From an uncultured Candidatus Actinomarina sp. (GTDB lineage Bacteria; Actinomycetota; Acidimicrobiia; Actinomarinales; Actinomarinaceae): a DNA stretch of 64,000 nucleotides. The position numbers were made by a program, and so were the translations under genes. The notes beneath the pieces were generated by a model. The model was not told where the DNA came from. It did not search any database and saw only the letters and a program-made list of their open reading frames with translations. Each line of letters opens with the position of its first letter. Position 1 is the stretch's first letter. The stretch spans positions 16,720 to 80,719 of the forward strand of contig CACODT010000004.1 in NCBI GenBank assembly GCA_902626065.1, given 5' to 3'. This document shows positions 1-64,000 of the stretch, piece after piece.

Positions 1-73
1 TTTTAGAGACTTCATTCCATACATCTTGTAAAGATGCATTTATTAAGGTTTCTACAGATATTGTTTTACTCAT
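1..73 (-). CDS. 5' fragment of a probable SRPBCC (polyketide cyclase/START-like) family protein, running off the window start
   Basis: My translation from the minus-strand ATG at 73 is MSKTISVETLINASLQDVWNEVSK, which fits the 'I.V...INA..E.VW' N-terminus of SRPBCC proteins. Not in the ORF track. Confidence 0.55.
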   Translation of the reverse strand, partial: MSKTISVETLINASLQDVWNEVSK

Positions 74-109
74 TGTGTGTTTTACAATAATAGTTCCTCA
101 CTAAAATAA

Positions 110-1261
110 TTGAGTATGAAAAATCAAGACTATTTATATTTAGATCATGCAGCATCAACACCGATGCGAAAATCTGCTTTGGATAAATATATAGAAGCGG
201 AAAGTTACGGTTTTGCTAATTCTTCTGGAGGACATAAGCTTTCACGAGATTCAAAAAATTTATTAGAGGATTCCCGTGAAAAAATAAGCGAATTGTTTAA
301 TGCGGCACCAGGTGAAATTGTTTTTACTAGTGGTGGTACTGAAGCAGACAACTGGACTATTAAATCACTATTTGATTCAAAAAGACTGAATGAAAATCTT
401 GTAACTTCAAATATAGAGCATGAGGCTGTACTTGCATCAGCAGATTGGGTCTCATCTAATGGTCATCAAACTAAATTTGCTAAATCCGATAAAAATGGAC
501 TTGTCAATAAAAATGAATTTTTAAAACAAATTGATGAAAATACTAAAGTTGCATCGTTAATGTGGGGAAATAATGAAACAGGAGTAGTCCAACCTGTTAA
601 AGAAGTATCAAAAGAAATAAAATCTATCAATTCATCAACTCTTTTTCATTCAGATGTTGTTCAAGGTATTATTTCAGACAATATAGATTTTCATAACAGT
701 GGTATTGAAAGCGGTGCATTATCTGCTCACAAAATTGGGGGTCCAAAAGGTGTAGGAGCAATGTTTATTAATAGTAAATACAAATTACCGAGCTTTCTAC
801 ATGGAGGTAAACAAGAACTTGAGAGAAGGGCAGGTACTGTAGATGTTCCTGGTATAGCAGCATTTGCAGCTGCGTTAGAAGAACAACAAAGCAAATTTGA
901 TGAAGAAGTTGGATTAATGAAGGATGAAAGATCAATTTTTGAAGAGAAGATTAAAAATTCATTAGATATAAAAATTGTCGGCGAGTCAATGAATAGGCTT
1001 CCACATATAAGCAATATACAATTTAAAGATATAAATTCTGAGGTACTTTTAATTCAATTAGACCTGAATGGACTGGGTGTTTCAAGAGGCTCTGCCTGCG
1101 CTAGTGGTGCCCAAAAACCGTCTCATGTACTGGAAGCAATGAATATAAATCCAAAATTTATAAATAATCACTTAAGGTTTAGCTTTGGCTGGACTACTCA
1201 AATTGGTGATGGAAGTAGAGCAGCAGATATAGTAATTAAAGCGGCAGAGGAAATGATATGA
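110..1261 (+). CDS. iscS: Cysteine desulfurase (IscS/NifS type, PLP-dependent)
   Basis: YLDHAASTP, FTSGGTEADN, SAHKIGGPKG (PLP lysine), GSACASG (catalytic Cys); coupled to mnmA. Confidence 0.9.
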   Translation: MSMKNQDYLYLDHAASTPMRKSALDKYIEAESYGFANSSGGHKLSRDSKNLLEDSREKISELFNAAPGEIVFTSGGTEADNWTIKSLFDSKRLNENLVTSNIEHEAVLASADWVSSNGHQTKFAKSDKNGLVNKNEFLKQIDENTKVASLMWGNNETGVVQPVKEVSKEIKSINSSTLFHSDVVQGIISDNIDFHNSGIESGALSAHKIGGPKGVGAMFINSKYKLPSFLHGGKQELERRAGTVDVPGIAAFAAALEEQQSKFDEEVGLMKDERSIFEEKIKNSLDIKIVGESMNRLPHISNIQFKDINSEVLLIQLDLNGLGVSRGSACASGAQKPSHVLEAMNINPKFINNHLRFSFGWTTQIGDGSRAADIVIKAAEEMI

Positions 1262-2328
1262 GAATTTTAGTTGCAATGAGTGGAGGAGTAGACTCTTCAG
1301 TTGTCGCCGCAATATTAAAAGAAGAGGGTCATGAAGTAATTGGTGTAACTATGAAGTTGTGGGAAGGACCTGATGGAGAGATGCCGGAAACCGGATGCTG
1401 CACAGCTTCAGATAGTGAAGATGCAAGAAAAGTAGCTTCTAAACTTGATATACCCTACTACGTACTTGATTACACGGAGTCCTTTTCAAAAAATGTTGTG
1501 GATAATTTTACCGAAATGTATGCACAAGGTCTCACACCAAATCCATGCGTTGAATGTAATAGATCTGTTAAATTTGATCATTTTATTGAACAAGCAAAAA
1601 AGTTAAATTGTGAAAAAGTTGCGACTGGACACTATGCAAAAATAATTAAAAGAAATAATGAATATGAATTACATAAGGCGGATTATCTTGATAAAGATCA
1701 ATCTTATGTTTTGCATATGTTGAAGTCATCTGATTTAGCACATATATCTTTTCCGCTTGGAGAAATAAGTAAACCTGATGTTAGACAGATTGCTGCAAGA
1801 ATTGGATTAAAAACAGCCTTCAAAAAAGATAGTCAGGATATATGTTTTGTCGGTAAAAAAAATTATCGATCATTTGTAGAAAAAAGGATAGATTTAACAT
1901 CTTCCGGTGAAATTTTTGATATCAATGGAAAGAAGGTAGGTGATCATAACGGGATACATGAATTTACTGTTGGACAGCGTAAAGGCCTACCAGGTGGATA
2001 TGAGACACCAAGATACGTAACAAAGATTGATGTACAAAATAAAAATGTAACAATCGGAGAAAAAAATGATTTATTAGTAAGTTCATTTGTTGTTGAAGAA
2101 TTGTCATGTGTTAACAATCTTGAATACGAAAATCTTACAATTCAAACCAGGTACAACTCTGAAGATCTAGCATGTGATATTAAAAAGTTGTCAGATACAA
2201 AAATTTCAGTGCAGCTTAAAGAGCCAGCATTTGGGGTTGCTCCCGGTCAATTTGGTGTTATTTACAAGGGTACAAAAGTTGTGTGCGGCGGAAGAATAAG
2301 TTCCAAAGTTTTGGAGAATGTTGGATGA
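1258..2328 (+). CDS. mnmA: tRNA 2-thiouridine(34) synthase MnmA
   Basis: AMSGGVDSSV, TPNPCVECN, ATGHYA, KDQSYVL, DSQDICF, APGQ. Confidence 0.96.
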   Translation: MRILVAMSGGVDSSVVAAILKEEGHEVIGVTMKLWEGPDGEMPETGCCTASDSEDARKVASKLDIPYYVLDYTESFSKNVVDNFTEMYAQGLTPNPCVECNRSVKFDHFIEQAKKLNCEKVATGHYAKIIKRNNEYELHKADYLDKDQSYVLHMLKSSDLAHISFPLGEISKPDVRQIAARIGLKTAFKKDSQDICFVGKKNYRSFVEKRIDLTSSGEIFDINGKKVGDHNGIHEFTVGQRKGLPGGYETPRYVTKIDVQNKNVTIGEKNDLLVSSFVVEELSCVNNLEYENLTIQTRYNSEDLACDIKKLSDTKISVQLKEPAFGVAPGQFGVIYKGTKVVCGGRISSKVLENVG

Positions 2329-4415
2329 ATAAAAAAGATGTTCGGGAAATAATCGACAAGCTAACAAACGCTGAACATGCTTACTACGTACTTAACGATC
2401 CAATCATGTCTGATGGAGAATATGATAAGTTATTAAATTCTTTGAAAATTATTGAAAGGGAAAATCCTGAATTATTAATGAATGATTCACCTACTCAAAG
2501 AGTTACAGAAACCCCAAGTGATGCATTTGAACCAGTCGAACACCAAAAAAGGATGTACAGCTTAGATAATATAGAAAACAGTGAAGACCTTAAGAAATGG
2601 TTTGAAAGGTTAGAAAAAATTACTGAAAATTCTATATTTCCAGTTACCGTTGAGCCAAAAATTGATGGGTTGGCAATTTCACTTATTTATGAAGATAGCC
2701 TTTTAAAGAGAGGGTTAACAAGAGGAGATGGACTAATTGGTGAGGATGTAACCCATAATGTAAAAACAATTAGGAATATACCCCTTCGTTTGAAAAAAGA
2801 AATCAAAGGCACAGTTGAGGTCAGAGGTGAAGTTTATATGCCAGTAAAAAGTTTTGAGAATTTAAATGCTCAACGTAACAAAGACTCGCAAGAAATTGAA
2901 TTATTGAAACTTAAAGATAAAGACAAATTAACTGATAACGAAAAAAAATCCCTCTCTAGGATCAGAAAAGAGGGGACTAATATATTTATTAATTCAAGAA
3001 ATGCTGCTGCTGGATCACTCAGACAAAAGGATGCTTCAATTACATCAAATAGAGATCTTAGACTTCTTGCATATCAACTCATAATTTATGATCAAACAAA
3101 CAAAAATAATTTTCATTCCAAAAATAATAAATTGATGAAGGAGCTAGGTTTTGAGACAAATCAAGTTGATATTTCAAGCAGTCAAAAAGAAATTGAAAGA
3201 AGTATTGAATCAATTAAAGATTCAAGATCAAAGTACTCATACCAAATTGATGGAGCAGTTCTTAAAGTTGACTCTTTAGAGGCTCAAGATGAGCTAGGAT
3301 ATACTTCAAAATCACCAAGATGGGCTGTAGCTTTCAAGTTTCCATCAGAGGAACAAACAACAATACTCAAAGATATAAAATTACAAACAGGAAGAACTGG
3401 GGCAATTACGCCCGTAGCAGTACTTAAACCTATAGATGTTGGAGGTGCGAAAGTGTCTTTTGCAACACTTCATAATCCTGATGAAATAAAAAGAAAAGAT
3501 TTAAGAATCAATGACTACGTTATTGTTCGTCGTGCAGGTGATGTGATTCCGGAAGTTGTCTCTTCTCTTAAAGAGAGAAGAGATGGTAGTCAAAAAATAT
3601 GGGAGCTCCCCAAGAAATGTCCTTGTGGAGAATATTCTATAGAGTTAATTGATGAAGAAAAAGTACCTAGATGTGAAGGTGGTCAATCATGTAATCTAGC
3701 AAAGAAAGAGGCTATTATCTTTTTCGGATCTAAATCAGGACTAGAGATTGATGGTCTTGGTAGAGAGACAGTAGAGGTTTTAATGGAAAAAAAACTAATT
3801 CATAATGTCGATGATATATACCGTCTCAATTATGAGGATTTAATTGATTTACCCTCATGGGAAGAAAAAAAAACAAACAATTTGTTAAATGCAATCAAAT
3901 CATCAACAAAGGCTTCCCCTGAAAAATTATTGACTGCATTAGGTATTAGATTTGTTGGAAAACGTACTTCTCAACTGTTAATACAAAATTTCAATTCAAT
4001 AGATGGCGTTCTAAGTGCAGAAGAATCTGATATTCAAAGTATTCATGGAATTTCTATTAGTGTTTCAAAGTCTTTAGAAGATTGGAAATTAAACAAGGAT
4101 AATATAAATTTACTAAATCAATTGAAAGATTATGGCTTTAAATTTAAAAAAGATGGCAAAACATCTAAAAGTTATCTATCTGGACAAACTTTTGTAATCA
4201 CAGGAACCTTAGATAATTATTCCAGGCAAGATGTTGTAGATATGATAGAGAGTAATGGCGGTAGTGTCACAACTTCTGTTTCAAAAAACACAGATTACTT
4301 AATATATGGAACAAAACCTGGTTCAAAATATGAAAAGGCAGAAACTTTAGAAGTAGTGTTATTAAATGAAACTGAATTTGAAAATTTAATTAATAAGTAT
4401 AAAAAATCCAACTAA
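2325..4415 (+). CDS. ligA: NAD-dependent DNA ligase
   Basis: EPKIDG (adenylated Lys), TRGDG, RGEVYM, RNAAAGSLRQ, GRTG, Zn finger, C-terminal BRCT. Start set at ATG 2325 (ATGA overlap with the mnmA stop) rather than 2283. Confidence 0.96.
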   Translation: MNKKDVREIIDKLTNAEHAYYVLNDPIMSDGEYDKLLNSLKIIERENPELLMNDSPTQRVTETPSDAFEPVEHQKRMYSLDNIENSEDLKKWFERLEKITENSIFPVTVEPKIDGLAISLIYEDSLLKRGLTRGDGLIGEDVTHNVKTIRNIPLRLKKEIKGTVEVRGEVYMPVKSFENLNAQRNKDSQEIELLKLKDKDKLTDNEKKSLSRIRKEGTNIFINSRNAAAGSLRQKDASITSNRDLRLLAYQLIIYDQTNKNNFHSKNNKLMKELGFETNQVDISSSQKEIERSIESIKDSRSKYSYQIDGAVLKVDSLEAQDELGYTSKSPRWAVAFKFPSEEQTTILKDIKLQTGRTGAITPVAVLKPIDVGGAKVSFATLHNPDEIKRKDLRINDYVIVRRAGDVIPEVVSSLKERRDGSQKIWELPKKCPCGEYSIELIDEEKVPRCEGGQSCNLAKKEAIIFFGSKSGLEIDGLGRETVEVLMEKKLIHNVDDIYRLNYEDLIDLPSWEEKKTNNLLNAIKSSTKASPEKLLTALGIRFVGKRTSQLLIQNFNSIDGVLSAEESDIQSIHGISISVSKSLEDWKLNKDNINLLNQLKDYGFKFKKDGKTSKSYLSGQTFVITGTLDNYSRQDVVDMIESNGGSVTTSVSKNTDYLIYGTKPGSKYEKAETLEVVLLNETEFENLINKYKKSN

Positions 4416-4794
4416 ACTCACCAACATCTGGGAGACCAGTTGTCGTAGACCATTGAACAACAACAGTATGCTTACCTGCTGTCCATGATTCAAATGATTT
4501 ATTTGGTCCTGGTTTCCAAGTAGCTAACCCAATAGCATCTTGAAAGAGTATTTCTGAATCTGGAATTATATAATTGTCAACTATTAGGATAATTTCATAT
4601 CCGACTGGAACATCTACAATGATGCTTGATTGTTGAGGAACTTGGTCGTTTGGAAGAGGATAAATATCTTCAATCACGGAAGGTAGCTCAACAACTTCTG
4701 AATTATTTCTAGAAAATGACACTCCCCACCAAATTACGAACATTAATAGCGCAGTTAATAAAAGAATAATAAATCTGTAAGTGTTTTTACTCAT
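4390..4794 (-). CDS. Hypothetical membrane-anchored protein with a beta-rich (Ig-like?) extracytoplasmic domain
   Basis: N-terminal hydrophobic helix, then a beta-strand-like pattern; fills the gap between ligA and dapD. Confidence 0.6.
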   Translation of the reverse strand: MSKNTYRFIILLLTALLMFVIWWGVSFSRNNSEVVELPSVIEDIYPLPNDQVPQQSSIIVDVPVGYEIILIVDNYIIPDSEILFQDAIGLATWKPGPNKSFESWTAGKHTVVVQWSTTTGLPDVGEFSWIFYTY

Positions 4795-4832
4795 ACATTA
4801 AAATACTATCTAATAACTAAAAAGAGACCAAT

Positions 4833-5645
4833 ATGAATATAGAAAAATTAAAAGAAATCATTGAAAATATTGATCCCGAGAACATTTCTGACGATGATAT
4901 TACTTCAATTAGACAGATAATTGAGGCATTAGATCATGGAAAGGTCAGAGTCGCAGAACAAGTCGATGGTGAATGGTTGGTCAATGAGTGGGTTAAGAAA
5001 TCAATATTGTATTACTTCACTATAGAAAATTTAAAAGTTATCTCATCAGGTGATGTTACTTATTTTGATAAATTAGAACCAAAAAAGAACTATGAAGATT
5101 TAAAAATTAGAGTAGTTCCTCCCGGAGTTGTAAGATATGGTGCATTTTGTGAGCCTGGAGTAGTTGTTATGCCTGGTTTTGTAAATATTGGAGCTTATGT
5201 TGGTTCTGGAACAATGGTTGATACTTGGGCAACAGTTGGATCATGTGCTCAAATTGGAAAAAATGTTCATTTATCTGGAGGGGTAGGAATTGGTGGTGTT
5301 TTAGAACCGCCTTCCGCAATGCCAGTAATTGTGGAAGATGGCGCATTCATTGGATCAAGGGCAATAATTGTTGAGGGTGTCAGAATTGGTAAAGGAGCTG
5401 TTATAGGTGCAAACGTTACGATAACTTCCTCCACTCCAGTGATTGATGTTACTGGTGAAAAGCCTATTGAGCACAAAGGAATTGTCCCTGACAATTCTGT
5501 TGTAATTCCTGGGACCAGACCAAAGAAATTTCCAAGTGGTGAATTCGAAGTTCAATGTGCACTAATTATTGGACAGAGAAAAGAATCAACGAACGAGAAA
5601 ACTTCATTAAATGAGGCACTCAGAACATTTGGAGTTGACGTTTGA
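4833..5645 (+). CDS. dapD: Tetrahydrodipicolinate N-succinyltransferase (E. coli-type)
   Basis: VNIGAYV, GTMVDTWATVGSCAQIGKNVHLSGGVGIGGVLEP hexapeptide core. Confidence 0.95.
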   Translation: MNIEKLKEIIENIDPENISDDDITSIRQIIEALDHGKVRVAEQVDGEWLVNEWVKKSILYYFTIENLKVISSGDVTYFDKLEPKKNYEDLKIRVVPPGVVRYGAFCEPGVVVMPGFVNIGAYVGSGTMVDTWATVGSCAQIGKNVHLSGGVGIGGVLEPPSAMPVIVEDGAFIGSRAIIVEGVRIGKGAVIGANVTITSSTPVIDVTGEKPIEHKGIVPDNSVVIPGTRPKKFPSGEFEVQCALIIGQRKESTNEKTSLNEALRTFGVDV

Positions 5646-6682
5646 ACTTAAACGAATTGACCCAAAAATTAATAGATATTGAATCAGTAACTGGTGATGA
5701 ACAGGAATTAATTGATTTTATTGAAAGTTTTCTTCTGGATTCTGGATATAAAGGAAATTTATTTAAAGATGAAGGGGGCTTGATTGTTAATACTCCTGAT
5801 TCAAATCCCAAAATAGCATTAGTTGGACATCTCGATACTGTTCCTATTCATGAAAGCCAAAAAAATTATTCTGATGAAGAAAATATTTATGGTCGAGGAG
5901 CTGTTGATATGAAGGCCGGAGTTGCAGTCATGATTCAAACCATACTTGATGAAAGGGATAATGTAGTTGGTGTTTTTTATACAGGTGAAGAAGGAACACC
6001 AGAACAAAATGGACTTAACAATCTAATGAGTAAATTGAAGGAGGATTTTTCTATTGAATTAGCAATTGTTATGGAGCCAAGTAGTTTAGAGTGTCAACTA
6101 GGTTGTAATGGAACACTTAACGCAACATTAGTCATTCCTGGTGTTTCAAGCCATTCTGCAAGACCTTGGATGGGAGAGAATCCATTTTTTAAACTTAAAG
6201 AATTGAGTGAATTTTTATTAAAGAATGAAATAAAAGATTATGAAATTGATGGGTTAATTTATAAACAGGTAATAACTGTAACAAGAATAAATGGTGGGGT
6301 GGCAAATAATGTAACGCCACCTGACATCACTTTAAATGTTAATTTTAGGTTTGTTCCTTCTTTTTCAGCTGAGGATGCAGAAAAATATATTACTGATGAG
6401 CTACAAAGATTTGGAGATGTTAATGTAGGAGACATATCTGTTGGAGCGTTACCAAATAAAAATTTAGATATAATCACTGACTTTATAAATTCTACAGGTT
6501 TAGAGGTTACGCCAAAACAAGGGTGGACAGATGTGGCAAGATTTACAAATCATGGTATTCCAGCACTAAATTTTGGGCCTGGTGATCCACTACTAGCTCA
6601 TACATCAGATGAATTTGTTATTAAAAATGAAATATTAGAATCTTATGAGATATTAAGTAAGTTTCTTGAGAGTGCTACATGA
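5642..6682 (+). CDS. dapE: Succinyl-diaminopimelate desuccinylase (M20 family)
   Basis: GHLDTV, GRGAVDMKAG, GEEG, AHTSDE; coupled to dapD. Confidence 0.88.
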   Translation: MNLNELTQKLIDIESVTGDEQELIDFIESFLLDSGYKGNLFKDEGGLIVNTPDSNPKIALVGHLDTVPIHESQKNYSDEENIYGRGAVDMKAGVAVMIQTILDERDNVVGVFYTGEEGTPEQNGLNNLMSKLKEDFSIELAIVMEPSSLECQLGCNGTLNATLVIPGVSSHSARPWMGENPFFKLKELSEFLLKNEIKDYEIDGLIYKQVITVTRINGGVANNVTPPDITLNVNFRFVPSFSAEDAEKYITDELQRFGDVNVGDISVGALPNKNLDIITDFINSTGLEVTPKQGWTDVARFTNHGIPALNFGPGDPLLAHTSDEFVIKNEILESYEILSKFLESAT

Positions 6683-6963
6683 GCGAAAATTTTAACATTG
6701 ATGATGTATCAAATCTTGCTTCTATAGAGCTTAGTGAAGATGAAAAAGCCAAACTTCAAAAAGATTTACAAATAATTCTAGAGCATGTTGAAGCTTTGAA
6801 AAATGTTGATATTAAGGATGAAAAAATTGATATTCATCCTTTAAGCAAGGTCCTTGAGCTGAGAAAAGATGAATCAAAAGAATCCTTAAAACACGAGGAT
6901 GCAATGATGAACTCTCCTGAAACGAAGGATGGTCACTTTGTTGTACCTCCATCCATAGAATGA
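6679..6963 (+). CDS. gatC: Asp/Glu-tRNA amidotransferase subunit C
   Basis: LASIELSEDE, LRKD, SPETKDGHFVVP; directly upstream of gatA. Confidence 0.9.
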   Translation: MSENFNIDDVSNLASIELSEDEKAKLQKDLQIILEHVEALKNVDIKDEKIDIHPLSKVLELRKDESKESLKHEDAMMNSPETKDGHFVVPPSIE

Positions 6964-6969
6964 ATAGAT

Positions 6970-8427
6970 ATGACTAAGAAAATCCCTTCAATTTCAAAGA
7001 TCAATGAAATGTTTCAGAATAAAGAAATGAAACCATCTGAGCTATTCGAGCAAGTATATGAAACAGCTTCTTATACCGAATCCGTTCTTCATGCACATCT
7101 AGAACTATTTTATGATGAGGGTCTCAAATTATCCAAAGAGTCTGACAGGCGATATATAAAAAGTGAGAGTTTGGGATTACTTGATGGAATTCCAATTGCA
7201 ATAAAAGATAATATAAATATCTATGGATACAAGACAACATGTTCATCAAAAATGCTTTCAAATTATGTTTCACCATATGACGCAACGGTTATCTCAAGTC
7301 TTAAAAAAGCAGGAATAATTTTTACCGGAAAAACTAATCTTGATGAATTTGCAATGGGTTCCTCAACAGAAAACTCTGCTTATGGTCCTACAAAAAATCC
7401 TTGGAATCCTGACTATGTACCGGGTGGATCATCAGGTGGATCCGCAGCAGTAGTTTCTGCAGGATCGGCTGTAGCATCATTAGGAAGTGATACAGGTGGA
7501 TCAATAAGGCAACCTGCTTCATTTTGTGGTGTGGTTGGTTTTAAGCCAACTTATGGAACAGTCTCAAGATATGGATTGATAGCATTTGCATCCTCTTTAG
7601 ATCAAATTGGTCCAATTACAAATACCGTTGATGACACACGAATTATATTTAATGAAATTCAAGGTTATGACAGTAAGGATGCAACATCAATAACTCCTGA
7701 ATATTTAAAATTAGATAATAAAAAAGTAAAAGTTGGAATTTTAAAGGAATTCATGCAAGAAGGGGTTTCAGAGGAGTCTCAGAATGAAGTAAATAAAGTA
7801 GTAAGCTTACTTCAGGAAAAAGGCCATGAAGTGACTGAAATTTCTTTACCTCTTACTGAAATGGCCTTATCAGTTTATTATCTTATTGCTCCAGCAGAAT
7901 GCTCTGCAAATTTATCAAGATTTGATGGAGTGAGATTTGGTATTAGAGAAGCTGCATCAACAAGTTATGAAATGATGAATAAAACACGTTCAGTAGGATT
8001 TGGTGAAGAAGTTAAAAAAAGAATTTTATTGGGAACCTACGCTTTATCGGCTGGATATTTTGATGAATATTATGGTAGAGCTTTAAAAGTGAGATCAAAA
8101 ATTATTTCAGATTTTAAAGACGCATTCGAAAAAGTTGACTTCATTTTATCACCAACTACGCCAACACCAGCATTTGCCTTTGGTGAAAAAACAAAGAATC
8201 CTCTTGAGATGTATTTGTCTGACTTATGTACAATCCCAGCTAATCTTGCTGGCCTACCAGCGATAAGCATCCCAACCGGGTTATCGAAAAATGCTTTACC
8301 TTTATCAGTACAGATAATGGGTAAGCCATGTTCAGATTATTCTGTAATTGATTTTGCAGAATCTATTGAAGAAATGGTTGAGTTTAATTATTCTGCAAAT
8401 TTGTTAGAGGAAAATAATGAATCTTAA
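6970..8427 (+). CDS. gatA: Asp/Glu-tRNA amidotransferase subunit A
   Basis: IAIKDN, GKTNLDEFAMGSS, PGGSSGGS, GSDTGGSIRQPAS, RILLGTYALSAGY. Confidence 0.96.
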   Translation: MTKKIPSISKINEMFQNKEMKPSELFEQVYETASYTESVLHAHLELFYDEGLKLSKESDRRYIKSESLGLLDGIPIAIKDNINIYGYKTTCSSKMLSNYVSPYDATVISSLKKAGIIFTGKTNLDEFAMGSSTENSAYGPTKNPWNPDYVPGGSSGGSAAVVSAGSAVASLGSDTGGSIRQPASFCGVVGFKPTYGTVSRYGLIAFASSLDQIGPITNTVDDTRIIFNEIQGYDSKDATSITPEYLKLDNKKVKVGILKEFMQEGVSEESQNEVNKVVSLLQEKGHEVTEISLPLTEMALSVYYLIAPAECSANLSRFDGVRFGIREAASTSYEMMNKTRSVGFGEEVKKRILLGTYALSAGYFDEYYGRALKVRSKIISDFKDAFEKVDFILSPTTPTPAFAFGEKTKNPLEMYLSDLCTIPANLAGLPAISIPTGLSKNALPLSVQIMGKPCSDYSVIDFAESIEEMVEFNYSANLLEENNES

Positions 8428-9862
8428 AGCAACCATTGGAATGGAAACTCATGTCGAACTAGATACAGAATCAAAAATGTTCTGCTCATGCGAAGTAATT
8501 GAAAGTGAAGAACCAAATATAAGTGTTTGTCCAACATGCTTAGGGCTTCCTGGTGCTTTACCTGTACCAAATAAAACAGCTATTGAATACATAGTCATGC
8601 TTTCTTTAGGTACAAATTGCAACATTACTAATGAAGGTATGTTTCATAGAAAGAATTATTTTTATCCTGATTTACCTAAAAACTATCAAATTTCTCAATT
8701 TGATTTTCCCGTAGGGATAAATGGATCTCTAGAAATTGTTTTAGATGAGGAACTTCATTCAGTAGAAATTGAGAGAGTACATATGGAAGAAGATACCGGA
8801 AAAAGTGTTCACGAAGGTTCAGGCAGAATTGATTCTGCCATCAGTACCCTTTTAGATTTTAATAGATCGGGTATTCCGCTAGTGGAAGTGGTGACAAAGC
8901 CAGTTATTTCAACTTCAAAAATGGCTGTTGCTTATATTGAAGAATTACGACAACTAGTTATTGAACTTGGAATTTCAAAAGGAAAATTAGAAAAAGGAAA
9001 TTTACGATTTGATGCAAATATATCTGTAGCAGATGAGAATTCAAATGAACTTGGAACAAAGGTAGAAATTAAAAATATGAATTCATTGAAGTCATTAGAA
9101 AAAGCAATCGATTATGAAATCATGAGACAGTCGAAACAAGTTGAAAAAGGTGAATCTGTAATTCAGGAAACTAGGCATTGGGATGAGAATAAACAGGTCA
9201 CTATATCCATGCGAACAAAAGAGGGAAGTGCTGATTACAGGTATTTTTCAGATCCAGATTTACCAAATATGATTATTGATCAGGAATTTATAAAAAATTC
9301 GAAAAAGAAAATACAAAACTTACCTACAGATAAAAGAAAAACTTTAAAAGAATCCGGACTTTCTTTATCAGACTCAAACTATCTAGATAAAGGTGAAAAA
9401 TGGCTATATGATCTTTATTTGTCTACCGTTGAAAATACTAAAGATAGTAAATCGACATTTAATTTCCTTACAGGGGAACTACAGGGCCAAATGAGGAAAG
9501 CAGAAATTGATAAATTACCTGAATGGGTTGATTCAGAAAAACTTGCTAATTTAATAAATCTCTTTGAAACTAATGAGGTTTCTTTTACATCAGCAAAAGA
9601 CATCCTCGCAAAATTACTAGGTGAGGATATTGATCCTAAATCTTATGCATCTGAAAAAAATCTTATACAATCTTCAGATGATGAGGAAATAAGAGCACTT
9701 GTCACTTCTGTTGTTAAAGATAATCAAGATATTGTTGAAAGATTAGAAGACCCCGATGATAAACTTGTTGGTTTTTTAGTAGGTCAAGTAATGAAAAGCT
9801 CTGAGATCAAAGTTAATCCTGGAACTGTAAAAGAAGTTTTACTTAAAGAGTTATTTGGATAA
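8417..9862 (+). CDS. gatB: Asp/Glu-tRNA amidotransferase subunit B
   Basis: IGMETHVEL, RKNYFYPDLPKNYQISQ, HMEEDTGK, DFNRSGIPLVE, EIKNMNS, DYRYF. Confidence 0.96.
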   Translation: MNLKATIGMETHVELDTESKMFCSCEVIESEEPNISVCPTCLGLPGALPVPNKTAIEYIVMLSLGTNCNITNEGMFHRKNYFYPDLPKNYQISQFDFPVGINGSLEIVLDEELHSVEIERVHMEEDTGKSVHEGSGRIDSAISTLLDFNRSGIPLVEVVTKPVISTSKMAVAYIEELRQLVIELGISKGKLEKGNLRFDANISVADENSNELGTKVEIKNMNSLKSLEKAIDYEIMRQSKQVEKGESVIQETRHWDENKQVTISMRTKEGSADYRYFSDPDLPNMIIDQEFIKNSKKKIQNLPTDKRKTLKESGLSLSDSNYLDKGEKWLYDLYLSTVENTKDSKSTFNFLTGELQGQMRKAEIDKLPEWVDSEKLANLINLFETNEVSFTSAKDILAKLLGEDIDPKSYASEKNLIQSSDDEEIRALVTSVVKDNQDIVERLEDPDDKLVGFLVGQVMKSSEIKVNPGTVKEVLLKELFG

Positions 9863-10319
9863 TTTGATCCACAATCATTGCTGATATTAAACCCATAAAC
9901 CCAGCACCAAGATCATCATAGAGCACACCTAATTTTCCTGGAAGCTTTTCTAATTCCCAAACAAAAGAAGGCTGCTTTAAAATATCACTTAATCGAAAAA
10001 CTATAAAACCTGATAATAATGGCAACAACTCAAGCCCAGATCCAATTGTTACAAGACTCATTCCACAAACCTCATCAAGTGTAATCCAGCTCGGGTCTGA
10101 GGATGCTTCATCATCATCGACAGTTATAAAATACAAAAAAATTAAAACGATAAAGAATATAAATAAGTTAAGAGTATTCCAAATCCCAGACCAACTATCT
10201 CCAAGATATAGTCCTAGAGCAAATAAAAAAGAGGCAATAGTACCTCCACCTTTTTTACCTTTAAAAAACGTTTCCCAAAAAAGGCCAACTCCAAATCCTG
10301 AAGCAATAAATCGTTTCAC
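9843..10319 (-). CDS. pgpA: Phosphatidylglycerophosphatase A family protein
   Basis: IASGFGVG, GGGTIAS, DPSWITLDEVCG, FRLSDILK, GVLYDDLGAG. Confidence 0.85.
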   Translation of the reverse strand: MKRFIASGFGVGLFWETFFKGKKGGGTIASFLFALGLYLGDSWSGIWNTLNLFIFFIVLIFLYFITVDDDEASSDPSWITLDEVCGMSLVTIGSGLELLPLLSGFIVFRLSDILKQPSFVWELEKLPGKLGVLYDDLGAGFMGLISAMIVDQIIQITL

Positions 10320-10370
10320 AATTTGAATAATAGTATTCTTCTTGGATAGAGCTTTTAAAAGGTGTAGTAT

Positions 10371-11294
10371 TTGTTTACTGTGGAAAAATCAAAATACATA
10401 TGGTTTGATGGTAATTTTGTAGACTGGGACAGCGCACAGGTCAATGTGATGACACATACACTTCATTATGGAACAGGTGTATTTGAAGGAATAAGGGCAC
10501 GTAATACCGATCAAGGTGTTTCTATTTTTAGACTTGACGATCACGTCGATAGACTTTACGCTTCAGCGGATTCCTATCATTTAAAAATACCATTTGAGAA
10601 AAATGAAATTATCGAGGCAATTAAAGAAGTTGTAAAAATAAATGAACTTGATTCTGCGTATATAAGACCATTAATTTTCTTTGGTGAGGGTGAAATGGGT
10701 TTATTACCAAACAATGTTCCCGTAAGAGTGTCAATTGCTGCTTGGTATTGGGGTGCCTATTTAGGAGATGATGCAGTTAATCGTGGTGTTAATGTCTGTA
10801 TCTCTAAGTGGAGAAGAATAAGCCCAACAAGTTTCATACCTTTGGCAAAAGGTGTGGGCGGATATATGAATTCAACCCTGGCAAAAATTGACGCCGTTGA
10901 AAACGGTTATGATGATGCGATCATGCTAGGTGATGATGGTACCGTAGCTGAGGGAAGTGGTCAAAATATATTTATTGTTAAGGAGGGCAATATTTACACT
11001 CCTCCGAATACAACAGGTGCATTAAACGGTATTACAAGAAGAACAGTCATCGAGATATCTAAAAATAACAATATTCCAATTGATGAAAAAAATCTTACTG
11101 TAGATGATCTCAAGACTGCGGACGAAGTATTTTTTACGGGAACTGCAACAGGTGTAATAGGTGTAGTGAGTATCGACGGAGGTAATATAGCAGATGGTCA
11201 AGTTGGTAATGTTACCTCACAAATTATTGATTCATATGAAGATGTAGTAAATGCGAAGGATGATAATTTTAAATCATATATAACATTGATTTAA
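10371..11294 (+). CDS. ilvE: Branched-chain amino acid aminotransferase
   Basis: LHYGTGVFEGIRA, YIRP, AKGVGGYMNS, EGSGQNIF, GITR, FFTGTA; TTG start. Confidence 0.93.
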   Translation: MFTVEKSKYIWFDGNFVDWDSAQVNVMTHTLHYGTGVFEGIRARNTDQGVSIFRLDDHVDRLYASADSYHLKIPFEKNEIIEAIKEVVKINELDSAYIRPLIFFGEGEMGLLPNNVPVRVSIAAWYWGAYLGDDAVNRGVNVCISKWRRISPTSFIPLAKGVGGYMNSTLAKIDAVENGYDDAIMLGDDGTVAEGSGQNIFIVKEGNIYTPPNTTGALNGITRRTVIEISKNNNIPIDEKNLTVDDLKTADEVFFTGTATGVIGVVSIDGGNIADGQVGNVTSQIIDSYEDVVNAKDDNFKSYITLI

Positions 11295-11710
11295 TGCCAC
11301 AAGAACCAAACATTAATCTTGATAAAAATAAAAGAGTTAATGAACCTCTTTTACCTGTACCAAGGAGATCAGCCAAACGGCATGCAGAAAAACTTGATCC
11401 AAGTAACGAAGAAGTTTATGGTAGTACAGGGCCTGATAGTGGTTTTGCAATAAAAATTGTAAATAAATACAAGTTTTTGTGGAAAAATCATCCAAGACAT
11501 AAATTGGTCACGACAATTATCACAAACCTGATCATCAGTCGGGCCGCACATTTTGGAAGAGCTCCAACCGTTTATGATTTTCATCATGTATTGGGATTAT
11601 TAAGAATTAGTGAAAATAGCTTAGGCGATCTCACGGAGGATTTGCTAATTAAATGTTCAAAAGAGAAAATAAAAGGACAATATCTTTTATCAATTATTAA
11701 TTTTTACTAA
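11294..11710 (+). CDS. Hypothetical protein
   Basis: Coupled to ilvE (TAATG overlap); motif-like GPDSGFA and RAAHFGRAP; family not identified. Confidence 0.6.
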   Translation: MPQEPNINLDKNKRVNEPLLPVPRRSAKRHAEKLDPSNEEVYGSTGPDSGFAIKIVNKYKFLWKNHPRHKLVTTIITNLIISRAAHFGRAPTVYDFHHVLGLLRISENSLGDLTEDLLIKCSKEKIKGQYLLSIINFY

Positions 11711-11748
11711 ACACTCTATTTTTCTAATGGCTTAATATTGTTAGAAGT

Positions 11749-12516
11749 ATGAAAATTATACGAGCAAAACACCAAAATGAAATATTTTATGGAGAACTAG
11801 TAGATAGCAGTGTAGTTCGATATGAGGGTTCTCCATTTGTTGTTTGGGAGAGTACAGAAGAAATATACGAACTCAATGAAATTGAATTACTTGCTCCCGT
11901 GCTTCCTTCAAAAGTTGTTGCTGTTGCAAAAAATTATGCAAAACACGCTGCTGAAATGGGATTACCTGGGTATGAATATCAAGCAGATAATCCTGTATTT
12001 TTCATAAAGCCCTCTACATCTGTCATAGGTACTGGGCAAAATATTATTTACCCAAAAATAGGTCAACATGTTGATCATGAAGCAGAACTAGCTTTGGTGA
12101 TATCCAGAATAAGCAAAAATATTTCTAAAGATAATTGGACGGATCATGTTCTTGGCTTAACAGCAGCAAATGATTTATCTGAGAGGGTGCTTCAAGGCAA
12201 ATCAGGACATTTCACACGAGCAAAAGGATTTGATACATTTTGTCCCCTAGGTCCTTATATACAAACCGAGTTTTCAGAAAATCCAGATCTTGACATAAAA
12301 GCCTTTGTAAATGGTGAGTTAAAACAAAATGGAAATAGTAGAGATATGATATTTTCAATTGGTGAGGTCTTAGAATTTATTACTTCAATTATGACATTGT
12401 TACCAGGTGATGTTGTACTAACGGGTACTCCAGAGGGCGTAAGTCAAATTAAACCTGGTGATGAAATAAAAATTGAAATTGAAACCCTTGGTACTCTGAT
12501 AAATACAGTTGAATAA
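11749..12516 (+). CDS. Fumarylacetoacetate hydrolase family protein
   Basis: KNYAKHAAE, FFIKP, DHEAELA, ANDLSER, AKGFDTFCPLGP, PGDVVLTGTPEGV. Confidence 0.9.
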   Translation: MKIIRAKHQNEIFYGELVDSSVVRYEGSPFVVWESTEEIYELNEIELLAPVLPSKVVAVAKNYAKHAAEMGLPGYEYQADNPVFFIKPSTSVIGTGQNIIYPKIGQHVDHEAELALVISRISKNISKDNWTDHVLGLTAANDLSERVLQGKSGHFTRAKGFDTFCPLGPYIQTEFSENPDLDIKAFVNGELKQNGNSRDMIFSIGEVLEFITSIMTLLPGDVVLTGTPEGVSQIKPGDEIKIEIETLGTLINTVE

Positions 12517-12519
12517 ATC

Positions 12520-13827
12520 ATGAAATTAAGAATTGCCCCCTCACCAACAGGAGAATTGCATATTGGCAATGCAAGAACGGCTTTATTCAATTGGCTATAT
12601 GCAAGAAATAATAATGGTAAATTTCTTGTTCGTATTGATGACACAGATACGGAAAGAAGCACACCAGAGTATGAAAAAAATATCATTGATAATTTATCTT
12701 GGCTGGGTATTGATTGGGATGAAGGTTATGAAATTGATAGCTCTAATACTTATAAGCAATCTGATAGGTTTACTAGGTATGAGGAAGTTGCAAATAACCT
12801 TTTAAATGAAGGAATAGCCTATGAAGATGACGGTGCAATAAGATTTAAAGTAGAAAAAAATAATGTAATATCCTTCAAAGATTATGTAAGGGGCGACATG
12901 GAATTTAGCACAAATGATATTGAGGATTTTGTTATACTCCGGACAGACAAAACTCCAACATATCATTTAGCATCGACAGTTGATGATATTGATTATGAAA
13001 TAACAATTGTTGCAAGAGGTGAAGATATTTTATCATCAACACCAAAACATATAATGTTAATGGAGGCTCTAAATGCAAAAATACCAGATTTTTGTCATTT
13101 ACCTTTATTATTTGGACCAGATGGCAAAAAACTAAGCAAAAGGCATGGTGATACATCAGTGGCTTCTTTTAAAGAAAAAGGAATTTTGCCTGAGGCAATG
13201 TTTAATTATATGTCTATTCTTGGATGGTCACCTGGAAACGATTTAGAAATCTTCAACAAAGATTTTGCGATTAGTAATTTTGATTTGAAAAATGTTTTAG
13301 GTAATCCCGCAATTTTTGATACTAAAAAACTTCTCTGGATGAACGGACAGTATATAAGAAGTTTTAAGAAGGAAACTTTTCATGAATTAGCTTTTAAAAC
13401 CATAGAAGAAAGCTTATCAAGAAGTTTATTTGCCGAAGAAATTAAGAGAATAGAAGTAATACTTCCTGAGGTTCAAGAGCGTATTGAGACCCTTAACGAT
13501 CTAATTGGTCAAGTTGGCTTTTTACTTGATGAACCATTTGTAGTAAATGATGTCGAGTGGAATGATGTAAATTCTGAAAACGCTCAGCTTTATTTAATGA
13601 ATATTAGAAAACGCTTCAAAGAAATGGAAGACTTTAATTTAAAAAATATTGAGGAAATGATGAGAGCTGAATTAAAAAAGCAAAATATAAAGCCAAAAGA
13701 AGGCTTTCAGGCTACAAGAGTTGCAATTACTGGAACAAAAATTAGCCCTCCATTATTTGAATCTATTTTTGCCTTAGGTCTATCACCTACTATTGCAAGA
13801 CTTGCTGAAAAGATTGAGAATTTGTAA
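12520..13827 (+). CDS. gltX: Glutamate--tRNA ligase (probably non-discriminating)
   Basis: RIAPSPTGELHIGN, RGED, HLPLL, KLSKRHG; followed by tRNA-Glu and tRNA-Gln genes. Confidence 0.96.
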   Translation: MKLRIAPSPTGELHIGNARTALFNWLYARNNNGKFLVRIDDTDTERSTPEYEKNIIDNLSWLGIDWDEGYEIDSSNTYKQSDRFTRYEEVANNLLNEGIAYEDDGAIRFKVEKNNVISFKDYVRGDMEFSTNDIEDFVILRTDKTPTYHLASTVDDIDYEITIVARGEDILSSTPKHIMLMEALNAKIPDFCHLPLLFGPDGKKLSKRHGDTSVASFKEKGILPEAMFNYMSILGWSPGNDLEIFNKDFAISNFDLKNVLGNPAIFDTKKLLWMNGQYIRSFKKETFHELAFKTIEESLSRSLFAEEIKRIEVILPEVQERIETLNDLIGQVGFLLDEPFVVNDVEWNDVNSENAQLYLMNIRKRFKEMEDFNLKNIEEMMRAELKKQNIKPKEGFQATRVAITGTKISPPLFESIFALGLSPTIARLAEKIENL

Positions 13828-13852
13828 CAATTAATAAATAAGTTACTATATT
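13822..13852 (+). promoter_or_regulatory. Possible sigma70-type promoter for the tRNA cluster
   Basis: TTGTAA (13822-27) and TACTAT (13844-49), 16-nt spacer, just upstream of tRNA-Glu; weak because the DNA is AT-rich. Confidence 0.3.
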
Positions 13853-13865
13853 CTTATACAAATAC

Positions 13866-13938
13866 GGCCCCGTCGTCCAGAGGCCTAGGACGCTGGGTTT
13901 TCAACCCAGAAACGCCGGTTCGAATCCGGTCGGGGCTG
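13866..13938 (+). tRNA. tRNA-Glu (anticodon UUC), CCA not encoded
   Basis: Acceptor GGCCCCG/CGGGGCT, D arm GTCC/GGAC, anticodon stem CTGGG/CCCAG with loop TTTTCAA, T arm GCCGG-TTCGAAT-CCGGT. Confidence 0.95.
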
Positions 13939-13945
13939 CTAACCT

Positions 13946-14017
13946 TCGGGGATGGTGTAATTGGCAACACAATGGGTTCTGGTCCCATTATTGAGGGTTC
14001 AAGTCCTTCTCCCCGAG
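13946..14017 (+). tRNA. tRNA-Gln (anticodon CUG), CCA not encoded
   Basis: Acceptor TCGGGGA/TCCCCGA (U1-A72), D arm GTGT/ACAC, anticodon stem ATGGG/CCCAT with loop TTCTGGT, T loop TTCAAGT. Confidence 0.95.
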
Positions 14018-14021
14018 CAGA

Positions 14022-14094
14022 GGCCCCGTCGTCTAGAGGCCTAGGACGCCGCCCTCTCAAGGCGGAAACGCCGGTTCGAATCCGGTCGGGGCTG
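14022..14094 (+). tRNA. tRNA-Glu (anticodon CUC), CCA not encoded
   Basis: Acceptor GGCCCCG/CGGGGCT, anticodon stem CCGCC/GGCGG with loop CTCTCAA, T loop TTCGAAT. Confidence 0.95.
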
Positions 14095-14697
14095 CTAGAA
14101 GTCTAGCTTTTTAGACCAACGAGGCTTATTTTTTAAAAACTCTTTTAGGTCCTCTTCATCGTCTATTTCAAATGAAAATTCTTTATTAAATGATTTCTTA
14201 ATTTTTATATCTTCATTTAGAAATATTTCCATGTGATTATTAAAACTATTATTTCCATACATTAATTTTTTAACTTTCTTGCTTCCGCCAAGCAGGGGAG
14301 TTCCATTATCTTTGCTGGCACAGATCACCAGTTCGGCTAACTTACATTCTTTAATCCATTCCTGAGCATAAAATTTTGTAATATAAGGTAGATCAGCGTG
14401 ACAGATTGTCCAATGGTCATATTTGTAAGAATGTAGGAAGTCTTCTAATTCGCTATTTAACCCTTTATTCAAAGATGAAAAAGTTTCTATCGTGTTGTTT
14501 TGGCAGAAGTCTTTTACTAATTTATCGTTTGTTACACAAACAATTTTCGTACTATCATCTTGAAATGATTTCGTTATATTTAGAAGCATAGCTTTCGATA
14601 GTTCAATTCTTGTGTCAATTGTTAAAGCCTTTTGCAGTCTTGACATAGGATTTTTAAAGTCTCTAACAGGAATACCAACTAAAAAATTTTTTAACAT
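14095..14697 (-). CDS. cofC: CofC/FbiD family guanylyltransferase (F420 biosynthesis)
   Basis: GIPVRDFKNPMSRL (cf. IPVK...AKSRL), GLNSEL, HADLP, DNGTP, FEIDDEEDL. Confidence 0.75.
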   Translation of the reverse strand: MLKNFLVGIPVRDFKNPMSRLQKALTIDTRIELSKAMLLNITKSFQDDSTKIVCVTNDKLVKDFCQNNTIETFSSLNKGLNSELEDFLHSYKYDHWTICHADLPYITKFYAQEWIKECKLAELVICASKDNGTPLLGGSKKVKKLMYGNNSFNNHMEIFLNEDIKIKKSFNKEFSFEIDDEEDLKEFLKNKPRWSKKLDF

Positions 14698-14740
14698 TAC
14701 AACACTTTACATATTCCATCCTATTAAGTTAAATATTGAA

Positions 14741-16138
14741 ATGACAAGAAAAACAAAGATAGTCGCAACAATTGGACCGAGTGTATATTCAAAAGACTCC
14801 TTAAATAAACTAGTTGAAGCAGGAGCAAATGTCTTAAGATTAAATTTCTCACATGGAACCTATGATGAACACGAGCAAACTGTTCAATGGGTAAGGTCCA
14901 TGAATAAAAATGTGGCAATAATGCAGGATATACAGGGCCCAAAAATCAGAACTGGCACCTTAGATAAATCAATAAATTTAAATGTTAATTCTGACATTGA
15001 TATTTTTAATGATGAAAGTAAACAAAATGAAGAGTCAGTTGTTATCAATTATGAGAATTTATTAAGAGATATTAATGAGGGTGAAAGAATTTTAATTGAT
15101 GATGGGAAATTAGGTTTAAGAGTTCTTAAAAAAGAAAAAAATAAACTTACAGCAACTGTGGAGATTGGTGGAGAGCTAAGATCGCATCAAGGAGTAGCTT
15201 TTCCAGACTCTAAACTTTCAGTTTCAACATTAACTAAGAAAGATATTCAGGATCTTGAATTCGGTAAGAATTTGGGCGTAGATTTTGTAGCTATATCTTT
15301 TGTGAGAAATGCTGAAGATGTTTTAAACGTAAGAAAATATATAGATAAAGATATTAAATTAATCTCTAAAATCGAGCTTAAGTCAGCAGTTAAACATTTA
15401 AAATCAATCATTCAAGAGTCAGATGGGGTTATGGTTGCTCGAGGAGATTTAGGAGTTCAACTTCCTCTTGAAAAGATTCCACTGATTCAAAAACAAATCA
15501 TAAATGAAAGTAATCTTCAGGGCAAAATTACTATTACTGCCACAGAAATGCTTACATCGATGATATCTTCACACAGACCAACCAGAGCCGAAGTATCAGA
15601 TATCACAAATGCGATACTTGATGGTACAGACGCTGTAATGTTGTCTGCAGAAACTTCTATCGGAGAAAATCCGATTGATTCTGTAATAGCAATGGCAAAA
15701 ATTTGCGAAGAAGTTGATATTTCATCAAGCGAAAATATGATAAATACAAAAGAAATATATAACTCAGACGAGTTAACTAATTCTCTTTCAAAAGCAGCAG
15801 TTCAAGTAGCAAATGATTCAAATGTAAAGGCAATTGTCGCATTTACAGAAACTGGTAGGACCCCACTCTTAATTTCAAATCATAGACCTAATGCATCAAT
15901 TTTTACATTTACGACCACTGATAAAACATTTAATCAACTCAATTTAATTTGGGGTGTTGAGCAAATAAAGATTGATAGATTAGAAACAACAGATGAAATG
16001 TTTGCTATAGCTAATAAGTGGTTGTTAAATGAAAAGAAATTTTCAAAAAATGACAAAGTAGTAATTGTCGCTGGCACACCTCCAAATAAAGAAGCAGCAA
16101 CTAACCTTATTAGAGTGATGAAAATTGGCGAATATTAA
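14741..16138 (+). CDS. pyk: Pyruvate kinase
   Basis: MTRKTKIVATIGP, RLNFSHG, DIQGPKIR, KIE, MVARGDLGV, ATEML, PTRAEVSD, MLSAET. Start set at ATG 14741, not 14612. Confidence 0.96.
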   Translation: MTRKTKIVATIGPSVYSKDSLNKLVEAGANVLRLNFSHGTYDEHEQTVQWVRSMNKNVAIMQDIQGPKIRTGTLDKSINLNVNSDIDIFNDESKQNEESVVINYENLLRDINEGERILIDDGKLGLRVLKKEKNKLTATVEIGGELRSHQGVAFPDSKLSVSTLTKKDIQDLEFGKNLGVDFVAISFVRNAEDVLNVRKYIDKDIKLISKIELKSAVKHLKSIIQESDGVMVARGDLGVQLPLEKIPLIQKQIINESNLQGKITITATEMLTSMISSHRPTRAEVSDITNAILDGTDAVMLSAETSIGENPIDSVIAMAKICEEVDISSSENMINTKEIYNSDELTNSLSKAAVQVANDSNVKAIVAFTETGRTPLLISNHRPNASIFTFTTTDKTFNQLNLIWGVEQIKIDRLETTDEMFAIANKWLLNEKKFSKNDKVVIVAGTPPNKEAATNLIRVMKIGEY

Positions 16139-16440
16139 TGGGACAAAAGATCGAACTTAAAACAACCCAATTTGGTAAAAATGTAATCTTTGATTTAAAC
16201 AGATCTCTTTCTGGTCAAGATGGTGAAACTTATTACAACATTGCACATGCTTCTTTAACGAATGAAACTAGTGCAAAATTAGCTATGAAATTGTTTCAAT
16301 ATTCAAATGACATAGAGAGTATTTTTATTCAATCAAACATTGTGACTGTAAATTTTACGAAAAATATGGGAACTGCTGTAAAAGAATTTGAGAAACAAAT
16401 TGAAGACTTTTTTCTTTTCTATGGGGATGAAGAAAAATGA
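16138..16440 (+). CDS. Stand-alone Nfu/NifU N-terminal (scaffold) domain protein
   Basis: IFDLNRSL, LAMKLF, IESIFIQSNIVTV resemble the Nfu_N domain; no cysteines. Confidence 0.55.
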   Translation: MGQKIELKTTQFGKNVIFDLNRSLSGQDGETYYNIAHASLTNETSAKLAMKLFQYSNDIESIFIQSNIVTVNFTKNMGTAVKEFEKQIEDFFLFYGDEEK

Positions 16441-17372
16441 TTGTTGGCGTAACAGGTGCATCAGGTTTCATCGGTAGAAAAACTGTTAAAAACTTAATCG
16501 AATCAGGCCATGATGTAATAAGATTTGTAAGAAGAGAAGTCAAAACTGATGATGAGATTTATTGGAGTCCTGCAAAAAAAGAGATTGATAAAGAAAAATT
16601 TCAAGAATTAGATGCGATTATTCATTTAGCTGGTGAAAGTATTGCACCACAAGATATTTTGGGGTTCTTGCCATTTGCAGGTGGAAGATGGTCAAAAGAA
16701 AGAAAATCAAGGATTTATTGGTCAAGAAAATGGGCCTCGGATCTTTTTGTTGACACCTATAAATCTTTAGATAAATATCCAAAAATTTTTATTACAGCTT
16801 CTGGAAATGATATCTATGGTGATCATGGTGATGAGATTGTTACTGAAGAAACATCTTTTAACAGGGGTCAGTTTTTGCAAATGGTCGCAGAAGAATGTTG
16901 GGAGGAGCCATTATATGAAATTGAAAAGTTAAATGTGAGAGTCATGAAGTGTAGAGCTGGTATTGTACTTGGTAAAGGTAATATCGCAACACAGATATTT
17001 ACACTCATATCTAAATTAAATTTATCAGGTCCAATTGGTAAAGGAGAACAATACTTTTCATGGATTTCGGTGCATGACATGGCAGCAGCTTTTGTATTTT
17101 GTTTAGAAAATGAGGATATATCAGGAGCAGTAAATGTTACAGCTCCAGAGCCCCTCCAACAGAAGGAGTTTTCACGTGCAATTGCAAAAATTATGAACAA
17201 AGCATTTTTTGCCCCACCTGTTCCACCTATCCTTATGAGATTGGCTGTAGGATGGGAGTTGGGAGAACAGCTTGGATTAAATAGTATAAGAGCTATTCCT
17301 CAAAAATTACTTAAAGAAGGATTTGAATTTAGATATCCTACATTAGAGACCATGAAAGAAGAATTTAATTAA
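16437..17372 (+). CDS. TIGR01777/YfcH family NAD-dependent epimerase-like oxidoreductase
   Basis: VTGASGFIG, HLAGESI, GRWS, GKGEQYFSWISVHD, GAVNVTAP, KLLKEGFEFRYP. Confidence 0.88.
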   Translation: MIVGVTGASGFIGRKTVKNLIESGHDVIRFVRREVKTDDEIYWSPAKKEIDKEKFQELDAIIHLAGESIAPQDILGFLPFAGGRWSKERKSRIYWSRKWASDLFVDTYKSLDKYPKIFITASGNDIYGDHGDEIVTEETSFNRGQFLQMVAEECWEEPLYEIEKLNVRVMKCRAGIVLGKGNIATQIFTLISKLNLSGPIGKGEQYFSWISVHDMAAAFVFCLENEDISGAVNVTAPEPLQQKEFSRAIAKIMNKAFFAPPVPPILMRLAVGWELGEQLGLNSIRAIPQKLLKEGFEFRYPTLETMKEEFN

Positions 17373-17743
17373 TGAGTAGTTACGAAGAGAGAATGTCAAA
17401 AAAATACAACTTTTTTTCATCTGAAGAAGATGATGATAACGAATCGAAAATTCAACCAAATATTAAAAACCAAGATGAGATAGAGAATAATCAAGAAGAT
17501 GGTGCAATTAATGAAGATGTTGAATCCTCTACAGACGAAGAAAATATGCTTGTTCCAGTATCTGCTTGGAAAAAGGTTTTAGATCAACTTGGGAATCTTC
17601 ATGAGGCTGATAAATTAATGGCAGAAGCAAGAGAAAGAGCAGCTAAGGCTGAAGCTGAGAGTGAATTTTTACGTGAAAAACTTAAAAATACCCGTGAGGA
17701 ATTAAATACATTTAAAAACAAAAAAAGATTTTTCTTTTTCTAA
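17372..17743 (+). CDS. Hypothetical protein with an acidic N-terminus and coiled-coil C-terminus
   Basis: Coupled to the upstream gene; heptad-like AEARERAAKAEAESEFLREKL. Confidence 0.6.
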   Translation: MSSYEERMSKKYNFFSSEEDDDNESKIQPNIKNQDEIENNQEDGAINEDVESSTDEENMLVPVSAWKKVLDQLGNLHEADKLMAEARERAAKAEAESEFLREKLKNTREELNTFKNKKRFFFF

Positions 17744-17757
17744 AAAGTTATTTTCTC

Positions 17758-18981
17758 CTAGATTTCGACTGTGTTGCTCTCATCAGAGACACCTCTAATT
17801 ATAAAAAACGAAATCATCAGCAATACTACAAGAGACATCATTGCAGTATTTCTTCCTAAATTAAGAGTATTAACTATGAATCCCCAAAGTATTGGACCAA
17901 CAATTGTAGCAAATCGTCCGACGGTAGAATACAGTCCATAAAATTCACCAAGATGTTCTTTTGGGCTTAATCTTGTCATGAATACTCTATCTACAGCAAA
18001 TATGCCTCCAATATTAAAACCTCCAATGACGCCTGTTACATAAATCAACCATTCGATATCAAATTCAGTTGATATTACAGCGATGATTAATGAGATCATC
18101 CAGCAACCGAGGCTAAATAATGTACATTTTCTTGGTCCATATTTATCACCAGCTTTTCCATATACATAACCCCCAATAATTGAAATTATTATTGCCAATG
18201 CAAGTAAATTTTGACTATCTTCAGCTGTTAAGCCTGCTTCCTCTACAAGATAAACTGCCAGTAATCCACTAATCAATGTATTTATGGCATCTGCATAAAA
18301 AAATCTACCGATTAGAAATCTTGTTAATCCATTGTATTGTCTTGAATGTTTCCAAGATTTTATAACAATATATAGCGACTCCCTAAATCTGACTTGCACT
18401 TTATTGATATTAAATTTTTTTTCTTCAATAAATAAAAATGCAGGTATTGAAAAAAATAAAAATAAGATTGCAACTGATCTGAATATTTCAATATAGCTGT
18501 AACCTAAACTTTGAAGAAGTGACGCTATCCCAAAACCTATTAAAGATCCCATATATCCAAATGCAACACCCATTCCTGAAATTTTCCCTCTGTTATTTTC
18601 ATTACTTACAGAAACGAGTAATGCATCATAAACAACCGAACCAAGATTAAATCCTATTAATGAAAATATGAATAACATTACTGATATGTTGACATTGAAT
18701 GTTCCTAGAAAAAATGTTGCAACAATACAGATTGCAGTAGTAATAAGTAATAAAGGTTTTTTTCCTTGAGCACCATCACTTCTTGCACCCACCCAAGGAC
18801 CTGTAAGAGCAACAATTACCATTGCTCCTGATGTTGCAAGGCCTAAAGCTTGATCCGTCCAACCCTGCTCAGAAACAAGCCATACTGAAAAATATAGGCC
18901 AGGAATTACAAATGCATAAACTGTATTTGCTAGATCAAAAAGTAGCCAAGAGTATAAACTCTTTTTCTTTACTCCGTCCAT
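17758..18981 (-). CDS. MFS transporter, UMF1/Atg22-like family
   Basis: SWLLFDLAN, about 12 hydrophobic helices, DAINT, GEFYGLYSTVGR. Confidence 0.85.
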   Translation of the reverse strand: MDGVKKKSLYSWLLFDLANTVYAFVIPGLYFSVWLVSEQGWTDQALGLATSGAMVIVALTGPWVGARSDGAQGKKPLLLITTAICIVATFFLGTFNVNISVMLFIFSLIGFNLGSVVYDALLVSVSNENNRGKISGMGVAFGYMGSLIGFGIASLLQSLGYSYIEIFRSVAILFLFFSIPAFLFIEEKKFNINKVQVRFRESLYIVIKSWKHSRQYNGLTRFLIGRFFYADAINTLISGLLAVYLVEEAGLTAEDSQNLLALAIIISIIGGYVYGKAGDKYGPRKCTLFSLGCWMISLIIAVISTEFDIEWLIYVTGVIGGFNIGGIFAVDRVFMTRLSPKEHLGEFYGLYSTVGRFATIVGPILWGFIVNTLNLGRNTAMMSLVVLLMISFFIIRGVSDESNTVEI

Positions 18982-20177
18982 TAAATTGAGTCTAGAGCGT
19001 CTTTAAATCTTGTGAGGCCTTCCTCTAGATCTTCATCGCTAAGAGCATAAGAGCAACGCAAAAATCCACCTTTTCCAAATACTTCACCAGGAACGAAAGC
19101 AATATAGTGCTTCTCAAGCAACCAATCACAAAGATCAATAGAAGTGGATACTTTCTCAATAATGCCTTTTGTATAATGACTTACATCAGGAAATACATAA
19201 AACGCCCCAGTTGCATTAGGAACTTTTATATTATTTATTGTTTTAAGTAAATCGAGAGCAAAACCTCTTCTTTTATCGAACGCTTTTTTCATTTCATTTG
19301 TACTATCTAATCCATTTTTTAACGCAGAATATGCTGCAACTTGTGAAATGTTAGCAACATTTGATGTTGCATGAGACTGAATTTTTTTGGACAGACCAAT
19401 TATGTCATCATTTGCGATTATCCAGCCGACTCGCCAACCAGTCATTGCGTAAGCTTTCGCAACACCATTTACAACAATCGTTTTCTCTAATTTCTTATCA
19501 ATAGTTGCAGGTGAGGGAGAAGTAACACCTTCATACACCAGATGCTCATAAAGTTCATCAGATAGTACCCATATATTTTTATCAAATGCCCAGTTAAATA
19601 TCTCTACAGCTTCTTCTTTTGTGTATACCACTCCAGTTGGATTTGAGGGAGACACCCAAACCAGAACCTTTGTTTTTTTTGTAAATTTCTTTTCAAGTTC
19701 ATCAATTGTAACTTTGAAGTCATTATCAAATTCTGTGTCTACTATTACAGGTGTTCCGCCTGAAATTTTTACAGCTTCAGGATATGTTGTCCAATAAGGT
19801 GATGGAATTAATACTTCATCTCCTGCGTCTAGTAGGGACATAAATGTAGTAAGTATTGCTTGTTTTCCTCCATTAGTTACAACTACATTATTTGGATCCA
19901 CATCAAAATTTGAATATTTTTTTGTTGTTCTAGCAATTTCATCTCGTAAAATTGACAACCCTCCAACTGCTGAATATTTATGGTATGTTGGATTTTCAGA
20001 TGCAATTTTAACTTCCTCTATAACATGTGCTGGTGTTGGAAAATCAGGTTCCCCGGCACCAAAACCAATTACAGGTTTTCCTTGTTCTCTTAAGATTCTA
20101 GCTTTGTTAGATATCGCCATTGTTCCAGACGGGGTAATATTGTCATTTAATTTTGAAATTTTCACATTTATCTCCAA
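18981..20177 (-). CDS. Class I/II PLP-dependent (aspartate-type) aminotransferase
   Basis: GAGEPDF, TNGGKQA, SPSNPTG, SDELY, NGVAKAYAMTGWRVG. Confidence 0.92.
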   Translation of the reverse strand: MEINVKISKLNDNITPSGTMAISNKARILREQGKPVIGFGAGEPDFPTPAHVIEEVKIASENPTYHKYSAVGGLSILRDEIARTTKKYSNFDVDPNNVVVTNGGKQAILTTFMSLLDAGDEVLIPSPYWTTYPEAVKISGGTPVIVDTEFDNDFKVTIDELEKKFTKKTKVLVWVSPSNPTGVVYTKEEAVEIFNWAFDKNIWVLSDELYEHLVYEGVTSPSPATIDKKLEKTIVVNGVAKAYAMTGWRVGWIIANDDIIGLSKKIQSHATSNVANISQVAAYSALKNGLDSTNEMKKAFDKRRGFALDLLKTINNIKVPNATGAFYVFPDVSHYTKGIIEKVSTSIDLCDWLLEKHYIAFVPGEVFGKGGFLRCSYALSDEDLEEGLTRFKDALDSI

Positions 20178-20234
20178 ATGTTATTTTAACGAAAATTTTC
20201 ATAAACTATCTAAGTGATTAATTAAACTTGAATT

Positions 20235-21071
20235 ATGTCAAAAGTCTTATATGGAAAACCAGTTGCTGACAATCTTGACTCTAAAAGTAAAACTATTTTC
20301 GAAGAATACTTATATAAAAATGACAAATCTCCAGTGTTGACTGCAATTACAGTTGGTGATAATCCAGCATCACTTCTTTACGTATCTGTAAAAGAAAAAA
20401 AAGCAGAGCAATTAGGAGTTCAATTTAATTGGATAAAATTAAATGAGACTACATCAGAAAATGAATTACAAGATACTATTTCAAATCATTCCGAATCGTC
20501 TCAAGGCATGATAATACAGCTTCCGCTACCGAATCATTTGAATATTGAAAAAGTGATTGATTTAATACCAAGTGAAATAGATGTTGACGGCCTTACTACA
20601 TTTAATTTAGGTCAACTTTATTCTGAAAATCTAAATATTATCCCTGCAACATCACTGGCAATTCTAGAATTACTGGCGCATTACGAAATCGAAACGGAAG
20701 ACAAAAACATAGTAATAGCTGGACGTTCAAGGTTGGTTACATCTCCTCTTTCGAAAATATTGAGTTCAAAAAAATATAATGGCAACGTAACTGTAATTCA
20801 TAGTAAAACTTCAAATCCCAAAGAATTTATATCCAAAGCTGATATCTTTATATCTGCTGTTGGAAAATCAAAAATATTTGATAAATCCTATTTCAAAGAA
20901 GGTTCCTATGTAATTGACGTTGGAATCTCTATCGTCGAAGGAAAATCATATGGGGATGTTGATACTACTGATCTTAATAATTATTTAATTGGAAGATCCC
21001 CATATCCTGGTGGTATAGGTCCAATAACTGTTTCTGGATTATATTCAAATCTAGCAAAATTAATTAGCTAG
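20235..21071 (+). CDS. folD: Methylenetetrahydrofolate dehydrogenase/cyclohydrolase
   Basis: VGDNPASLLYV, IQLPLP, DVDG, GRSRLV, IDVGI, GDVD, PGGIGPITV. Confidence 0.92.
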   Translation: MSKVLYGKPVADNLDSKSKTIFEEYLYKNDKSPVLTAITVGDNPASLLYVSVKEKKAEQLGVQFNWIKLNETTSENELQDTISNHSESSQGMIIQLPLPNHLNIEKVIDLIPSEIDVDGLTTFNLGQLYSENLNIIPATSLAILELLAHYEIETEDKNIVIAGRSRLVTSPLSKILSSKKYNGNVTVIHSKTSNPKEFISKADIFISAVGKSKIFDKSYFKEGSYVIDVGISIVEGKSYGDVDTTDLNNYLIGRSPYPGGIGPITVSGLYSNLAKLIS

Positions 21072-22374
21072 CTGCCCACTCTTCTTCAGTAATTTGTGAA
21101 TTTATATCAACATTTCTCAATAAAAGGTACCCAATTACAAAAAATAATGATATACCCGGTAAAGAAAGTCTTGGATTTCCAGTTGAGGCACTTACATAGC
21201 TGTAAATTAAAGGCCCCCAAATCGCTGAAAATCTTGAAATGACTGAGAAGAAGCCCATAAATTCACCTTCTGCACCTTTTGGTAACATTGTTGCATAGAC
21301 ACTTCTACTTACTGACTGCAATCCTCCCATGCCTGTTCCAACAATCACACCTAAAAGTATTACTGGTAAAAGTTGTTGTTCTGGTACAAAATATGCCCCA
21401 TTGCCAGCAACGAAGAAAAGTGCAATGGTAAAAACAAGCGTATTTTTTTGTCCAATTCTACCTGCAAGATATCCCGCTAACCTTGCACCGACAAACGCGA
21501 TGAATTGAACCACTAAATATACAACTATTATTGAAGTTTGATCAAGTAACAAAACTTCACTAAAAAATGGTCCTGCCATATTGATCACTGTCTGAGCCCC
21601 ATCCCAATAAAATATGTAAGCGAGTAAAAAATAAAGTAAAAATGGAAATTTTCTAACTTTTCTCAATGTATTTAAATTTGTTTTCCAACCAGCAGATAAA
21701 TAATTTCTACCCACCGTATTTTCAGATTTTGTTTCATCTATTTTCATTCTTGAAAAGCTAAATATTGAAAACAGTAACCACCATATTCCTGCAAAAGCTA
21801 TGGCTATTCTTGATGCTAGAGAGGTATCAATTCCTAATAATGAAGGTCCAAGTTGGATTACCACTAGGGATAATAAAAGTTGCAATCCCCCTCCTAAATA
21901 TCCAAGAGCATATCCTTTTGCAGATACTTGGTCTATAGTTTCTTCAGTTGTAATATCTTTTAAAACACTGTCATAAAATACATTGGATCCAGTTGCACCT
22001 AATTGTGCTAGAAAATATATTAAAAGTGTTAAAACGACATCACCTGATTGCGCAAAATAGAACGTTGATGCAAATATGGCACCACCATATGCAAAAGATT
22101 TAAATAATCTCATTCTTGATCCAGAAAGATCTGCCATCGCCCCAATTGTTGGCATAATTAAAAAGAAAATAAATAAAACTGAACCTATCGCAAATCCCCA
22201 CACTTCGGCTCCTGTGTATAAATTGCCTCTAAATAAAAATCCTTCCTCTGGTACGACGACACTCACAAAATAAACAGGCATAACTGCCCCAAGAGTGGTT
22301 GTTTCATATGCAGATTTCGCCCAATCATACATGGACCAACCAAAAATTGTTTTTTTATCATTTTTTTCGGTCAT
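21064..22374 (-). CDS. MFS transporter, UMF1/Atg22-like family
   Basis: GWSMYDWAKSAY, NVFYDS, SAKGYALGYLGG, DGAQT, QSVSRS, EFMGFF. Confidence 0.85.
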   Translation of the reverse strand: MTEKNDKKTIFGWSMYDWAKSAYETTTLGAVMPVYFVSVVVPEEGFLFRGNLYTGAEVWGFAIGSVLFIFFLIMPTIGAMADLSGSRMRLFKSFAYGGAIFASTFYFAQSGDVVLTLLIYFLAQLGATGSNVFYDSVLKDITTEETIDQVSAKGYALGYLGGGLQLLLSLVVIQLGPSLLGIDTSLASRIAIAFAGIWWLLFSIFSFSRMKIDETKSENTVGRNYLSAGWKTNLNTLRKVRKFPFLLYFLLAYIFYWDGAQTVINMAGPFFSEVLLLDQTSIIVVYLVVQFIAFVGARLAGYLAGRIGQKNTLVFTIALFFVAGNGAYFVPEQQLLPVILLGVIVGTGMGGLQSVSRSVYATMLPKGAEGEFMGFFSVISRFSAIWGPLIYSYVSASTGNPRLSLPGISLFFVIGYLLLRNVDINSQITEEEWAAS

Positions 22375-22490
22375 GTTACCCCCTTATTTATGACTTTAAT
22401 CTAAATATTTATTCCATGAGGACTAGTTGATAAAAATAAATAAAAAATTAAATTATGCTTTCGATATGCTTTATCAAAGGATGTATATGT

Positions 22491-23582
22491 ATGGGATTTA
22501 AATGTGGGATTGTTGGTTTACCAAATGTAGGAAAGTCAACTCTATTTAATGCTTTAACTGAAGCGGACATTGAATCAGAAAATTATCCCTTCTGTACGAT
22601 CGAACCAAATATTGGTGTAGTACCAGTTGCAGACGAACGTTTAGACCAACTTTCAAATATTGTAAATCCAAAAAAAATAATACCAACCGTAATGGAGTTT
22701 GTAGATATTGCAGGATTGGTAAAAGGGGCATCTAAAGGAGAGGGATTAGGTAATCAATTTTTAGCAAATATTAGAGAAACTGAAGCGATTATCCATGTTG
22801 TTAGAGCTTTTGAGAATGAAGATATTGTGCATGTTGCAGGCAAAGTTTCACCAGTTGATGATATTGAAGTTATAAATACAGAATTAGTTTTAGCTGATCT
22901 AAGTACAGTTGAAAAACTTTATCAAAAAGTATCAAAAAATTTTAAGTCCGGTGAAAAAGATGGATTACTACTAAAAAACTTATTAGAAAAAATACTTACA
23001 AATCTAGAAAATGGTCAAAACCTTAGATCATTAACTTTTACTATTGAAGAAGACAAATTACTTAAAGGTTTTCAATTACTGACCACAAAGCCTGTTTTGT
23101 ATGTTGCAAATGTAAGTGAAAATGGATTTATTGAAAATCAATATCTTGAACAAATTATCAGTTTTGCTGATGATGAAAATGCAAAAGTTGTCGTAATTTG
23201 TGCTGATATTGAGGAAGATATCTCTAAGCTTGAAAATTTGGAAAAAAAAGAATATTTACAAGAATTGGGACAAACTGAAACAGGATTAGACAAACTAGTC
23301 AAAGCTGGATATGAACTTCTAGGGTTAAGAACTTTTTTCACTGCTGGGCCAAAAGAAGTCAGAGCATGGACGATAAATATAGGTGACAAAGCTCCTCAAG
23401 CTGCAGGAAAGATACATGGAGATTTTGAATCAGGATTTATACGTGCGGAAACAATTAGTTTTGAAGATTACATTTCAAACGATGGTGAAAAAGGGGCAAA
23501 AGAAGCTGGAAAATTACGATCTGAAGGTAAAGAATATATTGTAAAGGACGGAGATGTTATGCATTTCTTGTTTAATAACTAA
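22491..23582 (+). CDS. ychF: Redox-regulated ribosome-binding ATPase YchF
   Basis: [52 protein letters not shown] domain. Start set at ATG 22491. Confidence 0.97.
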
Positions 23583-23694
23583 TTAAAAAATTGAATACAA
23601 TCATTAAATAATTAAGAAAATATGGGATTTTGCATACAGATAAGTTTTTAAAAGTAGTCCTTTATCAAAATCAGATTTATAGCATAATAAGCAC

Positions 23695-25101
23695 GTGAAA
23701 GTAATAATCGTAGGCGCTCATGGCGAGGCACGCCAACTCATTAATAGAATTAGCACAGGATGGAACATTTCTGTTATTGACATGGATCAAGAAAAGTTAA
23801 GAAATTTTAATCCAAATAGGCAAGTAGAAAAATATCAGGGAGATGGAACTTCAACCCTTGTATTAAAAAAAGCAGGTATTGAAAACGCTAGTGCTTTAGT
23901 AACACTAACCAATGATGATGAAGTGAACTTAGAAATTTTAAAAATTGCAAAACAAAATAATATTTATAGGTTGTCTTCTATAGTTAACGAAGATAAAAAT
24001 TCTCAGCTGTATAAAGATTTAGAAGTTGAGGTTGTTGATCCAGATGTATTAATAGGAAGAAGATTAGAACATATTCTTGAACCAAGAAGAGTGGTATCTC
24101 AAGCATTTGCTGGTGGGAGAGCAGAGGCGATAGAACTTGAAATTAACTCTGATAGTCCAGCTAGAGGAAAAAAACTAAAAGATATAGGTTCAGATTTTTT
24201 TATAGTTGGAGCATTATTAAGAAAAGGAAATGTTGTAATCCCTCATGGTGATACTGAACTTGAAACAGGAGACCTTGTCACAATTGTTTTACAATCAGGA
24301 GCTTTCTCAAATGTTATAAATTTATTTTCAGGCTCAGAGTCTAGATTTCCACTTGAGTTTGGAAAAAATGTCGCTGTATTTCTGAAGAATGATGAAGAAT
24401 TGAAGAATCTCTCCGAGGCAGAATATTTCATCAGAAACACAAAAGCAGATAAATTAGAAATTTTGACCTCAGGCGATATATTTCCTGATCAGAAAGAAGA
24501 TCAAGCAGATACATACAAAGCAATAATGAAAGATCAAGATTTTGAATTACATAATTTACAAAAAACTTTACTTAAAGAAATCGAGAATAATCAAGAATCA
24601 TTCTCTTTTGGAACAATTTTGATACCATTTGATGAAGAAGAAATTACAAAATCCAAATTAAAAGCTTATATCAATTTTTCTAATAAAAACCGTATTCCTT
24701 TCTTGTTTTCAAGAACTTCATTTCCATACAAAAAAATAGGGATACTTGTCAGTGATGATTTTAGTGATAATAGTCCTGTCAATGTAGCTTTTGATTTGGC
24801 ATCAACTTTATCCGCTGATGTTACAGCTTTAAATATATCTCAGCCAAAGTTTCTTCAACAAGAACATGTATCAAAATCAAATAAAAATACCGAAAGAATT
24901 CAGGATTTAGCATTGTCTAATGAAGTACAGTGTGAGATAGTCAATGCTGAAGGGAATGAAGCAAAAGTCTTTTCCTCTTTTACAGATAAAATTGATCTTT
25001 CAATTGTTAGTCAAACTAGTCAGTCCAATTGGCAAGGTAAAAAGATTGCTGAATTTATTCTCCAGAATGCAAAATCTTCAGTTTTATATATACCTAGTTA
25101 A
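23695..25101 (+). CDS. TrkA/KTN (RCK_N + RCK_C) regulator fused to C-terminal USP-like domains
   Basis: N-terminal Rossmann fold, GDGTS..VLKKAGIENA, DEVNL; RCK_C (IPHGDTELETGDLV); about 250-aa USP-like tail (YKKIGILVS...GKKIAEFILQNAKSSVLYIP). Confidence 0.75.
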   Translation: MKVIIVGAHGEARQLINRISTGWNISVIDMDQEKLRNFNPNRQVEKYQGDGTSTLVLKKAGIENASALVTLTNDDEVNLEILKIAKQNNIYRLSSIVNEDKNSQLYKDLEVEVVDPDVLIGRRLEHILEPRRVVSQAFAGGRAEAIELEINSDSPARGKKLKDIGSDFFIVGALLRKGNVVIPHGDTELETGDLVTIVLQSGAFSNVINLFSGSESRFPLEFGKNVAVFLKNDEELKNLSEAEYFIRNTKADKLEILTSGDIFPDQKEDQADTYKAIMKDQDFELHNLQKTLLKEIENNQESFSFGTILIPFDEEEITKSKLKAYINFSNKNRIPFLFSRTSFPYKKIGILVSDDFSDNSPVNVAFDLASTLSADVTALNISQPKFLQQEHVSKSNKNTERIQDLALSNEVQCEIVNAEGNEAKVFSSFTDKIDLSIVSQTSQSNWQGKKIAEFILQNAKSSVLYIPS

Positions 25102-26255
25102 TGGAAAACTTTGACGCTTTATCTCTTGTAATTATTTCCCTAGGTGCTTTTTTATTGCCACTTATTGCACAAAGGATAAGCATTCCAAGCATTGTTTTAG
25201 AAATTGCATACGGAATATTAGTTGGGCCAGTTTTGGGAATAGTGAAGATCTCAGAATTCATATCTGGACTGGCAATATTTGGATTTATGTTATTAATGTT
25301 TCTATCTGGATTTGAAATTGAATTAGATACATTTAGAGAAAAAGGTTTAAAAACTTTATCAATACCTCTTGCAATCTATGTTGCAACTGTTGCAACATCC
25401 TTTTATCTAATAATTACTTTAGATTATCCAATATTTTTGGCACTTGTACTTTGTACTACAAGTGTAGATATTGTTATAACTGTTTTGAGAAGCGATGATA
25501 CGATTAAAACAAATTATGGTCAGTCACTTTTTATGTCTGCTTTGATAGCTGACATATTTACTTTGATTGGAGTAACAGTTTTTGCATCTTTACAACACTC
25601 TGAAGGCTTTTCTATATCTAACTTAAATGTAATTTTGTATTTCTTGATTGTAATTTTAATTCTTAGAATTATTCGAAGAGTTGCTTGGTGGAATCCACAA
25701 ATATTTTCCAGAATGTTTGATGGTAATGATCCAGAGGAAATGGGTATCAGAAGTTCAATAGCTTTAATGCTGACTTTAGTTGGTGTTGCAGTGTTGTTCG
25801 ATATTGAATATATCTTAGGTGCTTTTCTTGCAGGAACTTTATTTGCTTTTACTTTTCCAAATAGAGGAAGTTTAGAAAACAGCCTAAAAGGTTTTTCTTA
25901 TGGATTTCTCATTCCAATATTCTTTATAAATATTGGATTAAATTACGATATTGAAGTTTTTAAAAATACAGAATTTTATATTCAGGTGTTGAGTCTTTTA
26001 GGAATTGCACTAATTGTTAAAATTGTGCCCTCATTATTTCTTATATTTACAAAAATAAAATTAAGACAATTAGTTGCAGGAGGCTTTTTATTAGCTGCAA
26101 GATTTAGCTTAATTATTGCTATGGCTGAGATTGGTGTAGAACTGGAACTTATTTCAAAAGCATTGGAGCAGCAGATTATATTGCTTGCTGTATTGACAGC
26201 AACAATCTCACCAATTTTCTATAGAATTTTTTCTCCAAAATCGACAGAGGCTTAA
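25101..26255 (+). CDS. Cation:proton antiporter (CPA2 family) without a fused KTN domain
   Basis: About 12 TM helices, LMFLSGFE, TTSVDIV, IADIF, GAFLAG, PIFFINIGL. Confidence 0.85.
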   Translation: MENFDALSLVIISLGAFLLPLIAQRISIPSIVLEIAYGILVGPVLGIVKISEFISGLAIFGFMLLMFLSGFEIELDTFREKGLKTLSIPLAIYVATVATSFYLIITLDYPIFLALVLCTTSVDIVITVLRSDDTIKTNYGQSLFMSALIADIFTLIGVTVFASLQHSEGFSISNLNVILYFLIVILILRIIRRVAWWNPQIFSRMFDGNDPEEMGIRSSIALMLTLVGVAVLFDIEYILGAFLAGTLFAFTFPNRGSLENSLKGFSYGFLIPIFFINIGLNYDIEVFKNTEFYIQVLSLLGIALIVKIVPSLFLIFTKIKLRQLVAGGFLLAARFSLIIAMAEIGVELELISKALEQQIILLAVLTATISPIFYRIFSPKSTEA

Positions 26256-26256
26256 A

Positions 26257-27168
26257 TTGAAACAGAGAATTGGTCTTTTCTTTAAAGGTGTTGCGATGGG
26301 GGCTGCAGATATTGTTCCGGGTGTATCAGGAGGAACTATTGCACTTATCACAGGTATATATGAAGAGCTCATTGAATCAATTAAAAATATTAATTTTTCT
26401 TTATTTCAGACATTATTTAAAACCGGATTTAAAGACTTTTGGAAAAAACTTAATGGCAATTTTCTTCTAACGATTTATCTGGGAATAACAGCAGCTGTTT
26501 TTTTGTTAGCTAATTTAATTAGTTATTTACTTTCTAATCATGAATATAAGATATGGGGATTATTTTTTGGATTAGTACTTGCATCAGCCTTTATGATCCT
26601 TAATCAAGTTGAAAAACTTACAAGCAAAAATTTTGTTTACCTAGTTATAGGGATAGTTGTTGCAGGACTTATTTCATTTCTTTCTCCAGCCTCAACTCCC
26701 GAAACACCTATTTTTGTATTTTTATCAGGCTCTATAGCAATTACCGCAACTATTCTCCCAGGAATAAGTGGTTCGTTTATTTTGCTACTTCTTTCAAAGT
26801 ATGAATTTATTATTAATGCAATTAAAAGTTTTGATTTACAAATTTTGTCAGTCTTTGCTCTTGGTTGTATCTTAGGCCTAATTATTTTTAGTAGAGTTTT
26901 ATCATTTATGTTTGCAAATTTTAAGAATGAAATATTATCTCTACTTTCCGGATTTCTTATTGGCTCTCTTATCAAGATATGGCCATTTAGAAATGTTCTT
27001 GAATCAAGAGTAAACAGCGAAGGTGAATTAGAGGCTATTGTAACAAGACCCGAACTACCTAATGCTACCAATGTTGAAGAAATTATATTCTTTCTTGTTT
27101 TTACAATATTTGGATATGTAATAATCAATTTTTTACAAAAGAAATCTTTAGAAGATAATAAAGAATAG
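26257..27168 (+). CDS. DUF368 family membrane protein (putative undecaprenyl-phosphate translocase family)
   Basis: Repeated signature GAADIVPGVSGGTIA and ATILPGISGSFILLL; KIWPF. Confidence 0.88.
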   Translation: MKQRIGLFFKGVAMGAADIVPGVSGGTIALITGIYEELIESIKNINFSLFQTLFKTGFKDFWKKLNGNFLLTIYLGITAAVFLLANLISYLLSNHEYKIWGLFFGLVLASAFMILNQVEKLTSKNFVYLVIGIVVAGLISFLSPASTPETPIFVFLSGSIAITATILPGISGSFILLLLSKYEFIINAIKSFDLQILSVFALGCILGLIIFSRVLSFMFANFKNEILSLLSGFLIGSLIKIWPFRNVLESRVNSEGELEAIVTRPELPNATNVEEIIFFLVFTIFGYVIINFLQKKSLEDNKE

Positions 27169-27187
27169 ATTAAGTTAAAATTAAATT

Positions 27188-27325
27188 ATGAGATTAGGAC
27201 TACCTGAATTACTTATAATTTTATCGATTTTATTGTTACTTTTTGGAGCAAAGAGACTCCCGGGTTTGGCAAGATCCTTAGGTAAATCAACTAGAGAGTT
27301 TAAAACTGGCCTAGAAGAAGAATAA
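27188..27325 (+). CDS. tatA: Twin-arginine translocase TatA/E subunit (45 aa)
   Basis: My translation: MRLGLPELLIILSILLLLFGAKRLPGLARSLGKSTREFKTGLEEE (FG..RLP..ARSLGK..REFK signature). Below the ORF-track cutoff. Confidence 0.92.
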   Translation: MRLGLPELLIILSILLLLFGAKRLPGLARSLGKSTREFKTGLEEE

Positions 27326-27327
27326 AC

Positions 27328-27615
27328 ATGAAAAAAACAATCTTATTGTTTCTCTTGTTGTTTATTGCGTGCGGAGCTCAAGAAACTGTTGAACTTACTG
27401 GTGGTAAAGAGATTTATACTGCTAGATGTTCAGCTTGTCACCAGGATGACTTTTCAGGAAGAGTAGGTCCTAGTTTAAAAACTGCTTCTGTACTCAACAA
27501 ACCAGATTCATATTGGCTTCAAACGATTCTGAAAGGGAAAGGTTCTATGCCAGCAGTACGTATAACAGAAGAGCAAGCACAAATAGTTATTGATTACATA
27601 AGAGAATCAAATTAG
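27328..27615 (+). CDS. Monoheme cytochrome c lipoprotein
   Basis: Signal peptide with lipobox FIAC, heme motif CSACH, GPSL, distal Met in GSMPA. Confidence 0.85.
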   Translation: MKKTILLFLLLFIACGAQETVELTGGKEIYTARCSACHQDDFSGRVGPSLKTASVLNKPDSYWLQTILKGKGSMPAVRITEEQAQIVIDYIRESN

Positions 27616-29150
27616 TTTCTTTCATTATTTTTATTCATAATTTTTAAATTTGTAACAACAGAATCTAAACTAGATAAATTTTCTATTCTCCATTTCCAAT
27701 TATTTTCAGTGGTTCCTGGAACATTAAATCTCGCACTACTGCCAAGTTGAAGTAAATCTTGTACAGTTGTTAATGCCAATTGACATGGAGATTCCCACAT
27801 TAATGATATAAAATTCCAAACATCACTATCAAACTTGTTATTCAATCTTTCCGTATATTTATTAAAGTTTAAAATCTGAGACTTACTTGCTTCATTTAAC
27901 CACTGTTTAATTGTCGGACTGTCATGAGTTCCGGTATATGCTGCTAAATTATATTCCCAATCTTTTGGATGAGTTTCTTCAAAATAGTCATCAGACGCTT
28001 CTTCAAATAATTTATTTTGATTTACAACTTCACTATCTCCTTGAAATGGAAGCCCATCATTGTCGTCTGGAATTCTTTGTTGAAGAACTTTCATACCTGG
28101 GATATTGTATTTATTTAGTACAGATTTAGTTTCTTTTAATATCACACCTAAATCTTCTGCTAACAATTTACTGAGATCTACAGTATTGGAAATATTTTCA
28201 AAAAAATCACTTTTTGGTCCTTCTTTCCAACTCCCTTTTAGTGCTGAGTCACCTTTTTTTATGACCCAATATTTAAAGAACCCAACAAAATGATCAATTC
28301 TTAGATAATCATAAAGATCTAAAGTTTTGTTTAATTTATTTGTCCAGTATTCATAGTTATTTAATTTATGAGTTTCCCAGTTGTAAAGACAATTATTCCA
28401 GACTTGCCCCTCCCTGTTAAAACTATCTGGAACGGCTCCTGAAACAAAAGACATTTCTCCATGCTTATCAAGTTCAAATATTTCTTTGTTCAACCAAACA
28501 TCGGCAGAATTATGGTTTACATAGATTGGTATATCACCAAGAATATGGATGTGTTTTTTATTTGCATATTCTTTTAATCTTTTCCACTGTTTAAAAAATT
28601 CAAATTGGGTAAAGATGTGAAATTTCGTTAAATTCATATCACTTTTTGAAATATGTTCGAACAAACTTTCACTATAATTTTTTTGATGTTCTTCCCAATT
28701 TGACCAGCTAGACTGTTTATTTTTATCCCTGAGCACAATGTAAGTGATATGTTTTCTAATTAGGTCATCGTTAATAAAATCAAAGTATGTTGAATCATTT
28801 ATATCAATATTCTCTGATATTTTTTTAAATATTGAATCTTTAAATTCATAAACGTTCTTATAATCTACTGATTTGTTATCAAATTTTTTATCTGACAACA
28901 TTGGGTCATAATCGATTAGTTGTTTTAAGTCTATCAAATATCTATTTCCGAGGATTGATGATGGACTTGAATACGGAGAATATTCCTTATCACTTGTTAA
29001 CCCCAATGGGAGAACTTGCCAAATTTTTGTTTCTGTTGTCTCTAAAAAATTTATAAATTCTTTTGCTTCACTACCAAAATCTCCAATTCCATAACGAGAT
29101 GGTAATGCTGATGGATGAAATATAATTCCTGACGATTTTTTAATATCCAA
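27612..29150 (-). CDS. malQ: 4-alpha-glucanotransferase (GH77 amylomaltase)
   Basis: HPSALPS, WQVLPLG, SPYS, GDIPIYV, RIDHF, AEDLG, TGTHD, RFNVPGT. Confidence 0.93.
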   Translation of the reverse strand: MDIKKSSGIIFHPSALPSRYGIGDFGSEAKEFINFLETTETKIWQVLPLGLTSDKEYSPYSSPSSILGNRYLIDLKQLIDYDPMLSDKKFDNKSVDYKNVYEFKDSIFKKISENIDINDSTYFDFINDDLIRKHITYIVLRDKNKQSSWSNWEEHQKNYSESLFEHISKSDMNLTKFHIFTQFEFFKQWKRLKEYANKKHIHILGDIPIYVNHNSADVWLNKEIFELDKHGEMSFVSGAVPDSFNREGQVWNNCLYNWETHKLNNYEYWTNKLNKTLDLYDYLRIDHFVGFFKYWVIKKGDSALKGSWKEGPKSDFFENISNTVDLSKLLAEDLGVILKETKSVLNKYNIPGMKVLQQRIPDDNDGLPFQGDSEVVNQNKLFEEASDDYFEETHPKDWEYNLAAYTGTHDSPTIKQWLNEASKSQILNFNKYTERLNNKFDSDVWNFISLMWESPCQLALTTVQDLLQLGSSARFNVPGTTENNWKWRIENLSSLDSVVTNLKIMNKNNERN

Positions 29151-29203
29151 TTGAAACCCTTCTCATAAAGTATATAGTAAAATACTTATTCATATTACAT
29201 ATT

Positions 29204-31132
29204 ATGGTTGAAAAGCACTCTGTAGAGTTTGTTGATAAAGATGAAAGCCAGAAAATAGAATTTTTTGATGGCGATGCTCATCTAGGTCACTATGATTTTA
29301 AGTTTGATTTCAATGATAAAAAATTTTTTTCAGTAGCTGATGATGGAAATGCAAACATAAGAGTACATTCACAAACTGATATTTCCAATCTATGGATATT
29401 TATTGAAGACCCTGACTTAAGGCCAATTCAACTTAAATGTTTGGCTGAAACTTCAAGGTACAAATTTTGGGAAATAAAACTGAAATTTAATTCAAAAATT
29501 ACAAAAATTAGCTTTGGAGCAACAACAAAAAATAATTTAAATATTTATTTTGGAACAAGTGGGATATGTAACTTTATTTCACCCTCCGAAAAATGGGTTT
29601 ACGACAAAGAAAAATTTCTTGAACATACCGTTCCTGACTGGGTTTATGGAGGTGTTATGTATCAAATATTTCCTGAACGTTTTAACTATTCAAATTCTGA
29701 TGAAGTTTTTGAAAGTAAAGTTGAGTGGGGAAGTAAACCTAAGCGTCTTGAGTTTCAGGGCGGAGATCTTTATGGAATAATTGACAAATTAGACTACATT
29801 CAAAATCTAAATGTAAATATTTTGTATCTGAATCCAATTTTTTTATCAAGTAGTACGCATAGATATGATACATGGGATCACTTTAAAGTTGATCCAAAAT
29901 TGGGTGGAGAGAAAGCATTGAAAAAATTAGTTGATGAACTCCATTTAAGAAATATGAAAATAATTTTCGATACATCATTGAATCATGTACACCCAAAACA
30001 TTTTGCATTTCAAGATCTTATTAAAAAAGGAGAAAAGTCTTCTTATAAAGATTGGTTTACTGTGTATGAATTTCCTGTTCATTTAAAATATCGACCTCAT
30101 CTTTATAAAAATACTTATAAAGTTGGCTGGGATGGTAATGAGAAAGAATATAAAGAATATTTAGAAAAAACCTTTTTAGAGACGGAAATTCCTATTCACA
30201 ACATGAGTGACGAAGGTCCTATAGTAGAACCCTCTTACAAATCATGGTGGGGAGTGCCTGATATGCCAAAGATAAATTATTCTTGTGAAGATGCAAGAAA
30301 ATGGGCATTAGATGTCACAGAGTATTGGATAAATAATTTTGATATTGATGGATGGAGGATGGACGTTGCCAAAGAAATCGATCTATTATTTTGGAAGGAT
30401 TTTAGAAAAATAGCAAAAAAAAATAAAAAAAACACACTTCTATTTTCTGAAATTTTTGGTGATACATCTCAGTGGCTTCAAGGAGATATGTTTGACGGTA
30501 CAATGAATTATTCTTTTAGAGAATCTATGGTTGATTATTTTGCTACTAAGAGAATGAATGTCGAGGAATTTTCTGATTCAATTGCTAATTTGTATTTCAT
30601 GTATTCATTTAAAGCATTATCATCTTGTCAAAACCTACTTAGTTCTCATGATGTAAAAAGATTTTTGAACAGGTGTACAGAAGTATCATCTATTTATGGA
30701 CCCATCTTCATGCAAGCAACATTTCCTGGTATTGCGGGAATTTATTATGGTGATGAAATTGGTTTAAGTGGAGGTGATGAACCAAATAACAGAGAAGCAT
30801 TCCCATGGGAAGATGAAACTAGTTGGAATCTTGAAATACAAGAATATATTAAAGAAATTATGTATTTAAAAACAACAAATGAAATTCTTAAATTTGGAAA
30901 TTTTGAACTTTTAAAAAATGTTAATGATGCGATTATTTTTCGTAGATCTTTAAATGGAAAATCTTTATTATGTATTTTCAATAGAAACAAAAAACAAAGA
31001 AACATAAAAATTTCAAGTAATGCAAATAATATTGATTTAATTTTTGGTGACTCAGATATTAAATTGGTAGAAAATAAAGTTATTATTTCCAAAATTGAAA
31101 AAAATTCTGGATTAATAATAAAAGAATACTAA
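29204..31132 (+). CDS. GH13 alpha-amylase family (neopullulanase/cyclomaltodextrinase-like)
   Basis: YQIFPERF, GGDLYGI, LYLNPIF, HRYDT, GWRMDVA, SEI, SSHD, YYGDEIG. Confidence 0.9.
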   Translation: MVEKHSVEFVDKDESQKIEFFDGDAHLGHYDFKFDFNDKKFFSVADDGNANIRVHSQTDISNLWIFIEDPDLRPIQLKCLAETSRYKFWEIKLKFNSKITKISFGATTKNNLNIYFGTSGICNFISPSEKWVYDKEKFLEHTVPDWVYGGVMYQIFPERFNYSNSDEVFESKVEWGSKPKRLEFQGGDLYGIIDKLDYIQNLNVNILYLNPIFLSSSTHRYDTWDHFKVDPKLGGEKALKKLVDELHLRNMKIIFDTSLNHVHPKHFAFQDLIKKGEKSSYKDWFTVYEFPVHLKYRPHLYKNTYKVGWDGNEKEYKEYLEKTFLETEIPIHNMSDEGPIVEPSYKSWWGVPDMPKINYSCEDARKWALDVTEYWINNFDIDGWRMDVAKEIDLLFWKDFRKIAKKNKKNTLLFSEIFGDTSQWLQGDMFDGTMNYSFRESMVDYFATKRMNVEEFSDSIANLYFMYSFKALSSCQNLLSSHDVKRFLNRCTEVSSIYGPIFMQATFPGIAGIYYGDEIGLSGGDEPNNREAFPWEDETSWNLEIQEYIKEIMYLKTTNEILKFGNFELLKNVNDAIIFRRSLNGKSLLCIFNRNKKQRNIKISSNANNIDLIFGDSDIKLVENKVIISKIEKNSGLIIKEY

Positions 31133-31923
31133 TCAAACAGTTCTTTATATAAATCCTGCCATTTTTTTGTCCAGGTTGGGATAATTGTATCTCCCCAAGG
31201 TTTTAAGTCTCCAACAAAATGTACAATAAGTGGATCCGTATAGTTTTCGTGTAGCTTTCTATCTTCAAGTAATTTAAATGCAAGTAAATTAAAAGTAATA
31301 GGCAGTGGTGACCAGTTATTTCTAAAAACAAAATTCATTGCATCCTGTTCAATACAATCGGTAGGACCAAATTCTTTAATCCACTCTATGAATTTGTCTT
31401 CAAGACTTTCTTTTCTCCAATATTCTAAATCAGCAATGAATACACCATTATTAAAATAGGGGAGATCAGGATTTAGAAATGATTTTTTACTCATCCCTGA
31501 ATATTCAACAGTTGCAACAAGTTTATTATTTAAGGGGTAATTAAGAAGCGGCATAATGCTCCTATTAACAAATGTATCTGGATCAATGTAAATAGCTTTT
31601 TTAAACTCAGGAAATAGAGAACCAATAAATAATCTATGACTCATATTTTTTGAAATATATCCAGATTCATATGCAAGTCCTTTGTTATCCAAGTCATTAA
31701 ATTTTTCAGAGCACACAAATTCGATAATTAAATTTTCACATTGTATTTTTTTTATAAACTCTTCTTCTTTTTCTATCAAATTCTTAGGAACTAAGCATTT
31801 TAAATTTAACGAAAAACCTTCGTTAAAATTTAAACTTAATGATTTCACAAATACTGATGCATAATCAAAATAATTTTCATCGAAGGATGTTACTAAAATT
31901 GTTTCTTTATAATTTTGCGTCAT
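31129..31923 (-). CDS. Glycosyltransferase family 8
   Basis: DENY, AIYIDPD (DxD), YFNNGVFIADL, EQDAMN, LPITFN, IVHFVGDLKPW. Confidence 0.88.
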   Translation of the reverse strand: MTQNYKETILVTSFDENYFDYASVFVKSLSLNFNEGFSLNLKCLVPKNLIEKEEEFIKKIQCENLIIEFVCSEKFNDLDNKGLAYESGYISKNMSHRLFIGSLFPEFKKAIYIDPDTFVNRSIMPLLNYPLNNKLVATVEYSGMSKKSFLNPDLPYFNNGVFIADLEYWRKESLEDKFIEWIKEFGPTDCIEQDAMNFVFRNNWSPLPITFNLLAFKLLEDRKLHENYTDPLIVHFVGDLKPWGDTIIPTWTKKWQDLYKELFD

Positions 31924-32037
31924 AGTCCTACTTTAAAACTTTTATTAAAAAATTTTATATTGAATTTAAAAATGATTAATTTGATTAGTTAAATCTATGT
32001 TTCTAAATTAAAATTAACAAAAGGAAGTTAGGATTTC

Positions 32038-33966
32038 ATGAGTAAATTACAAGAATTTTTAAAGAATCAAGAAAAGTCAGTTATGAGTGTTGTTGAAGGG
32101 AAAACGATTATTGATTTTTTTGATAACAATGCAGAAGAAGTCCCTGAATATCCAGCTTTAAATACACCAATAAATTCGGAATATACAGGCTGGGATTCTC
32201 TTTCCTGGTCTGAATATAGAGAAACAGTTCACAATCTAGCATCTGGTCTTATAGATGTCGGTCTTGAGATAGAAGATAATGCTTTTATTATCGCAAATAA
32301 TGTAAAAGAGCATTTTATTTCTGATCTTGGAATTATGCATGCAGGAGGGGTCCCTTCAACCATTTACAAGCAATTAAAGTCTGGTCAAATTGAATATATT
32401 TCTAACCTTTTAGAAGCAAAAATAGCTTTTGTTGGTGATGCCGAACTATTTGATGAAGTTAATAAAGCTAGAGAAAATTGTCCAGATTTGAAATACATAA
32501 TAATGGTTAAGGATTATGAACAATATAAAAGTTTAGATTATGTACTTAGCTATGAGGATTTGATTAGTAAAGGCAGAGAAATAAATAATAATGATAAGTC
32601 AGAGTTAGAAAATAGAATAAATTCAATAAAACCAGATTCTCTTGCATGCTTAATTTTTACATCTGGCACTACTGGAAATCCAAAGGGAGTAATGTTGACC
32701 CATGAAAATGTGTTATTTACTATTCAAAGTTTAATTGAACAATCTGTAAGTTTGGGTACCAATCCAAGAATAGTTTCATATTTACCTATGGCACACATTG
32801 CTGCAAGATTAACAGATCATTATCAGTCTATTTTTAGGAAAGGACAATTATTTCCAGTTCCAGTGCTTGAAGATATGGCTACTGCACTGCCAACAATAAA
32901 ACCTACATTGTTTTTTGCAGTACCAAGAGTTTGGGAAAGATTTCAATCTGGATTACTAAACAAGATTAATGAATCTGATAAAAAAGATTTAGCTTTAAAG
33001 GCAATTGATAATGGGCTTGAGAGAGTTGAATATGAGCAGAGGGGAGAAACCCCACCACTTGGAGTAAGAATTAAAGATGCGATATTCAACAAACTTGTAT
33101 TTGAAAAGTCATTTAAAGTTGGCCTCGGTCTTGATAATTCAGAAGTTTTCATTACTGCTGCAGCTCCAATGAATCCGGATGTTCAAAAATGGTTTCATGC
33201 AATTCATATTGATGTAGCTGAAGTTTACGGAATGACAGAAGATACAGGTCCTGCAACTTTTTGTGTTCCAAGTTTTGCTAGCAGCTACTTTAATAGCTTA
33301 TTGAAATCTAACAATTTGCCTGTTCCAGATGTCATGAATCCAATTGGCAAAGTTGGGATGCCAATAATGGGTACAGAAATTAAAGTCTTAGAGGATGGTG
33401 AACTTTGTATTAGAGGAAAACATGTAGCGAAGGGATACTATAAAGCTGAAGAAGAAACAAAAGCTACTTTTGATAAAGATGGATGGCTTCATACTGGTGA
33501 TTTGGCAGAAATTGATGAAAACGGCTTTGCAAAAATAATCGGTAGAAAAAAAGAAATAATTATTACTTCTGGGGGTAAAAATATAGCACCAGTTGAATTA
33601 GAAAACCTTATAAAAACCCATGATTTAATTGGCCAGATTTGTATGGTTGGCGATGGAAAGAAATTTTTAAGCGCATTAATTGTTTTGGATGGTGATGGTG
33701 GTGCTGAGAAATGGGCAAATGAAAACAATATTGAGTATGACATTGAAAACATGTCTAAAAATGAAAAAGTTCTTGCTGAAATCCAGGCACACGTTGACAA
33801 ATCAAATAGTAAAGTCGCAAATGTACAGCAAATTAAGAAGTTCACATTGCTTTCAAATGAATGGACTGACAGTAGTGGAGAATTAACTCCATCTTTAAAA
33901 TTAAAAAGACATGTTGTAACTGAAAGATATAAAGATGAAATTGAATCTATGTACGAGGAGGTCTAA
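32038..33966 (+). CDS. Long-chain fatty acyl-CoA synthetase (AMP-binding)
   Basis: IFTSGTTGNPKGV, YLPMAH, VPRVWER, YGMTE, GWLHTGD, GRKKEIIITSGGKNIAP. Confidence 0.92.
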   Translation: MSKLQEFLKNQEKSVMSVVEGKTIIDFFDNNAEEVPEYPALNTPINSEYTGWDSLSWSEYRETVHNLASGLIDVGLEIEDNAFIIANNVKEHFISDLGIMHAGGVPSTIYKQLKSGQIEYISNLLEAKIAFVGDAELFDEVNKARENCPDLKYIIMVKDYEQYKSLDYVLSYEDLISKGREINNNDKSELENRINSIKPDSLACLIFTSGTTGNPKGVMLTHENVLFTIQSLIEQSVSLGTNPRIVSYLPMAHIAARLTDHYQSIFRKGQLFPVPVLEDMATALPTIKPTLFFAVPRVWERFQSGLLNKINESDKKDLALKAIDNGLERVEYEQRGETPPLGVRIKDAIFNKLVFEKSFKVGLGLDNSEVFITAAAPMNPDVQKWFHAIHIDVAEVYGMTEDTGPATFCVPSFASSYFNSLLKSNNLPVPDVMNPIGKVGMPIMGTEIKVLEDGELCIRGKHVAKGYYKAEEETKATFDKDGWLHTGDLAEIDENGFAKIIGRKKEIIITSGGKNIAPVELENLIKTHDLIGQICMVGDGKKFLSALIVLDGDGGAEKWANENNIEYDIENMSKNEKVLAEIQAHVDKSNSKVANVQQIKKFTLLSNEWTDSSGELTPSLKLKRHVVTERYKDEIESMYEEV

Positions 33967-33968
33967 TA

Positions 33969-34874
33969 ATGGGTGATGTAAATTTCGAAAACAAAACAGT
34001 TGTAGTTACTGGTGCTGGAAATGGACTTGGTAAAGCATATGCACTTGAATTTGCAAATAGGGGTGCAAATGTAGTTGTAAATGATATTGGTGGATCAGTA
34101 AATGGCGAAGGCTCAGAAAATGCTCCAGCTGATGTTGTTGTTAAAGAAATTATTGATAATGGAGGAAGTGCTGTTGCAAACTATGACTCAGTTGCAACTA
34201 AGAGTGGAGGAGAATCAATAATTCAGTCCGCTTTAACTGAATTTGGAGGAATTCATGCTGTTGTGAATAATGCTGGTATTTTAAGAGACAAAAGTTTTGC
34301 AAAAATGGAAGAAGAAGATCTTAATGCAATAATTGATGTCCATTTAAAAGGAACATTTTTTGTTTGCCAACCTGCTTTTGTTCAAATGAAAGAACAAGGC
34401 TTTGGAAGATTCGTAAATGTTTCATCACCCTCTGGTCTTTTTGGTAACTTTGGTCAATTGAACTACGGTGCTGCAAAAATGGGAATTGTTGGGCTAACGA
34501 ATGTTTTAGCCATTGAAGGTGCCAAATATAATATAAAAGCAAATGTCATCGCTCCAAATGCAGCAACGAGGATGACAGAATCTTTATTTGGTGAAGATAT
34601 GGCAAACATGTTAACGGTAGATAACATAACTCCACTAGTTGTTTTTTTAGCATCTGAACAATGTGATATCACTCATGAAATTTTTTCAGCTGGGGGAGGA
34701 CGATTCTCAAGAGTGGGAATTTCAACAGATGTCGGTTATTTTAATTCCAATGCAAGCGCAGAAGATATTCAAGAAAATATTGAAAAAATAAGAGATTTAT
34801 CTAATTCAATATATCCGACTAGTTTAGCTGATGAGTTACCATTATTTACTGAAGCAATGAAGCAAGGAGAATAA
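33969..34874 (+). CDS. SDR oxidoreductase of the MFE-2 (R)-hydroxyacyl-CoA dehydrogenase type
   Basis: TGAGNGLG, VVNDIG, NNAGILRD, GLFGNFGQLNYGAAK, TRMT. Confidence 0.88.
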   Translation: MGDVNFENKTVVVTGAGNGLGKAYALEFANRGANVVVNDIGGSVNGEGSENAPADVVVKEIIDNGGSAVANYDSVATKSGGESIIQSALTEFGGIHAVVNNAGILRDKSFAKMEEEDLNAIIDVHLKGTFFVCQPAFVQMKEQGFGRFVNVSSPSGLFGNFGQLNYGAAKMGIVGLTNVLAIEGAKYNIKANVIAPNAATRMTESLFGEDMANMLTVDNITPLVVFLASEQCDITHEIFSAGGGRFSRVGISTDVGYFNSNASAEDIQENIEKIRDLSNSIYPTSLADELPLFTEAMKQGE

Positions 34875-34876
34875 TT

Positions 34877-36094
34877 TTGTCAGACACAAAAACTGATATA
34901 AGTAATCCAGAGGTTTTAGTTCGTGAAAAACTTGATGAACTGATTGCATTTAGAAAAGATAATGATTCTAAAACTGATTTCTGGGCAAAACAATTTGATT
35001 TAGGCCTTGCTTGGGTGCATTTTCCAGAGGGTGCTGGAGGTCTAAATGTAAATCCAAAGTTTCAACTCTTAGTAAATGAGACATTAAGAAAAGAAGGAAT
35101 TTCAATAAATAACAGAATTGCAAATCTTTTAGGAATTGGAATGGGAGCTCCAACTATTGTTGAATATGGAACCAAAGATCAAATAGATAAATATTTGAAA
35201 CCAATGTTTACTGCCGAAGAAATTTGGTGCCAATTATTTTCTGAGCCTGGTTCTGGTTCAGATTTAGCAAGTCTCTCAACAAAAGCAGTAGATGATGGAG
35301 ATGGTTATATAGTTAATGGTCAAAAGGTGTGGACTACTCTTGGGCATTTATCAAAATGGGGACTCTTAGTTACCAGAACTGATCCAGATGTACCAAAACA
35401 TAGGGGGCTTACCTTTTTTATTGTTGATATGGAATCAGAGGGAGTTGATGTTAGGCCACTAAGACAAATAACTGGTGAAGCTGAATTTAATGAGGTTTAT
35501 TTTACGGATGTGAAAATACCTAAAGAGAACGTTTTAGGGGAAGTAGGAGATGGATGGAGAGTTTCTCTCGCAATTCTTATGAATGAAAGGGTAGCAATTG
35601 GAGGAAACGTAAGGCAAAGAGGCAGCGGTGCACCGGGACATCTTGTGCAACTTTGGAAGGATAGAGATATAGATGATCCTGTAATGAAAGACAAGCTTGT
35701 AGAATTGTGGATACAACAAGAAGCTGTTCGCCTTACAAATTTGAGGGCATCAGAATTACGCGAAAAGGGAACACCAGGTCCTGAAGGGTCTACAAGTAAA
35801 CTTCATGAAGCAGAAATAAACAAGTCTTCATATGAATTTGGTATGGACATGTTGGGCAATGACGGATTGTTATTTCCGCGCGGATACCAGCTTTCCCAAC
35901 CTGAATTAAATTTTGATAATGACTCTTACGGGTTTACAGATACGCAAAGTTTATTCTTAAGATCACGTGCCAATTCTATTGAGGGCGGAACATCTGAAAT
36001 TATGAGAAATATTATTGCAGAGAGGGTACTTGGTCTTCCTGGTGAACCAAAATTAGATAAAGATAAAGCTTGGAAAGATTTACCTAGATCTTAA
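34877..36094 (+). CDS. Acyl-CoA dehydrogenase (actinobacterial FadE-type)
   Basis: WCQLFSEPGSGSDLASL, NGQKVWT, FNEVYF, NER, RANSIEGGTSEIMRNIIAERVLGLP; TTG start with AGGAG. Confidence 0.9.
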   Translation: MSDTKTDISNPEVLVREKLDELIAFRKDNDSKTDFWAKQFDLGLAWVHFPEGAGGLNVNPKFQLLVNETLRKEGISINNRIANLLGIGMGAPTIVEYGTKDQIDKYLKPMFTAEEIWCQLFSEPGSGSDLASLSTKAVDDGDGYIVNGQKVWTTLGHLSKWGLLVTRTDPDVPKHRGLTFFIVDMESEGVDVRPLRQITGEAEFNEVYFTDVKIPKENVLGEVGDGWRVSLAILMNERVAIGGNVRQRGSGAPGHLVQLWKDRDIDDPVMKDKLVELWIQQEAVRLTNLRASELREKGTPGPEGSTSKLHEAEINKSSYEFGMDMLGNDGLLFPRGYQLSQPELNFDNDSYGFTDTQSLFLRSRANSIEGGTSEIMRNIIAERVLGLPGEPKLDKDKAWKDLPRS

Positions 36095-36708
36095 CTATCT
36101 ATAACCAAACAAAATTTACCTTCTTGAACCGAAATATTAACATTTTGATTTCTAGATTTATTTCTTAACAATCTTGAAAAACCAAATTTGATATCTTCTT
36201 TATCTAAATTCCATTGCGCACCAGAAATTTCAAGTCCTACTAAATCTGTAAAATGTAAAATACTAAATTTTTTATTAGTTCCAATATCTATGGTTGATGA
36301 ATTGGGGAATAAAATTTTTTGATTGCCGTGTATCCATATAATTTCTTCATTATTTTGTAAATTTACTATTGAAAATAATGTTCCGAATAAGTGATCAATA
36401 TCTCCATATTCACCACCAATAATTGTTATATTTTCACATTTCTTATTAATTATGTAATTAAGGGCAATTTCAAAATCTGTTTGGTCTTTATTTTCTTCGA
36501 GCTCAAGTATTTCTATTTTATCTTTTTTCGCCCTTTCAAGAGTTTTTTCCTCTATTGAATCAAGATCACCGACAATTAAATCTGGCTTAAGAAACAATTT
36601 GTAAACATGTTCAGCCCCTGAGTCTACTGCGATAATAAAATCAAAAGATTGTAATTGATCTCTAACAGTGGAGTTTTGACCTCCATTAACGATTAATGCA
36701 TTTTTCAT
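36091..36708 (-). CDS. thiN: Thiamine pyrophosphokinase
   Basis: IAVDSGA, VGDLDS, KDQTDFEIAL, GGEYGDIDH. Confidence 0.88.
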   Translation of the reverse strand: MKNALIVNGGQNSTVRDQLQSFDFIIAVDSGAEHVYKLFLKPDLIVGDLDSIEEKTLERAKKDKIEILELEENKDQTDFEIALNYIINKKCENITIIGGEYGDIDHLFGTLFSIVNLQNNEEIIWIHGNQKILFPNSSTIDIGTNKKFSILHFTDLVGLEISGAQWNLDKEDIKFGFSRLLRNKSRNQNVNISVQEGKFCLVIDS

Positions 36709-36731
36709 ATCAAATTGAAGACTATCATATT

Positions 36732-37913
36732 TTATTCAATAATTGGATTGGCTAAATTCATTGCAGTCAGCAATGATTCATTTACGGTTTTTTTATCTAT
36801 TCCCTGGGAAAAAGCAAATCCTAAATACTTGTCACCATAAGGAGGTTCTAGTAAATCTGATCCCTCAGGGACTGTGATTTCAACATTTGAAATGTTTGGA
36901 ATATTTTCAAGTTCTTCTTTATTAATTGATATAAATTTTCCAGATTTTGGTGTTGGAATCATTAATACACCTACATAATTGTTAAGTAGTTCAATATTTT
37001 TTAACTCATTATTCATAAATGCATGCAATATAATTTCCTCGAGGGAGACTTTAAATAGTCCAAAACTTAGACACCTGGAACATAAACCCCCAATCATTCT
37101 TGGATTTATTTCAATTATGAATATTTGATTTTCATTTATTTTAAATTCAACATGTACAGGACCATCCTCAAGGCCAATTTTTTTACATGCCTTATCGACA
37201 ATGCTTACAACTCGTTTTTCAGCTTCACTAGATAGTTCTGAAGGGGTGATGTAAATAGATTCTTCGAAATATGGATGTTTATATTCAACAGGTTTATCAA
37301 ATATTACAATTTTTTTTAGTTTGGAATTTATTATTGTCCCTTCAAGAGCATACTCTTTTCCGTCTATGTATTCTTCAATAACAAGATCTTGATCAAAACA
37401 ATCTTGCATCAATTTTTCAATTTGTTCTTTGTTTTTTTCAACATTATTTATCTTTAGAACACTTTTACTTGCTGTTCCGTAGTTTGGTTTGAGAACTGAG
37501 GTTCCATTTTTGTTTATAAATATATTTATATCATCAATATTCTTTATAATTTCATTATTGGCTTTTATATCTAAAAGAGAATTAAATATTTTTCTGGACT
37601 CATATTTATTCATTGATAAATTAATTGACTCTAGTTTATTTCCTTTTACTTCTAATAAATCAACTAAGTATCCAGAAAACTTTAAAGCACTATGATCAAC
37701 AGGAAGCACATGGGTCACATCTTTTAGCTTTTTTATATTATTTTTATTTAGCTCGGCATCAAATTTATTAATAATAACTGTGTCTGAAAATTTACTAGAG
37801 ACCTGTTCACTATCAGTAATAATCAAGAAATCAATGCCTAGTTTTTCGGCTGCAACCACAAAATCATTTGATTTATAGCTGTTTTCTGGGATCACCAGTA
37901 ATAGTTTCTTCAT
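36732..37913 (-). CDS. ATP-grasp domain protein of unknown substrate
   Basis: MNKYESR, VLKP, VIEEYIDGKEY, HVEFK, EINPRMIGG. Confidence 0.8.
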   Translation of the reverse strand: MKKLLLVIPENSYKSNDFVVAAEKLGIDFLIITDSEQVSSKFSDTVIINKFDAELNKNNIKKLKDVTHVLPVDHSALKFSGYLVDLLEVKGNKLESINLSMNKYESRKIFNSLLDIKANNEIIKNIDDINIFINKNGTSVLKPNYGTASKSVLKINNVEKNKEQIEKLMQDCFDQDLVIEEYIDGKEYALEGTIINSKLKKIVIFDKPVEYKHPYFEESIYITPSELSSEAEKRVVSIVDKACKKIGLEDGPVHVEFKINENQIFIIEINPRMIGGLCSRCLSFGLFKVSLEEIILHAFMNNELKNIELLNNYVGVLMIPTPKSGKFISINKEELENIPNISNVEITVPEGSDLLEPPYGDKYLGFAFSQGIDKKTVNESLLTAMNLANPIIE

Positions 37914-37953
37914 ATTTATTTACACATATCTTGAACTTACTAATATTAAGTAT

Positions 37954-38586
37954 ATGACTGATGAATTTAAATTCAATATTGGAGATTCTGCTGTTGATAA
38001 AATTCTCGAATTAAGAGAACAAGAGCCTGGTGAAAAAGATTATGCCCTTTTTCTTCAAATCGATGGAGTACAGGGAAACCAATACACTTACGACTTGAGT
38101 TTTTTAGACCTTGATCAAGCAAGGCCTGATGATAAAAGACTAGATTTCGGTGAGTTAGCAGTTGTTATTGCAAATAAGGATGTTGAAAATTTTAATGGTG
38201 CCAGTTTAGATATGTCAGATGACCCAAATGCTCCAGGATTGACAATGGATAATCCAAATACACCAAGTCCTGCAATGTTTGGAAATCCTGAAGAAATGCC
38301 TGAATTAACGGGTGAGCTTGCTGAAAAAGTACAAACTGTTTTAGAAAGTCAAATCAACCCAGCGATTGCATCACATGGTGGGAAAGCAACTTTAGTTGGT
38401 GTTGAAGGTCAAGATGTATATCTTAGACTTGGCGGTGGCTGCCAGGGCTGTGGTATGGCACAAGTGACTTTAACACAAGGTATAGAAACAGCATTAAGAG
38501 ATGCAGTACCTGAAATTGGTAATATCATTGACGCAACTGATCATTCATCAGGTTCAAATCCTTATTTTGAATCATCAAAGAAATAA
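37954..38586 (+). CDS. nfuA: NfuA-type Fe-S carrier (Cys-less A-type domain + NifU C-terminal domain)
   Basis: INPAIASHGG, LGGGCQGCG (CxxC), GIETAL, DATDHSSGSNPY. Confidence 0.85.
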   Translation: MTDEFKFNIGDSAVDKILELREQEPGEKDYALFLQIDGVQGNQYTYDLSFLDLDQARPDDKRLDFGELAVVIANKDVENFNGASLDMSDDPNAPGLTMDNPNTPSPAMFGNPEEMPELTGELAEKVQTVLESQINPAIASHGGKATLVGVEGQDVYLRLGGGCQGCGMAQVTLTQGIETALRDAVPEIGNIIDATDHSSGSNPYFESSKK

Positions 38587-39558
38587 TTAAAATTTAACTA
38601 CTGATTTACCGATATTTTTTCTATTTACAAATCTTTCTAATGCTTCAGGGACATCGTTGATAGAGTAAATCTTATTCGGAACAATCTTTAAACTTTCGTT
38701 TTCAATAAAATTTAAGAGTTCTTTAAAATCCTCATAAAGTTCATTTGGTGATGTCATGGTCCACCTTCCCCACCATACACCAATTATTGATACACCTTTG
38801 ACCAGTGTTAAATTTAAAGGAACTTTAGGAATATTACCATCTGTAAATCCGACTACTAGAAGTCTTCCATTCCAAGCTGTTGCCCGTAATGCTTGTTCAG
38901 TAACATTTCCTCCAACGGGGTCCATTACAACATCAACACCATTGCCATTTGTTAATTTTTTAACCTCATCTTTTAGATCAAATTTATCATATCTGATAAC
39001 TTCATCTGCTCCTAAAGTTTTTACATATTCTTCTTTTTCTTGATTGCTAACTGCGCAGATAGTTTTTACACCTAAAATTTTTGCAAGTTGGATGGTAGCA
39101 GTACCAATACCACCGGCCGCTCCCAATACGAGGATTGTTTCACCTTTTTTTATATTTGCTCTTCTTTTAAGAGCGTAATATGAAGTTCCATAATTTATTG
39201 GAAGACTGGCAGCTTCTACTGAGCTTAAAGAACTATTTATTGGAATTACTAAGTTTTTATTTATTGCAACGTACTCGGAAAAACCTCCAATTTCAGGTAA
39301 ACCTATTACTTTAGTTCCAATTTTAAAATCTACTTTTTCACCAACTTCATCGATTAAGCCACATATCTCATTTCCAGGAGTAAATGGAGGATCTAAAACA
39401 ACTTGGTATTTACCTTGTACAAGAAGTGCATCGGGAAAGTTGATTCCAGCTGCCTCAACTTTTATTAATACTTCTTCTTTGGAGGGAGTGGGTTTTTTTA
39501 CTTCCTTAATTTCAAGAAGTTTTGGATCACCAAGTTTTGTACAAACAACAGATTTCAT
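38587..39558 (-). CDS. NADPH:quinone oxidoreductase family (MDR)
   Basis: GINFPD, PFTPGNE, LGAAGGIG, DPVGG, GRLLVVGF, GKSV. Confidence 0.88.
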   Translation of the reverse strand: MKSVVCTKLGDPKLLEIKEVKKPTPSKEEVLIKVEAAGINFPDALLVQGKYQVVLDPPFTPGNEICGLIDEVGEKVDFKIGTKVIGLPEIGGFSEYVAINKNLVIPINSSLSSVEAASLPINYGTSYYALKRRANIKKGETILVLGAAGGIGTATIQLAKILGVKTICAVSNQEKEEYVKTLGADEVIRYDKFDLKDEVKKLTNGNGVDVVMDPVGGNVTEQALRATAWNGRLLVVGFTDGNIPKVPLNLTLVKGVSIIGVWWGRWTMTSPNELYEDFKELLNFIENESLKIVPNKIYSINDVPEALERFVNRKNIGKSVVKF

Positions 39559-39578
39559 TTGTTTATTTAAGGAAATGT

Positions 39579-40757
39579 TTATATAACTTCAAATAATCCT
39601 GCTGCACCCATTCCGCCACCGACACACATTGTAACAACTACAAATTTTGCATTTCTTCGTTTTCCTTCGATTAATGCATGCATTGTCATTCTTGCACCAG
39701 TCATTCCATAGGGGTGACCAATTGATATTGAGCCACCATTTACGTTATAAATACTATTATCAATACCTAACTCATCACGGCAATAGAGAGTTTGTACTGC
39801 AAAAGCTTCATTTAATTCCCATAGATCAATATCTTCGATTTTTAAATTAAATTTATTTAAAAGATCTGGAACTGCAAAAACAGGTCCAATACCCATTTCC
39901 TCTGGTGCTAACGCGGAAACAGTCATTCCACGATAATAACCAAGTGGCTCTAGACTTCTTTTCTCAGCCTCAGATGATTCCATTAATACTACTGCAGCTG
40001 AACCATCTGATAATTGGGAAGCATTGCCGGCAGTTATAAATTTGTCTTCACCATAAACAGGAGGAAGTGATGATAGGCCTTCCATATTTGTTTCGGGTCT
40101 ATTTCCTTCATCTTTTGTTAACACGACTTCTTCTTCTGAGACTTCTCCAGTCTCTTTGTTTTTTACTGATTTAGTTGTAACTGTTTGAATAATTTCATTA
40201 TCAAATTTACCTTCATTTTGTGCAGCTGCTGTTCGTTGCTGGCTTTGTAGTGAATATTCATCTTGATATTCTCTTGTTATATTGTATTTTTCTGCCACGA
40301 AGTCAGCTGTTTCAATCATTGGCATATAAGCATTCTCTGCAATTTTCATTACATTTGGATCTGGTGCAAACCGTAGTTCAGCTGTTTGTACGAGTGAAAT
40401 TGATTCAACACCACCTGCGACAACAACGTTCATATTATCTGTCATTATCTGCTTTGCACCTGTTGCAATTGCCATTAAGCCAGATGAACATTGCCTATCT
40501 ATTGTCATTCCTGGAACAGTAATTGGTAATCCGGCAGCAATACCACTTTGTCTCCCAATATTTATGGCTTGAGAGCCTTGTTGTTGAGCACAACCCATGA
40601 TTACATCTTCAATTTCATTTGGATCAACTTTTGCTCTTTCGACTGCTTCCTTTATAGAATAAGAACCTAAAGTTGGCGCTGCTGTGTTATTAAATGCTCC
40701 ACGATATGCTTTTCCTATTGGAGTTCTAGCTGCTGATACAATTACTGCTTCTCTCAT
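39579..40757 (-). CDS. Acetyl-CoA C-acyltransferase (thiolase)
   Basis: [39 protein letters not shown]. Confidence 0.95.
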
Positions 40758-40772
40758 TTAATTCTCTTTCTG

Positions 40773-41234
40773 TTACTCAGTTACGATAAATAAAGTTAAA
40801 GGTTCAGCAATAGCGGCTGGTTTGTCTTTACCTTCAATCTCAATTGTAGCAGTATGTTTTGTTAACCATCTACCTGCCTTCTTGTATTGAACATCTGAGA
40901 GAACAAATCTTCCTCGAATTTTACTATTTACAGGAACGGCCTCCATGAATCGTACTTTATCAAGACCGTAATTAATTGCCATTTGAATATTTTCTGGCAT
41001 AACAGTGTTGTCTACTGAAAGATAAGTTAACATGCTTAAAGTTAAAAAACCATGTGCGATTGTGGATCCCCATGGTGTACTCTTTGCCATTTCTTCATCA
41101 ACATGTATAAATTGGTGGTCATTGGTTCCCTCTGCGAATTGATTGATTCTTTCCTGTGTCATTTCAAACCAATCAGAGACACCTACTTCTTGTCCTATAT
41201 ATTTTTCCATTTCTTCTGCTGGAACAATCGTCAT
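40773..41234 (-). CDS. MaoC-like (R)-enoyl-CoA hydratase
   Basis: QERINQFAEGTNDHQFIHVD, TIAHGFLTLS, NYGLDKVRF. Confidence 0.9.
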   Translation of the reverse strand: MTIVPAEEMEKYIGQEVGVSDWFEMTQERINQFAEGTNDHQFIHVDEEMAKSTPWGSTIAHGFLTLSMLTYLSVDNTVMPENIQMAINYGLDKVRFMEAVPVNSKIRGRFVLSDVQYKKAGRWLTKHTATIEIEGKDKPAAIAEPLTLFIVTE

Positions 41235-42247
41235 GTTATCTCCTCTAATAAATTTTTGCTTGCTGCTTTCTTAGCAAACATTATTGTACTGTTTTTAAAC
41301 GATTCTATTTCATTTTCATTTACTTTTCCATAGGAACCTAAAGAATATCTCACAAAAACCCCCTCCATAATCATTGCATGTTTCCAAAAAGATAATCTTG
41401 TATAAAATTCAATATTTCTCAAATCTAGACTCGAGCTATTTGAGTAATATTCAATTATATCTTTTCGTGATGGAAAACCATTTGAAAGTGTTGGTGAATA
41501 TACAAAAGGTGAATCTTTCTCAGTTTGATCATTCCATGATGCAATAACAGTTCCCAAATCAGCAAGAGGGTCTCCAAGTGTGCATAGTTCCCAATCTAAA
41601 ACTGCTGAAACTCTATTTTTATTTACACGTACATTATCTAATCTATAATCTCCATGAACAATCCTAACTATTTGTTGGGTTGGTATATTTTCTAGAAGTA
41701 AGGCTGTTGCTTTGTCAAGATCTTCTATATCTCTAACTTTTTGAGCTTGAAATTGTTTATTCCATCTTTTAATTTGTCTTTCGACATAATTTTCATGTTG
41801 ACCTAGATTGCTTAATTCAGAATCTACAACATTAAAATTATGAATTTCAAGTAAAGTTTCAATGAATGATTTTGAAATTATGTGCTTTTCTATCTCGTCA
41901 TAATTTTCTGCAACATCATAATTTGCTATAGTTGCACCCTCTATAAATTCCATAATATAAAAATCATCATTTGTAAGTTTCTTTTCATCATAGAGATATA
42001 AAGGTTTTGGAACTCTCAGTCCATTTTTATAAAGCACTTTCAATATTTTGTACTCACGACTCATATTATGAGCAGATTCCAATTTATTACCAAAAGGGGG
42101 TCTCCTCAGTACATACGTATTTGCATCATCTGATATTTTATAAGTTATATTTGATCTTCCAACTTTGAATTGTTCAAAGTCAAAATCCTCTGAAATATCA
42201 ATCTTTGATGATATAAAATTCTTGAGACGTTTTTCAAAAAAGTCCAT
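41231..42247 (-). CDS. APH-like phosphotransferase (ACAD10/11 kinase-domain / LvaA type)
   Basis: GRSNITY, VLRRPP, SAHNMSRE, HGDYRLDNV, VLDWELCTLGDPLADL. Confidence 0.88.
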   Translation of the reverse strand: MDFFEKRLKNFISSKIDISEDFDFEQFKVGRSNITYKISDDANTYVLRRPPFGNKLESAHNMSREYKILKVLYKNGLRVPKPLYLYDEKKLTNDDFYIMEFIEGATIANYDVAENYDEIEKHIISKSFIETLLEIHNFNVVDSELSNLGQHENYVERQIKRWNKQFQAQKVRDIEDLDKATALLLENIPTQQIVRIVHGDYRLDNVRVNKNRVSAVLDWELCTLGDPLADLGTVIASWNDQTEKDSPFVYSPTLSNGFPSRKDIIEYYSNSSSLDLRNIEFYTRLSFWKHAMIMEGVFVRYSLGSYGKVNENEIESFKNSTIMFAKKAASKNLLEEIT

Positions 42248-42307
42248 TTAAAAACATATTAATGAAAGTTTTTTGGTTCAGTTGTTTATATTGATACAAT
42301 AAAAACA

Positions 42308-43513
42308 ATGGATTTTAATTTTTCAAACGAATCGTTAGAACTACAAAATAAATTACAGACTTTTTTTGATAAACATATTTATCCAAATGAAGAAGCTTAT
42401 GAAAAAGCAATTTATGATTCCGGTGACCCATTGCATATTCCAGAGTTACTTAATGATTTGAAAGAAAAAGCTAGAAAAGAAAAACTATGGAATTTATTCC
42501 TGCCTGATAAACAGTATGGTTATGGCCTTTCAAATGTCGATTATGCACCTCTTGCGGAAATTACAGGACATAATTGGTGGGCACCAGAAGTATTTAATTG
42601 TTCTGCGCCAGATACGGGAAATATGGAAATACTAGCCGAGTTTGGAACAGAAGATCAAAAAGATCAATGGTTAAAGCCTCTTTTAGATGGAGAGATAAGA
42701 TCATGTTTTGCAATGACTGAACCCAACGTTGCCTCCTCAGATGCTACTAACATTAGTAGTTCAATTGTCAGTGATGGTGACAATTATGTAATCAATGGTA
42801 GAAAATGGTGGACATCTAATGCAATAAATCCAAATGCAAAAATTTGTATATTTATGGGTGTTACAAATCCAGATAACCCTCCACACCAAAGGCAAAGTCA
42901 AGTTTTAATACCTATGGACAGTGATGGACTGTCAATAGTTAGACCAATGCAGGTTTTTGGATACGATGATGGATATACAGGTCATCCAGAACTACTTTTC
43001 GAAAATGTAGTTGTTCCAAAATCAAACATTATTGGAGGAGAAGGTATGGGATTTAAAATTGCTCAAGCAAGACTAGGTCCAGGACGTATCCATCATTGTA
43101 TGAGAGCTATAGGGATGGCCGAAAGAGCATTATCCATGATGATTAACCGTTCATTAGAAAGGGAAACTTTTGGTCAAAAACTAGCAGAACAAGGTGTAAT
43201 TCAAGACTGGATTGCAAGATCGAGAATAAAAATTGAAGAGGCAAGATTACTTACTTTAAAAACTGCATGGTTGATAGATACTGTAGGTAAAGAAGAAGCA
43301 AAAATAGAAATTTCTTCTATAAAAGTTTCTGTAGTTGAAGCCGCCTCTTATGTGATAGACAAAGCCATACAAACACACGGGGCAATGGGGCTTTCTCAAG
43401 ACACTCCACTTGCAAGAATGTCTGCAGGTGCAAGGGTATTGAGAATAGCAGATGGTCCTGATGAAGTTCATTTAAGGTCAATTGCAAGAAGAGAAATAAA
43501 TAAACATAGGTAA
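42308..43513 (+). CDS. Acyl-CoA dehydrogenase (ACAD10/11 / LvaC type)
   Basis: WNLFLP, APEVFNCSAPDTGNME, MTEPNVASSDA, RLGPGRIHHCMR, RIADGPDEVH. Confidence 0.9.
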   Translation: MDFNFSNESLELQNKLQTFFDKHIYPNEEAYEKAIYDSGDPLHIPELLNDLKEKARKEKLWNLFLPDKQYGYGLSNVDYAPLAEITGHNWWAPEVFNCSAPDTGNMEILAEFGTEDQKDQWLKPLLDGEIRSCFAMTEPNVASSDATNISSSIVSDGDNYVINGRKWWTSNAINPNAKICIFMGVTNPDNPPHQRQSQVLIPMDSDGLSIVRPMQVFGYDDGYTGHPELLFENVVVPKSNIIGGEGMGFKIAQARLGPGRIHHCMRAIGMAERALSMMINRSLERETFGQKLAEQGVIQDWIARSRIKIEEARLLTLKTAWLIDTVGKEEAKIEISSIKVSVVEAASYVIDKAIQTHGAMGLSQDTPLARMSAGARVLRIADGPDEVHLRSIARREINKHR

Positions 43514-43515
43514 AA

Positions 43516-44382
43516 ATGGAAAATGTTGCAGTCATAGGTGGAGGGCAAATGGGAAGCCAAATTGCAGCATTATCTGCTATGTCTGGTCATAAAACATCTA
43601 TTTATGACAATAACAAGGATTATTTGAATGAAAAATTAGTGTTCACTAAAAACAATATTGAAAATTTAGTTTCAAAAAAAATTTTAGATCAAAAAAAATA
43701 TGACAGTTATATTAAGAACTTAGAAGTTTGTGAAACTTTAGAAGATGCTGTTAAAAATAAGACTTTTGTTATTGAAGCAGTAGTTGAAAGATTTGAAATT
43801 AAAAAAGAAATATTTGAAAAAATATCAAACCTCCTAGATGAAAATGTTGTCCTAGCAACTAACAGTTCATTCATTGCTGCTTCTGAAATTGCAAGAACTT
43901 GTAAACATCCTGAAAGATTCCTAAACATGCACTTTTTCTATCCACCATTAAGAATGGATTTGATTGAAATATCTTTTCCTGAAAGTACTAAAGAAGAGGT
44001 TGTAAATAGAACTAAAGATATAAGTAAACTGATGGGTAGGACGGTTGTAACCCTTAAAAAAGAAACACCAGGGTTTATTGTTAATAGAATGTTGGGAGCA
44101 CTAATTGATGAGGCTTACGAACTTTATGATGAGGGAATCGCAGATTTTAAGGAAATTGATTTAGCTATAAAGAAAGGTCTTAATCATCCTTTAGGGCCTT
44201 TTGAGTTAACTGATTACTCAGGACTTGATATTAGTTATTACTCTAAACTTAAAATCTATAATGAAACTAAAAATCCTAAAGATAAACCAAAAAAATTTCT
44301 TGAAGAAAAAGTTAAAGATGGGAAATTAGGAGTTAAAACTGGCGAAGGTTTTTATTCTTATGATAAGTCTTCAAAATCTTGA
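43516..44382 (+). CDS. 3-hydroxyacyl-CoA dehydrogenase
   Basis: VIGGGQMG, IEAVVE, ATNSS, MHFFYP, PGFIVNR, HPLGPFELTD, GKLGVKTGEGFY. Confidence 0.92.
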   Translation: MENVAVIGGGQMGSQIAALSAMSGHKTSIYDNNKDYLNEKLVFTKNNIENLVSKKILDQKKYDSYIKNLEVCETLEDAVKNKTFVIEAVVERFEIKKEIFEKISNLLDENVVLATNSSFIAASEIARTCKHPERFLNMHFFYPPLRMDLIEISFPESTKEEVVNRTKDISKLMGRTVVTLKKETPGFIVNRMLGALIDEAYELYDEGIADFKEIDLAIKKGLNHPLGPFELTDYSGLDISYYSKLKIYNETKNPKDKPKKFLEEKVKDGKLGVKTGEGFYSYDKSSKS

Positions 44383-44777
44383 TCTTTTAAATTAAAAAAG
44401 AATTCTCTTTCAGGTTTAATTTTTAGTACGATTCTTTCAGATTGTATTTCAAAAGGGTATGGTTTGTTCCAATATTTTTGAGATAGTTCATTAATATTTT
44501 CCAACGCTTCTTTACCTGTTATCTCTCCAACTACATTTCCCCTTACTTCTACAAATTTAAATTCGTTATCACTTTTCCAAATCATGACAGTTACTCTTGG
44601 ATCATTTTTTATATTGAGATATTTTCTTCTATGAATTTCTGTATTTATTAATATATTTTCTCCATCTGTATCAACCCACATTACATGTGTTTGTGGAGAG
44701 CCATTATCAAATAAAGTAGTTAAAGCTGCATAATTTGGCTCTTTTGCCATTGCAATGGTTTTTTTATCTAAACTCAT
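44358..44777 (-). CDS. PPOX-class F420-dependent oxidoreductase
   Basis: AALTTLFDNGSPQTHVMW, RKYLNIKNDPRVTV, VEVRG. Start set at ATG 44777; the longer track ORF overlaps dtd. Confidence 0.82.
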   Translation of the reverse strand: MSLDKKTIAMAKEPNYAALTTLFDNGSPQTHVMWVDTDGENILINTEIHRRKYLNIKNDPRVTVMIWKSDNEFKFVEVRGNVVGEITGKEALENINELSQKYWNKPYPFEIQSERIVLKIKPEREFFFNLKDQDFEDLS

Positions 44778-44796
44778 ACAACTATCATAGAATGAT

Positions 44797-45252
44797 ATGA
44801 AAGTTGTTTTGCAAAGAGTTAAAACTGCATCTGTAAAAGTTGATAATAATGAAATTTCAAAAATTGATAATGGATTATTACTTTTATGGGGTATCGAAAA
44901 AGGTGATGTTGAAACAGATATTGAAAACCTTACAAGAAAAATAATCAATCTTAGAATTTTCTCTGATGAGCAAGGAAAAATGAATAAATCAATAGTTGAC
45001 ATTAGTGGAGAGATATTATTAGTTAGCCAATTTACCTTAAATGCGAATATTCAAAAAGGAAACAGGCCATCGTTTATCAATTCTGAAGAACCAGATATTG
45101 CAGAAAAAATGATTGAAAAAGTCGCAATTGAACTTTCAAATTCTTTAACTGTAAAACAAGGAATATTTGGTGCTTTTATGGAAGTTTCACTTATTAACGA
45201 TGGCCCCTTAACAATGTTTATAGAGTCTAAAGACGGAAGATTAGTTACTTAA
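44797..45252 (+). CDS. dtd: D-aminoacyl-tRNA deacylase
   Basis: MKVVLQRV, LRIF, LVSQFTL, GNRPSF, FGAFMEVSLINDGP. Confidence 0.95.
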   Translation: MKVVLQRVKTASVKVDNNEISKIDNGLLLLWGIEKGDVETDIENLTRKIINLRIFSDEQGKMNKSIVDISGEILLVSQFTLNANIQKGNRPSFINSEEPDIAEKMIEKVAIELSNSLTVKQGIFGAFMEVSLINDGPLTMFIESKDGRLVT

Positions 45253-45677
45253 GCTGACTGAAGTTTTATATTTTTCTTGCCTTCTTCATTGCTTAGTTTT
45301 TTATCAAGATAATATTCTTCACCAGCCCATAAATGAAGACCTAGTCCTAATTTCATCGCACATCTTTTAAATGCATCTGACTCAGCATGTTTTGCATTAG
45401 TACCGTCACTTCCTTGATCATGCTCAACATCACCAATAGATGTAACTGTTACAGATTTTCCATCAATTTCTAAAGTTAATTTGCCAAAACAGCCAACAAC
45501 TTTACCAGTTTTTTCTTGCCTTATTAATTCAACGACCTCCCAATTAAATGGTCCACAGACCTCTAGTAATCTTTGAGTGATTACAGAATGAGGTATGTAA
45601 TTTCCAAATTTTCCTTTAGGTGCAGGTTTTATCCACTCATCTGGAAATTGTCTTGCTAATTCGTATAATTGGTTCAT
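45249..45677 (-). CDS. Rad52/Rad22-like (phage Sak-type) single-strand annealing protein
   Basis: YIPHSVITQRLLEVCGPFNWE and KHAESDAFKRCAMKLGLGLHLW match the Rad52 core (Y....V..RL..V.G...W; K.A.SDA.KRAA...G.G..L). Confidence 0.72.
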   Translation of the reverse strand: MNQLYELARQFPDEWIKPAPKGKFGNYIPHSVITQRLLEVCGPFNWEVVELIRQEKTGKVVGCFGKLTLEIDGKSVTVTSIGDVEHDQGSDGTNAKHAESDAFKRCAMKLGLGLHLWAGEEYYLDKKLSNEEGKKNIKLQSA

Positions 45678-46237
45678 CTCTTCCTTTCTTTATGATTTAA
45701 TTCTTTAGCCCATTTTGGTGCTGATAAACTGTTTGTGTTTATACTTTTCAATTCTGCTTTTTCTTTCCATTCTTTGTATAAAAAAGTATCACGTATCATT
45801 TCAGGATTAATATTTTTAAATTTAGAAAAAGCATCTAAACCTTTTAGCTTTGGAACAAATGTGGTTCCTAGTATTGAAAGTAAAGAATCAATTAATTGAT
45901 CATTGTCATCAGATTTTGCAATTAACCATTCGAGCAACTTTCTTAAATTATGAACCTTCCAACTATAGGATTTATTAAACACAAAAACTTCATCCCCAAG
46001 TCTAATTGGCCCATTTTTATCTATATTTCGGGCAATATTTTGATCATTAAATGTTTTAATATTTGAAGACACATTTTTGACTGTTGAGCTGGTGTTTCTT
46101 GCAATCCATAATGATTCTATATCGTTTGTTTTTGATAATTTCTCACCATACTCGGTTACTGTAATGTCAAAATCATCAGTTTCTTGATATGATATTTCCT
46201 TTGTTAGAGACAAAATATTGTCGAGATTATTGTTCAT
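45674..46237 (-). CDS. Hypothetical protein coupled to the Rad52-like gene
   Basis: AAGGA RBS upstream; 4-nt overlap with the downstream gene; family not recognised. Confidence 0.7.
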   Translation of the reverse strand: MNNNLDNILSLTKEISYQETDDFDITVTEYGEKLSKTNDIESLWIARNTSSTVKNVSSNIKTFNDQNIARNIDKNGPIRLGDEVFVFNKSYSWKVHNLRKLLEWLIAKSDDNDQLIDSLLSILGTTFVPKLKGLDAFSKFKNINPEMIRDTFLYKEWKEKAELKSINTNSLSAPKWAKELNHKERKR

Positions 46238-46251
46238 AGATTGTTCCTTGG

Positions 46252-46368
46252 TTAAGCAGCTTTTCTATAATCTTCATGACATTTGCAGTTATCGCTATGT
46301 TTGTAGCAAATAACAATTGCTTCTAAGCCACATGATTTTAGAATATTTTCAATTTTTTTATTGTTCAT
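46252..46368 (-). CDS. Putative 38-aa Cys/His-rich small protein
   Basis: My translation: MNNKKIENILKSCGLEAIVICYKHSDNCKCHEDYRKAA. It ends 14 nt before the next start. Not in the ORF track; RBS weak. Confidence 0.45.
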   Translation of the reverse strand: MNNKKIENILKSCGLEAIVICYKHSDNCKCHEDYRKAA

Positions 46369-46450
46369 ATATGCAACTTTAGGAATTACCTACGACAAAA
46401 AATTAAAAAATCATACATGTACAAAATTTTTTTAATAATATGACCATGTA

Positions 46451-47713
46451 ATGACAAATTCAGATTTATTCGAATCAAATATGTATAAAGAAGTCATAAA
46501 ACAATATGATGAAGTCACAGAGTTTATAAATTTAGATTCAAATATTAGAGAAAGATTAAAACTTCCACAAAGAGCATTGACTGTTACGTTTCCGTTCAGA
46601 AGAGATGAATATGATGAAGTAGAAACTGTTGTAGGTTATAGAGTCCAACATGTTTTATCAATGGGTCCTACAAAAGGTGGAATCAGATATGCTTCTAATG
46701 TTAATTTAGGTGAGGTGACCGCTCTGGCAATTTTAATGTCTTGGAAGTCAGCAATTGTTGGCTTACCCTATGGTGGAGCAAAAGGAGGAGTCGCAATAGA
46801 TCCAACTCCACTTTCAAGACCAGAAAAACAAAGAGTTACCAGGAGATATACTGCAGAACTCCTCCCATTAATTGGTGTTGACAAAGATATTCCTGGACCC
46901 GATCTTGGCACAGATGAGCAAACAATGGCTTGGATAATGGATACTTATAGTAATTTTGTTGGTTCACCAAAGCCTGGAATTGTTACTGGTAAACCTGCAT
47001 CACTAGGTGGATCAATTACTAGAAGGGAGGCTACAGGCAGGGGTGCTGTAGCTATTGCTAATGCAGCGTTAGATAAATTAAAAATGAAATATCAAGAATC
47101 TACAGTAGTTATTCAAGGATTTGGAAATGTTGGCCGTTATGCAGCTCTCGATTCATATGAGAGGGGAGCAAAAGTAATAGCAGTCAATGATTTGGGTGGT
47201 GCTACCTATAACGAAAATGGATTAAACATACCTGAACTTTTTAAACATATCGCAAAAAATAAATCGGTAAGCAACTTTGATGGAGGAGACAATTTCCAGG
47301 ATGATATTCTTGAAATGCAATGTGATATATTAATTCCTGCTGCAATTGGTGGAGTAATCAACTCTTCAAATGCAGAAAATATTCAAGCAAAAATAATTGT
47401 AGAAGGTGCAAACTCCCCAACAACTCTTAATGCTGATAAAAAACTTAGAGATAATGGAGTCATATTAATTCCAGACATACTTGCAAATGCCGGTGGAGTT
47501 ACTGCTAGTTATTTTGAATGGGTTCAAAATACTCAAAATTATCTTTGGAAAGAAAAAGAGTTACATGAACGTTTAATAGATGTATTAACGTCAGCCTTTG
47601 AAGAAGTATGGGTTATTTCTGAAAAAAATAATACTGATTTAAGAACGGCAGCCTTAATAAAAGGTATTAAAAAAGTTGCTGCAGCAAAACTAACTCGAGG
47701 ATTATTTCCTTAA
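46451..47713 (+). CDS. gdhA: Glutamate dehydrogenase (Glu/Leu/Phe/Val dehydrogenase family)
   Basis: GPTKGGIRY, GGAKGG, VTGKP, REATGRG, QGFGNVG, EGAN, PDILANAGGV. Confidence 0.9.
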   Translation: MTNSDLFESNMYKEVIKQYDEVTEFINLDSNIRERLKLPQRALTVTFPFRRDEYDEVETVVGYRVQHVLSMGPTKGGIRYASNVNLGEVTALAILMSWKSAIVGLPYGGAKGGVAIDPTPLSRPEKQRVTRRYTAELLPLIGVDKDIPGPDLGTDEQTMAWIMDTYSNFVGSPKPGIVTGKPASLGGSITRREATGRGAVAIANAALDKLKMKYQESTVVIQGFGNVGRYAALDSYERGAKVIAVNDLGGATYNENGLNIPELFKHIAKNKSVSNFDGGDNFQDDILEMQCDILIPAAIGGVINSSNAENIQAKIIVEGANSPTTLNADKKLRDNGVILIPDILANAGGVTASYFEWVQNTQNYLWKEKELHERLIDVLTSAFEEVWVISEKNNTDLRTAALIKGIKKVAAAKLTRGLFP

Positions 47714-48673
47714 AATTTTTTCTATCGTCGATACGGTGTTATTCTTTTTTTCATTAACATCGTCCAACATAATCTTTATTGCATTTAGATTTGTATTTTT
47801 AAGTGGACTATTTTCCGGTAACTTTTCTAAACCTCCAACCAAATCTATTGCTTCTAATGTGTCATTAATTTCATTTATTACACTGTTGTATTTTTCTAAT
47901 TTATCAGTGTTTGGTACGTTATTATTAAATTCTGGACAAATTGGTTTGTAATAACACCAGTTACATAATGCATTTTTGTTGGTAGGAAATTCTTTATTTT
48001 TTATAGCCTTTTTTATATTATTCCAAATTTCAATAATCTCATTTTCAGCATCTAAGAGCATTTGTTTGCTTACTTTCAATGTATGAATGGTTGAATTTTG
48101 TAAATATATTAGTTTTAGTTCACTTGGTGTTTCACCTAGTTCTTTTTCTATTAATAATGCATATAGTTTAAGTGCAAAAAATCTTGACTCTTTATATTTT
48201 GAACTTGGTGCCTTCCCTGATTTGTAGTCAACGATAATTAGATTCCCATTAGAATCACGGTCCATTCTATCAAGTATCCCTCTTAGGTTGACATCTTCAA
48301 TTGTTCCTCTTACCCATCTTTCTCGTTCTAGCGGCTCAAATTTTGATGGATTTTCTAAATTTAAATAATTTGATAATAATTGAAGTGCATCCAGTCCCCA
48401 TGCCCTTTCATCCTCAACATTGTCAAATAAGTGTACATGCTCATCATTAGATCGAACATCTGTCCAAACTTTTCTAAACAAGTTGTGTAAGTTTTCAGTG
48501 TTTCTTTCTTCTTTTGGAAGATCGAATAATTTTTCTAAAGCTTCATGGACTGTTGTTCCCTTTGCCTGTACTTCATTTGTAGGTTCTTTTATTTTGTCAA
48601 TATTGGCAAATTTAAACTGCCTAGGGCAAGTTTTAAACTGTGATGCTCTCGATGGAGACAAATTTTTTAACAT
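47702..48673 (-). CDS. PD-(D/E)XK nuclease, RecB/Cas4-like, with four-Cys (Fe-S) motif
   Basis: LSPSR...CPRQF, GTTVHEAL, RGILDR, IVDYKSG, LYA, CNWCYYKPIC; about 70-aa C-terminal extension. Confidence 0.88.
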   Translation of the reverse strand: MLKNLSPSRASQFKTCPRQFKFANIDKIKEPTNEVQAKGTTVHEALEKLFDLPKEERNTENLHNLFRKVWTDVRSNDEHVHLFDNVEDERAWGLDALQLLSNYLNLENPSKFEPLERERWVRGTIEDVNLRGILDRMDRDSNGNLIIVDYKSGKAPSSKYKESRFFALKLYALLIEKELGETPSELKLIYLQNSTIHTLKVSKQMLLDAENEIIEIWNNIKKAIKNKEFPTNKNALCNWCYYKPICPEFNNNVPNTDKLEKYNSVINEINDTLEAIDLVGGLEKLPENSPLKNTNLNAIKIMLDDVNEKKNNTVSTIEKILRK

Positions 48674-48788
48674 ATATAAATTTTAACTACTAGAAATGAC
48701 AATTCTTTGTTTTGTGTACTAAATACGGAACTAACAAATTAACAAGAGCAGTTCTTAATTTATCTCAAAGCTCTATTATTCTTAAAAT

Positions 48789-48905
48789 GTGACAAAATTT
48801 ATAAAAATATTACAAATAATAGGGATTCTATCTTTTGTAATGTATTTTTTAGTTGCTGTTCTCTACAACTCAGCAAGCTGGTATAACCATCTTTTTGGAA
48901 GTTAA
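48789..48905 (+). CDS. Possible 38-aa single-pass membrane protein
   Basis: GTG start; MTKFIKILQIIGILSFVMYFLVAVLYNSASWYNHLFGS; lies in the largest gap, upstream of ino1; no clear RBS. Confidence 0.4.
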   Translation: MTKFIKILQIIGILSFVMYFLVAVLYNSASWYNHLFGS

Positions 48906-48951
48906 TCCACCGATTATTTTTGATAAAACTCATATCAGTTAGAGTGATTTA

Positions 48952-50025
48952 ATGACCGATTCAAAAATAAAGGTAGCAATTCTTGGAGTTGGTAATTGTG
49001 CAAGTTCATTTGTACAAGGACTTCAATATTATAAAGATGACACTGAAGAAAGTGGACTTATTTCTGATGTAATTGGTGGATATAGGGTATCCGATATTGA
49101 AGTAGTTTCCGCATTCGATATTAATAAATCTAAAGTTGGTAAAGATCTTTCAGAGGCTATTTTTGAAAAACCTAACAACACTACAAAATTTGCGGATGTT
49201 CCAAGTCTTAATGTTGAAGTTAAGCCAGGTAAAGTTCTTGATGGGATTGGTAAATTTGTAAAAGACATAATTGAACCATCAGATGAGACTTCAAACATAG
49301 TTGAGGAACTGAAATCATCAGGTGCTGAAATTTTAATCAATCTATTACCTGTCGGCTCTGACGAGGCTGTTAAGTTTTACGCTGAATGTGCAATAGCAGC
49401 TAAAGTTGGATTCATTAATTGCATACCTGTGTTTATTGCACGTGATGAAGAATGGTATCAAAAGTTTAAAGAAAACAATGTTCCATTAATTGGTGACGAT
49501 ATTAAAAGTCAGGTTGGTGCGACCATTGTTCACAGAGTTTTAGCACAACTCTTTTCTGATAGGGGAGTAAATTTAAAACGATCCTATCAACTTAATGTTG
49601 GTGGAAATATGGACTTCTTAAATATGCTAGAGGAAGATCGTCTTGAAACAAAAAGAACAAGTAAGACTTCTTCAGTAACATCTGTAGCAAATAAAGGCAA
49701 AGGTATGGAACCCAAAAATGTGAGAATTGGCCCATCAGATTATGTTGAATGGTTGGAGGATAGAAAAAAAGCATTTATACGTTTAGAGGGCGAATCCTTT
49801 GGAGGAGTGCCCCTTAATATAGAAGTACAACTCGAAGTGTGGGATTCTCCTAATAGTGCTGGAGTTGTAATAGATGCTGTTAGGTATATGAAGTATTTTA
49901 AAGAGTCAAATGATTTAGAATCCCTGGATCTTGTATCAGCATGGTTGATGAAAGCGCCAGCTAAAGCAGCAAAAGATTCAGAAACTTTACAAAAGTTACA
50001 CGAATTAACTCATCAAGAAGATTAA
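48952..50025 (+). CDS. ino1: myo-Inositol-1-phosphate synthase
   Basis: GVGNCASS, FINCIP, GDDIKSQVGAT, QLNVGGNMDF, VWDSPNSAG. Confidence 0.93.
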   Translation: MTDSKIKVAILGVGNCASSFVQGLQYYKDDTEESGLISDVIGGYRVSDIEVVSAFDINKSKVGKDLSEAIFEKPNNTTKFADVPSLNVEVKPGKVLDGIGKFVKDIIEPSDETSNIVEELKSSGAEILINLLPVGSDEAVKFYAECAIAAKVGFINCIPVFIARDEEWYQKFKENNVPLIGDDIKSQVGATIVHRVLAQLFSDRGVNLKRSYQLNVGGNMDFLNMLEEDRLETKRTSKTSSVTSVANKGKGMEPKNVRIGPSDYVEWLEDRKKAFIRLEGESFGGVPLNIEVQLEVWDSPNSAGVVIDAVRYMKYFKESNDLESLDLVSAWLMKAPAKAAKDSETLQKLHELTHQED

Positions 50026-51287
50026 ATTTTCTCTAAAGCTCCATTAAACATTTCCATAGCTTCTTTGACTTGTTTTAAAGGTGTAGTTAAAGGACCCATA
50101 AATCTAATAACATTTCCTTCTTTTCCACAATTCACAAGTAACAACCCATTTTTCTTGGAATTATTTATAATTTTTGAGGCCAATTCCTTTGAGGGTACTT
50201 TACTTTTTTTATCTTCAACAATTTCTACACCCTTCATAATTCCATAACCTCTTACATCACCCACAAATTCAAAACTATTTTTCATACTTTCTAAAGATTT
50301 AGTCATTATTGTTTCTTGTTTTTTTACTTTATCCAGCAGATTGTCATTATCAAAAACATCTAATACACCTAAAGCAGCAGCACACGATATTGGTGAAGCA
50401 CCAAAAGTGCTTCCTATTCCAGCATCATGAACCGAGTCCATAATTTGAGCTTTACCAACAACGGCAGCTAGTGGAAAACCTCCTCCGATACCCTTTGCTA
50501 ATGTAACCATATCTGGCTCAACTTTAACTTTGGATGCTCCAAACATCTCACCTGTTCTTCCAAACCCTGTTTGCACTTCGTCAAAAATTAATAGTATTTT
50601 ATGCTTATTTGTAATCGTTCTTAACTTAGCTAGAAAACTTTCTGATGCAGGAATATAACCCCCTTCCCCTAATTGAATTTCTACAACTATTGCAGCAACA
50701 TTTTTAGGGTTAATTTTTTTAGCTAGTAAATTTTCTAATTGATTTAAAACTTTTTCATCTGATATATTTCTATATTCATAAGGAAAGTCGATATGACTAA
50801 TGAATTTAGGAAACGGTCCAAACCCTTCTTTGTATGGTTTTTCTTTTCCAGTTAACCCCATGGCTAAATATGTTCGGCCATGGAACCCTCCTTTAAATGC
50901 AATAATTTTTTCTCGTCCAGTTGCGTACTTAGCTATTTTTATTGCATTTTCAACTGCTTCAGCACCACTATTTACAAGAAAAGTTTTTGTTTTTTCTTTA
51001 ATTGGATATCTTTTGTTAATTTGTTCACATAATTCAACTGCATTTTCGTGAGGTGCAAATGCAAAACATGAATGTGAATAATCATTTAATTGATTTTTTA
51101 CTTTTTTCACAACTCTTGGGTTTAAATGCCCTGTATTTAAAACGGCATAGCCACCTACAAAATCTAGATATCGTTTATTATTTTTATCCCATATTTCCGC
51201 ATTTTTACCTTTTGCTATAAATGAATCCATAGTTGGATACCATGCAGATGGAACGTTTCTTTTAATTGAATTCATGTTCTGAGGCAT
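50022..51287 (-). CDS. gabT: 4-aminobutyrate aminotransferase (class III PLP)
   Basis: YLDFVGG, NSGAEAVENAIKIA, FHGRT, LGEGG, FDEVQTGFGRTG, LAKGIGGGFPL. Start uncertain (ATG 51287 or TTG 51323). Confidence 0.85.
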   Translation of the reverse strand: MPQNMNSIKRNVPSAWYPTMDSFIAKGKNAEIWDKNNKRYLDFVGGYAVLNTGHLNPRVVKKVKNQLNDYSHSCFAFAPHENAVELCEQINKRYPIKEKTKTFLVNSGAEAVENAIKIAKYATGREKIIAFKGGFHGRTYLAMGLTGKEKPYKEGFGPFPKFISHIDFPYEYRNISDEKVLNQLENLLAKKINPKNVAAIVVEIQLGEGGYIPASESFLAKLRTITNKHKILLIFDEVQTGFGRTGEMFGASKVKVEPDMVTLAKGIGGGFPLAAVVGKAQIMDSVHDAGIGSTFGASPISCAAALGVLDVFDNDNLLDKVKKQETIMTKSLESMKNSFEFVGDVRGYGIMKGVEIVEDKKSKVPSKELASKIINNSKKNGLLLVNCGKEGNVIRFMGPLTTPLKQVKEAMEMFNGALEKI

Positions 51288-51347
51288 AGATTTTACTGTA
51301 ACTGAAATACGATAAATACTCAATTTAATACCTATTAAAATGATTTA

Positions 51348-51719
51348 ATGGATACAACCACCTTAAATTTTATAGGATCAATTAGTGCTACAATTTGTGG
51401 AATAAGTGGATTAGCTATGTTGACTATGAATTTCATTAAAAAATACCAAAATAAAAAAATTGGTAATATTCTAATTTTTATCTCCGTCGTATCACTAGTG
51501 GTTCAATCGTTACTTGTTTCGTATACTTATACATTAAATGAAAATATAGGTTCTTTTTACTTGTTTTATGCAGTAGTTGTACTTTTTACACTTACATTCT
51601 TATATGTATATAGATTTCAAATGAATGAAAAATATTATTTATATTGGGGCATTGCATTACTCTATCTTATGGGATTAGAGATTAGAACAATAAATACTAT
51701 TGGAGAATATTTGAACTAA
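51348..51719 (+). CDS. Hypothetical small membrane protein (about 4 TM)
   Basis: Four hydrophobic segments; TAATG coupling to the hydrolase gene. Confidence 0.6.
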   Translation: MDTTTLNFIGSISATICGISGLAMLTMNFIKKYQNKKIGNILIFISVVSLVVQSLLVSYTYTLNENIGSFYLFYAVVVLFTLTFLYVYRFQMNEKYYLYWGIALLYLMGLEIRTINTIGEYLN

Positions 51720-52426
51720 TGATCACAAAAATATTATCTGATAATTTAACTTACGCACAAGTAAATTCAGAAAATCCTAAAATTTGCTTTCTTCATGGAT
51801 GGGGAGGACAAGGTAATGATTGGAAAAATATTTCAAAAGAATTTGAATGTATTGCAATAGACATTCCAGGGTTTGGAAAATCAGTACCATTTGAACAGAG
51901 CCTTACACCTGAATTTTATGCAGATTATTTAGATGATTTAATACCAAATTCTGTAGAAATTGTAGTTGGTCATTCATTTGGTGGTATTATTGCTGTTCAT
52001 CTATCTCTACTTAAAAATTACAAAAAAATAGTTGTAATTGGATCTCCTCTCATAAGGTCACCACTGGCGGAAAATCCTTTTTCTTTATTCAAAATTTTAA
52101 AGTTTATGAATAAATTGAACATAATTAGTGATAATAAGTTTGAAAAGATTAAAAAAAATTATGGATCAGATGATTACAGAAATGCAAACAAATACCTGAG
52201 AGATACTTTAGTTAAGTCTGTAAATCATGATTTAACCAAAATTCTTCCAAAGATAAATACATTTGTAGATCTTATTTATGGTGAATATGATTTAATTGCT
52301 CCAGTCGAAAATGGGGCTATTGCAAATAATCTCATTCCAAATTCAGAATTAACAATATTGCCTAAAGATAATCATTTTTGTTTAAATACATCAAAAGAAA
52401 AAATAATTGAGATAATAAATAAATGA
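51719..52426 (+). CDS. Alpha/beta hydrolase
   Basis: FLHGWGG, IDIPGFG, GHSFGG (nucleophile elbow), GSDDYRNA, IYGEYD, NHF. Confidence 0.88.
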   Translation: MITKILSDNLTYAQVNSENPKICFLHGWGGQGNDWKNISKEFECIAIDIPGFGKSVPFEQSLTPEFYADYLDDLIPNSVEIVVGHSFGGIIAVHLSLLKNYKKIVVIGSPLIRSPLAENPFSLFKILKFMNKLNIISDNKFEKIKKNYGSDDYRNANKYLRDTLVKSVNHDLTKILPKINTFVDLIYGEYDLIAPVENGAIANNLIPNSELTILPKDNHFCLNTSKEKIIEIINK

Positions 52427-53949
52427 ATTTAATTTACATCGCAACACTTGGCATTATTACACTAGCATCCTGTGTCAATTCAGTTAGATGGGAACGTATT
52501 GCACAGAGAGAGCACTACATACCAGGTTCAATCACTAAATTTTACTTCAGATGGGTAAGGTCAAGATCATTAAATAGATTCCTGCTTTTCTCATCTTTTA
52601 TATTGTGTATTTTCTCTCTTTTCTTTGTCTATGTTCCATTATTAATATCAATTTTAAATATATTTACGCCAATCGGCTTATCTTTTAAACCACGTACAAG
52701 TCCTGTAAATGTTACAGAAAGATTAAAAAGGGCTACATATTTTTATTATTTCTTAATAGTGATTATTTCAATAATTTCACTTTCTTTTGGATATGGATAT
52801 TTACTTGCACTAGCGGCCAACATGTTTTCATTTTTTATATATGATCAAGCTTTACGATTTCTATTTAATTATGAAAAAAATAAATCAAGACCTTTTGTTA
52901 ATAGTGCTTCAAAAATAATAAATTCTAAATCAATACCAGTGATCGGGATAACAGGATCCTATTCCAAAACTACAACAAAAAATACACTTACTCAAATTCT
53001 CAATCAATCGAATAAAGTTTTTGTAACACCTGAAAGTTACAATAATCGTTTAGGTATTGCGAAAGCAATTAATGAGGGCTTTGAAGAAGATCATGAAATA
53101 GCCATTATTGAAATGGGAACATATTCAAATGGTGAGATAAGAGAAATATGTTCCTGGGTAAGACCTCATATATCTGTTATAACTGGAATCGCTCCAGTTC
53201 ATTTAGAAAGAATGAAATCATTAGAAAATATTTTGGATGCAAAATCTGAAATTGTTGAGCTTGCTGGTTCGGTCGTAATAAACGGTGATGATGAGATGTT
53301 ACTTAACGAAGCTAGGCTTTGGACGAATCAAAAAAATGTGTATGACTGTTCAATTACATCTAAACAAGCTGCAGTTTGTGTTGATTATGATGATGGAAAG
53401 CATGATATTTACGTTGCAAATAAATACATAGGTACTATTTATGGACCAAAGCTTTTACAACTCTCCATATCCCTATCAGTTGGTGTTTTACTTGCGTTAG
53501 ATTTAGATGTAAAAAAATATATAAATGAAACAGATTCTTTAGAAAAATCAAAACACCGACAAAACATTATTAAGAGTGATTTGGGCCACACGATTATTGA
53601 CAACTCATTCAACTCAAACCCAATGGGTATTGAGTATAGTTTGGAAAGTTTACAAGAACTTGGATCGACTGAATCACTCAGGTATCTTGTAACTCCGGGA
53701 ATGATTGAATTAGGAAGTGATCAATTTGCAATAAATTATGCTTTTGCATCTGAAGCAAGTCAAATAATTGATAAGGCATTAATAGTTGGAAAGACTAACA
53801 AGAATGCTTTGAAAATTGGATTTCAAGAACATGATATAGATTATGAAATATTTTTAAATAGAGATGAGGCTGTAAAATATTTGAACTCTATTATTAAACC
53901 AGAAGATATTGTTTTATATGAGAATGACTTACCCGACCACTATCCTTAA
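52423..53949 (+). CDS. murF: MurF-like Mur ligase with an N-terminal membrane domain
   Basis: About 140-aa TM region with QREHY; GITGSYSKTTTK, TPESYNNRLG, EMGTY, IDNSFNSNP, LVTPGMIELG, YENDLPD. Confidence 0.82.
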   Translation: MNLIYIATLGIITLASCVNSVRWERIAQREHYIPGSITKFYFRWVRSRSLNRFLLFSSFILCIFSLFFVYVPLLISILNIFTPIGLSFKPRTSPVNVTERLKRATYFYYFLIVIISIISLSFGYGYLLALAANMFSFFIYDQALRFLFNYEKNKSRPFVNSASKIINSKSIPVIGITGSYSKTTTKNTLTQILNQSNKVFVTPESYNNRLGIAKAINEGFEEDHEIAIIEMGTYSNGEIREICSWVRPHISVITGIAPVHLERMKSLENILDAKSEIVELAGSVVINGDDEMLLNEARLWTNQKNVYDCSITSKQAAVCVDYDDGKHDIYVANKYIGTIYGPKLLQLSISLSVGVLLALDLDVKKYINETDSLEKSKHRQNIIKSDLGHTIIDNSFNSNPMGIEYSLESLQELGSTESLRYLVTPGMIELGSDQFAINYAFASEASQIIDKALIVGKTNKNALKIGFQEHDIDYEIFLNRDEAVKYLNSIIKPEDIVLYENDLPDHYP

Positions 53950-53954
53950 GATTA

Positions 53955-55031
53955 ATGAATAAGAAAATTGGTGTAATATTTGGGGGTCCATCTCCAGAAC
54001 ACGATATTTCAATACTTACTGGTTTGCAAAGTGTCAGAATCTTATCAAAAAAATATGATGTTACATCACTATATTGGTCAAAGGATAATAATTGGTATTT
54101 GGTTGAAAACGCCTATGAATCAGTTGATTTTATAAATAACAAAAATCTTTTTAAAAAGAAACTTGAATTGAAATTTAATGATGATCCAGGTTTTTATCAT
54201 AAAAGAAAAAAAATTGAATTAGATGTAATAGTGAATTCCTGTCATGGTGGACCCGGAGAAGATGGTTCCATACAGTCGTTATTAAACCTATTAGGCATAA
54301 AATATACTGGGCCTGATGAAGTATCTGCTCAAATTTGTATGGATAAATATGCATTCTATACACTTATGAAAGAGAATGATTTACCAGTAATTGATAAAAC
54401 ATTGGTGAACAATCAAAATGTTGAGTTTCAAGGTAATCAGATTCTTAAACCACGTTTTGGAGGCTCTTCAATTGGTGTAGAGATAGTAAACGATAGAAAA
54501 ACACTAAATAAATTAGTTGAAAATTCCGATTTATATACCCAAGGAGCTGTTTTTGAAAAATTTCTAGAGAATTCGATAGATCTTCTTGTCGGTGTAAGAA
54601 ACTATCCAAATTTTGAAACTTCTGAAATTGAGAAACCTATAAAAAGCGATACATTGTTCACTTATACCGATAAGTACTTGGAAAATGGAGGACTAGAAGG
54701 CTCAAAAAGAGAATTACCTGCAACATTAGATAAAAATTTAGAGACAGAAATATTAAATTTAGTTGAGAAAATAAATAAATTAATACCTACTCGTGGAATA
54801 TTTAGGTACGATTTTTTATTACATAATGAAAACTTGTATATAAATGAAATAAACACAATCCCTGGCAGCCACGCACTTTATTTATGGAAAAATTTAAATA
54901 ATTCTAAATTTGAACTTTTAGATGAAATGATTAATGAAGCATTAACATCTAAATTTAATAATTGGTCAATAACTGGATCAGATGGAATTGCATTAAAGAG
55001 TGCGAAAGAAATTGATTCAAAACTTGGATAA
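53955..55031 (+). CDS. ddl: D-alanine--D-alanine ligase
   Basis: FGGPSPEHDISI, HGGPGEDG, MDK, KPRFGGSSIGV, YTDKY, EINTIPGS. Confidence 0.88.
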   Translation: MNKKIGVIFGGPSPEHDISILTGLQSVRILSKKYDVTSLYWSKDNNWYLVENAYESVDFINNKNLFKKKLELKFNDDPGFYHKRKKIELDVIVNSCHGGPGEDGSIQSLLNLLGIKYTGPDEVSAQICMDKYAFYTLMKENDLPVIDKTLVNNQNVEFQGNQILKPRFGGSSIGVEIVNDRKTLNKLVENSDLYTQGAVFEKFLENSIDLLVGVRNYPNFETSEIEKPIKSDTLFTYTDKYLENGGLEGSKRELPATLDKNLETEILNLVEKINKLIPTRGIFRYDFLLHNENLYINEINTIPGSHALYLWKNLNNSKFELLDEMINEALTSKFNNWSITGSDGIALKSAKEIDSKLG

Positions 55032-55034
55032 TTT

Positions 55035-55667
55035 ATGTTTGGTATTTTTTGGGATTGTGATGGCACAATTATGGATACTGAAAAATCATATGCTTATGCA
55101 TGGAAAGATTTTTTATACTCTAAGGGACTCGAACTTCCAATTGAAGAATTTGATAAATTTGTAGGTATAGACGATAGAATTATTCACAAACAATTTTCAG
55201 AAAAAGTTGATTTGGATGATTTTCAGTCAACCATGGATAAATTACATGAAATTATGCGAGTTGAATTTTCTGAGAAGATATTATTTAAAGATTCTTTAAA
55301 CTGTATTTTAAAATTTCATGGTGATATTTTTCAAGCATGTGTTTCTGCCTCACCTAAAGAAGTACTCAACTTTAAATTACAAGATGCAAAAATTAATAAT
55401 TATTTTGATTATGTAATAGGTGGTAATGAAGTTCTAAGAAATAAACCAAATCCTGACATATATTTGAAAGCTATTGAATTTTCAGGTTCAACTAAAAACA
55501 TAATAGTTGAAGATAGTCCAACAGGCATTCAGTCCGGCAAAGAGTCCGGAAGCTTTGTAATTGCTATAGACAGAGGGATATTTACAAAAGAGCAAATTTC
55601 TGATGCGGACGTTGTTGTAGACAAACTAGATCCGATTGAAATATATAGTTTCTTTGAAGTCCTTTAA
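55035..55667 (+). CDS. HAD-superfamily phosphatase (beta-phosphoglucomutase-like)
   Basis: WDCDGTIMDT, VSAS, KPNPDIY, VEDSPTG. Confidence 0.88.
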   Translation: MFGIFWDCDGTIMDTEKSYAYAWKDFLYSKGLELPIEEFDKFVGIDDRIIHKQFSEKVDLDDFQSTMDKLHEIMRVEFSEKILFKDSLNCILKFHGDIFQACVSASPKEVLNFKLQDAKINNYFDYVIGGNEVLRNKPNPDIYLKAIEFSGSTKNIIVEDSPTGIQSGKESGSFVIAIDRGIFTKEQISDADVVVDKLDPIEIYSFFEVL

Positions 55668-55720
55668 AACCTGATTATTTTTGAAATAAATTACAAAACT
55701 GACTTAGGCGCAATTTGTGA

Positions 55721-56143
55721 CTAAGTTATCTCTAAAAGCATCACGGGGATTTTACGACTGGTTCTATTTTGATACTGCTCATAGACACCATTGTTCATAA
55801 AATCCATTTTTTTCCACCATTCAGTTCTTTCACTTCCAAAAATTTCTTTTGCTCTAACATTAAACCTCTCTCTTCCAATTTGGATAATTGCATCTTCATT
55901 ATTTTTAAGGTTGTGATACCAACCAGGATTATTTGGGCTACCACCTTTAGAAGCAACTATACAAAATGAATTATTTTCTCTAAGGAATACAAGAACATTC
56001 TTTCTCAATTTACCTGTTCTTCCTCCTATACTTTCTAATATTAAGCATGGTCTGTCTGATATTGTTTTTCCAATACGACCATTTGTGTATATGTATGTGT
56101 AATTGTGTAGAAAAAGAATAAAGAAAATCAGTTTCCTTCTCAT
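55721..56143 (-). CDS. Deazaflavin (F420)-dependent nitroreductase family protein (DDN)
   Basis: GGRTGKLRK, IVASKGGSPNNPGWYHNL, YQNRTSRKIPV. Confidence 0.9.
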   Translation of the reverse strand: MRRKLIFFILFLHNYTYIYTNGRIGKTISDRPCLILESIGGRTGKLRKNVLVFLRENNSFCIVASKGGSPNNPGWYHNLKNNEDAIIQIGRERFNVRAKEIFGSERTEWWKKMDFMNNGVYEQYQNRTSRKIPVMLLEIT

Positions 56144-57336
56144 AAGCTAACTTTTGTTTTATTTCTCCATGAAGAAAAACTTCTCGGATAAAAATTAATT
56201 GGTTTAACCAGTCGTTTTGCTGGAAATTCCATAGTCGGTTTTATGATTTTAGTTATCTTTTTGTATTTAGGTACTGGAGCAAAAGTAGATGCAAATTTTT
56301 TATCAACAAGTATATTTTCAGGGATGTCTAAATATACTTTTATTTCTCTTTTCTCACTTATTTCCTTTAACGTATCAAGCAAAAAAATTATTCTTTTGGT
56401 TGATAATTTCAAACTATCCAAAAGGTTCAAATCAAAAATAAAAAATACAGGCAGATCTGGTAATTGGCTCATAGCAGGATCATCATCTCCTAATGACTCA
56501 CCATTAATCCAAACATATTCTGGCATTTCGTTTGATGTTTTAGTGGATTGTGGTCCAAAGTTTTCTTCTAAGTTTAAATCTATTTGAATTTCTTTATTTT
56601 TAATATTCAAAACTTTTGGCCAATCTTCTATCGGACATTTATTTATTAATTCACACTTATTACATATATTTGGAGCTCTTTTCTTTACTTGAAATTTTGA
56701 GAATCCGTATATTTTTCCAGTTTGTGAACCCGTTACCCAATGCCATCCTAATCGATTTGCAAATCGTGAACCATCAACTAAATGTTGGAACATATAATTT
56801 TCACTTTCCAACCAATTATTATTTGTCCTAAACATTTGATGGGATGAGTACCACATTCTTGTCTGATTTACCATATATCCTGTAGATACTAATTCATTAT
56901 CAATAGTGCTGATACAATTCATTTTTTCACTGTTAACTATGTCATTTGGATCATTTTTAACGTAAAAATTTAAAAATTCTCGATTTTTTTTCCCGATAAT
57001 AGCATAAAGATGTCTAGAAAACTCTTGCCACAACAACTCATCTCTAAATTTATTCTTATCACTGTATTCGAAGTTCTCAACATGATTCCAAACTTCTTTT
57101 AAGCTCAAAAGTCCATGTCGTATATATGGAGATAGATATGAAGATCCTCTTTTTTCTGTCGGATATACATTGTTTCTTTTTTTAGAGTATCCATGAATAT
57201 CTAGATTATTTAATGCTTGGTCAGCGTTTGATTGTCCACCTTTAAATATTGATTCTTGATATTCATCACAGGTAATTTCATTGAAGTATTTGTTTATAAT
57301 TTCTTTGTTGGTTAAATTTAAATTAATTTCCGGCAT
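56140..57336 (-). CDS. Inverted-topology (NewPHL/SPL-like) DNA photolyase
   Basis: N-terminal FAD domain: SYLSPYIRHG, LLWQEF, GYMVNQTRMW, LVDGSRFANRLGWHW; C-terminal alpha/beta-like domain. Confidence 0.82.
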   Translation of the reverse strand: MPEINLNLTNKEIINKYFNEITCDEYQESIFKGGQSNADQALNNLDIHGYSKKRNNVYPTEKRGSSYLSPYIRHGLLSLKEVWNHVENFEYSDKNKFRDELLWQEFSRHLYAIIGKKNREFLNFYVKNDPNDIVNSEKMNCISTIDNELVSTGYMVNQTRMWYSSHQMFRTNNNWLESENYMFQHLVDGSRFANRLGWHWVTGSQTGKIYGFSKFQVKKRAPNICNKCELINKCPIEDWPKVLNIKNKEIQIDLNLEENFGPQSTKTSNEMPEYVWINGESLGDDDPAMSQLPDLPVFFIFDLNLLDSLKLSTKRIIFLLDTLKEISEKREIKVYLDIPENILVDKKFASTFAPVPKYKKITKIIKPTMEFPAKRLVKPINFYPRSFSSWRNKTKVSL

Positions 57337-57344
57337 TTAGTGAT

Positions 57345-57563
57345 TTAATATCCACCTTGGCCAATTTTGACATTTGAAATAATTTTTAAATTATCTTCTT
57401 CAACAATATCAAAATTAATCCTTTGGCCTTGTCTTAAAGTCCTAAATATTGATCCATTTAAAGAACCTGCTTTTAGATAAACTTCAGTTTTATCAATATC
57501 AAGGACGACTATTCCATTTCCTGAATTTGGATCGTAAGACTTGACAACTCCTTGAGCCATCAA
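57345..57563 (-). CDS. Cold-shock-domain-like small protein with degenerate RNP motifs
   Basis: [21 protein letters not shown]. Confidence 0.7.
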
Positions 57564-57796
57564 ACTTTTTCGCCTCTTTGTCTTATCTCCCTCACAACGG
57601 ATTCGATTCCCCGTTTATCAATTATTTTGTTCCCACGGGTACTTACTTTTAGTTTTATCCATCTTTTCTCACTAGGTAACCAATATTTTTTTGTTTGTAT
57701 GTTTGGCTTAAACCAACGAGTATTTCTTTTATGAGAAAAGGAAACGTGTTTACCTGATCTCGGCACTTTACCTGTTACTTGACATTTATTAGCCAT
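57560..57796 (-). CDS. rpmB: 50S ribosomal protein L28 (Zn-free, C-minus type)
   Basis: [32 protein letters not shown]; divergent from recG. Start set at ATG 57796. Confidence 0.95.
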
Positions 57797-57880
57797 AAAA
57801 TTCCCTCTAAAATACAAGTATAACTATAACTTGTCTAATAATTATTATGTACTTTGATTTAAAATCTTTTTAGGTATTGT

Positions 57881-59980
57881 TTGATTGTGGTTGATAGAAG
57901 TTTAAATTATTTATCTGAAATATCAATTTCTGAATTGAAGGGCTTTGGCGATAAAAGGATTAAATCTCTTCATAAGCAAGATATAAATTCTATAACTGAT
58001 TTAATCAGACTCTTTCCTAAAAAACATTATGATAGATCACAAATTTTAAAATTATCTGATGTTAAACCAAATACAGAAAAAGAAATCACAATATTTGGAA
58101 AAATAACAAATGTATCTGTATTCACTACTCGAACAAGACTAAAAATTACAACATTAACTATTGAAGATAGTTCGGGTCTTGCAAGAGCTAAATGGTTTGG
58201 TCCTCAGTATATTGAAAGTAGATATAAGAAAGATGACATGGTTGCAATTGCTGGATTGCCTGAAGTGAAGAAAAATGGAACTGTAGAATTTAAAAATCCC
58301 GTAATCGAATCATTTTCATCTGACCAAGACCTATCAGAAACAGGCTCATTCATTTCTTTTTATCCAAAAATTGAAGGAGTACCTAATAAAGTACTTAGAA
58401 ATGGTATTAAGCAAGCACTAAATAGAATCGAAGAGTTGAAAGATATTCTTTCAAAAGAGCAAAGACAGAGATATTCACTCTATTCAAGGCTTGACAGCTA
58501 TCAAAAGATTCATTTTCCAAACAATTTTCAAGAATATAAAGATGCGAAAAAAAGACTTGCATTTGATGAATTTTTATATCTCCAAAGTCTTTTTGGACAC
58601 TCAAAAGAGATTTATAAAACAAACCAAAGATCACATGAAATACAAATTAAAAAGTCACTTTTGGAAAATTTTGAAGACAAGATACCCTTTACCCTGACAA
58701 ATGCTCAAAAAAAATCAATTAATGAAATATATAGTGATTTAAGTAAAAAAACGCCGATGAAGAGACTTCTCCAGGGAGATGTAGGTTCTGGTAAAACAAT
58801 AGTTGCTGCTGCTGGCGTGCACGCAACAATAGATAGTGGAAAACAGGTAGCATTAATGGCTCCTACTGAAGTATTGGCAGAACAACATATGAATTCTTTC
58901 AAAAAATATTTAGAGTTTTTGAATGTAGAGATGCATATCTTGACCTCTTCAGTAAAAGATAGAAGTAATGTATTGGAAGTAATTGAAAGTGGAAGTCCAG
59001 CATTGATTATAGGTACACACGCATTAATTCAAAATAATGTGAATTTTAAAAATCTTGGACTAACAATAATTGATGAACAGCAAAGGTTTGGTGTTGAACA
59101 GAGGAAAAAACTTACTTTAGGTAGTGATTTAACTCCTCATCAGCTTGTTATGACTGCAACTCCAATTCCGAGGACAACAGCACTAGCAATTTATGGAGAT
59201 TTAGAACTCTCTATAATTGATGAACTACCTCCCGGTAGAAAAAAAATCGAATCAAAAGTTATATCTGGCGGAAAACGTGACAATGTAGAAGTATTTAAAA
59301 TTGCAAGGAAACACTTAGAAGAAAAATCACAAATTTTTGTAGTATGTCCCTACATTGAAGAAAGTGAAAATAGTGATATAAAAGCTGCTGAAAAAGTTTA
59401 TGAATTATATAAATCAGAATTTGATGATTACAACGTTGAATTACTCCATGGAAAAATGAAATCAGAAGAAAAAGAAAACAAAATGATAGATATGAAAAAC
59501 GGCGAGATAGACATAATGGTCTCCACTGTTGTTATTGAAGTAGGCATTGATATTACTAATGCAACTTTGATGATTATTGAAAGTGCTGAAAGATTTGGTT
59601 TAAATCAACTACATCAATTACGGGGACGAGTTGGAAGAGGTCAGAAGCAATCAGAGTGTATATTTCATATAACTGAAGGAAAAAGTTTTTCAAAAATTAC
59701 AAATGATGGACAAGCAAGGCTTAAAGCAATCGAACAGCATGATGATGGCTTCAAACTATCAGAATTAGATTTACAAATCAGGGGAGAGGGTAAGGTAACA
59801 GGAACAACGCAATCTGGATTATCAGATCTAAAAATTGCAAATTTAAGAACTGACTATGAAATATTAGAAGACTCAAAAGAATTATTTACAAGCATAAATG
59901 ATAAAAATTTAAAGTTAAATCTATTTAATGAAGCAAAAGTAATATTTCCTAACTTTGGAAAAATTGAAGAAACTAAATGA
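57881..59980 (+). CDS. recG: ATP-dependent DNA helicase RecG
   Basis: RLAFDE, LLQGDVGSGKT, MAPTEVLAEQH, IDEQQRFG, MTATPIPRT, AERFGLNQLHQLRGRVGRG. Confidence 0.96.
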   Translation: MIVVDRSLNYLSEISISELKGFGDKRIKSLHKQDINSITDLIRLFPKKHYDRSQILKLSDVKPNTEKEITIFGKITNVSVFTTRTRLKITTLTIEDSSGLARAKWFGPQYIESRYKKDDMVAIAGLPEVKKNGTVEFKNPVIESFSSDQDLSETGSFISFYPKIEGVPNKVLRNGIKQALNRIEELKDILSKEQRQRYSLYSRLDSYQKIHFPNNFQEYKDAKKRLAFDEFLYLQSLFGHSKEIYKTNQRSHEIQIKKSLLENFEDKIPFTLTNAQKKSINEIYSDLSKKTPMKRLLQGDVGSGKTIVAAAGVHATIDSGKQVALMAPTEVLAEQHMNSFKKYLEFLNVEMHILTSSVKDRSNVLEVIESGSPALIIGTHALIQNNVNFKNLGLTIIDEQQRFGVEQRKKLTLGSDLTPHQLVMTATPIPRTTALAIYGDLELSIIDELPPGRKKIESKVISGGKRDNVEVFKIARKHLEEKSQIFVVCPYIEESENSDIKAAEKVYELYKSEFDDYNVELLHGKMKSEEKENKMIDMKNGEIDIMVSTVVIEVGIDITNATLMIIESAERFGLNQLHQLRGRVGRGQKQSECIFHITEGKSFSKITNDGQARLKAIEQHDDGFKLSELDLQIRGEGKVTGTTQSGLSDLKIANLRTDYEILEDSKELFTSINDKNLKLNLFNEAKVIFPNFGKIEETK

Positions 59981-60510
59981 GAATAATTGCAGGAAAATAT
60001 AAAGGTTCAAGAATACAAACAATAAATGAATCTTCCACAAGACCAATGATGAGTAAGGCAAGAGAAGGGATTTTCAATTCATTACAAAATAGTTTCGAAG
60101 GGTCATTAGTTCTTGATTTATTTGCAGGATCAGGCTCTTTAGGTATCGAGTCTTTAAGTAGAAACGCTAGCTTTGTGACGTTTGTAGATTCTTCAATCGA
60201 ATGTAAAAAAGTAATAATGAAAAATTTATCAAATTTAGATAATAATTACACATTTCTTCTTTTAAAAGTATCAGAATACATTCAGCAATCTAACCAACAA
60301 TTTAATATTATTTTTTACGATCCTCCTTTTTCATTATCAACTAATGAAGTAAATAATGATTTAAATAGTATTAAGAATTTAATGAAAACATCTTCAAAAT
60401 TAGTAATTCACAGACATAAAAGTTCAGACCAATTTGTTTATCCAGACGGACTAGAATTATATAGGAAAAAAAAATATGGTCAAAGTAATATAACAATATT
60501 AGAAAAATGA
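59977..60510 (+). CDS. rsmD: 16S rRNA m2G966 methyltransferase
   Basis: MRIIAGKYKG, TRPM, LDLFAGSGSLGIE, DPPF, KYGQS. Confidence 0.9.
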   Translation: MRIIAGKYKGSRIQTINESSTRPMMSKAREGIFNSLQNSFEGSLVLDLFAGSGSLGIESLSRNASFVTFVDSSIECKKVIMKNLSNLDNNYTFLLLKVSEYIQQSNQQFNIIFYDPPFSLSTNEVNNDLNSIKNLMKTSSKLVIHRHKSSDQFVYPDGLELYRKKKYGQSNITILEK

Positions 60511-60971
60511 AAGTATTAATACCAGGTTCATTTGATCCACCTACAAATGGTCATATTGATGTAATTCAAAGGGCATCTAAAGTATTCGAGGAAGTAATTG
60601 TTGGAGTAGTTGTAAATCCTCAAAAAAAATCAATGTTTGATGTTTCTGAAAGAGAAGGGATGCTGACTGAGATTCTTAAAGATTTTGTGAATATAGAAAT
60701 AAGAAGTTTTGAGGGATTACTAGTTGATTTTGCAAAGGAATCAAAAGTAGATGCAATTGCAAAAGGGTTGAGAGCTATGACAGATTTTGATTATGAATTT
60801 CAAATGGCTCAAATGAATTTTAATTTAGCTGATTTTGAAACAATATTTATACCTGCTTCTCCAGAATATGGATATGTATCAAGTTCTATGGTTAAAGAGA
60901 TATTTTCATATGGTGGAGATGTAAATGCTTTGGTCCCATTAATAGTCGTAGAAAGACTGAAAAATGTCTAA
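60507..60971 (+). CDS. coaD: Phosphopantetheine adenylyltransferase
   Basis: PGSFDPPTNGH, KGLR, DFDYEFQMA, VSSSMVKE. Confidence 0.96.
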   Translation: MKVLIPGSFDPPTNGHIDVIQRASKVFEEVIVGVVVNPQKKSMFDVSEREGMLTEILKDFVNIEIRSFEGLLVDFAKESKVDAIAKGLRAMTDFDYEFQMAQMNFNLADFETIFIPASPEYGYVSSSMVKEIFSYGGDVNALVPLIVVERLKNV

Positions 60972-61476
60972 AAGTGAAATATCAATAGAGGATGTTTTGA
61001 GTGGTCAAATTAAAATGGAATATGTTGATCAACTAGAGCTTCTTAAAGAAAATCTATCATCAAATTCCTTTTTAAATAATAAAACAAATAAGAAAGAAAT
61101 TATCAAACTTGTTGATAATTTAATTGATTTAATGCCAGTTGAGTTAAGAACGGCAAGGTTTATAGTTAGAGAGCAAGAGCTTTATTTGAAAAAAGCGAAA
61201 GATGAAGCTGAGGAAATACTGTCTAAAGCAGATCAAGAGTCCTCTCGATTAATCTCGGAGTCTTTTGTTTTACAAGAGGCAGTAGTTGAAGCTAATGCAC
61301 TTGTTAAACAAGCCGAGCAAGAAGCAATCTTAAATAGAGCAAGTGTTGAAGATAAACTTGATAATAAATTGAAAGATATCCAATCAAAGATTGATGAGTT
61401 AAGCCAAATTATTGAACGTGAGAAATCTAATTTAAGGCAACCAAGAAAAATTATTGATCCAGAAGAGAATGGATAA
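60964..61476 (+). CDS. Coiled-coil protein, SepIVA/DivIVA-like by synteny
   Basis: MPVELRTARFIVRE..., long helical repeats; sits between coaD and DUF177 as in actinobacteria. Confidence 0.65.
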   Translation: MSKSEISIEDVLSGQIKMEYVDQLELLKENLSSNSFLNNKTNKKEIIKLVDNLIDLMPVELRTARFIVREQELYLKKAKDEAEEILSKADQESSRLISESFVLQEAVVEANALVKQAEQEAILNRASVEDKLDNKLKDIQSKIDELSQIIEREKSNLRQPRKIIDPEENG

Positions 61477-61969
61477 ACTTCAAACAGAATTTGATATCAC
61501 TTCTTTATTGAATGTGGACAATGAGGTAGATTATGAAGTCAATGGATATTTGGATGTTAAATATGCAGGTAATAAAACTTTAAAAAACCATCCTTCAAAA
61601 TTAAAAATATGTATAAAAAGTTATCATGAAAAAATTTGGATAAACCTTACTTTAGATTTTAAATTTGAATCAGCATGTTCAAGATGTCTCTCTGAAAATA
61701 TGTTAACAAAACAAAATAATTTTGAGATAGGTTTTTATAAGGATGATGAAAATGACTACGATATAGACCTTAATACTGAAATAATTGATGTCACACCCTT
61801 AATTTCCGAAGTCATCTTAAATGAAATGAAATTACAGTATTTATGTAAGTTGGAATGCAAAGGTTTGTGCTCTGATTGCGGAAAAAATCAAAATATAAAA
61901 GTCTGCAAACATCCTAAAAAAAATTTAAAAGAAAGTCCATTTTCTTCTCTAACTGAGCTAGATTTGTAA
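61454..61969 (+). CDS. YceD/DUF177 family protein
   Basis: CSRCL, LCKLECKGLCSDCG, SPFSSL; upstream of rpmF. Confidence 0.88.
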   Translation: MIQKRMDKLQTEFDITSLLNVDNEVDYEVNGYLDVKYAGNKTLKNHPSKLKICIKSYHEKIWINLTLDFKFESACSRCLSENMLTKQNNFEIGFYKDDENDYDIDLNTEIIDVTPLISEVILNEMKLQYLCKLECKGLCSDCGKNQNIKVCKHPKKNLKESPFSSLTELDL

Positions 61970-61986
61970 GTTGAAAGGAATTTTGT

Positions 61987-62169
61987 ATGGCAGTACCTAA
62001 AAAGAAAATGTCAAAATCTAGAACTAAAAGGCGTAAAGCCCAACATAAAGTTTCAAGACCACATTTTATAATTGATCCAGAAACAGGAGTAGCAAAACAG
62101 TCGCACAGAGTAAATCCTGTAGATGGTACATATAATGGTCGTCAAGTAAAAGACCCAGAATCAAATTAG
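61987..62169 (+). CDS. rpmF: 50S ribosomal protein L32 (cysteine-free)
   Basis: MAVPKKKMSKSR, GTYNGRQV. Confidence 0.95.
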   Translation: MAVPKKKMSKSRTKRRKAQHKVSRPHFIIDPETGVAKQSHRVNPVDGTYNGRQVKDPESN

Positions 62170-62175
62170 TTAATT

Positions 62176-63147
62176 ATGAGTACTATTGCTGTTGATGCAA
62201 TGGGTGGGGACTCCGCACCTGAGGAAGTCGTAAAAGGTGCTATTCTTGCTAAAAATCAAGGTGTTGATGTTATCTTATCTGGAGATGAAAATCTTATTTC
62301 AACTTATTTAGGTAGTGAACAGATACCAATTGTTAATTATCCACAGGTAATATCAATGGATGATGATCCAGCAAAAGCAATCAGAACAAATAAAAATTCC
62401 TCGATTTTAGGTGCTTTAAATCTATTAAAAGAAAAAAAAGCAGATGCAGTATTCTCTGCAGGTTCAACTGGGGCAAGTCTTATAGGAGCTATATCAGTAC
62501 TTGGAAAAATCAAAGGTGTAACAAGACCAACTATTGCTACTGTATTACCTGCTCAAGATAGAGAAGTAATACTTGTTGATTCAGGAGCGAATTTAGAAGT
62601 TAAACCCAAAATTTTATATCAATTTGCAGTAATGGGCTCAAAATTATCTGAATTACTATTCGAAATTGATAATCCAAGAATTGGTCTGGTAAATAATGGA
62701 GAAGAAAGTTCTAAAGGTAGAGAATTAGAAAAGTCAACGTATAAATTACTAAATTCATCCGAGTTAAATTTTATAGGAAATGTAGAAGGTAAAGATTTTG
62801 CAAATTCAAAAGTTGATGTATTTGTTACTGATGGTTTCACTGGAAATGTTGTACTAAAAACAATGGAAGGTGTAGCTAGGTTACAAATGAATATGATATC
62901 GGACTCATTAAAAGAAAATTTATTAAAACCTCTGTTAACACCTGTGAAGAATGCTATGTCACCAGTAAGAGATGCACTAAATCCAAACTCTACTAATGGT
63001 TCATATTTGCTTGGAGTAAATGGATTAGTAATAATTGGCCATGGCTCGTCCAATGCTGAGGCTATAAAAAATGCTTTACTATTTACAAAAAGGGCGATAG
63101 ATAAAAAATTTATTAATAAATTTTCTAAAGTATCAAATGAACTATGA
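62176..63147 (+). CDS. plsX: Phosphate acyltransferase PlsX
   Basis: IAVDAMGGD, SAGSTGA, RP, DSGAN, NGEESSKG, GNVEG, TDGFTGN, GHGSS. Confidence 0.95.
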   Translation: MSTIAVDAMGGDSAPEEVVKGAILAKNQGVDVILSGDENLISTYLGSEQIPIVNYPQVISMDDDPAKAIRTNKNSSILGALNLLKEKKADAVFSAGSTGASLIGAISVLGKIKGVTRPTIATVLPAQDREVILVDSGANLEVKPKILYQFAVMGSKLSELLFEIDNPRIGLVNNGEESSKGRELEKSTYKLLNSSELNFIGNVEGKDFANSKVDVFVTDGFTGNVVLKTMEGVARLQMNMISDSLKENLLKPLLTPVKNAMSPVRDALNPNSTNGSYLLGVNGLVIIGHGSSNAEAIKNALLFTKRAIDKKFINKFSKVSNEL

Positions 63148-63824
63148 GTACAAAAGATTTAAATAACTTTGAAAAAAATATAGGCTATTTTTTCAAGGAT
63201 CAAGACCACTTAAAAATTGCCTTAACACATAAATCCTACATTGATGAAAATCCAAAATTTTTAACTAATCAAAGATATGAATTTATAGGAGATACGATTC
63301 TTGACTTTGATATATCAATTTTCTTATTTAATAGTTATCCAAATCTTGATGAAGGTAGTCTTACAAAGATAAGATCTGGTGCAGTTGACCAGAATGCACT
63401 TGTTGATATTGCTAACAAAATTGAGATTGGTGATTATCTCTTTTTGAGTAAAGCCGAAGATAGCACTGGAGGAAGAAAAAAAAGTTCAATACTTGAAGAT
63501 GCTGTTGAGGCATTAATTGCTGCAATTTATTTTGATGGAGGCCTTGAAGAAGTAAATAAGTTTGTTTCTAAATTTATTTATCCTTTAATTGATAATTTAT
63601 CAAAAAATCCAGGTCAAAAAGACTATAAAACACGCTTACAGGAATATTTTGCTAAAAACGGTCAAAAAGTAAATTATGAGTCTAAATCAACAGGTCCAGA
63701 TCATAATAAAGAATTTCAAGCTAGTGTTTTTCTTGAAAATAAAGTTATAGGAAAAGGTAAAGGAAAATCAAAGAAAAATGCCGAACAAATGGCTGCAAAG
63801 AATGCATTTTCTGATTTAGACTAA
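63144..63824 (+). CDS. rnc: Ribonuclease III
   Basis: ALTHKSY, NQRYEFIGD, EDAVEALIAAIYFDGG, dsRBD DYKTRLQE. Confidence 0.95.
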   Translation: MSTKDLNNFEKNIGYFFKDQDHLKIALTHKSYIDENPKFLTNQRYEFIGDTILDFDISIFLFNSYPNLDEGSLTKIRSGAVDQNALVDIANKIEIGDYLFLSKAEDSTGGRKKSSILEDAVEALIAAIYFDGGLEEVNKFVSKFIYPLIDNLSKNPGQKDYKTRLQEYFAKNGQKVNYESKSTGPDHNKEFQASVFLENKVIGKGKGKSKKNAEQMAAKNAFSDLD

Positions 63825-63894
63825 TAAAACTTTTTTAATTTAAGCAAAAGTATAAATTTTTAGTATCCTTATAAGTAACAACAGGGTTAAATAT

Positions 63895-64000
63895 ATGCAC
63901 TTAAAATCAGTAGTTGCGAGTGGGTTTAAGTCATTTGCTGAAAAAACTACTATAAACTTATCTGAATACACAAATGTAATTGTGGGTCCAAATGGTTCTG
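63895..64000 (+). CDS. smc: Chromosome segregation protein SMC, 5' fragment
   Basis: My translation: MHLKSVVASGFKSFAEKTTINLSEYTNVIVGPNGS (GFKSF plus start of the P-loop); follows rnc. Confidence 0.9.
   Translation, partial: MHLKSVVASGFKSFAEKTTINLSEYTNVIVGPNGS

Follow-up and report, generated by a model that had tools for sequence, protein, structure and literature searches.

Introduction

Bacterial annealases of the Rad52 type are regarded as tools of phages, and DdrA of Deinococcus radiodurans is the best-known exception that is encoded by a host. DdrA is a single gene that coexists with RecFOR, and it has been described as protecting 3' ends. The phage proteins include Sak of the lactococcal phage ul36, PHROG 3290 and 1097, and the annealases of the mycobacteriophage Marvinvirus, for example gp68 of Clarkson. 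Their genes come last in a small recombination module and are overlapped by the upstream gene, which in Clarkson is annotated as an exonuclease. The Rad52 fold is also found in yeast Mgm101, a compact annealase serving a small genome, and in the N-terminal domain of eukaryotic RAD52. The bacterial RecO protein is related to these systems by its job. [quoted passage not shown] In M. tuberculosis, recO is upregulated by PafBC (PMC8151990). Borrelia burgdorferi possesses RecA without RecFOR, and another annealing protein, the unrelated ResT, has been proposed to supply the RecO-like function there (PMC4914115).

The subject of this study is a three-gene operon in a window of 64,000 nucleotides, which is the whole stretch of DNA analysed, from an uncultured Candidatus Actinomarina. 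Candidatus Actinomarina is a very abundant ocean bacterium with an extremely streamlined genome of about 1 Mb. The annealase of the operon shares the Pfam family and the fold of the phage proteins, and it likewise stands at the end of its module with an overlapping gene upstream. Many homologues from uncultured actinophages have the same short, core-only architecture and about 50% identity to it, and the nearest protein of a cultured phage shows 28% identity. In contrast to the phage annealases, however, the Actinomarina gene occupies a fixed chromosomal site, is core to a whole bacterial order and appears to be under a host promoter of the DNA-damage type. Its partner, unlike the upstream gene of Clarkson, is not a recognisable exonuclease. 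Like DdrA, it is a host-encoded member of the Rad52 family with an apparent tie to the DNA-damage response. The Actinomarina system differs from it in being a three-gene operon, in belonging to a RecFOR-less lineage and in its PafBC-type signal.

With RecO, especially the mycobacterial protein (PMC3575820), the operon shares the proposed job, that is, annealing of single-stranded DNA (ssDNA) and possibly RecA mediation. With mycobacterial recO it also appears to share the regulatory class (PMC8151990). On the other hand, RecO combines an OB fold with a helical domain and a zinc finger. The Actinomarina protein has a Rad52 beta-beta-beta-alpha core, and there is no homology between them. We infer that the relation to RecO is one of function, not of family. 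In Borrelia, annealing is a secondary activity of ResT, which is a telomere resolvase, whereas in Actinomarina the candidate is an annealase operon of its own, derived from a phage. The closest structural counterparts are Mgm101, which resembles the Actinomarina protein also in being a compact annealase of a small genome, and the N-terminal domain of RAD52. Neither the two genome papers on Actinomarina nor the surveys of annealases that were searched mention the operon or the accompanying loss of RecFOR.

Results

The features of the locus are collected in Table 1. The three proteins of the operon comprise 367 residues in total. The first and second ORFs are separated by a gap of 14 nt, and the stop codon of the partner overlaps the start codon of the annealase by 4 nt (ATGA). 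The operon is flanked by dtd on one side and by gdh on the other. A sequence-only reading of the window had described this minus-strand arrangement, and its coordinates, gap and overlap proved to be exact. It had also remarked on the absence of an integrase or a structural gene nearby. All flanking ORFs within about 4 kb on each side of the operon are metabolic or housekeeping genes, and neither integrase nor phage structural genes occur in that range. Since all 52 complete loci of the Actinomarinales preserve the order and the junctions of the operon, its ORFs are not chance frames.

Table 1. Features of the annealase locus and its neighbours (positions in the window)
Feature	Position	Strand	Remarks
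dtd	44797-45252	+	Pfam Tyr_Deacylase 4.8e-53
142-aa Rad52-type annealase ORF (predicted)	45249-45677	-	third gene; ORF list
187-aa partner ORF	45674-46237	-	second gene; ORF list
38-aa Cys/His ORF	46252-46368	-	first gene; 4 Cys and 2 His; ORF list
PafBC-type promoter (predicted)	46376-46397	-	TGTC 46397-46394, 12-nt spacer, -10 TAAAGT 46381-46376
gdh	46451-47713	+	Pfam ELFV_dehydrog 2.3e-74
PD-(D/E)XK / Cas4-like Fe-S nuclease, 323 aa	47702-48673	-	Pfam PDDEXK_1 1.6e-36

The annealase matched the Pfam family Rad52_Rad22 (PF04098) with 30.0 bits against a gathering cut-off of 20.3 (E 5.9e-7). The match spans residues 13-133 of the protein and positions 15-151 of the 153 positions of the profile. 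PHROG 3290, 'single strand annealing protein', was matched at 4.6e-12, and precomputed PF04098 hits are present on many homologues. Sequence-only searches against the PDB aligned the protein neither with RAD52 nor with any other entry. An AlphaFold model was obtained with a pLDDT of 89.1 and a pTM of 0.81. It displays a beta-beta-beta-alpha arrangement with strands at residues 45-53, 60-71 and 74-83 and a helix at residues 91-109, and the final 8 residues are disordered. When the model was compared with the PDB by Foldseek, the best 11 matches were all Mgm101 or human RAD52 with a probability of 1.00 (E 4e-6 to 1e-3, TM 0.46-0.60), at a sequence identity of roughly 18-20%. The residues K96, S100, D101, K104, R105, G111, G113, H115 and W117 are invariant in the alignment. 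The first five of them do not vary among 28 homologues and are placed on the helix 91-109, where they may correspond to K152/R153 in the ssDNA-binding groove of human RAD52.

The Rad52 fold that the sequence-only reading had expected for this protein is therefore borne out by the model and its structural matches. Its remark that 142 aa is the size of the annealing core alone was correct, but this size is the norm for the family, since the phage homologues are mostly 131-145 aa. Taken together, profile and model point to a predicted Rad52-fold annealase of minimal size, a 'mini-Rad52'. Neither alignment nor model reveals an obvious RecA- or SSB-binding extension, and the C-terminal half, which carries the Rad51- and RPA-binding sites of eukaryotic Rad52, is missing. 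To act as a mediator, the protein would have to rely on a different interface, which the partner might provide.

The partner is always found directly upstream of the annealase throughout the genus, with 37-80% identity, and its gene is preceded by an AAGGAA Shine-Dalgarno sequence. Its conserved features are an RLGD hairpin, a DTF motif and a basic C-terminal PKWAxxLxHxERK(R/K). In the wider family, T151 and F152 are the only invariant residues besides M1, whereas R79 and D150 vary slightly. The partner did not match any family in Pfam, PHROG, NCBIfam or the PDB. Its AlphaFold model (pLDDT 76) is mostly helical, and a Foldseek search with it gave no match in the PDB or BFVD. A Pfam hit to DpnD_N (E 0.011) appeared in one of 18 family members and was attributed to chance. 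A hidden PD-(D/E)XK exonuclease was also considered and rejected, because the pattern D135...E156-x-K158 of the Actinomarina sequences is lost among more distant family members, the model is mostly helical and those two databases gave no structural match. A catalytic set of acidic and lysine residues is likewise lacking. As none of the nuclease families was matched in profile searches, the two genes do not constitute an exonuclease and annealase pair of the Red alpha/beta or RecET type.

In phage-like contigs, distant relatives of the partner are encoded next to an annealase of the Rad52-like or the RecT kind. Partner and annealase pairs are present in the phage-like contigs L025, L039 and L037, and a partner and RecT pair is present in the short contig L024. 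The partner thus appears, from its sequence relatives, to belong to an undescribed family that accompanies both types of annealase in phages. The partner profile also matched P0212 (1655 aa), a secreted protease, but this was an artefact of repeats. In phage contig L013, the annealase is preceded by a 246-aa ORF, which was rejected as a relative because BLASTP showed no similarity to the partner. This ORF displays a faint PD-(D/E)XK hint.

The peptide encoded by the first ORF has exactly 38 codons in all of the 15 loci examined. Its core C-x2-H-x3-C-x-C-H (C21, H24, C28, C30, H31) is invariant in the same 15 loci, the Cys/His motif was found in 52 of 52 loci, and the C-terminus is AA. The peptide had no match in the family profile libraries, and no counterpart of it was found directly upstream of the partner gene in phage modules. 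SWIM zinc-finger ORFs in two phage modules were not accepted as homologues because the order of their motif differs. The motif suggests that the peptide is presumably a metal (zinc) binder.

The operon was present in 22 of 24 genomes of the genus Actinomarina and in 56 of 61 genomes of the order Actinomarinales. In all of the 52 complete species-level loci of the order, it forms part of an invariant six-gene block, PDDEXK-gdh-peptide-partner-annealase-dtd. The dN/dS values are 0.085 for the annealase, 0.37 for the partner and 0.36 for the peptide, compared with 0.29 for dtd, in a comparison where synonymous sites are near saturation (pS about 0.65). All three genes are under purifying selection, and the constraint on the annealase is unusually strong. 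The operon is a core gene set of the order at a fixed single-copy site. A decaying remnant confined to a single genome, against which the sequence-only reading had been staked, is incompatible with the presence in 56 of 61 genomes, the 52 intact loci and the annealase dN/dS.

The kinship of the module with phages was observed in several ways. The closest annealase homologues outside the clade, with about 50% identity, reside in actinophage contigs that carry tape measure, portal, holin, integrase and WhiB genes. In the annealase tree, the Actinomarinales sequences constitute a single clade (SH-aLRT 90), and the neighbouring clades contain confirmed phage-like contigs. The phage origin that had been proposed for the module is thus supported by the homologues in phage contigs, the recurring partner and annealase pair and the tree placement. 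The three genes are very probably a domesticated, damage-linked annealase operon of phage derivation.

The distributions of RecO and of the Rad52-like gene were counted across 301 genomes of the class, composed of 36 Actinomarina and 265 others. RecO was found in none of the 36 Actinomarina genomes and in 262 of the 265 others. On the contrary, the Rad52-like gene was found in 33 of the former and in 2 of the latter. RecR was seen in 0/25 Actinomarina genomes compared with 16/16 class relatives, and RecF over the cut-off gave the same counts. RecO_N was absent from all 61 Actinomarinales genomes, and the recF slot between dnaN and gyrB is empty. None of the three operon proteins is homologous to RecO (TIGR00613 / PF11967). 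RecA is kept in 25 of 26 Actinomarina genomes. In the genome under study, the one checked for AdnAB, no helicase-nuclease fusion was found, and SSB was not located by ad hoc sequence patterns in this assembly of 89% completeness. The opposite patterns of RecFOR absence and Rad52-like presence within the class are newly described here, and as they come from one clade, they represent a single evolutionary event, not a replicated correlation. The supplements of the two Actinomarina genome papers hold no entries for rec genes. Reduced genomes have often lost RecFOR, and here too the loss could be a matter of streamlining with no relation to the operon.

The predicted promoter is separated by 7 nt from the ATG of the 38-aa ORF, and therefore a leaderless transcript is predicted. 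In 52 of 52 Actinomarinales loci, the motif TGTC-N12-TA-N3-T stops 6-8 nt short of the start codon, and neither the GTC triplet nor TAnnnT varies among these promoters. A -35 element is absent at canonical spacing. Just 11 nt lie between TTGTCA and the -10 element, a distance that a -35/-10 promoter does not allow. In the PafBC consensus as published, tGTCgg(N10)tA(N3)T, there are -26 and -10 elements with no -35 (PMC8635444). The spacing of the operon promoter is identical to this consensus, and the 'gg' positions are not conserved in the promoters of this AT-rich lineage. As a positive control, the same geometry was found upstream of a chiZ-like LysM gene in 12 of 12 genomes. Genome-wide, the leaderless PafBC-type motif was not enriched, with 7 hits against 1-9 for scrambled cores.

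Further candidate sites were rejected. A motif 6 nt before the ATG of the neighbouring nuclease is kept in 2 of 46 other species and was ascribed to chance. Another one upstream of nrdR in this genome is not conserved, and a conserved TTGTC downstream of the recA SOS box has a spacing of 14 nt, not 12. A candidate regulator is encoded at C1:54048-54875 of this genome. This 275-aa protein contains a WYL domain (43.4 bits against a cut-off of 21.8), and its best PDB matches are 7p5x, 9fnd and then 6sj9, which is annotated as PafBC. A 284-aa ORF that overlaps it has a sub-threshold WYL match (17.3 bits), and TatC and a DEAD-box helicase come next. This gene order is presumably equivalent to the mycobacterial pafBC-tatAC-helY. 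The region C1:158292-160224, considered as a pafBC pair, actually encodes NAD-dependent epimerases. Judged by domain and gene order, the genome encodes a PafB-like regulator in a pafBC-tatC-helicase locus. [quoted passage not shown] The repair role proposed for the operon from its sequence gains support from the conservation of this promoter in all 52 loci.

Discussion

The proposed explanation begins with the ancestor of the Actinomarinales, which would have taken the three genes from an actinophage recombination module. As a core gene set, they would then have been vertically inherited. The annealase is expected, from what RAD52, Mgm101 and Sak do, to assemble into rings, to hold ssDNA in a basic groove and to anneal complementary strands. 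The operon would be transcribed as a leaderless mRNA from the PafBC-type promoter, and because of this promoter type it would probably be induced when ssDNA accumulates. Since RecF, RecO and RecR are absent from the order and AdnAB from this genome while RecA is kept, the likeliest job of the operon is that of RecO. It would anneal ssDNA for the repair of gaps and double-strand breaks, and possibly help RecA onto ssDNA. As RecA is present, such a mediator role is as possible as RecA-independent repair. The explanation as a whole, an actinophage-derived and PafBC-linked core operon doing the job of RecO, is favoured by a little over an even chance. The replacement of RecO function, taken by itself, is close to evenly balanced, if slightly on the doubtful side. 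A bolder version would be that a Rad52-type annealase, a cofactor and a zinc microprotein displaced the whole RecFOR pathway and possibly compensate for the absence of AdnAB. RecA would then work with a Rad52-type mediator, as Rad51 does in eukaryotes, and the 187-aa family would be a general cofactor of Rad52-like and RecT annealases, for example an adaptor to SSB or RecA. This version is rather unlikely to hold in full.

The operon might instead be an added repair module for RecA-independent single-strand annealing or for DdrA-like protection of 3' ends in UV-exposed surface cells, with the loss of RecFOR as coincidental streamlining. Host proteins of the Rad52 family with such roles are known, DdrA among them, and a mini-Rad52 without an obvious RecA- or SSB-binding extension would suit them. 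The damage-type promoter fits equally well. However, RecF, RecO, RecR and AdnAB were not detected although RecA is kept, and another known presynaptic route is not visible. Besides, homologous recombination is strong within the genomospecies of Actinomarina, as Lopez-Perez et al. infer (PMC7771536), and the constraint on the annealase (dN/dS 0.085) is unusually strong. An added module is therefore judged unlikely.

A role in gene exchange would have the annealase integrate incoming ssDNA or promote relaxed recombination, leading to the replacement of flexible islands and to population cohesion. Very strong recombination-driven cohesion and cassette swapping have been reported for the Actinomarinales (PMC7771536), and PMC3945230 describes relaxed recombination between diverged sequences by phage Rad52-like recombinases. 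Nevertheless, the PafBC-type promoter of 52 out of 52 loci points to a damage response, and competence or uptake genes are not linked to the operon, which makes this role improbable. Still less credit is given to an interaction with phages, in which the captured module would serve defence or superinfection exclusion, for example by hampering actinophages with related annealases. The closest relatives are indeed phage genes, the partner family otherwise occurs in phage-like contigs, and WYL regulators also control defence systems according to PMC10693628. However, defence genes are usually variable and located in islands, whereas the operon occupies a fixed single-copy core site under strong purifying selection without island-like variability, and it shares its promoter type with a chiZ-like damage-response gene. 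An inert prophage remnant between two housekeeping genes, for which phage ancestry and small size could be cited, is effectively refuted by the intact frames in 52 of 52 loci, dN/dS values far below 1 with synonymous sites near saturation, the conserved promoter and the extreme streamlining of a genome of about 1 Mb.

At this locus, a Rad52-type annealase is among the strictly conserved core genes of a whole marine order, abundant and streamlined. The gene appears to be wired into the DNA-damage regulon of a host that retains RecA but lacks RecFOR and apparently AdnAB. Should the operon provide the presynaptic and annealing functions that are missing, it would show clearly that a phage module can displace a near-universal bacterial repair pathway. 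It would also help to explain how strong homologous recombination is sustained by a 1-Mb Actinomarina genome, and would offer a compact three-protein system for studying the cooperation of Rad52-type proteins with RecA-family recombinases. The partner family is a candidate for a new annealase cofactor and may be of interest for actinobacterial recombineering.

The PD-(D/E)XK nuclease next to gdh is ancestral, being present in 16 of 16 class relatives with 30-50% identity over residues 1-252. It is syntenic with the operon wherever the Actinomarinales locus reaches far enough. This nuclease belongs to the context, outside the acquired module and in a separate transcription unit, and it is a candidate producer of the ssDNA substrate.

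Organisation of the operon and fold of the annealase

The ORF listing bore out the sequence-only reading, in which three minus-strand ORFs with a short gap and an overlap lie between dtd and gdh. Metabolic genes surround the operon in the window, which is contig C4:16720-80719 of a genome (G000) 1.02 Mb long with a G+C content of about 32%.

Positions of the operon, its neighbours and the pafBC-like locus
Feature	Position	Strand	Remark
dtd	44797-45252	+	flank
142-aa annealase ORF	45249-45677	-	ORF listing
ATGA overlap, 4 nt	between 187-aa and 142-aa ORFs	-	
187-aa partner ORF	45674-46237	-	ORF listing
Gap, 14 nt	between 38-aa and 187-aa ORFs	-	contains AAGGAA
38-aa peptide ORF	46252-46368	-	ORF listing
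gdh	46451-47713	+	flank
Stand-alone PD-(D/E)XK / Cas4-like Fe-S nuclease	47702-48673	-	invariant neighbour of operon
pafB-like (275 aa), pafC-like (284 aa, sub-threshold WYL), tatC, DEAD-box helicase	G000 contig C1:50471-54875		

The Rad52-like identity proposed for the 142-aa protein was confirmed. The Pfam Rad52_Rad22 match was 30 bits against a gathering score of 20.3 (E 5.9e-7), and PHROG 3290, 'single strand annealing protein', was matched at 4.6e-12. The AlphaFold model, built with 28 homologues (pLDDT 89.1, pTM 0.81), places three strands against one long helix. In the Foldseek search against the PDB, yeast Mgm101 and human RAD52 account for all 11 top matches (probability 1.00, E 3.8e-6 to 1.1e-3, TM 0.46-0.60); plain sequence searches did not reach these structures. 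K96, S100, D101, K104, R105, G111, G113, H115 and W117 are invariant. Most homologues, phage members included, are 131-145 aa long, and thus the length of 142 aa is typical of the family. Some phage-type homologues in the annealase alignment (A2: P0102, P0072, P0083 and others) have long C-terminal extensions ending EQEPF or EEAF. These ends are reminiscent of the acidic-aromatic SSB tail of bacteria, whereas the Actinomarina annealases end in a conserved L-Q/K-S-A.

The small ORF has exactly 38 codons, and its C-x2-H-x3-C-x-C-H motif is invariant in 15/15 loci. In G000 the peptide and the partner begin in a similar way (MNNKKIENIL and MNNNLDNIL). This is probably chance, because the likeness is not conserved in the divergent clade (MKEKEILKLLE and MKDLIWDIAK).

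Conservation and probable phage ancestry

The annealase was present in 22/24 incomplete genomes of the genus and in 56 of the 61 genomes of the order, a second genus included. The scan of species-representative genomes gave 53 loci with 79-93% identity, every one belonging to Actinomarina, OCS155 or Actinomarinales; the next matches drop to 56% identity or less. The order PD-(D/E)XK nuclease, gdh, peptide, partner, annealase, dtd was identical in 52/52 complete loci, and the same arrangement was kept in a 155-kb contig despite an annealase of only 73% identity. The dN/dS values were 0.085 for the annealase, 0.37 for the partner, 0.36 for the peptide and 0.29 for dtd (pairwise Nei-Gojobori, with synonymous differences near saturation, pS ~0.65). 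The alternative that the block is a decaying remnant confined to one genome is excluded by this invariance and by the low dN/dS, indicating purifying selection, in all three genes. According to a 2026 preprint, Actinomarina species do not share a conserved gene order (bioRxiv 10.64898/2026.04.03.716425); contrary to this, the six-gene block is identical at species level (L040-L092).

Annealase homologues of about 50% identity were found in three contigs with phage genes: one with tape measure, amidase and WhiB (L013), one with Mu-type portal and holin (L022), and one with tape measure, integrase and WhiB (L023). WhiB is a pointer to actinobacterial hosts. Among cultured phages, matches came solely from Marvinvirus mycobacteriophages (28% identity); one of these has an annotated exonuclease gene upstream of the annealase. 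The Actinomarinales annealases made up one short-branched clade (SH-aLRT 90) in a maximum-likelihood tree built from 80 sequences, within a polytomy that also contains three clades with these phage contigs. Strong matches to the A2 profile among 301 class genomes (146 genera) were restricted to Actinomarina. The most economical reading is a single transfer from an aquatic actinophage pool to the Actinomarinales ancestor, although the tree alone leaves the direction unfixed. The earlier suggestion of a phage origin is supported by the phage homologues, the recurrence of the partner-annealase pair in phage-like contigs and the single clade.

One Actinomarina MAG with 5% contamination (G019) has three further Rad52-like copies of 40-47% identity (contigs C30 and C36; L112, record PBPX01000048, MAG RS345). 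They are frames of 197-296 aa on separate contigs, and in the tree one clusters with a Gammaproteobacteria MAG copy. These copies are probably binned phage DNA.

A PafBC-type promoter

Upstream of the operon, TGTC-N12-TA-N3-T was found in 52/52 loci, ending 6-8 nt short of the start codon. No variation occurs in TTGTC or the -10 element, and the spacer is otherwise diverged. The spacing is exactly that of the published PafBC motif, tGTCgg(N10)tA(N3)T, which combines a -26 element, whose GTC is strictly conserved, with a -10 element and lacks a -35 (PMC8635444). An ordinary -35/-10 promoter is ruled out because TTGTCA lies only 11 nt from the -10 element. The loose motif showed no genome-wide enrichment in G000, and two other occurrences there were rejected as unconserved. 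The LysM gene upstream of nrdR serves as a positive control: in 12/12 genomes it has a leaderless PafBC-type promoter whose motif lies 6 nt from the ATG and whose extended sequence is closely similar to that of the operon. This gene is the counterpart of mycobacterial Rv2719c/chiZ, a classic RecA-independent, damage-inducible gene.

The PafB-like protein of G000 (275 aa) has a WYL domain. The closest matches to its HTH are chains of 7p5x and 9fnd in the PDB, which we take to be mycobacterial PafBC-RNA polymerase complexes; it also matches 6sj9, annotated as PafBC. The gene order of its locus is presumably that of the mycobacterial pafBC-tatAC-helY locus. A LexA-type box, T[CA]GAAC-N4-GTTC[GT]A, lies upstream of recA in 14/14 genomes. 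Therefore, this 1-Mb genome seems to have kept both actinobacterial damage regulons. In M. tuberculosis, AdnAB and recO are upregulated by PafBC (PMC8151990). A DNA-damage gene cluster at G000 contig C6:4855-13279 holds an SRAP (YedK-like) peptidase ending EVPF, nrdR, the chiZ-like gene and recA.

Overall, a phage recombination module that was domesticated once, is selected across the order and stands behind a host DNA-damage-type promoter is well supported, and the operon is very probably a domesticated, damage-linked annealase operon.

Loss of RecFOR and possible replacement of RecO

The distributions of RecFOR and the Rad52-like protein are complementary.

Recombination proteins in Actinomarina and other Acidimicrobiia (genomes with a match)
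Protein (profile)	Sample	Actinomarina	Other class genomes
RecA (PF00154)		25/26	
RecO (TIGR00613)	genus, one single-contig 1.01-Mb genome included	0/26	
RecO_N (PF11967)	whole order	0/61	
RecO (TIGR00613)	relatives	0/25	16/16
RecO (TIGR00613)	class-wide	0/36	262/265
RecR (TIGR00615)		0/25	16/16
RecF (TIGR00611), over cut-off		0/25	16/16
Rad52-like (A2 profile)	class-wide	33/36	2/265 (weak)

The RecF search in Actinomarina returned only Walker-A fragments of 36-46 bits against a 172-bit cut-off. The recF slot of G000 is empty: contig C3:50280-57722 reads dnaA, dnaN, a 4-nt overlap, a 96-aa ORF, gyrB and gyrA. The deletion at this origin is clean, with no recF remnant. In a class relative, AdnA/AdnB-type helicase-nuclease proteins adjoin the PD-(D/E)XK gene; used as queries against G000, a single 89%-complete genome, these proteins retrieved no more than the stand-alone nuclease and a plain UvrD/PcrA helicase. 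SSB was sought in G000 by ad hoc sequence patterns and not located.

In the absence of RecO, the operon would take over its role in annealing and perhaps also in RecA mediation. Such a replacement is plausible because mycobacterial RecO acts in RecA-dependent HR and RecA-independent SSA and has been likened to Rad52 (PMC3575820), because Rad52, RecO and UvsY are regarded as equivalent in function and a comparable substitution has been proposed in Borrelia, which lacks RecFOR (PMC4914115), and because strong homologous recombination is inferred in Actinomarina populations (PMC7771536). Against it, reduced genomes often lose RecFOR, and the mini-Rad52 has no recombinase- or SSB-binding extension. 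Moreover, the Actinomarina genomes are all one clade, so that the pattern is a single event, a gain plus one set of losses, rather than a replicated association. Functional replacement of RecO by the operon is given a nearly even chance, the larger share of it for a true RecA-mediator role, which taken alone is rather unlikely.

Rad52, RecO and RecR are unmentioned in the Actinomarina genome papers (PMC7771536; bioRxiv 10.64898/2026.04.03.716425) and the sister-order paper (PMC12008989), and a 2010 phage recombinase survey (PMC2896510) mentions neither RecO, DdrA nor bacterial (non-phage) genomes. The class-wide RecF/RecO/RecR contrast, the AdnAB result, the exact PafBC geometry with its conserved positive control and the pafBC locus are new here.

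The partner protein and the neighbouring nuclease

Searches of Pfam, NCBIfam, PHROGs and the PDB gave no match for the partner. The best of its five AlphaFold models, mostly helical, reached pLDDT 76 (the rest 38-47) and had no structural neighbours in the PDB or BFVD. Distant relatives matching over the full length, 170-206 aa long, came from a profile search through 1.8 billion representative proteins. Genomic context was inspected for six, two being uninformative. The relative is followed by a Rad52-like gene in L025 (4-nt overlap; Pfam 27.9 bits) and L039 (PHROG 3290, 8.7e-9), is preceded by one in L037, and is followed by a RecT-family gene in L024 (PHROG 2780, 1.6e-24). Therefore, the partner family accompanies annealases of at least two families. 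In none of the 27 non-Actinomarinales genome loci did the partner lie 4 kb or less from the annealase. In the wide alignment the invariant positions are limited to T151 and F152, besides M1, R79 and D150 being nearly so. Because so few residues are invariant, the partner may have a structural or adaptor role rather than an enzymatic one.

The phage modules have no 38-aa peptide. In two of them, on phage-like contigs carrying the partner family, an 86-aa SWIM zinc-finger protein (Pfam SWIM, 25-27 bits), different in motif order from the peptide, is encoded a few genes upstream (L026:1306-1566 and L039:200-460). Modules of this kind may regularly be accompanied by a small zinc protein.

The stand-alone nuclease was found in 16/16 class relatives with 30-50% identity, and is thus ancestral rather than co-acquired with the operon. 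Its orthologue adjoins AdnA/AdnB-like genes in class relatives, genes not found in G000. The Actinomarina nuclease has about 70 extra C-terminal residues, the relatives aligning to residues 1-252 only.
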